Counted from the whole stretch's first letter, positions 1 through 63,192 are shown. The stretch: DNA of 63,192 nucleotides, filler included, from Octopus bimaculoides (GCF_001194135.2; 7 parts of 6 records of this genome joined end to end with filler, not necessarily neighbours in it), one strand, 5' to 3'. The notes: a model not told the origin generated them from the sequence alone. A program made the numbers and translations.

Positions 1-47
<47 letters not shown>

Positions 48-2980
48 ATGTATATAGATATATGTACATTTCTACAAACACCTTAATATGTGTGTATGTG
101 TGTGCTTATGCGTAGAACGTTTGTATGTATTTACAGTAAATCTATCAAATTTGGCACGCAGCTCTGTAAAAGTGAAACGTTAAGACTTTCGCTTACTTGT
201 CCACTGATAAGGCAGTCAGAATTACCATACATTCTTGGAATCGATTCAAGTCTTGTTTTGCTGCTTCAGTTTTGAATTTCATTATACGAAAGAATGATCC
301 ATTTATTTCTTATTGTCAGTTATTTAAAGCAGCTATAAATTTATTCATATTGATTATAACGTAGCTGCAACAACGGTGCACCAGAGCATTTACAACAGAA
401 CACAAATCTCGAAAGAAATTTCCAGTCTTTTATAGACAAAAACTTCAGAAAATACATTATGTATGTTCTTTTTGATTTTCACTCGGCCACTGCAAAACTT
501 CCGCTTAATGTTATTTCTTTTTAAAAGGAGAATCACGTCTTTGTACATGGAAACTTTTATTTCGGTACATTCAGATATTCTGTATTTTAAGGTATGTAAA
601 ACATGAGGAATAGGCACGTTATGACATATACTTATTACAAAATTCAGTGTTTCGGACATCTTACTGTAAGCTTACGTATACAACATGTTATCAAAGCAAA
701 AAGAGGAGGTCATGTGCTCAGTTGTTCTGAATTGATTTCCTACTGAAACCATATCTTCAGCATAGCTGAGGATGTCAGACTACAACTCAAGTCTTCTGAA
801 ACTGAAAATTATTGTGTACATATATAATAGAATGGAAATATTGGTCGCAAAAAAAGAGCAAACGTTTAGAATAGAAAGCTGTTGAAACCAATTTATATTT
901 CAACTATTTTCAAACGAAACAAATTGATACAAAGGGCATCAAATGACAGGGAATGAATTTAAAAGCATAAATAAATTCATACCTAGGAACATCAAGAGAG
1001 AACAACACGATACAAACATTGGTTCCATGATGCATATAGTAAGCTTTTAAGATGCAGGGATTGTCCCTTTCGTTTTTGTTAGAGCACAAATAAAAGTCAT
1101 ATGGCCAAAAGCAATAGCTATGCCAGTTTGAAACAGGACTTGAAAAGCTGCAATATCAACAACCGAAAATCCTTGTGCCGATGACACCACACTCCAAATA
1201 ACTCCAGATGACTCCAAATGACTAGGCAAAAGCGATAAGGCAGACGTTAGCGTAAACAGAACATCCGTGATAAAACGATACTTGTTCCCATACCTAAAAA
1301 TGTATACATAAAAATATTGTTGCAGCCGAATTGAAATTCCCTGGATTTGTGCAGTTTATTGAAATGATATCGCAAATATGTTTACAAGATGCATCGTGCA
1401 GTACAACAGATATATGACTAGAGTAGCCTTTCTCTCCAAAATGTACTCCAGCCACAAACTATCAATACTCTGAACCGTGTCACACAGGGTTATGAATGGG
1501 ACCATTTCACAAAGATGCTCTACACAGATATCAAGTAGACTAGTCTAGACAGAAGTTATATTGAAAGTAATTACAGGCGATAATGAAAACCATTTCTATT
1601 CACCCACACCATCTCATATATAGAGGAAACAATTGGCAAATAAAGCAAACAATACACAACAAAAAAATTATCATTGTAACACTACATAACTTCTCACTTT
1701 CCAGTATTATATCAAGAAACGTGTATGCAATAAATATTTGTTTAACTAGTAAATAATATTAAAGAAACCGTTTAGAATCCAATACTGTTTTTTTTTTTAA
1801 TGACAAATAGAAAACATCCATCAGTTTTACAGATAGTGATAGCTATCTCAGTATAGATGATGATAGCGTAATATCTTGCATATATGCATATGAAGTCGTA
1901 ATGGGTAAAACATGTAATAGTAATTCTTGTTATGTTTTTCATATCACTACACTTTCTAGCATGTTATCAATAGCATTGTTGATGTGTTGCATGACATAAC
2001 ACTAACAGTCATATATATANNNNNNNNNNNNNNNNNNNNNNNNNNNNNNNNNNNNNNNNNNNNNNNNNNNNNNNNNNNNNNNNNNNNNNNNNNNNNNNNN
2101 NNNNNNNNNNNNNNNNNNNNNNNNNNNNNNNNNNNNNNNNNNNNNNNNNNNNNNNNNNNNNNNNNNNNNNNNNNNNNNNNNNNNNNNNNNNNNNNNNNNN
2201 NNNNNNNNNNNNNNNNNNNNNNNNNNNNNNNNNNNNNNNNNNNNNNNNNNNNNNNNNNNNNNNNNNNNNNNNNNNNNNNNNNNNNNNNNNNNNNNNNNNN
2301 NNNNNNNNNNNNNNNNNNNNNNNNNNNNNNNNNNNNNNNNNNNNNNNNNNNNNNNNNNNNNNNNNNNNNNNNNNNNNNNNNNNNNNNNNNNNNNNNNNNN
2401 NNNNNNNNNNNNNNNNNNNNNNNNNNNNNNNNNNNNNNNNNNNNNNNNNNNNNNNNNNNNNNNNNNNNNNNNNNNNNNNNNNNNNNNNNNNNNNNNNNNN
2501 NNNNNNNNNNNNNNNNNNNNNNNNNNNNNNNNNNNNNNNNNNNNNNNNNNNNNNNNNNNNNNNNNNNNNNNNNNNNNNNNNNNNNNNNNNNNNNNNNNNN
2601 NNNNNNNNNNNNNNNNNNNNNNNNNNNNNNNNNNNNNNNNNNNNNNNNNNNNNNNNNNNNNNNNNNNNNNNNNNNNNNNNNNNNNNNNNNNNNNNNNNNN
2701 NNNNNNNNNNNNNNNNNNNNNNNNNNNNNNNNNNNNNNNNNNNNNNNNNNNNNNNNNNNNNNNNNNNNNNNNNNNNNNNNNNNNNNNNNNNNNNNNNNNN
2801 NNNNNNNNNNNNNNNNNNNNNNNNNNNNNNNNNNNNNNNNNNNNNNNNNNNNNNNNNNNNNNNNNNNNNNNNNNNNNNNNNNNNNNNNNNNNNNNTATAT
2901 ATATACTCATATATACATGTGGATATGTAGGCAGGGATATGTGGTCTACATGTGTATATACATATATATATATATATATA

Positions 2981-3839
2981 TATTGTTTTCAATTCCATGA
3001 AAGTAAAGTCGGAAGAGGATGGAATAATCTACCTGAATCAACTTGCTATAAAAGTAGCAAGTACTTTTAGCTTGGCCTTATTCTTAGTGCAAATTTTGAA
3101 GAGTGCGGTTCGATTTTCACAATTACTTCTAAAAGTTATAATGGAAGTGTTAAAAGAGAATATTCGGCCTATGTTGCTTTATGTGTTGAATAAAGAAAAG
3201 ACAACGGAAAGTGCGAGGAATATTAATGCCGTATACGGAGATCGGACAGAAAGTGTAAGCTATTGTTATCGTCGGTTCCAGAAATTCCGAGCCGGAAACT
3301 ACAGCCTAGAAGTCAAGCCTCATCCCGGAAGATCTATAGAATTCGACGAGGACGTCCTGTTGACGCTGGTGGAACAAAATTCCATCGTAACTGTAGAGAA
3401 ACTAGCAGAAAACTTTGGATTTGGCCCTTTAACCATTCAGTGACACCTGCGCTAGAAGCAAAACGAACATCTTTGGGTTCAAGACGAAAGTTGCTCTTCC
3501 ATCGGGATAATGTTCGGCCGCATACAGCAAGGATGATATTCGAAAGGTTGGAATAGTTTGAATGGAAAACAATGCCCCACCCGACAAATTCTTCAAAATC
3601 ATTTGGACGGACAAAATAAGGTCTCTGTAGACGAGATCAGAACAGTACTGGCGGAGTACTTTTCGTCACGTTCAAGTCAATTTTGGAAGATAAGCCTTGG
3701 AAATCCACCAGATAGATGGAAGAGCATTGTAGAAAATGAAGGAGAGCCTATTTTATTTATAAAAGAAATTTGACTAGCATAAATCTGAAAATTAAAAGAA
3801 GTGTTAAAAAAAACGCATTATTTATCGGATGACCCAATA
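2981..3839 (+). mobile_element. Non-autonomous mariner (Tc1/mariner) element, internally deleted
   Basis: Transposase N-terminal HTH region (MEVLKENIRPMLLYVLN..ESARNINAVYGD..FQKFRAGNYSLE..GRSIEFDEDVL) is joined directly to C-terminal pieces (FHRDNVRPHTA, resembling the LHDNARPH motif; ..DRWKSIVENEG). There are stops and frameshifts. The right TIR ends ..CATTATTTATCGGATGACCCAATA followed by TA; only TATTG remains of the left TIR, next to a (TA)n tract. Confidence 0.85.
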
Positions 3840-5088
3840 TATATGCCTGTGTGTGATCGTTTGTCCGTATGGAGAAAAGGTCCGAGGATCAAACACAGAA
3901 TTTAATTTAATTAAGTTTTTTTTTTAATCGATTACACGACTAGAGTGAGAAAATATTTCAAATGAGTTAGCATGTATGATTGCTGCGACTGATTTACATT
4001 TATAACATCTTCGGTCTAGATAGTATTGGTGTATCTTATATGAGTATAACATTTTATACCTAAGATCCTCTCGTCTATTAAGGCAATTTTAATCTAAATC
4101 TGGCAAATAATATAGTAAGATGGCGACTATTTTCAAGAATTCAAACTAAATGAATACCCATTTCCCAAAGAAAATTCTTACTAGAAAAGGAGAAAAATGG
4201 AACATTAATAATCTACTGGCTTTAAAAGTAAAAAAAGAAAAAAAATTGTTTTCTATATTCCATTATGTTTATCTAATCACTGTGTTCATATAAATATATA
4301 TTCTTTGTAAATACCTTAATCAATTATATTTGAGTGTTTTCTGTTGACATAAATTTCGTAAATTTCGTATCTCATCGGATGGAGACATTTCTTATTTCGT
4401 ATCTGGTGGATCGTACTCTTGATGGAGGGTCATGTTATCGTATATGGGAAACGGAATTTGCATTGTTATATTGAACGATAGTTCACTGAGTTTCAATTTA
4501 GATTCGTTTCTAAAGCATCTCTCGAAATGCAGTTTACTGAGTTTCATGGAATGCTTGTTTCATCACATATGCATTGATATGTCTACGGTACTGAGTTACG
4601 TAAAATGTGTGTATGACACATTATTGCTCATCCTTTGAAAAAATGTGTTTAATTTTGTTTGGAGTGTTAACGCTATTAAGATATAAGAGAGAGTTCTATA
4701 TACACAACTTCCATCGGTGTATTGGCAATTATGAGACTAACATAAGAAATAAAGAATAATCGCGGAGGAAGTAGAGGAAATTTCTGAATCTACTCTGCGT
4801 AAGTGAATGTTGTTTTAGGCCTGCTCGTTCCAAAAGTAAAGATTGCCCTTGTTGAAGTGTTGGAAATGATATATAGAGTGGGAAATCCATATGTGAGGAA
4901 GTGTCGCTCAGTACATGTACCCAAATTACATAAAAGATGTAGTTGAGTTCCACCTCAAAACCTGAGGTGTTAAGTATTGTTTATGTTTATATGCGGAGCT
5001 GAAATATGAGTATTGTTAAGGCGCCTCAAACGCTGAGTGTCAATATTACCACTGATCAAACCGTAACGCAATTACATATTTCTTATAC

Positions 5089-5272
5089 GGTGGTGAGCTG
5101 GCAGAAACGTTAGCACGCCGGGCAAATTGCTTAGCGGTATTTTATCTGCCATTTCGTTCTGAGTTCATATTCCGCCGAAATCGACTTTGCCTTTCTTCTT
5201 TTCGGGGTCGAGAAATTAAGTACCAGTGCGTGTTGGGGTCGAGCTAATCGACTTTCCCCCTCCCCCCAAATT
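5089..5272 (+). mobile_element. SINE family B copy
   Basis: GGTGAGCTGGCAGAAACGTTAGCACGCCGGGC..GAGTTCATATTCC..GGGGTCGAGAAATTAAGTACCAG. Confidence 0.8.
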
Positions 5273-7094
5273 TATTATACGGCAACTAAAGCATGAGTCA
5301 CTATCAATCCTCAGATCTAATTATAAGCTAGTATCTGTCTGATTGCTCTGTTTTCGAAAGGGAAAGTCGCTTTCCTTCATATTTCCTTTGCATTGTACGT
5401 TTGTGGCTATACATCCACAAAACATATCTAAATCACCAAATGATTTTCTGCGATGTATGTACAATACCAAACCTAACAAGTTTGGTTGGTTTACTGTATT
5501 AAGAGACATTTTAGCCGGATGTGGATACTATTCAGTGACTCTCTAAATTCCTGTACTTGCCTGTCGGCGTTGATGATGGGTGACATTTTCGTTTTTTAAC
5601 ATCTACCATGTAATATCTTCTTTTGCTAACATGTGTTGTTTACATGTCCTTTACTTCTTTAAATTTCCATTCATTTCAATTAGCTTCATTATATATTTTA
5701 TAATTGTTTTTCGTAGTAGTGTATGTCGCTCAGAATTATTTTGGGATTGTTGACTCCTAATATGACATATACAAAAAAAAAAAACAATCGGATGTGGACC
5801 TAATTCCATATCTCCTAAATTTGTGGCACTGTTTGTTGCAGCTTTAATGTCACTATATTTATTAATGTCCCTATTCACAGACTCTGTCTTCATTTTCAAC
5901 TTAGTTGGCTTTTAGAAGCCATATTTGCAAAAAAAAACAAAAAAAAACAACTTTCCGACGATTAAATAATCGGTATAGATCGTTGATATTCTTATCTCCT
6001 CAGGGCATATTGTGTGTTAGCTGGCATAAGATTGCTTTGCAATAGCTCATGGCTAGAAAAGGAAGTTCTGCAATATAGTAGTTTCGATTTATCATGTTAT
6101 TCCTTTCCAAAATACAGGCGGCTAGATAGAAAGAACACGATGCATGACAAGAAATAAGTCCGGGAATATATATTTTGCATACATAAGTAGAATCAAAAAC
6201 AGATAAACAGAGAGTAGAAAACATAATACCCTGAAGTGATACATAATGCATAGTAAGAGAGTGACAATATTATAGATTGAAAAAGTATCATTACATGATT
6301 CGCAGTAGCGTATTTACTCATAACAAATATGCAAAGTTTTAACTTTATGAGGAAACATTCCTGACATCGTCAAAAAATAGTGGTGAATATATTCTGTTAT
6401 TTAATATTTACGTTTAACATTTATCTGTAAAGAGACATAAAATACCACTGACTATCGAATGTAGAGAATTGGACACAATTTATATTATAGAGAGACGCCA
6501 TCTACATTGAGCTAATAGAGTTGGTTAAGTGCAAACATGCTTACTGTAGGGAGATGTAGTCTTGGGTCAGTTATTGTGCAGTGATCACGACAAGAAATGC
6601 ACCTTACTTTTGCATATCCGTTGGGTTCATCCATTGATATTTCTTTGGAATTCTACTGTCTTTCTTTGAAGAGGTCAAATCACACAGAATCATATCCGCA
6701 ATTGCCATCGCACTGCAACTGATGCAATTAGATAAATGTTATTCCTGAAGCTAATCTTTTCATCTCTTCCCTGCATGAGTAATTCTAATTGTGATTAATT
6801 AAAGCTGCAATCCTTTGTCTTGAACATATCTAATTAGCAATAGTAACTGTGCTCCTTTTCTCTTCATATCATTGTTTAGGTAATTTCAGCTAAATAAATT
6901 CTTTGTTTGCTCACCAACACACCTGGGTATATATTTTATTATATTGCAATCATTTAAAGAAAATACGTGATACGCAGGAAGATTTATAAGCTACACAAAA
7001 GCGAGACAAATAAAAAGTAAAACACTTGCATCGCCATTTATATACACATACATAGATACATAGATACATAAATATATACATATATACATACACA

Positions 7095-7134
7095 CATTGC
7101 AGCTTATCCCAATCTCTCTCACTGTGTCTGTCTT

Positions 7135-7186
<52 letters not shown>

Positions 7187-8371
7187 CTTTCGTTCTGGTT
7201 CTTGCACCCTATCTCTTCCCGCTCACAGCTACATTTACTTAACTATTAATGGAACACATCTGCATAATTGGGCACCGTTAATCCATATAATAACACTAAC
7301 TACAGTTTTATAGATAATGTTTGTGTGGAATAGCCGTTTAGGACGTTACATGCCAAATTATATGCGAAAGTCTGTGGTTTGTGTCCTTTGCATTGGGAGA
7401 ATTTATCCATGTGCTATGTGCATGTTAGATAGTCATTTCTTTCGTGATGATATTTAATAAAGCAGGATTAGTTGAAGTATATATANNNNNNNNNNNNNNN
7501 NNNNNNNNNNNNNNNNNNNNNNNNNNNNNNNNNNNNNNNNNNNNNNNNNNNNNNNNNNNNNNNNNNNNNNNNNNNNNNNNNNNNNNNNNNNNNNNNNNNN
7601 NNNNNNNNNNNNNNNNNNNNNNNNNNNNNNNNNNNNNNNNNNNNNNNNNNNNNNNNNNNNNNNNNNNNNNNNNNNNNNNNNNNNNNNNNNNNNNNNNNNN
7701 NNNNNNNNNNNNNNNNNNNNNNNNNNNNNNNNNNNNNNNNNNNNNNNNNNNNNNNNNNNNNNNNNNNNNNNNNNNNNNNNNNNNNNNNNNNNNNNNNNNN
7801 NNNNNNNNNNNNNNNNNNNNNNNNNNNNNNNNNNNNNNNNNNNNNNNNNNNNNNNNNNNNNNNNNNNNNNNNNNNNNNNNNNNNNNNNNNNNNNNNNNNN
7901 NNNNNNNNNNNNNNNNNNNNNNNNNNNNNNNNNNNNNNNNNNNNNNNNNNNNNNNNNNNNNNNNNNNNNNNNNATATAAACTTGTGTTCAACATTGATAT
8001 GCGATTTGAACTTCAATCTCTAATGGGTCCATAAGTTTTGTTGCCTTGGGAAAGTTTTAGAGTTGCTGATGTCGTCAAGAGACGCAGGACGTATAACTTC
8101 ACGCTTGTGCACACACATGCACAAGCATATATATATACATATATTCCAGAACTCAAAAACAAAGTTGTTCACGTGTCTCATTAAGTTAGGTACAACGTAA
8201 GAAATCTTTCGAACAGCGCCGAGCATTAATATTTCAAAAATGATTCATATAAAATCTACTTACGTCACACGCTGACCTTCCTTCCCTTCTCTCTAACCAC
8301 TCATTGCAGCTTATCCCAATCTCTCTCACTGTGTCTGTCTTTGTCTGTCTCTGTCTCTCTCTGTCTCTCTC

Positions 8372-8402
<31 letters not shown>

Positions 8403-8495
8403 NNNNNNNNNNTTCGCTTTCGTTCTGGTTCTTGCACCCTATCTCTTCCCGCTCACAGCTACATTTACTTAACTATTAATGGAACACATCTGCAT
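7095..8495 (+). repeat. Near-identical direct repeat: 7095-7265 and 8302-8495
   Basis: CATTGCAGCTTATCCCAATCTCTCTCACTGTG..(CT)n..TTCGCTTTCGTTCTGG..GGAACACATCTGCAT appears twice, on either side of a gap. Confidence 0.85.
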
Positions 8496-9850
8496 TATTT
8501 ATCTTTTCTCACACTTCCCTCAATTTACACAATAACATTTAACCCATACGAAAGGAAATAAATCGGGTAATCATCACAACCAAATTCATTTTCTCAAATT
8601 CATGACACCCTCGGATTTAGTCCTCAGGTTTTTCTGAAACAAAGGGTTTTGAGTAACAACTTCTTTCAGTTTGAGAAGTTGCAATATTTAAAATCTTTAA
8701 TGCCAACGGGTTCTCTCTATGCATCTCTAACCAATCACATTTAGTGAGTGTAGTTTGTCAGGTTATGTTAGTCAAGTTTGATCTTTCATAAATTTTGCTT
8801 GTGTCATGTCATGGTCCTTAAGATATGAAACATTTTCAAACGATAGCTATATATATATATATTGTATAATAGATACAATAGAAAAGGTTCAAATAAGGCA
8901 GACTGCGATTAACACATACATATACGAGTTTAATTAGGATAAAATAAGTATTGTCCAATTAGAAAGATATACTGATATATTTCTATATTATTTTTTATCT
9001 ACATTCCATTGTCATGATGTTTATAAATCTATACATCTATATGTCCATATATGTATATTGTTTGTATGTATATATTTTTATATTTCTATATTTTTATATT
9101 TCTAATATATCAATATATGTTTCGGATTAGACAATTCTTATTTTATCACAATTAAACCCGTATATGTATGTGTTACCCGTAGTCTGCCTGATTTGAAATT
9201 TTCTATTGAATGTATTATACTTCTCGCGTTCGGCTTGAGTACTTCTACGGTATCTGAGTTTCGAATGAAAATTACATGTATATATATATATATATATATA
9301 TNNNNNNNNNNNNNNNNNNNNNNNNNNNNNNNNNNNNNNNNNNNNNNNNNNNNNNNNNNNNNNNNNNNNNNNNNNNNNNNNNNNNNNNNNNNNNNNNNNN
9401 NNNNNNNNNNNNNNNNNNNNNNNNNNNNNNNNNNNNNNNNNNNNNNNNNNNNNNNNNNNNNNNNNNNNNNNNNNNNNNNNNNNNNNNNNNNNNNNNNNNN
9501 NNNNNNNNNNNNNNNNNNNNNNNNNNNNNNNNNNNNNNNNNNNNNNNNNNNNNNNNNNNNNNNNNNNNNNNNNNNNNNNNNNNNNNNNNNNNNNNNNNNN
9601 NNNNNNNNNNNNNNNNNNNNNNNNNNNNNNNNNNNNNNNNNNNNNNNNNNNNNNNNNNNNNNNNNNNNNNNNNNNNNNNNNNNNNNNNNNNNNNNNNNNN
9701 NNNNNNNNNNNNNNNNNNNNNNNNNNNNNNNNNNNNNNNNNNNNNNNNNNNNNNNNNNNNNNNNNNNNNNNNNNNNNNNNNNNNNNNNNNNNNNNNNNNN
9801 NNNNNNNNNNNNNNNNNNNNNNNNNNNNNNNNNNNNNNNNNNNNNNNNNN

Positions 9851-9895
<45 letters not shown>

Positions 9896-12800
9896 GAGAG
9901 AGAGCGGGAGAGAGAGAGAGAGCGGGAGAGAGAGAGAAATCTAGATAGACAGACAGAGAGTAGCATATACGTGTGTGCGCATGCTTTTATGTGTGTATAT
10001 ATGTATGAATTATGGATTTAATGTATGTCCGCTTTCAGATTTAATTATTTCTTTTAGATATACACTTTTATCATGCAATCTACTATATCATAAACTTCCG
10101 ACTAAAATATTTGCTTTTACTATAGTATTAGTGGGAAATTGCACATAGTATATTTAAGAGATTGCATAAAGGTTCAATAATATAACAAAAATGTTCTACC
10201 TGTAGCATTCCAAATCGCAAAAAAAATCTATAAACAGTATAATCAGGCAATATACATCAGTTTTTCTGATAAAGAAATTCCTACATCCATATGAGCGGTA
10301 TTCAATATTGTGACCTTTATTGCCTCTTTATGTAACACTGTAAACATTCAGCGTTAAGAAAACAAATACCATTTGCAACGAATACACTACCATAAGAAGA
10401 TCGTCATTCTAAATATATGACATCGGAAAATTTAACTTTGACCATAATTATTTAAAATATCCATACGCCGCAATCAGTATAGTGCAATGAAATTTTGAAT
10501 CCAAGAATTTCAGTTTCAGACACGACTGTTGTAAAAATTAATGGATGGTCATGTTGCTGTGGCTTGAGAGTCTTCTAATAAACGTGAGAAATAAGTGAAT
10601 ATAATAGGGTTAGTTTCTTCACTAAGCCTTTGATGCAGGATAATTTTACAAATGCAATTTGCAGAACCGTGCTTAGTGGATATGGTACACAAATATCCAT
10701 GCATGCGATAAATATTATATTGAATACAGTGAATTAATACTAAGTGGCTCTTTTATATATGTAATCATTGATTGCAATGTATGTTCTCTGAATGTTATTA
10801 TCTGAAACGTGAACCAAATATCAGCAGAGAGAGTCGCTAGTCTTGTAAATAGTGTATTAAACAAGTCCTACGTTTGGAAAGTATATTACCTATACTTTCC
10901 AAAATTGAAGTGGCTACAATGTCACTTTAATTTTGTAACAAAAAGCATTTTCCTATTTTGTATGCCTCTTTGTTTTACAGGAGTGGGTAATCTAATTCAA
11001 AAAGCCAAAAACATTGTTCAAATGAGACCACAGGAAACCTTACGTTAAGACCTTAACTTTCAATACAGTGAGTTGTTAACTGAGGGTAATGTGGCTGTTA
11101 TTCCAAGCTGGCTAAGTGACCACGATGATCTGTCAGTTTTTCAAGAAAATGATATTTGTAAAATTGCATAAAAATCTATTTTCAGTAACTCTACATAATG
11201 TTTATGGAACTTTCAGAACTCTGTTTCTTGCTGGTAATATTTAATGATGTATTTAAGATAATTTATTGTATTAATGTCATTGTATCATCTTGGTACATTG
11301 ATGATTAATTACATTATCTTCCAGATATAACCAGCGAGACAACATTTCTCTTTGCATTACTTGTTTAATGCCCTCCATTATTACGTATAACGGAATTTAT
11401 TTTCTAACGATTTCTAGTTTATGGATAACTAAGATGTAAAATTCAGAACGCGATATGATGAATTGCATAATGATATTGTGAGATAACGCGTACATACTAG
11501 CATAATTATACCACCTTCTAGAGGATAATACATTTCATTGTTTCTATTATTATTCAGCGTTTTAGTTTCTCTCAATTTCTGATAAGAGTAATGTCGTTAA
11601 CTTTGAAATATATTAATCTATAATTTCTGTACCATTCTATGCATAGTCATTACACAGTTACACTCTTTATATGAGTTGATTATACCTCGTCAGATGTTGC
11701 CGTCTTTATATAGATATATTATCTGCGTACTTAAATATTTGATTTAAACATATATTTGGATTTATAAGCTTATTCCAAATTTTCGCGTCAAACATTTTTA
11801 TAAACTGTCTGTTTTATATTTTATTACTCGATCATATTATAACGTGATATTCAGAATTCTCCAGTCAAACATTACTTAATATAAACTCTCTGTAAGTAGA
11901 GCAGTGTCTACAAATCTTTCAAGGCTATATATTTCATGACGCTGACGAAATAGGGAAGGTATTATGAACATTTTCAATTTAAGAATAATAATTACGTCTC
12001 TTGTTACCAAAGCACAAAAATGTGCATTCTGTTTCAGGAAATTGATTTGTAGCTTAACAGACATTAAGGATGTAATATGTGAAATGCCGAATTACAAATA
12101 GAATAGGAACAACAGACTTCAATAGTAGGATGATGGACCACAACAATACAATTTTTGAACGTTGTCAATGGAATATGGTGCGCAACAGTGCTGTATCAAT
12201 CTCTTGGACATTTTCGTAATTATCATTATCTGAGCGACGTTTAAAATCAAGCCAGACTTACTAAACAGAATATGATAGACACTTCTCATCTGTTTAGAAT
12301 ATTTTGCTTCTAGAGATGTCTGTACAAAATTTCCACAAATAAGGACCATCAACAAACACTGACGGAGAGCTAGACAATGCACGCAATTTCTAATTTCAAT
12401 ACACAATACAACAAACTTCCGACATTAACTCCAACAAATGTGCACCTTCTCCTCTTGTAGATGGATTTCAAAGTATGTAGATAAATTAATTTATCTAGAA
12501 AAGTTTATCAGCTAATTTATGAAGAAAGACTTATAAGTGTGTCTACAAAATTTCACAGGTTATTCGCTAGCCTGAAGTTGATTTTCAAGTTAAGGCAATA
12601 ATCCCGATACAAAAGCTTTAATTTTGGAACTATACCGCAAAACGATTTGCAGTGTTTTGCTCAATGGAATGAGAGATATGTCGCAGAGAGATAGGCTCCG
12701 CACAAACCATAGGAAAGAACCAAGCACTAAAAGTGAAAAATAAACAAGGCAAATGTAATATTAACACGGATACCAAATGGAAATTGAAATATTGATGAAC

Positions 12801-14968
12801 AAATAGCAATGGATGGGAAAAGTTTGAAATAGGCTAAACAATAATGAATATTAAACGGGGTTACACTCGATTTTTTTGAACGAAGCAGAGATATGTTGTT
12901 ATATATCTTTGAAATGTGACGGAAAGCCGGGCCCACCATTTCCACAGTAAAAATACCTGCAATTACCCAACAGGTTCAGATAATCAATTAAGTATTGAAT
13001 TTAGAGCAAGGGTATGCTATTTTAATGATCTGACATTCAGGGATCTCAAAGGATCAATGAAATTAGAAATGGAAAGGTGATCTCAACAGGTAGGACAAGT
13101 AAGATCAGCTACTATAAGAAGAATAGTCAAAATAAATTCAAAAGGAAGTTGAATATAATGCCCCAAATGACCACATAACGTCTGAAACAAAAGCGAAGAA
13201 AAAAGAGGAATACGAGAGCATGTATTTGTATTTACAAACACAATTGACATTCGTCAACAAAAGCACTTGCAGTTTTAAATATTTGCTCCGTGAAATTTTG
13301 CTGATATGCACTGACTTCACTTCTGCCTTTGAACGTAATCTTGTATAATATAGCTTTATTTGTATATACATTCCATACATTTCTTCTTGTTAAATAAATA
13401 AACAGGCGTTCAGCACACACATGAATCACATTAATATGTAGCTATTTAGAATCATACATTCTCTCACCCACTCACATGCACACATTTTCGAGAATGAGGG
13501 TATGCATATATAATCTGACACGAGTCCCTTTCTGTAAAAATGAAGGTTTTACAAAATGTTAGAAATTGCTATGGTAAAAGTATTGATAATTGTGATATTT
13601 AGTTAGAAATAAAATTAATATATTTCTCAAATGGATTCCTTTCACAAATACCCGTTCACAGCTAATATCTCTTAGTTGACATGAATCGAAATATTTCAAT
13701 AACACGTTCGATTTACACAGATAACTAGAAATTAGTTTTGAACGGATATTTCGAATGGTATCATTATGAACATGAGATTTATGTTTTTCAGATATGATAT
13801 TTCGAGTCTTCATTATTTCATTGTGTTCGGCGTATTCTAACGTTTTCCAAATGTTGGTAAATATTCTAACATTGTTATTCATATACATCACTTAACTTTT
13901 TAGAGCAGGTCATGAGTTTCCTCAATATATGTTTTATCTCATCAAAATCTAAATTCAATATATTATCAATCCATCCAGTGACATTTTAAAAATGTGTACT
14001 ACGCTGTAAATACGTTTCAGAAATAAAATATTGTTTTAGAAAGATATTCTTTGGTAGATATTCTTCAGCTTGGAAACATTGGTGCAAACTGTAAATTTAT
14101 TGCTCCCATCTGATTAAGAATTCATATATAATATACACTATTCTTGCAGCAATATTTGAAATTTGATTTAGCATTAATCGTAAATGTCTGTTATATTATA
14201 GAATGATTACAAATTTTGATACAAGGCCAGCAATTTCAGGGCTAGTCAAGTGAATGTAGTATTTAGAGGGACAACTAAATGTCGAGATTTCGTTATTTCT
14301 CTAATCCGTACAAGGCATACTTGTCTAGCTCCAAGAATGCCTGTTTTAAGTAAACGTGTCTATATAGTTGCAGTCGTGCCAAACTAGTGTTCAACTAGAC
14401 AACTGGTTCTTTTATCGACCCCAAAAGGATGAGGGAATGTGAACTCAAAGGGTAAACACACACCAAATATTACTGCTAAGAAATTTGCCCAGCGTGTAAA
14501 GATGTTGCCATCTTACTGCCTTTGTCAGTTTATAAAATTGTTATAATAATCTGCTTGTTCACTCACTCGTTACACTTTAGTTCGTTAGAGAGCTGGAGGT
14601 GCAGTGAGAGACAGGCGGAGTAACGGTGCGTTTGTATGAGAGAGAAAGAGAGAGACAGTCAGACAGGCAGAAGAGGGATGATGAGGGGTGCAAATAAAGA
14701 AGGAAGAAATTATGAAAAATTTGAGAAAAAGGTATAAGGCAAAATGCATCACGTGGTAAGTTGAAGGGAGAAGCGAAGAGCGAGAGAAAAAGACAGTGAT
14801 AAAAAGGGAGAGGGAAGTGTTAACGACATACTGTAGGGTGGGTGAGAAAACGAAAGAGAAAGAGATATGTTATGATACAATATTTAGCAGAGGGTAATGT
14901 ACTGGTGGTGAGGTTAAAAAATGTCAGATAAAGAAAGATGGGAAGGTGAGACAGTTACATTAAGTAAG

Positions 14969-15085
<117 letters not shown>

Positions 15086-16027
15086 CAGTGGAAGGGAGAG
15101 ATGAAGGAGAAGAGCGGAATGTTAAAGACATGAAGACCGGAATTACATGGTTAAAATGTTTTTTGAAGAGGTAGAGAGAAAGGCAGAAATATAAGGCGCT
15201 TAGGAGGTGGAAATTTTAAAAGATAAGATATTGCGACGGGGAGTGAAATACTTAGCAAAATAAAAATAAGAATCCTCTCTTTCTTAAATAGCTTCTTTTA
15301 ATCTTTCCCGTTCTGTGGAATTTCCACAGGTCCCGCTAGTGCATAGAAATTTGCTTCAGTGTTAGTCTATTTTAAATTGTGTTTCTGTGTTCCATTGGTT
15401 TCCCTCCCTTTAGATTTACCAAAATGGTGTTTTAAAAAGTAAATTTGGTATTGCGAGAAAGTATTCTCAATTGGGAATTCGACTTCTAATGATTACAACG
15501 GTTGAGAGAATATCACTTTAATATACTTTTAAAAATAATCAACGTTGTTTTCACAAAGATTTCTTGGCTCAAGTTTCTCAAACTATTGATATCCTAAGTA
15601 TTGGTTTCAAATGTTGGCACAAGGCCAGTAAGTCGATCCCATCTACACCATTGCTCAAATGGTACATATTTCATCAACCTCGAAAGGATAAAAAGCAATG
15701 TGAACTCAATACGTAGAGCATTTTGCCCGGTGTGCTAACAAAACTCCTAACTCGCCGTTACACGTCACAACTGAAACTTGGTTGTAATAATAGTATGTTT
15801 GAAGAGAGAATGGAAATATTCTTCCTGGAGTTAATCTGAAATATTTGCTCTGAATTTTTGTTGAATTATTTCGGGAAAACTGGTGTAGAAAACCGGTTGC
15901 CTGCTTCCTTTAAATCCTTCAACAAGTCTAAAGTATAAACTCTTACTTACATTGAACTTATTTAGTGTATAAAAGGTTATTTTATTTCTATCCTTGTCCA
16001 GTTGGTGCAAAGATTAGTTTAATTATA

Positions 16028-16093
<66 letters not shown>

Positions 16094-16129
16094 GGATGGA
16101 TACAATTGTGTGTACTTGTGCACGGTGAC

Positions 16130-16162
<33 letters not shown>

Positions 16163-18673
16163 CGAGGGTATGTATGTGTCTGTGTGTGCATGTGTGAGCG
16201 TGTGTATGTGTGATTGTGTATGTTCACGTACGTATGTGTTTGCTTCCTGAAATGAAAATATCTTGTAACCGGTCAAGTGACCGAGTAGCTCTTTGCTTAC
16301 AGCTAGAATTGTTTATGAGAATTTTCTCTTCTTTGTTGACAGTCGTATTCTTAGCTGTTCACCAATATAATTTCCTACTTCACTCCTCACCCTAGACTGT
16401 TTCATTGCCGTATGTATTTCCTCAATTTCTACACAACATCTGTCACAATATCCTGTTGAGTCGTTTTTCTTTCAGTTTTCTTATTTATTTTTCCTTTAAT
16501 TATCTCCGACTCTTACTCTCTTTCATTCCAATAATCTGTCTCTCTCTCCATCTCTAAATTTACAAAATATTCCTCTATGTTTCTGTATTCTTTCTGCTAC
16601 TGCCACTTTTTTTTTGTTTAGCCCCATTATTATATATGTTTTCCTTCTTCATCTTCTAAGCCTTGCTTCTCCTTTCCTTCGTCTTTCTTCATCTCCCGCT
16701 TCTTCCTGTTTATTTCCTTGTATTGCTAGAATCATACATTTTACTTCTACTGTTTTAGAAACAAAGAGTAAGCTAATGGATCCCATATATTGCTCCTATC
16801 ACTTCTTATCGTCTTTAAAAAAAGTTTAGCAATTATTTCCAGCTTTACACTACAACTATAATCTGGAGGGTTTCGGGTGAAAAACATTTGATCATTGATT
16901 TATTCCACTACAGTTGATCTGGAGTCAATCAGCGAAACAACGCATCAGAAGACATTTGAAAACCTTTCTCTCGTAGTGAAAGCATTCACTTTAGAATTCC
17001 TGCGGCACATATTGTTTTTAGTGTGTCTCGAAAAAATTATTATCGGTAAATACAGAAACAAAAATTTGTACTGTGAGTTGTGAAGAAAGACATGAATCAA
17101 TTTCTAGTACATTGCATTACAATTCCCATGAATCAATTTCTAGTACGTTGCATATTTCGCGATGAGAGTGAAGACTTTGTTCCTGTACCTGGTCGCAGAG
17201 CGAATACTTAAAGAGACTGCATATGTAAATCTCCATCGGCTTGGCTTTCTTGGTGAAGCGTATAGCTTTCATTTATATACAATATTGAATGACAAGCAAG
17301 CACATTCTTAAATATGCTCTATAAATATTTTACTATGGTCATTCGAGATGTATCATGCAAACCAAGGTAATGGAAGAAAATATTTTACTTATATGATTTA
17401 CAATGGGATCCGACGCAGAAACATATGACTGCGAAGTGGGATCTTAAACACTGAAACATAAATATGTATTCCTAAAGTTGTATTTCACCGTTTGTCCCGA
17501 TTTGATTTATATTCGGCAATTCATCAATGTAAACCTATCTATTGCATATGCTATCTTTTCCGAAATGTATGCAGCTGTCGATTTATTTTGTTCCGTCAAC
17601 TCACTTTCTTCTCTATGAAACTCAATCGATTCAGGAAAACCCATAATAGATGCATGAATATACTCAGCCATCGAGTGTCTTTAGAAGTTTATCAATATTT
17701 ATCTCTTATGTTTTATTGCTAATTTTACTATAGGAAACTGTGAAAATATATTTTGTTTCTATGCGCCATCATAAACACTGCAATCGGGAAAAATCTGATG
17801 TAAAATTAAATGACACCCGAAAAAAAAATGTTTTGCAGTTACCATGAATACTACGCCAGCATAGCAATATATGTGGTAATTGTTTGGCGGTAGTACTAGG
17901 ACATTTGTGATTTAATGAGGAACAAGCGCTTGATCCGCCACAACACATAGCCAAATATATCACAAATCTGTTTATCGAGTTGCGTAATAGACATTGTTCC
18001 TGTTGTAGTTGCTAATGCAATTTGCTAATACAATTGTAGTTTCACGATACAATTGGATTGGCACGACTGGAACAATATAGATACGTTTACATAGAGATGG
18101 CATTCTTGGAGCTAGACAACAAGTGTCGATATTTAGTTGTCACTTTAAATACTACATTCAAACGTTGCCTGGTTTCCCATTGTCTTCAGACATTTTAAAC
18201 TAAATACAACACATTTCAGTAAATTACACCAATCGATTTAATCGAGTTTGTCTCTCAGTTCTACAGATCTGTGACCTCAGGAAATTGTGAAAGAAAATAT
18301 ATTACACGAATATTCGTAAACTGATAGTGTGGGTAGCTTCGTGTCAGATTCCTGAATATAAATTATTTATTTACACCGAGTCTTATCTAGAGTTAGGTCT
18401 CATAAATTTAAAGAGTTGTAATTTTAAAACTCGAATATGAAACATAGATTGTACGGTAATTAATTATTTCAACTAAACAGCACTTTTCTTATCTAGAAAA
18501 ATGTGCGGACATTTATAGACACACGCACACACACACACACACGCACACACGCACACACAATTTTACGAACATATATGTGTATGAAAGTATGATTGTACAC
18601 GTGGACATAAAATATACATACATACGTACGTTCATACATACATACATCCATGCATACATACATACATACAAAC

Positions 18674-18718
<45 letters not shown>

Positions 18719-20765
18719 NNNNNNNNNNNNNNNNNNNNNNNNNNNNNNNNNNNNNNNNNNNNNNNNNNNNNNNNNNNNNNNNNNNNNNNNNNNNNNNNNN
18801 NNNNNNNNNNNNNNNNNNNNNNNNNNNNNNNNNNNNNNNNNNNNNNNNNNNNNNNNNNNNNNNNNNNNNNNNNNNNNNNNNNNNNNNNNNNNNNNNNNNN
18901 NNNNNNNNNNNNNNNNNNNNNNNNNNNNNNNNNNNNNNNNNNNNNNNNNNNNNNNNNNNNNNNNNNNNNNNNNNNNNNNNNNNNNNNNNNNNNNNNNNNN
19001 NNNNNNNNNNNNNNNNNNNNNNNNNNNNNNNNNNNNNNNNNNNNNNNNNNNNNNNNNNNNNNNNNNNNNNNNNNNNNNNNNNNNNNNNNNNNNNNNNNNN
19101 NNNNNNNNNNNNNNNNNNNNNNNNNNNNNNNNNNNNNNNNNNNNNNNNNNNNNNNNNNNNNNNNNNNNNNNNNNNNNNNNNNNNNNNNNNNNNNNNNNNN
19201 NNNNNNNNNNNNNNNNNNNNNNNNNNNNNNNNNNNNNNNNNNNNNNNNNNNNNNNNNNNNNNNNNNNNNNNNNNNNNNNNNNNNNNNNNNNNNNNNNNNN
19301 NNNNNNNNNNNNNNNNNNNNNNNNNNNNNNNNNNNNNNNNNNNNNNNNNNNNNNNNNNNNNNNNNNNNNNNNNNNNNNNNNNNNNNNNNNNNNNNNNNNN
19401 NNNNNNNNNNNNNNNNNNNNNNNNNNNNNNATATATATATATATATATACACACATACATACATACATACATATACGGGCTTACCAAGAGATTCTTAATG
19501 AAATTATAACGCTTCAAGGTTTGTATCCGATTTAATTTGCAGGCCTCAGTTTTGCTGAAAAATTTTAACCTCTATCATTCTGAAAACATGATGACTAAGG
19601 AAGTTCAGCTCGCAAGAGAACTTGTTTTTGTTGATATGAACTGTCGTATCTTTTCTGTTGGCACATATATGCTTCGAATTAAAACTCAGTTTGCAAATAT
19701 TTCATAACGGCGCTGTTTCATTCCTGAATAATTGATGAATCCTTATCGAACTTCATATCCTAATGAAGTAGTGCTGCAGTTTTAGAAACAGAACAACGCT
19801 CAAAACCATCAGCAATTATCCATCTGATTAAGTTGCATACTTCAACATTTTAAATCATTCGAACTCCTAATAAGAAATAGCTTATCACTACAATCGTCTC
19901 TTAAATTTCCTTATAGAACGCCCTCCCTACTTCCATTCAGTACTGCACTCTATCTTTCACGACGTTGTGCTGCTCCCGCAACACCTGCTCGTTACACCAT
20001 GCTGAATATGTCACCCCCAAAATATATCAATACTCCTTTTTTCCCTCATTACAGACTAGTCCTCACATGTTTTGTAACAAAAAAAAAACAAACCTGGTCG
20101 TGTTATCTCATATGAGAAGAAATTCAGCAATTAATCAGCAACGCTTGCAGGTCACATGAACTTTTCTACCTCACAGTGATTACCGAATGATAACTTCGTC
20201 CAACTAGCGACAAAATTGAAAACTCACGATTTCTATATCACCATCACTGATGCGCCTATAGAAGAGTTTTAAACACCTTTTATATCTTAGAAGTAATATT
20301 TCCAGCTAAATATTTTGTCGTACAATATAAGCTTATTCAGCATTTGATAAAATTGAAAAATATGTCTTTAAAACCAAATATGCTATTCTCAAAAGGAAAC
20401 TGTCTAACAGTCTTTTATCATCTCAAAGTATTCTAGTAAGAGGAATGGCATTTCTTTTAACGTCAACACACACAGAAGTCTTAAAATACACAAGACAAAA
20501 AATATTTTGGCCGTGAAAACTTCTTTGCCATCTTTGTTACACCACTTTACTCTAGGATTGACTTTCTTAGTCGTCGACGACAACAAGTTGGATTACAAAA
20601 TCAGCTGAGGACGGAAAATTTTGGACAAGAGATACAGCTGACAATATGTATATACATACATATATGTGTGTGCATACATACATGCACACACAAACATATA
20701 TATATNNNNNNNNNNNNNNNNNNNNNNNNNNNNNNNNNNNNNNNNNNNNNNNNNNNNNNNNNNNN

Positions 20766-20799
<34 letters not shown>

Positions 20800-22909
20800 T
20801 GTGTGTGTCTGTGTCTGTGTCTGTGTGTCTGTGTGTGTGCGTCCATATATATAGTTGGAATTTACAAAAGAAGACAAAATAGGAAAACAGGAGTGTAAAC
20901 AACAAACAGGTGTATTAGTTTAACGCTCGGGAAAGTGAGAAAGGCTTTTACTTTTTGTGCCTACGCTCTTCAACAGAAAGGAACACGAGAAAATAAACAG
21001 AGAGAAAATAAAAATTGCTTTAGTGGTTAACGGTCGATCATGTAACTATGTATGTACGTATATATGTCACTTCTATTTTGTAATTGTCATAAATCTTCCA
21101 ATGAGGCGGGAGCCGGTTTCCAACAAAGATACAAGGCTCCATCTTTGGGATGTATTTAACAGAGATAAATTCACATTTGGAACTTCTGAAAAGTGTGTGT
21201 ATGTATGTATGTATGTATGTATGTATGTACGAGTGTGCTCGTATGCGTGTTCTGAAATATTTGCTCAATGAGTGTTTATCTCAAATATACTTTTAAACAT
21301 GTAGATTCCATATGGATTATAAGGACGGCATACTGTGATTCTTCGGAAATCTCTGAATATTGCACAAATATGCAAAGGATCCAAAGAGGGAAATAAATCT
21401 TCCATCTTATAACATATATCCGAGTGCTTGCGTTTTCCCCACTGGTGAAAAACACGCTTTCTGTAATATTTTAAAATACAAATACCTTTCATTATTATTT
21501 GTATATACGTACGAATAACGTGATATTTATCTCGACTCTACATATATTCGTTACTTCTTATGTAGTTTTCTAAACACTAGGGTAACAAAACAGAAGAATA
21601 GCTCTCGCTGGACACCAGAAGTGTTTGTCGATGTTATGTGAATTTGGTTCAAATTGTAGCCCTTGAAATGTTTCATTCATTAGTAATTTCCAGGTAGATT
21701 ATTAATTGTAACATGGAATGATATATTACTATATGTGACGTATGCTGAAGACAATATGCAACCTATCATTTAACGAAGCAAATTGTTGTATAAAATTGCA
21801 GGTGTAAAATTGTAAGCAAAAATATATCGTCCTACATTTCTGCACTCAAGTAGGAAACTAGAATTAGAACTGTGACCATTATCGTTTTTGTTACACTTAA
21901 ACGACAAAAATATTTGACAGAGCTTTGTGTGAATTTAGAAAAGCAGACTGAGTGATTTTAATGCTGTGTATGAAAAGTAATTTGATACGACACGGAAATG
22001 TAGGAACCATGATGGATACAGATGCACAAACCTCAAGTTTAGATTATTTCTTTACACACAGCAAAATAAATAAGTAGATTATAACAAAATGTTTATCATT
22101 GGCTAGTATGGTTTAGCTAACACGTAAGTTCAATGATAATGCATTACTCTTAGTTTGTCAACGAATGAAGTTACATGCTGCGTTCTGTTATAATGCAGTC
22201 AGTTATATGATCTTCATTTGAACATTGAATTTTGATATTTGCCAAAATAAAATAGTAAGGCTTTATAAACTATTTTGTTAGACTTATTCATAGTTGTACA
22301 CAAATACTGAGACTTTCGTTTACTTGAAAGACAGATCAAATAAATACCTTTGACATCTAGTCACAGAGAAAGCTATTCTCAACTTTCCTTCAAACAGTGA
22401 ATAATATGTTTCTTCTGTTTAAAACATGCTTTACTCCAAATAGAAATTTTTAGAAAGCTTCTTTTCGAGTTAATTTCGTGAGAGTGAAAGTCTATTAAAC
22501 ACGCTTACTAAACTCACCGCTTTTAGAACATTCTGGTTGCATTACATAAGAAGGATCTGCTAACATTTCAGCTGAATGACTACGAACATTTTAGAAGTCA
22601 CTGTTCAAAATAGTGCGTATTTATGTACGCTTATACTGAAATATCACGAACGAAATACATATCTCAGGCAACATTTAAAACTTATTTTTAAACACCTCTC
22701 CTAATTCGGTTATTCATTTATCACCTATGAATGAATTGTAAAAACTATGCAAAAAGATATCTTCGCTAATAATAATGAAAAAATGAAAGGGTATGTTTCC
22801 AAAATTGTGACATTTTTTCTCAATATTCAATTCTGGACATCACACCTAGCACTTTATACATACATACATATACATATACATATAAATGTATATATGTATA
22901 TATATATAT

Positions 22910-23009
22910 NNNNNNNNNNNNNNNNNNNNNNNNNNNNNNNNNNNNNNNNNNNNTTAATTAATTAANNNNNNNNNNNNNNNNNNNNNNNNNNNNNNNNNNN
23001 NNNNNNNNN
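22910..23009. other. Assembly gap marker N44-TTAATTAATTAA-N44 (also centred at 37743, 53444, 55748, 57938 and 59976)
   Basis: Six instances share the same layout: 44 N, then the palindromic six-frame-stop 12-mer, then N. The fully counted first instance totals 100 nt. Confidence 0.95.
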
Positions 23010-23290
23010 AGTTACGCACTGGGGTCGATGTAATCGACTTAATCCCTTTGTCTGTCCTTGTTTGTCCCCTCTGTGTGTAGCCCCTTGTGGGCAGTAAAGA
23101 AATAGGTATTTCGTCTGCAGTTACGTTCTGAGTTTAAATTCCACTGAGGTCGACTTTGCCTTTCATCCTTTCGGGCTCGATAAATAAAGTACCAGTTACG
23201 CACTGGGGTCGATGTAATCGACTTAATCCCTTTGTCTGTCCTCGTTTGTACCTTCTATGTTTAGCCCCTTGTGGGCAATAAAGAAATAAG
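23010..23290 (+). mobile_element. SINE family B, nested or dimeric copy with a duplicated 3' half
   Basis: The tail AGTTACGCACTGGGGTCGATG..AAAGAAATAG occurs twice, at 23010-23105 and about 23195-23290. Confidence 0.8.
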
Positions 23291-25139
23291 AACATAAATT
23301 TGCAAGCAATGCAAAGTACAGCTACTGAAGTGTTTTGGGAGTAGATTAAGTATAATGGCTACAAAATATAGTTGTGTTAAATGGTGTAAGGCAATTGAAG
23401 GAAGACGTTGAAACTTCTCCTCTGCGATTTGTTTCATTCAACAGCAAAGGAAGCTAATTTTTCGGAGAGAAGTGTGATCGGTACGTTCAAAAATTGCAAT
23501 ATAATACCTGTTTGAAAACCCAGAGTTAAAGGAGTGTATTTGCTATATGCTTACAGTGTACGATCACTCTGAAATTGACTTCAGGTAACGAAAAAGGAAG
23601 AAAATGAAAATTTTAACTTCAGTTTAACTGCAGTTTTAGTGATGTTATTCTATTGTAGGCAATCTTCAAAGTATTTACTTTCAGAGACGTACCCTTAAAA
23701 AAGGTCACATTTTCCTAGCATCTCAAATGACTGAATATTCCGAAAGGTCAGGTCAGGTCAGATATGGGGATATGCACTATTGCAAATTGTTGCTGCATCC
23801 GCTATTTGTCGGTGATTTCCTAGTCCTGGCGGATGAAACTTTTCCGCCACACAAGTGAAACCCCTGCAACCCATGATCCTGTTTGGGTAGTCGCTACTGG
23901 AGAGGGTTTTTATGAGGTCGGTGTGAACACCCTACCTCAACCTCTTTTACGAAGCACTGGATTGCCGATCCCCTCACACTGGAACAAAATTGATCTAATC
24001 AGAAACGGTTTTAAGAATTTCAAAGATTTGAAATATACTTGATAAATTTTGCTAAACCAATTGCAATCGCTCTGCTAGATATTAACAGGTAAAATTTCGT
24101 CCTTTGAAAGAAATATTTTCATATAAACATACGTATTTTTATATTCACACAAGCGTGTCCTAATCACCCCACTAAATCGTTTTTCTGTATCATTTCCCCA
24201 ATGCTTCTTCTCAGAGTTTTTGGAGTGACGGATAAAATACCTTATGGCATTTATACCGACTCTGTTATCCCAATGAAGTCAACTTTGAATTTAATCCTTT
24301 CGGGATCAATAATAAGGTACCAATTCTTGGGGCATCGGACTGGCGGAACTATAAGAACTTCGGACTCGATGCTTTGTGGTATTTGCTCCAGCACATGCAT
24401 TCTATGTCCAGTTCCCGCTATGAACTACTTGGCTGCTGAGTTTAGTCCGTTGTCCGCATTAACACCTCTACCACCCAATCTCTTGCAAGTATTCTGACCA
24501 ACTATCAAGTTTGATGACACCACCATTGCTCCCTCCCATCAATCTTGGAAGACCAGCAAAATACCATGGTCCCTTCCGTTTGTTTTCGACTACAAAATTA
24601 GGGCTACATTGCCAACCCTTAAAATTCCTTTCCTTCATTTTTACCTGAATAATGTCCAATATGACATCCAAGAAATTTCATCATGTCCTTATTCCACGCA
24701 AAATTTTATGTTACATTTCCCACAATCGTTGAAATAGCGAGAGCGAGAATCATGGTATAATGATTTGTAAAGTTTCAGCTACCATCAATTTATATAACTT
24801 CNNNNNNNNNNNNNNNNNNNNNNNNNNNNNNNNNNNNNNNNNNNNNNNNNNNNNNNNNNNNNNNNNNNNNNNNNNNNNNNNNNNNNNNNNNNNNNNNNNN
24901 NNNNNNNNNNNNNNNNNNNNNNNNNNNNNNNNNNNNNNNNNNNNNNNNNNNNNNNNNNNNNNNNNNNNNNNNNNNNNNNNNNNNNNNNNNNNNNNNNNNN
25001 NNNNNNNNNNNNNNNNNNNNNNNNNNNNNNNNNNNNNNNNNNNNNNNACATACATATATATTTATATGTATATATATATACACACACATACATACACACA
25101 CACGCACACACATATATATATATTTACATACATATTTAT

Positions 25140-25182
<43 letters not shown>

Positions 25183-25352
25183 TACATATTTATATATATA
25201 TATATATATATTAGGTGATGATCACAAAAACAATACCGACAAAAATTCCACATATGTGCATGTATGCATATCCATATATATATCTACATACAATCTTACC
25301 AGCACAGAAACACGCACACGCACATACGCACTTACACACACACACACACACA

Positions 25353-25391
<39 letters not shown>

Positions 25392-26134
25392 CTAATAGAA
25401 ACAACGGCACAAATGTGTGTGAGTTTGAGCATATCTATATGTGTGTGTGTGTGTGTGTGTACGTATATTTGCGTGTGTGTCATGTGAACTGGTATACAAA
25501 TATGGAATAGAGAGTGTTTGAAAAAAATAAGAAAAAAATTACATAAATAAAATACTACAAAATTACATTAATCAAGTGAAACATTAAAGTTTAAAATTGC
25601 ACTTGGCCTTTGTGCGTAAGAAACAAGATTCAATATTTCCTGATTCATGTTTCTCAGTTTTTCATTTTATTCAGACTGATTATTACCTTTTTACCTTGTA
25701 TTATAGAAAAATACTATGTTTAAAGATATTTCTTTAATACCATATTATATTATATTATATTATATATATATATATATANNNNNNNNNNNNNNNNNNNNNN
25801 NNNNNNNNNNNNNNNNNNNNNNNNNNNNNNNNNNNNNNNNNNNNNNNNNNNNNNNNNNNNNNNNNNNNNNNNNNNNNNNNNNNNNNNNNNNNNNNNNNNN
25901 NNNNNNNNNNNNNNNNNNNNNNNNNNNNNNNNNNNNNNNNNNNNNNNNNNNNNNNNNNNNNNNNNNNNNNNNNNNNNNNNNNNNNNNNNNNNNNNNNNNN
26001 NNNNNNNNNNNNNNNNNNNNNNNNNNNNNNNNNNNNNNNNNNNNNNNNNNNNNNNNNNNNNNNNNNNNNNNNNNNNNNNNNNNNNNNNNNNNNNNNNNNN
26101 NNNNNNNNNNNNNNNNNNNNNNNNNNNNNNNNNN

Positions 26135-26166
<32 letters not shown>

Positions 26167-26873
26167 TCGTACTTGTTTTTATCTGTATTTCATTTTTGTT
26201 TTTTTTAGAAATAAATTTCCTTCCTTCCTACTTTCTTTGTTGTCTATTGTTTGTTTTATTTATTTATCTCTAAATTTGTGATTGGAAATTGTTGTGAAAA
26301 CAATGGCGAAATATAGGCAATTACAAATCACTGCCTGCGACTTATATAGTAATATCTATCTTCGAATAGGAAAAAAAAAAAGAAAAAAAGAAAAAAGAAT
26401 ATGGAAATAAACATATACAATAACAATACAAAAAAAAATGAAAGTACAAATAAGAAATAAAAACGGAAATAGTAAAATATGAAGGAAAAGGAAAATGTGA
26501 TAAAATGCCGACATCAAAGATCATATCTTGATTGTTTTGAATGTAAAAATAATAATTTCTGCTCTGAGGAATCTAGAGTATACGTTGAAGAATCTTGTCA
26601 AGACTCATTAACATTTCTTGTCACCTCGTCGCCTTTGATTTGTGTTAAAGTAGGACAGATAGATTATTGTTACCCCGAAGATGATATACATATATTAAAA
26701 ACAAAATATAAAAACAAGATAGAAAACAAAATATCACAACAGAGTAAAACATGTTTACGACAGAATGGAACGAAACGCTGCAACATAATATTCTATTCTT
26801 TAATATAGATCCACAAGGGATCATTCAGAACGAAGAATAAAAGAAACTAAAAAGCAATAATAATAATAATATC

Positions 26874-28093
<1,220 letters not shown>

Positions 28094-28169
28094 GATTTCT
28101 TTTATTAGCCATTGGAACATACATGAGGGAAGATCACATGTACACAAAACAGAGGAAGAAGAAGAGAAA

Positions 28170-28410
28170 GAAGAATTGTTTCAAATTTTGATACAGGGTC
28201 AGTAGTTTTTGAGGTTTGTGGAGGTTGGATGGGGGTTGATGTGAAGTCGACTACACCTTGCCTAGTACATGACTGGTATGTATTTTATCGACGCCTAAAG
28301 GATGAAAGGTAAATTTGACCTTGGTGGCATTTGAACTCAGAGTATTAAGTCGGATGAAATGCTGTTACGCATTTTTTTTCCGGCTCGGTAACGATTCTCC
28401 TAGATCGCCA
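28170..28410 (-). mobile_element. Degenerate family B SINE
   Basis: TTTCAAATTTTGATACAGGGTCAG..GACTGGTATGTATTTTATCGACGCC..GGATGAAAGG..TTTGAACTCAG. Confidence 0.65.
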
Positions 28411-28414
28411 CTTT

Positions 28415-28447
28415 AATAATAATAATAATAATGATAATAGTAATAAT

Positions 28448-28533
<86 letters not shown>

Positions 28534-28540
28534 TAACAAC

Positions 28541-28597
<57 letters not shown>
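28415..28597 (+). repeat. Compound (AAT)n/(AAC)n microsatellite
   Basis: Read directly. Similar (AAT)n tracts lie at 26860-26913, 27310-27408 and 39675-39710. Confidence 0.95.
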
Positions 28598-29349
28598 CAT
28601 TTTATTTATTTGTCACCAGGGTGTAGGATGAGGATGACAATGCAAAGACAGACACAAAGTGTTGGGGATTACATATAATGAAATGATATAAATAAATGAC
28701 AAAAAATAAGGAGTTATTATACACGGTATACAAAGAAAAGTAAGGGAAATATAGATAATACAAAAGCAAAACAATGAATGCAATACCGTGATTGGAATTA
28801 AACCTCCGGAAGCTAACATAACTCTAGCATTTATAACGCCGTATTAACGTGAGTTTTCGATCTCAATTAAGCTTCATATATCCTTATGTTATATTATAGT
28901 ATATGTAACCTTTACACGGCTGCATATGTTTCATCGCAAAATACAACAACAGTTCAGTATGAAGTTATGTTCTATTTTTTTTTTCGGATTCTTATGACTT
29001 TTTGAACTGTTGATACCCAGGAGGTACATCTAGAGGTCAATGTTGATTTTTCAGGTTATTTATACAGCTAAAAGAAAAAGAAGTTATAATTGTACTATTT
29101 AGTTATAGAAACTGAACACTTGGAAAATAATATGATAAATAATTCATGACAGTGTATCTCTGTTCTGTTGGGTGAGGCAGGAACGATCAAAATATTTTGA
29201 TTGCTTGTTTGAGAAGCATCAGAGTGTAACAAGAATAGTTTTAAGAAATATATGCACGCGTGTGCTTAAGAAGCTCGTTTTGCAATAAAGAACTTTCGGG
29301 TTCAGCCCCACAGCACGGAACCATGGCCTGATGAATTCTACTATAGCGT

Positions 29350-29692
29350 CGTGGCTGTGTGGTAAGAAGCTTGTTTCCAAACCACATGGTTCTGGATTTA
29401 GTCCCACTGCGGGGCATCTTGGGCAAGAAAATGTCTTCTACTATAGCAGCGGGCCGATCGAAGCCTTGTGAGTGGATTTGGAAGACGGAAACTGAAGAAG
29501 TCTGTCATATATACATATATATATATGTATGTATGTATGTATTGTGTCTGTGTTTGTTTAGGTCCCTGCAACTTAGCGGTTCGGTCAAAGAGACCGATGA
29601 AATAAATACTAGGCTTACAAAGAATTATGTCATGGGGTCGATTTGTCGACTTGTTCGACTAAATGCGGTGCTCCAGCATGGCCATAGTCAAA
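29350..29692 (+). mobile_element. SINE family A copy
   Basis: GTGGCTGTGTGGTAAGAAGCTTG head through GGTGCTCCAGCATGGCCATAGTCAAAT, matching 50700-51140. Confidence 0.8.
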
Positions 29693-29746
29693 TATATATA
29701 TATATACATACGCACACACACACGCACACACACATACATTTATAAA

Positions 29747-30018
29747 GGAGCACTCCGTCGGTTACGACGACGTGGGTCCTAACTGATACGGTTAACGACG
29801 TGTACCCTTAACGTAGTTCACAGGGAGATTCAGCGTGACACAGAGAGTGACAAGGCTGGCCCTTTGAAATACAAGTACTACTCATTTTTGCCAGCTGAGT
29901 TCGACTGGAGCAACGTGAAATGCATTGTCTTGCTTAAGGATACAACGCATCGCCGGGAATTGAACTCACGACCTAACGATCGTGAGCCGAATGCCCTAAC
30001 CACTAAGCCACATGCCTT
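29747..30018 (-). mobile_element. tRNA-derived SINE family C (distinct from A and B)
   Basis: The minus-strand head GGCATGTGGCTTAGTGGTTAGGGCATTCGGCTCACGATCG..GTGAGTTCAATTCCCGG has A and B boxes. It is followed by GTATCCTTAAGCAAGAC and a non-tRNA body. Confidence 0.75.
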
Positions 30019-31086
30019 TACACTTACACACACACACACACACACACATTTATATACATGTATATATATCTATATGTATATATATATACAGTATATATGG
30101 TAGGTTTACATGCTTTATCAGTTTTAATTGTATGTTATTGTTCCTCTGATTTCTCATTTCGCTTCATCATCTGCATTTATAATTACTACTTTTCAGAAAC
30201 TGCTCCTCCAGTTATAAACTTTGAAAAGAATAGTGACATAGCAAAGCCCTTCACTTCCCAAGCAGTATTTACAGTAATGAAAAACTATTGATCTGCGTAT
30301 ATATAATCGATTGAGAGTTATTGATTTTGTTTCATTATGTACAAAATAAAAATCTAATTATTTTTCTGAAATTTTAATGATGAAATATTGTTTGGCGAGA
30401 GAATTTACGAGCTGATTAGTTCGATTAATTGTGCCCTTCTCACAGTGACAACTATTTCATATATCACTAACCCTTTCATTTACTCCTTGAGTCAATAAAG
30501 TTTTCATTTATTCAATTGTGTTTAGTGCTGTAAACAACGTTTGATTTACAAACAACGGGAATTTGAAATTATCTTCTCTAAATATAGTCTATGAAGTGAA
30601 TAAAAACTAGGAATTTTCGGCAAATGTTGGGATTTCCTTATATTACGGCATTACGGAATGAATCTGTCTTGTATTGTGTTCCGGATTCTGTATTATCTGA
30701 ATATTAAATCCTTTAAGAGGATAAAGTTCTTCCCTAGATTCCTTACCGAGATTTTGATAATCTTTGAAAACTTTTCTCTGTATTTGGTATCAAAATTCAT
30801 GAAAAAATATGATTTATTCGAAACCAAATCTCAAGAAATTGTGAGAATGTTGTTAACTACATATTCAGATAAATTTCTGTCTTCGTATGAAATATAGAAA
30901 GATAAATATTTAAATCTGGTTTTATACAAAGGATATTGACAGTAAAAATGTCTAACTTCGTTGCTCTGAAATAAAATAAGATCAAAACACTGGTTATGTG
31001 AAGCACCGATGTAGTGTATGGGTTTTCTAGGAGTGGCGTTTACAACGTTAGATTATTTCACAAGAAGGGTCACACAGTGCATGCAC

Positions 31087-31128
<42 letters not shown>

Positions 31129-31345
31129 NNNNNNNNNNNNNNNNNNNNNNNNNNNNNNNNNNNNNNNNNNNNNNNNNNNNNNNNNNNNNNNNNNNNNNNN
31201 NNNNNNNNNNNNNNNNNNNNNNNNNNNNNNNNNNNNNNNNNNNNNNNNNNNNNNNNNNNNNNNNNNNNNNNNNNNNNNNNNNNNNNNNNNNNNNNNNNNN
31301 NNNNNNNNNNNNNNNNNNNNNNNNNNNNNNNNNNNNNNNNNNNNN

Positions 31346-31378
<33 letters not shown>

Positions 31379-31379
31379 A

Positions 31380-31632
31380 TTACTCTTTTACTTGTTTCAG
31401 TCATTTGACTGCGGCCATACTGGAGTACCGCCTTTAGTCGAGCAAATCGACCCCAGGACTTATTCTTTGGAAGCCTAGTACTTACGGGGGCGTAAACGCA
31501 CCACCATCGGTTGTCAAGCGATGTTGAGGGGACAAACACAGTCACACAAACATATATACACACACATACACATATATACATATATACGACGGGCTTCTTT
31601 CAGTTTCCGTCTACCAAATCCACTCACAAGAC
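31380..31632 (-). mobile_element. SINE family A, 3' portion
   Basis: TACTCTTTTACTTGTTTCAGTCATTTGACTGCGGCC.. matches the reverse complement of the family A tail and body. Confidence 0.8.
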
Positions 31633-32639
31633 TTGTTTGAAAAGGAAATCCGAGCCTGCAAGTAAGTTGGGGGCAGATTTCCTTTCTACCAATGCAAAGA
31701 CACTATCTCTCCACAAGAACGTTTAAATAAAGAAATTTTTTTCATCGAAAAATACAGAACACGTCTTAATATGCACGCATAAATACTTTTATCTTTTTAC
31801 ATATTTCAATTCACGATTACATCACCTTTTTGTGTGTGTGTGTGTGTGTGCACATGNNNNNNNNNNNNNNNNNNNNNNNNNNNNNNNNNNNNNNNNNNNN
31901 NNNNNNNNNNNNNNNNNNNNNNNNNNNNNNNNNNNNNNNNNNNNNNNNNNNNNNNNNNNNNNNNNNNNNNNNNNNNNNNNNNNNNNNNNNNNNNNNNNNN
32001 NNNNNNNNNNNNNNNNNNNNNNNNNNNNNNNNNNNNNNNNNNNNNNNNNNNNNNNNNNNNNNNNNNNNNNNNNNNNNNNNNNNNNNNNNNNNNNNNNNNN
32101 NNNNNNNNNNNNNNNNNNNNNNNNNNNNNNNNNNNNNNNNNNNNNNNNNNNNNNNNNNNNNNNNNNNNNNNNNNNNNNNNNNNNNNNNNNNNNNNNNNNN
32201 NNNNNNNNNNNNNNNNNNNNNNNNNNNNNNNNNNNNNNNNNNNNNNNNNNNNNNNNNNNNNNNNNNNNNNNNNNNNNNNNNNNNNNNNNNNNNNNNNNNN
32301 NNNNNNNNNNNNNNNNNNNNNNNNNNNATATAAAGTTGTTGTATATTGTCAACTTAATGTGACAATCCCAATAAGGGAATATACTACTGCTGTTTAGCCC
32401 TAGGAAGCTGGACCGCTTCCTGTCGGCCTTGACACAATTACTGTGTCCTTATGCTTGCGAGGGGGAGACAAACTCCTCCACCCAGCCTAGTTAGCATTCT
32501 GGGTTCTATGTAGTTAACAGTAGCTAGTTTGATAGGAATTCTTATCTTTGATATATGTATGTATGCATGTATGTATGTATGTATGTATGTATGTATGTAT
32601 GTATGTATGTATGCATGTATGTATGTATATATATATTTG

Positions 32640-33035
32640 TCTCGCATTCACATCTAACTCGCGTTCAAAAAAGTAATTTTTCTATCGTCTTGGCCTAACA
32701 GCCCTTACCGTTTGTTTTCACTGTCTTGTCTTGTTTTTACTATCTTTTACTGTCTTGTTCTCATTCTCCTGTTCTTGTTAACACTTTCACCCCCCGCAAA
32801 AAATTCCAAATTATATTTAATTTGCTTTGCGGGAAGGACTGTTCCAAGGAAGTCACGTATTGTGCTTGCCTTCGAAACGCGGAGTAGATGGAACAGGGAC
32901 AACTGACGAAGGGATATACTCTTTATGTTGCATGTCTCGTTTCTCTGTTTGTTTTTTTCGTAGTTCGAAAAACGTTCGTTTTCTGCTTTCGTTTCTCATT
33001 GTGTTTAACGTTATTTTGTGATGTCCTGTAGCCAT
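32640..33035. repeat. Unclassified interspersed repeat with hammerhead-like core words
   Basis: More complex than the flanking microsatellites. It contains a hairpin followed by CGAAACGCG (32873-32881) and CTGACGA (32903-32909). Repeat status is inferred from recall only. Confidence 0.3.
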
Positions 33036-33129
33036 ATATGCATGTATGCATACCTATAGATGTAGGTATGTACATATATGTATGGATAAATGCATATGTT
33101 TATATATTATTTGTCAGTTTAGTAAAGTT

Positions 33130-33350
33130 TACTCCCTTTACTCTCTTTACTCTTTTACTTGTTTCAGTCATTTGACTGCGGCAATGCTGGAGCACCGCCT
33201 TTAGTCGAGCAAATTGACCCTAGGACTTATTCATTGTAAGCGTAGTACTTATTCTATCGACCTCGTTTGCCGAACCGCTAGTTTACGGGGACGTAAACAC
33301 ACCAGCATCGGTTGTCAAGCAATGTTGGGGGGCGGCAAACAGAGACACAC
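33130..33350 (-). mobile_element. SINE family A, 3' portion, running into a gap
   Basis: Same tail and body as 31380 and 48045. Confidence 0.8.
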
Positions 33351-34506
33351 NNNNNNNNNNNNNNNNNNNNNNNNNNNNNNNNNNNNNNNNNNNNNNNNNN
33401 NNNNNNNNNNNNNNNNNNNNNNNNNNNNNNNNNNNNNNNNNNNNNNNNNNNNNNNNNNNNNNNNNNNNNNNNNNNNNNNNNNNNNNNNNNNNNNNNNNNN
33501 NNNNNNNNNNNNNNNNNNNNNNNNNNNNNNNNNNNNNNNNNNNNNNNNNNNNNNNNNNNNNNNNNNNNNNNNNNNNNNNNNNNNNNNNNNNNNNNNNNNN
33601 NNNNNNNNNNNNNNNNNNNNNNNNNNNNNNNNNNNNNNNNNNNNNNNNNNNNNNNNNNNNNNNNNNNNNNNNNNNNNNNNNNNNNNNNNNNNNNNNNNNN
33701 NNNNNNNNNNNNNNNNNNNNNNNNNNNNNNNNNNNNNNNNNNNNNNNNNNNNNNNNNNNNNNNNNNNNNNNNNNNNNNNNNNNNNNNNNNNNNNNNNNNN
33801 NNNNNNNNNNNNNNNNNNNNNNNNNNNNNNNNNNNNNNNNNNNNNNNNNNNNNNNNNNNNNNNNNNNNNNNNNNNNNNNNNNNNNNNNNNNNNNNNNNNN
33901 NNNNNNNNNNNNNNNNNNNNNNNNNNNNNNNNNNNNNNNNNNNNNNNNNNNNNNNNNNNNNTATATATATATATGATTGGTTCTTTGGTGTAAGTGTGTG
34001 TATGTGTGTGTGTGTGAGACAGAGAGAGAGAGAGAGAGTATTGAGAAAAGGCATGAAATCAATAATCATACAAGGAAAACATCAAAAATGTGCAAACCAA
34101 TAATTCTTGTTAATCATATCATTAGGATAAATGTTGTGACAAAACCAGATGACTATATCAAAATATAGAATAATGGAGGTGTTTATTAAACACCCGCAGG
34201 TTTCTATAAATGTGTGTATATGTAAATGTGTGTCTATGTGTGTACACACACACACGCGTAGACTAGTACACACACACACATGCACACACTCACACGCGCG
34301 CAAAACACACATATTCACACGCATATAAAGAAGCATAAGCATTTCTGTAAAAAAAAACTATATATAGGACTATATGCATATATATATATATATACATATA
34401 TATACATACACAAACATATCTATAAGCATATATGTATACACATAGTTACGTACATATACATATATAGAAGCATATATACATGAAATAAATATGTTTGTAA
34501 ATATGT

Positions 34507-34569
<63 letters not shown>

Positions 34570-35088
34570 TGTGTGTGTATACATACATCTGTTTGTGTAT
34601 ACATTTATGTATGTATCTATCTGGATTTTATATATATATATATATGTATACATACACACAGATACATCTACAGATATAGATACAGGCATATACGCACTCG
34701 CACATGCATGCACATTCTTATGTACATGTATATGTGTGTGTGTATGTGCCTGTGTGTGTTATGTGTGTTTGTGTGTATTTTTATGTATCGCTGAGATTTA
34801 GTGCGAGAGTGCGCGCGCGCATGTGCTTGCGTGCGTACGAACCTTTGTGCCTGTGTGTCTATGAGGTTGTATATAGTGAGGAGCAACTGTAAATCAGATA
34901 GCAACCCGATAGCATCATAAAATATCCTCAACCTCACCATAGAACATTTGAATGGAAAATCGATGGAACATATGCCTGCCATAGAAAAATGATAAAAAAC
35001 AGAAAACAAAACAAAAAAAAAAATCCTATACTTAAAAGGCCAGTAGAGAATATTTAAAGCACATAAAGAACTTGTGCAATGCAGAGAG

Positions 35089-35129
<41 letters not shown>

Positions 35130-36458
35130 CGCATGTATATATGTATATAGACAAGCGTCATATACGCTGCTTTTGTTTTGCCATGAAAGTTTGATATATA
35201 ACAATATTATAATATAAATATTGAAAAAAAAAGTATATGATTATTTCTCGCATAGTCATGATTAATGAATATGTGCCAAATTGGTGTGAGCCTTTGAAAG
35301 GGCTATCCATCAACTTCTGATATGAAAATGTGAGGGTTTGGCGTTAGCAATTCTTGTCGATGTAAATTTGAGTCGTAAGTGAAATATACACATTCAGGAT
35401 TCGAAATCGGATCTCGGTTTCTGCCCTGTAGAAGCATACTGCCTAGGCTATACGAGTATTTTGTACTACGGGTTAAGGAGTAGTTAAGACTTTAAATTAA
35501 GTGAAATGCTATTATAAGACATATTGGATGTGTATTTGAATACGATTTAATTGAACATATTTTTAGTAACAACCAAGAAATAGCTATTTCTTGATCAATT
35601 TATTTAAGTAACCTTGTTATTATGGTCATATGATGTAATTTCTCTTGTCTTTTCAACTATAGTCAGTGGAAAGTAGCCGAAATCAGATTGAAATGAATGT
35701 GAACAATTAAAAGCAAACACACGATCTCGGATTAGTCACAATATATTCATGTTCGTCAATAACTTAAAATATGGCGACTTTTGTAAGCATATTTCGACAA
35801 GTGACATTTATCTATTCGATCTAAAGCGTTGCAGGCTCTTGGTTAACTTCATCGGAAATGAGCTCGACTCGATGAAGCCCTGTGAAAGAATTTGGCACAA
35901 AAGTCTAATTATGAAAAATTCCCTTCACATACAATATCACCTTCGGGAATATCACGAAGAAGGTAAACAGGAGAGATATTAGAATACCCCATTCTTGCCA
36001 ATATCGGAAATTACTTTAACCAAAGAGGAAAGGAATATATTAACTTCTTGAAAAGGGCGACTGGAAACTAACGGAGATCGTATTAATTTATAAACATGTC
36101 ATTATTGTTATAAGTAATATTAAATAAACGTTAACACAACCGAAAGTGAATGATTGGTGTCCCGTTATTGATGTGGCCCGTATAGTTATAATACAATCAA
36201 GAATATTTAGTATTCCTTCTTCAAGGAGTTAGATAACTGATGTATACGAAATAATATGGGTTCCTGGCATAATCACAAAACCTGAAATTTGCAAGATGGG
36301 TTTTCGTCAATATAAATACAGCTGAGTTGCTGACTGGTACTTTCTTTTTTAGTGTCTGAAACACTGAATATATATATATATATATATTGCAAATTTTAGA
36401 GGTAATACTTGATAAGTGTAAGCACCTGTATATGCCAGATAGTGGCTGAGGTGAAAGA

Positions 36459-36586
36459 ATATATTAAAACGTAAAATGAAAACAAAACACAAAGGATTCC
36501 GCGGTACACGTGTTTCAAGCTTTATACACAAACAGTCGTTGCATCATTATATGAGTATTTTGTTTTCATTTTACGTTTTAATATAT
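36459..36586. repeat. Perfect 29-bp inverted repeat with a 70-nt spacer
   Basis: ATATATTAAAACGTAAAATGAAAACAAAA (36459-36487) and its exact reverse complement (36558-36586). Confidence 0.9.
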
Positions 36587-37798
36587 ATATATATATTCCC
36601 TTCTCCGATTGCTAGATGTCCCTTAAATTTGTAATCTTGATTGTTGATATGACATAGTATGTCATAAGTGTCTGTATATTTTCTTTATTGACATTTTGGT
36701 TATAAAGTAAACAGATTAATCAACAGAGTACAGTGTCTGCAAGTTGATGAGCACCTCATATTCCACTCCATTTTCTTATTGCTATATAAATTTAGGGTAA
36801 AAAAACCCTTTTACCCGCACCCACTTATTACACTTGGTATAACACTAGTGTAACAATAATTGGGTACCCTCCCAGCAGTATATTGGATAGATATTATCCC
36901 TTAGTTNNNNNNNNNNATATATATAACTTGATAATACTAAAACTCTAGGGATGTTTGTGCGTAACTGAAATATCTCAGAAATAGTACGTTTTATCGTAAT
37001 ATTTTTTACGTATTTATTTTCGCACTTACCTTCGGCATTGCCGTACAAAGTTTTGAGACATTTAAACAATTAAACACAATTTTTGTTATTTCTTGATGAG
37101 AAAAAAAAAATACATGGCTTCCATGACGTCAACACACATACACACATACCGAATACACAAACATATAATGAATGTCATGGTGTATAAATACACACAGACA
37201 GGTTCGCTATCTGTGACATATACACACACATAGTCTTCGCGCTCTCTAAGAAAAGAAAAAAAAACCGTTGACTTCTTCACGTACACAATATTTTAATCAT
37301 TTAGAAATATTTTTAACTGAATGTGATTTCATCATCCGGAGTTCGTTAATTTCCGTAAATTTTATTTATTTATTTATTTACTCTTCTTTTAAAGTGAAAG
37401 AGAGGAGAAAGTGAAAGAAAGTGAAATATAATTTCAATAACAACGGGTTCCCATATAATTTTTGAAAATTAACCGAGCATGAGACCTTTTCAAAAGAAAC
37501 AAAGACGAGAACATATACATGTGTGTGTATGTATGTATGTATGTATGTATGTATGTATGTATGTATGTATGTATGTATGTATGTATGGGTGGGGCCCAAT
37601 TCTGAAATATGGACGTATGTTGCTGGTGGCCAATCTATAAATATTGTGAAGCCCAGTGTATTGATTTGCTCAGAGGCCTATGATACTTTTCACATGGTNN
37701 NNNNNNNNNNNNNNNNNNNNNNNNNNNNNNNNNNNNNNNNNNTTAATTAATTAANNNNNNNNNNNNNNNNNNNNNNNNNNNNNNNNNNNNNNNNNNNN

Positions 37799-37842
<44 letters not shown>

Positions 37843-39064
37843 TTATTTATATATACGTAACATAGATGTAAATGCAAATATATTTATATACATATGCAAA
37901 TATATGTAAATACATATTTTAATATACAAGTACACATGTATGGTCATTATCTATCTATCAATCAATCAATCTACCTTTTTATTCTGTAGATGTGATGATA
38001 TGCTACATATATATACATATATATATATATGTATATATATATATACATATAAGCAAAATATATGGCATCTTAATAATAAAAATATATGTCTGTCAGAGTA
38101 AGTATATGGTCTCTGTGTGTGTGTGTGTGTGTATATCGTTCTTATAGATATAATAGATATATAGATATATCGATAACTCACGGGGCCTGGTGTCGCTGTA
38201 GTAAGGAAGTTCCCTGGAAAAAAATGTAGTATCAATGGATATCATTCATATGAAATCTATCTATAGGATCTGATGTCTCTAGTGTGGCACACTCGATAGA
38301 AGGGACATATTACTAGATGGAGTATGAGAAAGAGATGGGGGTGAAAGAGTGGTAGTGTGAGAGAGAGGGTGAAGGGACAGAGGGACAGTATATAATGTGA
38401 GAGAGGGAGGAAAACAAGGTATAAGTGAGGGGGGGGGAGAACAAGGCGTAAGATGAGAGAGGGAGAAAAAGAAAGAGAATTAGAGAGAACATAGGAAAGA
38501 GAGAGAGAGAAAGGGAAATTTGAAGGAAGGGCTCGCAGGATGCGGAGAGGAAGGAGTGGCAAACGGCGAAGGGGTGAGAGTGGAAGCAGATAAATAGATA
38601 GATAGATAGAAGCGCGTGAAGAAAGAGAGGGAAGGATAGGACATGAAGAAGAAAAGGAAAGCTTGACGATTATATATATATATATACACTGAGAGAGAGA
38701 GAGAGAGAGAGAGAGNNNNNNNNNNNNNNNNNNNNNNNNNNNNNNNNNNNNNNNNNNNNNNNNNNNNNNNNNNNNNNNNNNNNNNNNNNNNNNNNNNNNN
38801 NNNNNNNNNNNNNNNNNNNNNNNNNNNNNNNNNNNNNNNNNNNNNNNNNNNNNNNNNNNNNNNNNNNNNNNNNNNNNNNNNNNNNNNNNNNNNNNNNNNN
38901 NNNNNNNNNNNNNNNNNNNNNNNNNNNNNNNNNNNNNNNNNNNNNNNNNNNNNNNNNNNNNNNNNNNNNNNNNNNNNNNNNNNNNNNNNNNNNNNNNNNN
39001 NNNNNNNNNNNNNNNNNNNNNNNNNNNNNNNNNNNNNNNNNNNNNNNNNNNNNNNNNNNNNNNN

Positions 39065-39096
<32 letters not shown>

Positions 39097-39673
39097 CAAA
39101 GGTGGAAGCAGGAACAATTGGGAAGATGTCTTGTCTTTTTATTTTTTATTTTAACTTTTGTCTATAGTAGCTTCTGTCTATAGATGTCGTTGTTTGTCTT
39201 TTCCTCTACTGCTGTTGCTGCGGATTCTGCTCTGACTGCTTGATGCAGTCATCAATTAATTCTTTCCCATTCGGTCACTTTTCGTTTGTGTTACGTCCTG
39301 GATGTGGTGGCGGTGGCGGTGGTGCTGTTAGTGGTGATGGTAGTGAGGGGGTGGGTTTTTTGCCCTTGGTCATTCCTGCTTGAGCAGGCTTTATTATTTA
39401 TGGTGAGAGACATTCCAACCGTGACCAACTTGTCATTTTTTCCAGTGTACAGAGAACCCAGCACCACCGTTATCCGGTAGGAATGTGATTTGAGGGAAAT
39501 TTTGTTTCCTATATCTAGCATGTCCAGAGACCACGTAGAGGTTCTCTTAGCGGTGGTGGTGATGGTCACCGTGGTGATTGGGGTGATGGTGGTGTTGGCG
39601 GTAGTGATGATGATGATAAGGAGGAGGAGGAGGTTCCTCATGAGGTGATCGAGATCAATTGCAATATAAATCT

Positions 39674-39709
<36 letters not shown>

Positions 39710-39711
<2 letters not shown>

Positions 39712-40045
39712 CGTTTCTGCTGTAGGCACATGGCCTGAAACTATGGGGGAGGGGGATAGTCGATTACATCGACCCCAGTCCTCAACTGGTACTTATTTTA
39801 TCGACCTCGAAAAAAGATGAAACGTAAAGTCGACATCGTCGGAATTTGAACTCAGAACATAATGTCAGACGAAAGAAATGCTCCTAAGCATTTCGCCCGG
39901 CGTGCTAATGATTCTGCCACTGGGGGACACTGTTGACTCCAGTATTTGAATGGTATTTTAATCTATCGACCCTAAAGATCAAAAGACGCAGTTGACCTTG
40001 GTGGGATTCGAACTCGCTAGTATCAAACGATTCAGCCAATCCACC
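39710..40045 (-). mobile_element. Family B SINE plus an adjacent degenerate copy
   Basis: GTCGATTACATCGACCCCAG..CTGGTACTTATTTTATCGAC..ATTTGAACTCAGAAC..GCATTTCGCCCGGCGTGCTAATGATTCTGCC. Confidence 0.75.
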
Positions 40046-40689
40046 ATCAGAAGAAGAAGAAGAAGAAGAAGAAGAAGAATGAGGAATTGAATTTCTTTTA
40101 TTTGCCACAAGGACTACATATGAGAGAACATTACATTGACAGATTACAAAATTGTGTCGAGTTTTACACATAAATTCAAAGAAAAGTTGGAAAAGAAAAG
40201 TGAAATTGAAAAGAAATTGAAAATGAAATTCTATACATTGTACAAAATTTTTTAATGTTCTTAGAAAAGGATATTGGCCTAAGAACAATCGAAGAATCCC
40301 ACTGATCCGATGTTACTATGGCAATCAATGGCATCAAAAGGACCAGCCTGCTCCCCTCTTTCCTCCTGTTCGGCGAGTACCNNNNNNNNNNNNNNNNNNN
40401 NNNNNNNNNNNNNNNNNNNNNNNNNNNNNNNNNNNNNNNNNNNNNNNNNNNNNNNNNNNNNNNNNNNNNNNNNNNNNNNNNNNNNNNNNNNNNNNNNNNN
40501 NNNNNNNNNNNNNNNNNNNNNNNNNNNNNNNNNNNNNNNNNNNNNNNGCACTTAAAAGATTTTGGTGCCCCCATAAAAGATTATGTAATTCAAAATATAA
40601 ACAATAACAAACCATAAAATAAATTTTCATTTTTCGAAACGAAACAAAACAATAGGGAAAATAATGTTTATTTTTGTATACTTCCACTT

Positions 40690-42340
40690 TATTTATATTT
40701 GAAAAGTTTCCTCAAAATTAATCTTAGGTAACACATCTGCATCTATACTTCGTAGAGATAAAAGCATCACGAATAATATTTTAGCAAATTTAAAGTAATA
40801 TATTTTGTGCCGTAAACCATTTACCATTTCTGTTGCGGCCCCTCCTTTCCTTGATGCCCTCAGCACGTGCTTATTTTGCTTAATGGTTAATGCAGCGCTG
40901 TCCTTGATAGTGTTACGAATCCCCAACTTTCACGACTGGGTGTCTTCCAGCCAGCGCCCAAATGCCAAAGACAAAGTAATACTGATTTAGTCAGGTATGT
41001 AGAAGTACAGTTCATAAGGCAGACCATGCTAACCCATCGATTTCTCTCTCACCAAGAGGAACGTTCGACACGTCCGCCACATCACAGAACTCCATCTCTC
41101 TGATCCAAAGTTGCAGCAGAACACCGAAATAGGCATCGAATTTTTACAGTCTTAGTCTGCTGTTTCTCGAGAACAGTCCACAAAGTGCTGCTCGAAAAAC
41201 TGTACATATTTGTTAAGTATCAGATAGCTCGCGTCTGATGCAATTTCCCAGGAATATACCATAATTTGTGAATCTACAGCTTCGCTGAACTCAGACATAC
41301 TGGCTGTTTGGGTCTTCAAATTAACTTCCTGTCTTTGCGTCCAAGGTTGAACAATGCATCCTCCATGTTTCGCATCGAAAAAATTGGCCAAGGGCCATTC
41401 TCGCCGTTAGCATGTCATTTGCGATGTCTCTTCCATGAAGCTCTTTTAAATGACTAAATTTATATTCTTTGCAGCTCATTCTTTAAGCTAACAGAATATA
41501 CTATAATTTTCCCCTTTAGAGGGCCCCATTTGCTGTTATTGATGATGGTCTGTCAATAACCACTTGATCAGTTCGCTAATCCTTGACATTTTTTCAAAAC
41601 GGAAAGAGACGTTCAGCTTCCTTGTCTAAGTTGACAGTATGTCGTCCGTGTAACCAACTATCCAAAAACTGTGAACAACTTACGCTAGGCCTTTCTACTA
41701 ACCTGACGAAAATTCTAATTACGATTTAAGTGATCTGATATGGTTTGTCTACGTCCACGTTAGTGCATTTGGGAAATCTAGATGAAGCCTGTCAGACACT
41801 ACTTGAGCAAGTTTACGAAGCTTTTATACCCACTCTTCCATTAGATTCTCTTCTCACACACAATCCTTGCGTTAATCCAAGATTCTATCCCAATTACTAT
41901 TTAATACTATTGAACAACTTATTCCTACAAACGTCGTTTAACGTCCATAGAAATCCGACTACCCAGTTGCTTTCGGTGCGTAGTCAGTTACAAAGTAACG
42001 TACATTTGTACCACCTATTCTCAGTGCGGCTATTCCAGGAGGATAAGAAACTATTTTAAAATTGTGTTTGGTATCACTTACCCTCCTCTTGAGTTAACCT
42101 GTTTTAGGAACTCTTGAAAGGGCCTTCCAACACACACGGGTCCAGGATATTTATTTAAAACCCTTACATGTGAGAAACGTTTGATAAGGGAGTCAAAGCA
42201 TTTTTTTCTTTTGTCTTTGAGGAGGCGTGATCATCAAAAGCTTCCACCTTTTTCAGAGATTTTAACCTCGTGTATTTGGACAAATTTCTCAACTCTTCGT
42301 TCTCCAGTTGAAGAAAGACGAGTTGAAGGATTCAATAATG
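40690..42340 (-). mobile_element. Decayed Tx1/L1-clade LINE fragment (AP endonuclease and reverse transcriptase remnants)
   Basis: Manual minus-strand translation near 42050-41700 gives ..RYFVTDYAPKATG*SDFYGR*TTFVGISCSIVLNSNWDRILD..DRLHLDFPNALTWT*TN, which is APE-like (VYAP, GDWN motifs). The RT catalytic-like GYTDD is at 41641-41655. A downstream RKGG..GLRHKIY segment follows. Many stops and large deletions. Confidence 0.65.
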
Positions 42341-42479
42341 GGTTGTTGCTGCTGTGGTAGCTTTTGTTTCTACTTTTCTTGTTGTTTTCTCTTTTCTTGT
42401 TGTGTCTGTTGTAGCTTCTTCTTCTTATTCTGCTGCTGCTGTTATCGTCGCCGTCGTATATAGGCTTGTTGTATATATA

Positions 42480-42663
42480 TTTTTATTCTTTTACTTGTTT
42501 GTCATTTAACTGCGGCCATGCTGGAGCACTGCCTTTAGTTGCGCAAATCGACCCCAGGACTTATTCTTTGTATTCTGTCGGTTCCTTTCGCCAAACTGCT
42601 AAGTTACGAGGACATAAACACACCAGCATTGGTTGTCAAGTGATGCTTAGGGGACAAACATAT

Positions 42664-42738
<75 letters not shown>

Positions 42739-42886
42739 CGACGGGCTTCTTTTAGTTTCCATCTACCAAATCCACTCACAAGGCTTTGGTCAGCCTGAGG
42801 CTATAGTAGAAGACACTTGCTCAAGGTGTCATGCAGTGGAATTGAACCTGGAACCATGTGGTTGATAAGCAAGCTATGTATATAAA

Positions 42887-42917
<31 letters not shown>

Positions 42918-43135
42918 TTTGTTCCCTCCCACCACCACCACTGCTTGACAATCAGTGCTGGTGTGTTTTTGTCCCAGTAACTTTGTGGTTCGGCAAAAGA
43001 GATCAATAGAATAAGTACCAGGCTTAAAAAAAAAAACTAAGTATTGGGGTTGATACAGCTGACTAAAAGCTCTTAAAGGCAATGCCCCAGTATGGCCACA
43101 GTCTCATGACTGAAACAAGTAAAATGGAAAAGATA
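42480..43135. mobile_element. Two SINE family A copies back to back: minus copy (about 42480-42875) and plus 3' half (about 42895-43135)
   Basis: Both segments match the family A pattern, in opposite orientations. Confidence 0.75.
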
Positions 43136-43164
43136 AAAGAGTCTTAATATTTTTAATGTAATCA

Positions 43165-43370
43165 AGGCAATGAGCTGGCAGAATCGTTAACACGCCGGGC
43201 AAAATGCTTAGTGGTATTTCGTCTGTTGTTACGTTCTGAGTTCAAATTCTGCCGAGGGCAACTTTGCCTTTCATTCTTTTGGGGTCGATAAATTAAGTAC
43301 CAGTTGAGCACTGGAGTTGATGTAATCGAGTTAATCCCTTTGTCTATTCTTGTTTGTCCCCTCTATGTTG
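43165..43370 (+). mobile_element. Family B SINE
   Basis: AAGGCAATGAGCTGGCAGAATCG..TGAGTTCAAATTC..GGGGTCGATAAATTAAGTACCAG. Confidence 0.8.
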
Positions 43371-43409
43371 AACAGTTCGCTAATTCTTGAAATTTGTGGT
43401 TCGGCAAAA

Positions 43410-43830
43410 GAGACCAGGCTCTAATCTGATTTGGCAGAGTTTCTACAGCTAGATGCCCTTCCTAACGCCAACCACTCTGAGAGTGTAGTGGGTGCTTTTA
43501 CGTGCCACCGGCACAAAGGCCAATCAGGAGGTACTGGCAACGGCCACACTCGAAATGGTGTATTTTACGTGCCACCTACACAGGAGCCAGTCCAGCGGTA
43601 CTGGCAATGAACTCGCTCGAATGTCTTTTCACGTGCCACCAGCACAAATGCCAGGAAGGCAACGTTGGTAATGATCACACTCAAATGGTGCTATTTACGT
43701 GCCACTGGCACGGAAACCACACAGCTGGTGTTCTGGCACGCTCGGACGGTGTTCTTAGTGATCTACTGGTATAGGTGCCATCACAATTTCACTTTCGCTT
43801 GCCCCAACAGGTCTTCGCAAGCCAAGTTTA
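43410..43830 (-). mobile_element. RTE LINE 3' UTR fragment with about 65-bp tandem subunits
   Basis: The right part (..CTTGCCCCAACAGGTCTTCGCAAG) is the reverse complement of the RTE 3' UTR at about 59880-59905. Four units start with TTTACGTGCCAC or a close variant. The left part matches the RTE tail. Confidence 0.75.
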
Positions 43831-44251
43831 GTGTTCAATGTAGAGATGGATATACATAACTTCTGTAATTTTCTATACGGTGTGTTTGTTCATTGGCTCT
43901 AATGTCAGCTCTGACATTTCAAACCTATTAACCCAATGGCAATACAACTGTAACCATCCCAACATATTTTAATAAGAATACATTATCCAGTGTTTATTTT
44001 CTTAATTTAAGATGGCATAAAGTAATTTGTTAAATATTTGGCTGCCATTTCTGAGAAATTGAGGTACAGTTGAAAAATACTGTCTGTAAAAGAACCATGC
44101 AATGTCTAGGTATTTGGTCAATAAGTGATATTTTGTTATTTTAGCCCATGTTAGCCTTCATACAGTTATACAACGAATCATAATGGCAACAAGGAATGCC
44201 AACAACTGCACCTCTTCACTCAAGTACTGACAAATGTGGAATACAAATATC

Positions 44252-44857
44252 GGATCTTTTTTAAAACGGGGGCCCACATTTTTCATTAACGAAACACTTT
44301 GAAACTTGGAACATTGGTAGAATGTGTCATATAAAACATCTTTTTCTCTTAGTCTTCTTAAAAAAAAAAGAAATCCATAAGTTATTCCATGTTAAAGTTG
44401 TCGTATTTCTGTAATTTCAACCAATCAGTGACGTCCATTCAGCCGATGTACATTAAGTGCCGACTACATAAACAAACGATTCTGAAACAATTCTATCGGT
44501 GATAGGGTTAGGGTTAGGGTTAGGGTAAAACAGCAAATTTAAAAAGAAAAAAGCAAATAAAACGAAGAAAAAAAAAAGAAAATGAAAAAAGCAAATTTAA
44601 AATGAAAAGAGCAAATAAAACGAAGCTATGGCTTAATCAGCCAAAGGAATAAATGTAAACAACTGAATACTTGTCAGTGATTGGTTGAAATTATCGAAAT
44701 AAGACAATTTTTTACATGAAATAAATTCGAATACAAAAATATTTTTCTGTTTTATAACACAAAATAGATAAGTATACGAAGTTTGAAAGTCTTTCGGTAC
44801 CAAAAACACTACGTAAAACATTAATGAAAAATGTGGCCCCCGTTTTAAAAAAGATCC
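44252..44857. mobile_element. 606-bp non-autonomous DNA transposon (MITE) with TIRs, 8-bp TSD and internal (TTAGGG)4
   Basis: The left end GGATCTTTTTTAAAACGGGGGCCCACATTTTTCATTAA mirrors the right end TTAATGAAAAATGTGGCCCCCGTTTTAAAAAAGATCC. CAAATATC flanks both ends (44244-44251 and 44858-44865). Imperfect inverted similarity extends about 200 bp inward. TAGGGT x4 lies at 44503-44526. Confidence 0.9.
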
Positions 44858-45627
44858 CAAATATCACCACACATTCACACATATACATATTGTCATCCTC
44901 TATACTGGCATAGGTTGAGTAGTTTGACTTATATCCACACACACACACACACACATACATATATATACATGTGAAGGGTTCCCTGTAGTTTCCATCTCCC
45001 AAATGACTTCAAATGGAATTGGTCAATTCAGTGCTACAGTAGAGCACACCCAAGGAAGGTATCACACAATAGCATCAAAACTCAAAATTCCTGCATTTTT
45101 TAAATAAAAGTCTGCTGAGGTGGGTTTGTGAAATGCAATTCTATATAAGGGGACAGTGAGCTACAAAAGGCTGGAAACCAATAACATAAATATCTAAGCT
45201 GATCATGGTAGGTTTGAACCCAATCTAGCTTAAACATAAGTCTGAGAACCTATATTATTTTCTGGTCAAAGTTAATACTTATGTTATATATCATTAATAT
45301 CAGAAGAACGAAGGAGGTGAGCTGGTGGAATCATTAACTCACTGGGAAAAATGCTTAACGAACTTGCTGGCCTTGTGCCAAAATTTGAAACTAACATCAA
45401 AAGCTTAGGGCCTTGTTCATCATATATTTAATCCAAAATTGTTAGTCCTACAAAATATATAGCCTAGCCTATAGCTCTTTAGAAACAAGATACATAACCA
45501 AAGCAAAATATATTTTGTCAGACTAACGATAATAGATTAAATGTTTATTCCCTGTTAGACTTATCCTTATTCTAAGGGGCTGGACATGGCTTTTTTTGAA
45601 CTTATCATCTCCTGGAATATATATATA

Positions 45628-45682
<55 letters not shown>

Positions 45683-46400
45683 NNNNNNNNNNNNNNNNNN
45701 NNNNNNNNNNNNNNNNNNNNNNNNNNNNNNNNNNNNNNNNNNNNNNNNNNNNNNNNNNNNNNNNNNNNNNNNNNNNNNNNNNNNNNNNNNNNNNNNNNNN
45801 NNNNNNNNNNNNNNNNNNNNNNNNNNNNNNNNNNNNNNNNNNNNNNNNNNNNNNNNNNNNNNNNNNNNNNNNNNNNNNNNNNNNNNNNNNNNNNNNNNNN
45901 NNNNNNNNNNNNNNNNNNNNNNNNNNNNNNNNNNNNNNNNNNNNNNNNNNNNNNNNNNNNNNNNNNNNNNNNNNNNNNNNNNNNNNNNNNNNNNNNNNNN
46001 NNNNNNNNNNNNNNNNNNNNNNNNNNNNNNNNNNNNNNNNNNNNNNNNNNNNNNNNNNNNNNNNNNNNNNNNNNNNNNNNNNNNNNNNNNNNNNNNNNNN
46101 NNNNNNNNNNNNNNNNNNNNNNNNNNNNNNNNNNNNNNNNNNNNNNNNNNNNNNNNNNNNNNNNNNNNNNNNNNNNNNNNNNNNNNNNNNNNNNNNNNNN
46201 NNNNNNNNNNNNNNNNNNNNNNNNNNNNNNNNNNNNNNNNNNNNNNNNNNNNNNNNNNNNNNNNNNNNNNNNNNNNNNNNNNNNNNNNNNNNNNNNNNNN
46301 NNNNNNNNNNNNNNNNNNNNNNNNNNNNNNNNNNNNNNNNNNNNNNNNNNNNNNNNNNNNNNNNNNNNNNNNNNNNNNNNNNNNNNNNNNNNNNNNNNNC

Positions 46401-46697
46401 CCACAGCGTGGCACCTTGGGCAAGTGTCTTCTGCTATAACCCCGGGCTGACCGAAGCCTTGTGATTGAATTTGGTAGGCGGAAGTTACTGCCGTGTGTGT
46501 ATACGTCTGTGTATGTACTTGTGCCTCTCTCCCAGAGAGTGAGAGGGGGAATATATATATATATATATATGATGGGCTTCTTTCAGTTTCCATCTACCAA
46601 ATCCATTCACAAGGGTTTGGTCAGCCTAAGGTGCCACGCAGTGGGACTGAACCTGGAACCATGTAGTTGAGAAACCAGCTTCTTACCACACAGCCAC
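46401..46697. mobile_element. SINE family A fragments: plus fragment (46401-46490) and minus head fragment (46570-46697)
   Basis: GTGGCACCTTGGGCAAGTGTCTTC on the plus strand; GGGACTGAACCTGGAACCATGT..CTTACCACACAGCCAC on the minus strand. Confidence 0.7.
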
Positions 46698-47266
46698 ACC
46701 TACATGTATATCTACGCTCAGTGAATTAAATTTATGCATTTAAACTAGTTGCTGATGTCGACACCAAACACCAATTACATGTGCAAGCAAATCACATGTG
46801 ACTGGTCTATGTGCATTAAAACTTGTATTAATTTACATACACTTGAGTGTGTACTTTAATATTAAGTTTACATACATTCCTTGAATGAAAGTACGTTTAT
46901 GTGTGCATATTAGTAGTTAAACTGCAAAAGAAAATATATAATAAAAACACTCCATAACCGTGAAAAGATTTCTGGATCAGTAAATAATATATATTTATAA
47001 ATAGAAAAATATATATTAAAATCATGTAATTTACATACATTCAAATATATATATATACCTATGTATATATGTGAGAAAGAATAAGTTCAAGTAGAACAAT
47101 TCAAACATTTTGGGGAGTCCGAAAAGAAATATTTCTAATAAATATTCATTATATCAAAATGATAGCCTGCTAAAGCAAGCAATTAAAATATGAAAATAAC
47201 AAGTAAAAAGTTTGTTATAGGCATGTATAAGATAAAATCTTATATAAAATATGCTACTAACAATTG

Positions 47267-47988
47267 TAAAAATGGATATGTTAAAAGTGAAAATTAGAAT
47301 TTAATTTCCACATACGACCGGTTCAAATGGCAATACAAACATGTAAGAAAGACCATTAATAGTGGTTGGCGTTAGGAAGGGCATCCAGCTGTAGAAACTC
47401 TGCCAAATCAGACTGGAGCCTGGTGTTGCCATCCGGTTTCACCAGTCCTCAGTCAAATCGTCCAACCCATGCTAGCATGGAAAGCGGACGTTAAACGATG
47501 ATGATGATGATGATGTTATGTATCACCATTTTCATTAGTGTAAAAAATTAAAGGAAAACATCAAAAAAAGGTATTGCCAAAAAAAAATTTAGAAGTAAAA
47601 ACAAATGGGCTATGTTGGAGAAGCTGACCGGATATTTGCAAATAAATTGTAAAAGGGGAAACAAGAAGAGAAACAGGGACTCGAAAATACATTAACATGT
47701 CCCCGTTTCTCTTCTTTTTGACCTTTTTACAATTTATTTGCAAATATCAGATCAGCTTCTCCAACATAGCCCATTTGTTTTTCCTTCTAAATTTTTTTTG
47801 GCAATACCTTTTTTGATGTGTTCCTTTAATTTTTTTACACTGACGAGAATGGTGATACATAACTATTTTAATTATTATTAATATAATTAATGGTTTTTTT
47901 TTCTTACATGTTTGTATTACCATTTGAACAGGTTGTATGTTGAAATTAAATTCTAATTTGAACTTTTAATATTTCTTCTCCATTTTTA
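47267..47988. repeat. Long inverted repeat (foldback) with an RTE-tail insertion in the left arm
   Basis: Inner arms 47515-47680 and 47699-47863 are reverse complements (about 90% by eye) around an 18-nt loop. Outer arms 47267-47361 and about 47890-47988 continue the symmetry. Confidence 0.9.
47362..47514 (+). mobile_element. RTE-type 3' tail fragment ending in (GAT)n
   Basis: GTGGTTGGCGTTAGGAAGGGCATCCAGC..GCTAGCATGGAAAGCGGACGTTAAACGATGATGAT; the same tail occurs at 53500-53540 and, inverted, at 43410-43500 and 56095-56280. Confidence 0.8.
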
Positions 47989-48044
47989 TCTGTCCTTCAC
48001 TGTGAAGGAAAAGGCTTTCGTTACCAAAAGTGGTAGAAGCTCCC

Positions 48045-48431
48045 ACTCTTTACTCTTTTACTTGTTTCAGTCATTTGACTGCAGCCATGCTGGAGCACCG
48101 CCTTTAGTCGAGCAAATCGACCCCAGGACTTATTCTTTGTAAGCCTAGTACTTATTCTATCGGTCTCTTTTGCTGAACCGCTAGGTGACGGGGACATAAA
48201 CACACCAGCATCGGTTGTCAAACAATGCTAGGGGGACAAATACAGACACACAAACACACACATATATACGACGGGCTTCTTTCAGTTTCCATCTATCAAA
48301 TCCACTCACAAGGCTTTGGTTGGCCCGAGGCTATAGTAGAAGACACTTGCCCAAGATGCCATGCAGTGGGACTGAACCCGGAACCATGTGGTTGGTAAGC
48401 AAGCTACTTACCACACAGCCACTCCTGCGCC
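48045..48431 (-). mobile_element. tRNA-derived SINE family A, near full length, 10 bp beyond the ALKBH1 3' TSD
   Basis: Reverse complement of the 50700-51140 copy along its whole length. Confidence 0.85.
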
Positions 48432-48446
48432 TAATTGTTAGTAGAG

Positions 48447-48463
48447 TTTTTTTTTTTTTTTTT
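48447..48463 (-). other. Genomic poly(A) tract (A17) ending the ALKBH1 retrocopy, preceded by the variant poly(A) signal GATAAA (48475-48480)
   Basis: T17 on the plus strand at 48447-48463, about 290 nt 3' of the ALKBH1 stop. GATAAA lies 11 nt upstream on the gene strand and AGTAAA lies near 48504-48509. Confidence 0.7.
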
Positions 48464-48756
48464 ATATATGAGACTTTATCTTATACATGCCTATAACGAA
48501 CTTTTTACTTATATACCTGTGTGTATGCATGTATGTATATGTGTGTATGCATGCATGTACGTGTTTGTGCACGTCTATGAAGGTGTGTGTGTGTGTGTGT
48601 TTTGAGATTGAGGTAACAATAAATAAAAAAGGTGATGTTATTTCACCTGACAGCGTGAGTAGGTGTATAAGTTACTGCAAAGTGGTTTCAAACTTCCAAA
48701 CAGTTGGAAACACATCAAGTATAACACAATTTTCTTTCCCTTCATGCAACTTATCA

Positions 48757-49905
48757 TCATTTTACTTCACTGTTTGTATGATCTGGGAAACTCTGCCCGA
48801 CTTTTAAAACTTGCCTCACACTAATATTTATTCTGCTCTCCTTCAAGAAGTTTTCGTAATTCTCCCAATGTAAAGAATTCAACGTAGTCACTATCTGTTT
48901 GTTTATTTTATCACAGTCCGGAGAGTTGATCAAACTAAGTCCTGAGTCTTCTCTCGAGTCCGGCGTGTTTTGATGTACAAACAAATTTAATTCCGCGAGC
49001 TCGTCAGCCATCCTTGCATTACACGAAGTTTCAAAATGTTTTGATGGAAGCAACCGGGGTACGGCATGATAGCACAGTCTTGAATCTCCGGCCATAATAC
49101 AAATATCACCAGATCGAAGATGAAAAGCTGCGGGCTTTACTGCTTTAGTTACCCCACCTAATAGGAAGATTGCGTCCTGACCAAAACTGAAAGAAATAAT
49201 TGGTGAGTTATGGTCAAACTCTGAGTGATCTGTGTGTCCAGCTAAAGTAGATCCCATATGGTAATAGTTTACTATAGCGGCCTCTGGATTATATTCTTTA
49301 AAACCGACCACAGAAGCGATGTATTTAGCCAAAATTTCTAGATCAAATGGAAATGTAGACACCTGGTCTTTGCTATACGTTTTATCGTTCCAGTTATAAT
49401 GGTAACCCAGTGTGACCCACCGAAGTTTATTTATATGAAATCTCATATCGAAAGATAGACTGTCGACAACACATTGTGCTTTACCGCTTTCGTAATTTTC
49501 GCTGGCTGTCCAGATATTGTCAGGCCGATTAATTCCACATTGCTTTTCGATAAAATCGAGATTAGTAACATTTTGTCTGGAAGGATAGTCGTGCAGACAT
49601 CGATGAGTCCAGTAACGCTGAGCAGCAGCTGTGAAAGGGTTACTGATAAACACAAACCCCGGACTTGTTTTATAATAATACACTTTCCATTCGTTCACCG
49701 GTCGTAAGCCGAACAGGTGTGGTTCAGTTTTCGTTGTTTCTGTCTGGTTAAAAGGAATGACATTACAGTTATTATTTGTAATTAGCTCATTAGTAAAATC
49801 AATTACCTCTGAAAAATCGGGAGGTGGTTCTTTTCGCTTATATCGCTTAAATTCTTCACGAAATACATCCGTACCTTCGTCGTCGTCTCTGTAGGTAGAA
49901 GCCAT
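48757..49905 (-). CDS. ALKBH1: Nucleic acid dioxygenase ALKBH1 (AlkB homolog 1), 382 aa, single uninterrupted ORF, probable retrogene
   Basis: The translation carries ALKBH1-specific motifs: N-terminal VFREEFKRYKRK..EVIDF, KLRWVTLGYHYNW, EAAIVNYY, the Fe-binding HxD in GHTDHSE, PIISFSFGQDAIFLLGG, LRSGDICIMAGDSR, the distal His in YHAVPR, and the 2OG-binding RxxxxxR in SRINISVRQV. The start context is TCAAA-ATG-G. The ORF ends in three consecutive stops, TGA TGA TAA (48751-48759). Confidence 0.96.
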   Translation of the reverse strand: MASTYRDDDEGTDVFREEFKRYKRKEPPPDFSEVIDFTNELITNNNCNVIPFNQTETTKTEPHLFGLRPVNEWKVYYYKTSPGFVFISNPFTAAAQRYWTHRCLHDYPSRQNVTNLDFIEKQCGINRPDNIWTASENYESGKAQCVVDSLSFDMRFHINKLRWVTLGYHYNWNDKTYSKDQVSTFPFDLEILAKYIASVVGFKEYNPEAAIVNYYHMGSTLAGHTDHSEFDHNSPIISFSFGQDAIFLLGGVTKAVKPAAFHLRSGDICIMAGDSRLCYHAVPRLLPSKHFETSCNARMADELAELNLFVHQNTPDSREDSGLSLINSPDCDKINKQIVTTLNSLHWENYENFLKESRINISVRQVLKVGQSFPDHTNSEVK

Positions 49906-50009
49906 TTTGAAATATGAATAGTAATTTCCCTTCGTTTAAAAATCTGTAGAGTTTTTGCCCTTGAGAAAAATTGCTATTATGAACACCACACACACACATA
50001 CGCACTCCT

Positions 50010-50165
50010 TCTTTCTCTTTCTCTCTCTCTCTTTCTTTCTCTTTCTCTCTCTCTCTTTCTCTCCCTCCCCTCTCTTCTCCTCCTCTCTCTCTCTTTTTCT
50101 CTCTCCTCCTCTCTTTCTCTCCCTGCCCCTCTCTTTTTCTCTCCTTCCCCCTCTCTTTCTCTTCC
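50010..50165 (+). repeat. Degenerate (CT)n tract just upstream of ALKBH1
   Basis: Read directly; GA-rich on the gene strand. Confidence 0.9.
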
Positions 50166-50699
50166 ACTGTATGACTCAAGGGTGAGAGTTCCGTGCATTT
50201 CGCCTATTGCTAAGTGCAATACACGAAACGTTGAGCCATTGACTCACTTATGTAACTTTCTGGCGACTTGTGTGTGTTGTGTGCAAACGTGTGTAGGAGG
50301 AGAGAGATTTATATGCAAAAGAATTAGACGTCTTAATACACATTTTAAAAGGCGCTTCTCTTGTGACTGCATTCTATAACATGAAAATCTATCCACGTTT
50401 AATTCAAGAGAAATTTATAGATTTATCAGGACCTCCGACCTATCACATAGAGCTCTGTTTTATTAACAGTAGATTGAAGCAAGGCAGCAAGTTGGCAGAA
50501 TCGTTACCACACTTGACAAAATGCTTGGTGGTACTTCTTCTGAATTCTATACGTTCTACGTTCGAGTGCCGCCGAGGTCGACTTCACCTTCCAAAGTCGT
50601 TGGTTATATGGGTTCTTTTTTTTTTTTTTTTGCATTCCCCCACCCTCGTAATTTAGCGGTTCAGCAAAAGATACCGATAAAATATGTACAAGTTGTATA

Positions 50700-50874
50700 G
50701 GTGCAGGAGTGGCTGCGTGGTAAGTAGCTTGCTTACCAACCGCATGGTTCCTGGTTCATTCCCACTGCGTGGCACCTTGGGTAAGTGTCTTCTACTATAG
50801 CCTCGGACCGACTAAAGCTTTGTGAGTGGATTTGGTAGACGGAAACTGAAAGAAGCCCGTCGTATATATGTATG

Positions 50875-50931
<57 letters not shown>

Positions 50932-51140
50932 GTTTGTGTGTGTGTTTGTCCCCACCAACATCGCTTGACAACCGATGGTGGCGTGTTTACGTCCCCGTAA
51001 GTTAGCGGTTCGGCACAAAAGACCGATAGAATAAGTACTAGGCTTCCAAAGAATAAGTCCTGGGGTCGGTTTGCTCGACTAAAGGTGGTACTCCAGCATG
51101 GCCGCAGTCAAGTGACTGAAACAAGTAAAAGAGAGTAGAG
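50700..51140 (+). mobile_element. tRNA-derived SINE family A, near full length
   Basis: The head has Pol III A-box-like TGGCTGCGTGG and B-box-like GGTTCATTCCC. It continues with GGCACCTTGGGTAAGTGTCTTC, an internal (TA)/(TG) microsatellite, and a tail ..GACTGAAACAAGTAAAAGAG. Many similar copies are in the window. Confidence 0.85.
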
Positions 51141-51359
51141 TTTAGCACTGTAAATCGACTGCACACTCCTTCGAAATTCCTAGCATTGTGTTAAAATTTG
51201 AAGCCACGAATAGTAATATAGTACACACGGTAACATAAGTAGCGTTTCATTTCCTGCTCGCATAAACATCAGAGGAAGATTTGTCTGTGCTAGTAACCCA
51301 TACTATAGTTTTGTTCAACCCTGTCACACTATATGAGGTGTATTGTAACAATGTAGACT

Positions 51360-52260
51360 GGTACAAGCATGGTAGTGTGGTTAAAAAGCTCTCTTTACAA
51401 CCACAAGGTTTCGGGTTCAGTCCCACAGCGTGACATTTTGAGCGAGTATCTTCTGCTATAGTCTTAAGCCTTGCAAATAAATTTTGTACGCCGAAACTGT
51501 AGGAGCGCGTCATTTGTATGACTTCGTGTTTGTGTTTATCTCCGTAACTGCTTCGTGTTGGTGTGTTTACGTCTTCGCAAAGTAGCAGTTCGGTTAAAAC
51601 TAAAAAATAAAGAATAATGATCAAATGATTAAATACCAGACTTCAAAGAAAAATCAGCCCTGGGCTCGATTCGTTCGACTAATATTCTTCAAGAAGGCAG
51701 CGAGCTGGCAGATTCGTTAGCACGCCGGGCGAAATGCTTAACGGTATTTCGTCTGCCGTTACGTTCTGAGTTCAAATTCCAGCGGAGGTCGACTTTGCAT
51801 TTTATCCATTTGGGGTCGATTAAATAAGTACCAGTTAATCACTGGGGGGTCGATGTAATCCACTTAATCATTTTGTCTGTCTTTGTTTGTCCTCTTTATG
51901 TTTAGCTTCCTGTAGGTAATAAAGAAATAAATATTCTTCAAGATGGTAGCCCAGTATGGCTGCAGTCTAATGTTAAAAATAAGTACGAGAAATGTGTGTG
52001 TGTGCGCGTGCATTACACACACACGCGACAGCTTCTTTCAGTTTCCCGAGGCTATAGTAGAAGGTACTTGCCCAAGATTTCACATTGTAGGAGTGAACCC
52101 GGAACCTTGTGGTTGGTAAGCAACCTACTTAACACACAGCCACGTATTTATGTTTGAGTTTGTACCCACTCACCGCTTGGTAACTGGTGTCGGTTTGTTG
52201 ATGTCCCTATAACATAGACATTCGGCAAAAGAAAGATCGATAAGTACCTGACATTAAAAA
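51360..52260. mobile_element. Cluster of degenerate family A SINE pieces, the first split by a family B SINE
   Basis: A degenerate head GTAGTGTGGTTAAAAAGC..GGGTTCAGTCCCAC lies near 51375. The tail resumes after 51943. Further head and body fragments lie at 52020-52260. Confidence 0.6.
51695..51929 (+). mobile_element. SINE family B (Nin/Deu-domain-like), full length with 14-bp TSD
   Basis: AGGCAGCGAGCTGGCAGA..TGAGTTCAAATTCC..GTCGACTTTGCATTTTATCC..GGGGTCGATTAAATAAGTACCAG..TAATAAAGAAATA. It is flanked by AATATTCTTCAAGA at 51681-51694 and 51930-51943. The central GTCGACTTTGCCTTTCATCC..AGTACCAG segment resembles the Deu/Nin domain (from recall). Confidence 0.85.
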
Positions 52261-52597
52261 TGTAATACAACCACGTTGACTATACATCTCCCTTAACTCT
52301 TTACGCATTTCGATTACTCAGTAATTACAATGCTATTCACATTGTGTTGAAGTTTCGATGATATATAATAGCATAGTTTTAGAATAACATTGAGCAGTAG
52401 GTGTAAAAAGACAGATCCGGTCGGCTTTGACATGAAACGGGTAAAATATTTTTGACCTGATATGACTGATTGAAATGCTAAAGGCTGAAATATGTGTGTC
52501 TGTGATTCTAGTGATAAAAACATAAGCTTCGTATCAAGAAACATAACTCTGCTTTGGCTAGAGTTATGTACCTTGACTGACTGGAGTTTACATTTGT

Positions 52598-63192: not shown

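What the first reader, a model, noticed from the sequence alone, without database searches (positions are those of the whole stretch)
48441..49956. Intact ALKBH1 retrogene that still shows its poly(A) tail and target-site duplication
Seen: a complete 382-aa intronless ALKBH1 ORF with all catalytic residues. About 290 nt after the stop come GATAAA and then A17. The A-run runs into AAAAACTCTAC, and the same 11-mer sits 40 nt upstream of the ATG. Known: vertebrate ALKBH1 is multi-exon, and intron loss, poly(A) and an A-starting TSD are the signature of target-primed reverse transcription of mRNA by L1-clade machinery. Inference: this is a fairly young retrocopy with an unbroken frame, so it is either a functional duplicate or a replacement of the parental locus. 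ALKBH1 modifies tRNA wobble positions (f5C/hm5C) and demethylates m1A/6mA, so an extra or relocated copy in an animal known for extensive RNA editing is notable.
Basis: partly seen in the sequence, partly recalled or inferred. Interest (0 to 1): 0.85.

Follow-up and report, generated by a model that had tools for sequence, protein, structure and literature searches.

The report
Ancient intronless ALKBH1 gene in octopus
This is the octopus's only ALKBH1 gene, an old retrogene shared by octopuses, Argonauta and a more distant cephalopod, and its apparent fresh poly(A) tail and target-site duplication are most likely look-alikes.

Summary

The window is Octopus bimaculoides. The gene lies antisense inside an SLC26 gene.

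Retrogene origin is supported. Haliotis, Pecten and a fish have six coding exons with introns at matching positions. Every cephalopod copy lacks all five introns, and no second cephalopod ALKBH1 was found.

"Young" is refuted. The same intronless gene occurs in O. vulgaris, O. sinensis, a third octopus, Argonauta (dS about 1.3, syntenic) and a sister cephalopod clade (dS saturated). dN/dS is 0.13-0.25.

The poly(A) and TSD reading fails on two counts.
- The 5' 11-mer sits inside a tandem upstream motif kept in all six cephalopod sequences.
- The A-run and the 3' 11-mer sit inside one arm of a 1.3-kb palindrome shared with O. vulgaris. The four arm copies point to an ancestral A8-9 plus CACTAC. 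A17 and the perfect match are O. bimaculoides-specific.

Verdict: an ancient retrogene that replaced its parent, of modest interest.

The parts
48757..49905 (-). Single-exon ALKBH1 coding sequence: 382 aa plus stop, with Fe(II)/2OG dioxygenase residues H224, D226, H280, R358 and R364
   Evidence: The identical protein is on O. bimaculoides chromosome CM046605.1. dN/dS is 0.13-0.25.
49946..49962 (-). Upstream motif unit 1, AAGGGCAAAAACTCTAC.
   Evidence: Alignment A5: AGGG..A.AACT is invariant in 3 Octopus species, Argonauta, L004 and L010. The pattern scan finds it at the equivalent place in every cephalopod locus.
49916..49932 (-). Upstream motif unit 2, AAGGGAAATTACTATTC. It is a tandem paralogue of unit 1, about 30 nt downstream, inside the supposed retrocopy.
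   Evidence: By my own count the two units match at about 20 of 28 positions in O. bimaculoides. Both units are present in all six cephalopod sequences.
48593..48756 (-). Proximal 3' flank or UTR. It is conserved with O. vulgaris and the third Octopus species and is followed by microsatellites (48513-48592).
48447..48463 (-). A17 run. It lies inside the gene-proximal palindrome arm.
   Evidence: The orthologous run is A9 in O. vulgaris. The distal arms carry A8 (O. vulgaris) and AAAATATG (O. bimaculoides).
48441..48451 (-).
   Evidence: The other three arm copies read CCACTAC, CACTAT and TGCTAC, so CTCTAC is best read as an O. bimaculoides-specific A-to-T change from CACTAC.
48476..48481 (-). 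GATAAA, a possible weak polyadenylation-signal variant. It is present in both palindrome arms.
   Evidence: Its function was not tested.
47196..48512 (.). Palindrome of about 1.3 kb centred near 47689 with an 18-nt loop. The distal arm is 47196-47680 and the proximal arm is 47699-48512. Both arms are interrupted by later SINE insertions.
   Evidence: The same structure is at L002 11549-12667 in O. vulgaris. Divergence between arms is K 0.16-0.20, against 0.11-0.13 between orthologous arms.
48046..48433 (-). tRNA-derived SINE inserted 8 nt beyond the 3' 11-mer. It is absent from O. vulgaris and therefore recent.
37799..53399 (+). Host gene: an SLC26-type anion transporter (807 aa; Sulfate_transp and STAS domains) on the opposite strand. 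The fetched locus lies entirely within that gene's span. That it is intron is inferred, because no SLC26 exon was mapped here.

Best explanation
This is the single functional ALKBH1 gene of Octopus bimaculoides, an Fe(II)/2-oxoglutarate nucleic-acid dioxygenase. It descends from an mRNA-derived copy that lost all five ancestral introns at once. That copy landed antisense within an SLC26 transporter gene and replaced the six-exon parent.

The event predates the Octopus-Argonauta split. It most likely happened in the stem of coleoid cephalopods (octopuses, squids and cuttlefish). The gene has been under purifying selection since.

The A17 run and the flanking AAAAACTCTAC pair are not the original poly(A) tail and target-site duplication.
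- The upstream copy is part of a conserved, tandemly duplicated upstream motif. I infer it is a promoter or 5'-UTR element.
- The downstream copy and the A-run are internal features of a much younger palindromic duplication.
- The perfect match and the long A-run arose in the O. bimaculoides lineage, by one A-to-T change and by slippage.

Shown: gene identity, intron loss, phylogenetic spread, selection, motif conservation, and the palindrome with its four arm states. Inferred: retroposition as the mechanism, loss of the parent, and promoter function for the motif.
For: Identity and integrity:
- Pfam and PDB matches, with catalytic residues present.

Intron loss:
- Haliotis asinina, Pecten maximus and the fish Megalops each have 6 coding exons. 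Their introns map to O. bimaculoides residues about 47-57, 83, 140-149, 175 and 239.
- The coding sequence is uninterrupted in O. bimaculoides, O. vulgaris, Argonauta hians and L004.
- It is also uninterrupted in a third Octopus species and in L010.

Age:
- dS is 0.10 to O. vulgaris, 0.23 to the third species, 1.2-1.4 to Argonauta, and saturated to L004 and L010.
- L004 and L010 form the sister clade to the octopods in a neighbour-joining tree.
- O. vulgaris is collinear over about 11 kb.
- Argonauta shares a conserved non-coding block of about 170 bp, roughly 90% identical over its core, on the same side of the gene and in the same orientation. It also shares the upstream motif.

Sole copy:
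- Only one cephalopod ALKBH1 cluster per species appears among the best 120 hits.

New setting:
- The gene is nested antisense in SLC26 in octopus. No overlapping host gene is called around the Haliotis, Pecten, Megalops or Capitella genes.

Selection:
- dN/dS is 0.13-0.25.

The hallmarks are not original:
- Motif conservation.
- The palindrome in two species.
- The four-arm alignment.
- Arm divergence about one seventh of the Octopus-Argonauta dS.
- The ancestral 10 of 11 match has a chance probability of roughly 0.4-1.6% per locus.
Against: - An exact 11-mer flanking an intronless gene at exactly the expected positions has a chance probability of only about 1e-3. Coincidence is therefore not comfortable.
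- Even the reconstructed ancestral state matches 10 of 11.
- The ancestral state rests on four copies from two species.
- The taxon of L004 and L010 was not verified. It is inferred to be a non-octopod cephalopod from the tree and the shared motif.
- Loss of the parent rests on annotated proteomes, not on a whole-genome tblastn.
- No transcript-end data were available, so the real 5' and 3' ends of the mRNA are unknown.
- Whether the palindrome is a transposable element or a local inverted duplication is unresolved.
Confidence: 0.62

Rival explanations
1. This is a fairly young L1-type processed retrocopy whose A17 is the original poly(A) tail and whose AAAAACTCTAC pair is the original target-site duplication.
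For: All the hallmarks sit at the expected positions, and the exact 11-mer is improbable by chance. GATAAA lies 12 nt before the A-run.
Against: - The same intronless gene sits at the same locus in O. vulgaris, and in Argonauta at dS about 1.3.
- It is also intronless in a deeper clade.
- The 5' copy lies inside a motif homologous across all of these sequences, so it cannot be target DNA duplicated in the Octopus lineage.
- A17 and CTCTAC are specific to O. bimaculoides.
Confidence: 0.03
2. This is an ancient retrogene, and the A-run and direct repeat are true relics of the original insertion. They survived by luck or by selection, for example as part of the promoter and of the 3'-end processing region. 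They were later copied into the palindrome.
For: - The positions are exactly as target-primed reverse transcription (the L1-type insertion mechanism) predicts.
- The ancestral state is still 10 of 11.
- The 5' copy is under constraint.
- A-runs can persist by slippage.
Against: - With about 0.65 substitutions per neutral site per lineage since the Argonauta split, I estimate survival of both copies at about 1%.
- If the insertion dates to the coleoid ancestor, where dS is saturated, I estimate survival at about 1e-4 or less. The shared two-unit motif in L004 and L010 implies that older date.
- The 3' copy is visibly unconstrained, since it differs in O. vulgaris and in both distal arms.
- Unit 1 has a tandem paralogue inside the 'retrocopy', which a target-derived sequence should not have.
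Confidence: 0.12
3. The gene did not move by retroposition. The introns were lost at the original locus, either stepwise or by recombination with a cDNA, and the SLC26 setting reflects ordinary genome rearrangement.
For: - No reliable poly(A) tail or TSD remains.
- From general knowledge, cephalopod genomes are heavily rearranged, so lost synteny with gastropods and bivalves is weak evidence of a move.
- Recombination with a cDNA also removes all introns at once.
Against: - All five conserved introns are missing in every cephalopod copy, with no intermediate seen.
- The gene is nested antisense within an unrelated gene. This is a common landing place for retrocopies.
- No host gene overlaps ALKBH1 in the four outgroups examined.
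Confidence: 0.15

Closest known systems
Retrogene replacement ('orphan retrogenes'), for example amphioxus SYCP1 (PMC5803294)
   Same: A single-exon mRNA-derived copy takes over, and the multi-exon parent is lost. The copy depends on regulatory sequence at the new site. Here a conserved tandem upstream motif plays the part of the acquired regulatory region.
   Different: The gene family and the lineage differ. Here the event is inferred from gene structure and phylogenetic spread only. No remnant of the parent and no reliable insertion hallmarks remain. Literature searches found no report of it.
Canonical animal ALKBH1 (six coding exons; solved structures 6ie2 and 6l94)
   Same: The 2OG-FeII_Oxy_2 fold signature, the HxD...H iron triad, the RxxxxxR 2-oxoglutarate motif and full-length collinearity. 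About 40% identity to vertebrate proteins and 41-45% to mollusc proteins.
   Different: No introns. A divergent stretch between the catalytic core and the C-terminal motif. Nested antisense in an SLC26 gene.
Young LINE-mediated processed retrocopies, as in mammals, with a poly(A) tail and 7-20 bp TSDs
   Same: An intronless copy, an A-run about 290 nt after the stop, and an 11-bp direct repeat that starts with A's on both sides.
   Different: The copy is not lineage-specific, and no empty site or parent was found. The repeat copies lie inside a conserved motif and inside a palindrome arm. The perfect match is a derived state.

Membership tests
ALKBH1 (AlkB-family Fe(II)/2-oxoglutarate dioxygenase) | 2OG-FeII_Oxy_2 catalytic domain | tested here: met
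   PF13532, E=6.2e-37, 128 bits against a cut-off of 31
ALKBH1 (AlkB-family Fe(II)/2-oxoglutarate dioxygenase) | HxD...H iron triad and RxxxxxR 2-oxoglutarate-binding motif | tested here: met
   H224, D226, H280, R358 and R364 align with the corresponding residues of the solved ALKBH1 chain
ALKBH1 (AlkB-family Fe(II)/2-oxoglutarate dioxygenase) | Closer to ALKBH1 than to other AlkB homologues | tested here: met
   PDB ALKBH1 E=5e-70 against AlkB at about 2e-15. The named database hits are nearly all called ALKBH1 or an equivalent. The gene groups with mollusc ALKBH1 in the tree.
ALKBH1 (AlkB-family Fe(II)/2-oxoglutarate dioxygenase) | Demethylase or oxidase activity on tRNA or DNA substrates | not testable with these tools
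   Needs enzyme assays
Processed retrogene | Lacks all introns that the ancestral gene had | tested here: met
   Five introns at matching positions in Haliotis, Pecten and Megalops, and none in six cephalopod sequences
Processed retrogene | Lies at a locus unrelated to the parental one | tested here: inconclusive
   Nested antisense in SLC26 in octopus. No host gene overlaps ALKBH1 in four outgroups. The ancestral neighbours were not compared.
Processed retrogene | Poly(A) tail at the 3' end of the copied mRNA | tested here: inconclusive
   The A17 run exists, but it is internal to a duplicated palindrome arm. It is A9, A8 or AAAATATG in the other three arm copies. No transcript 3' ends were available.
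Processed retrogene | Target-site duplication that bounds the insert | tested here: not met
   The 5' copy lies within a motif homologous in all cephalopods and has a tandem paralogue inside the 'insert'. The 3' copy reconstructs to CACTAC, not CTCTAC.
Young, lineage-specific retrocopy | Absent (empty site) in related species, with an intron-bearing parent still present | tested here: not met
   Present and intronless in O. vulgaris, O. sinensis, a third Octopus species, Argonauta, L004 and L010. No second copy among the best 120 hits.
Retrogene replacement (orphan retrogene) | The retrogene is the only copy and is under purifying selection | tested here: met
   One ALKBH1 cluster per cephalopod in the annotated proteomes. 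dN/dS is 0.13-0.25. No whole-genome tblastn was done.

The most novel reading that the evidence does not exclude
Coleoid cephalopods as a group replaced the ancestral six-exon ALKBH1 with one retrogene nested antisense in an SLC26 gene. By this reading it has run for a very long time on a tandemly duplicated upstream element (AAGGGnAAnAACT, two copies) that arose or was recruited at the new site. A speculative addition: a 1.3-kb palindrome just downstream would fold into a long double-stranded RNA in any read-through transcript.
Probability: 0.55. Interest if true: 0.35.

Novelty: new member of a known kind. Interest (0 to 1): 0.3.

Why it matters
It adds a clean case of retrogene replacement in a housekeeping nucleic-acid modification enzyme, shared across a major animal group. 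It gives a small conserved upstream motif that could be tested as a recruited promoter.

It is also a cautionary example. An A-run with an 11-bp flanking repeat around an intronless gene looked like a fresh retrocopy. Comparison with relatives shows the look is secondary.

It does not point to new biology of ALKBH1 or of RNA editing.

Tried and rejected
- Rfam and tRNA scans of the piece found nothing.
- I first read the Argonauta 3' flank ...AAAGAGATTTCTCTATTAGTCAC as a decayed A-run plus CTCTAC. The string AGATTTCTCTATTAG recurs in the Argonauta 5' flank and again further 3'. It looks like the end of a repeated, probably SINE-type, element, so I dropped that reading.
- I hoped the Logan contigs L007-L009 and L010 were transcripts that would give the mRNA ends. 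L007-L009 start and stop in microsatellites, and L010 has no poly(A). They cannot be used for that.
- I searched the opposite-strand ORFs of L004 for SLC26 exons to test deep synteny. There was no Pfam hit, which is inconclusive.
- A greedy chaining script for flank divergence failed. I used the collinear blocks instead, which are 80-91% identical.
- Paper searches for 'retrogene octopus', 'ALKBH1 intronless' and the run accessions found no prior report and did not identify the samples.
- The upstream motif did not match any transcription-factor site I could recall. No motif-library search was possible.

Full report
**1. What is in the sequence**

- ORF: 48757-49905 on the minus strand, 382 aa.
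- A-run: T17 on the plus strand at 48447-48463, which is A17 on the gene strand, 293 nt after the stop.
- GATAAA: 48476-48481, 12 nt before the A-run.
- 11-mer: AAAAACTCTAC at 48441-48451 and 49946-49956. The upstream copy ends 40 nt before the ATG.

The protein is ALKBH1.
- Pfam 2OG-FeII_Oxy_2 matches at E=6e-37.
- Solved ALKBH1 structures match at E=5e-70, against about 2e-15 for AlkB.
- H224, D226, H280, R358 and R364 are in place.

The exact 11-mer occurs only at these two sites in the window. From about 80 kb of octopus non-coding DNA, I estimate about 1.2e-3 for an exact match of A5 plus a 6-mer within 200 nt. The figure is about 8e-3 with one mismatch allowed.

**2. Where it comes from**

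The identical protein is encoded on Octopus bimaculoides chromosome CM046605.1 (assembly GCA_001194135.2). It lies on the strand opposite an 807-aa SLC26-type transporter gene whose span covers the whole fetched locus.

**3. Retrogene origin**

Haliotis asinina, Pecten maximus and the fish Megalops cyprinoides all have six coding exons. Their five introns map to the same places, at O. bimaculoides residues about 47-57, 83, 140-149, 175 and 239.

The coding sequence is uninterrupted in every cephalopod copy examined.
- O. bimaculoides and O. vulgaris (94% amino-acid identity).
- O. sinensis, which falls in the same 90% cluster.
- A third Octopus-like species, from Logan contigs.
- Argonauta hians (70% identity).
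- A 215-kb ENA contig (L004) and a Logan contig (L010).

In a neighbour-joining tree, L004 and L010 are sister to the octopods. They are probably squid or cuttlefish relatives, but the taxon was not verified.

Only one cephalopod ALKBH1 cluster appears among the best 120 hits. None of the four outgroup genes is overlapped by a host gene.

Together these results fit retroposition followed by loss of the parent:
- all five conserved introns are missing at once;
- the genomic setting is new;
- no parental copy is found.

This is retrogene replacement, as described for amphioxus SYCP1 (PMC5803294).

**4. Age and constraint**

| Comparison with O. bimaculoides | dS |
|---|---|
| O. vulgaris | 0.10 |
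| Third Octopus species | 0.23 |
| Argonauta | 1.2-1.4 |
| L004 and L010 | saturated |

dN/dS is 0.13-0.25 throughout.

O. vulgaris is collinear across the piece. Argonauta shares two things with octopus beyond the gene itself:
- the upstream region;
- a conserved non-coding block of about 170 bp, roughly 90% identical over its core (window 38140-38320 and L003 15324-15522). It lies on the same side of the gene and in the same orientation, and it has no other copy in about 130 kb of fetched sequence.

The insertion therefore predates the Octopus-Argonauta split. The gene is not young.

**5. The 5' 'TSD'**

I aligned the 110 nt upstream of the ATG from the six cephalopod sequences. There are two tandem units of one motif.
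- Unit 1: TCAAGGGCAAAAACTCTAC in octopus.
- Unit 2: CGAAGGGAAATTACTATTC in octopus.
- The core AGGG..A.AACT is invariant.

The pattern is found at the equivalent place in every cephalopod locus, with only three other hits in all the fetched loci.

A target-site duplication made in the Octopus lineage cannot be homologous to sequence in Argonauta and the deeper clade. It also should not have a tandem paralogue inside the insert. If the duplication dates to the coleoid ancestor instead, the neutral 3' copy could not have survived saturated divergence.

**6. The A-run and the 3' 'TSD'**

The last 50 nt before the A-run, the A-run itself, the 11-mer and about 430 nt beyond it are repeated in inverted orientation 1.2 kb away.
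- The structure is a palindrome at 47196-48512, centred near 47689.
- It is interrupted by later SINE insertions.
- O. vulgaris has the same structure.

The four arm copies at the site read as follows.

| Arm | Sequence at the site |
|---|---|
| O. bimaculoides, proximal | ATATAT-A17-CTCTAC-TAAC |
| O. vulgaris, proximal | ATATAT-A9-CCACTAC-TAAC |
| O. bimaculoides, distal | ATAT-AAAATATG-CTAC-TAAC |
| O. vulgaris, distal | ATAT-A8-CACTAT-TAAC |

The simplest ancestor is A8-9 followed by CACTAC. On that reading, A17 is an O. bimaculoides expansion, and CTCTAC is an O. bimaculoides A-to-T change that turned a 10 of 11 match into 11 of 11.

Divergence between the arms is K 0.16-0.20, against 0.11-0.13 for orthologous arms between the species. 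The palindrome therefore formed shortly before the two species split, and long after the split from Argonauta.

**7. Weighing chance against relic**

The ancestral 10 of 11 match has a chance probability of about 0.4-1.6% per locus. Survival of a true duplication since before the Argonauta split is about 1% by my estimate, using about 0.65 neutral substitutions per site per lineage. Survival since the coleoid ancestor is about 1e-4 or less.

The motif evidence implies the older date, and this locus was picked out of a genome scan. Coincidence is therefore the better reading, although it is not proven.

**8. Verdict**

- Retrogene origin and replacement of the parent are supported.
- Youth and preserved insertion hallmarks are not supported.
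- No link to RNA editing is shown.
- This is a new member of a known kind, of modest interest.

Noticed in passing
window 38140-38320; L003 15324-15522: A non-coding block of about 170 bp is roughly 90% identical over its core between O. bimaculoides and Argonauta hians, while synonymous sites in the neighbouring gene are near saturation. The indels are not multiples of three. There is no Rfam match and no other copy in about 130 kb of fetched sequence. It could be an enhancer or an undescribed RNA within the SLC26 gene.
   Followed up: partly
window 47196-48512; L002 11549-12667: A 1.3-kb palindrome with arms of about 480 nt, an 18-nt loop and arm identity of 82-86%. It is shared by two Octopus species and was later hit by SINEs. 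It could be a foldback transposon or a local inverted duplication. Any transcript through it, including the SLC26 pre-mRNA, would form a long hairpin.
   Followed up: partly
window 49916-49962; equivalent places in L002, L003, L004, L007-L010: A tandemly duplicated upstream motif, AAGGGnAAnAACT, is kept in all six cephalopod ALKBH1 loci. It was not evident in the sequence read upstream of the Haliotis or Pecten start codons. It matched no transcription-factor site I could recall.
   Followed up: partly
L002 11342-11539: O. vulgaris carries an insertion of about 200 bp with 31-nt terminal inverted repeats (GCTAGCTAGTCGTAAGTAGTCGATCCTACAA), like a miniature inverted-repeat transposon. It lies in the 3' flank of ALKBH1 and is absent from O. 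bimaculoides.
   Followed up: no
window 48046-48433, 42480-42876, 50697-51133, 52600-52864 and others: Many copies of one tRNA-derived SINE family lie on both strands. The copy at 48046-48433 is specific to O. bimaculoides. A second SINE type with a (GAT)n tail at 47352-47514 also has relatives in Argonauta.
   Followed up: no
L003, opposite strand to ALKBH1 (exact position not mapped): A long ORF in Argonauta carries a reverse-transcriptase YVDD motif and, by my reading, a GIY-YIG-like tail. This may be a Penelope-like retroelement. It was not checked against Pfam.
   Followed up: no
window 50003-50170: A long (TC)n/(AG)n microsatellite followed by (TG)n lies just upstream of the gene. It is present at the same place in O. 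bimaculoides and the third Octopus species and is much shorter in O. vulgaris.
   Followed up: no
window about 38330-39060, 40382-40547, 45683-46399: Runs of N (assembly gaps) lie inside the piece. ORFs listed across them are artefacts.
   Followed up: no
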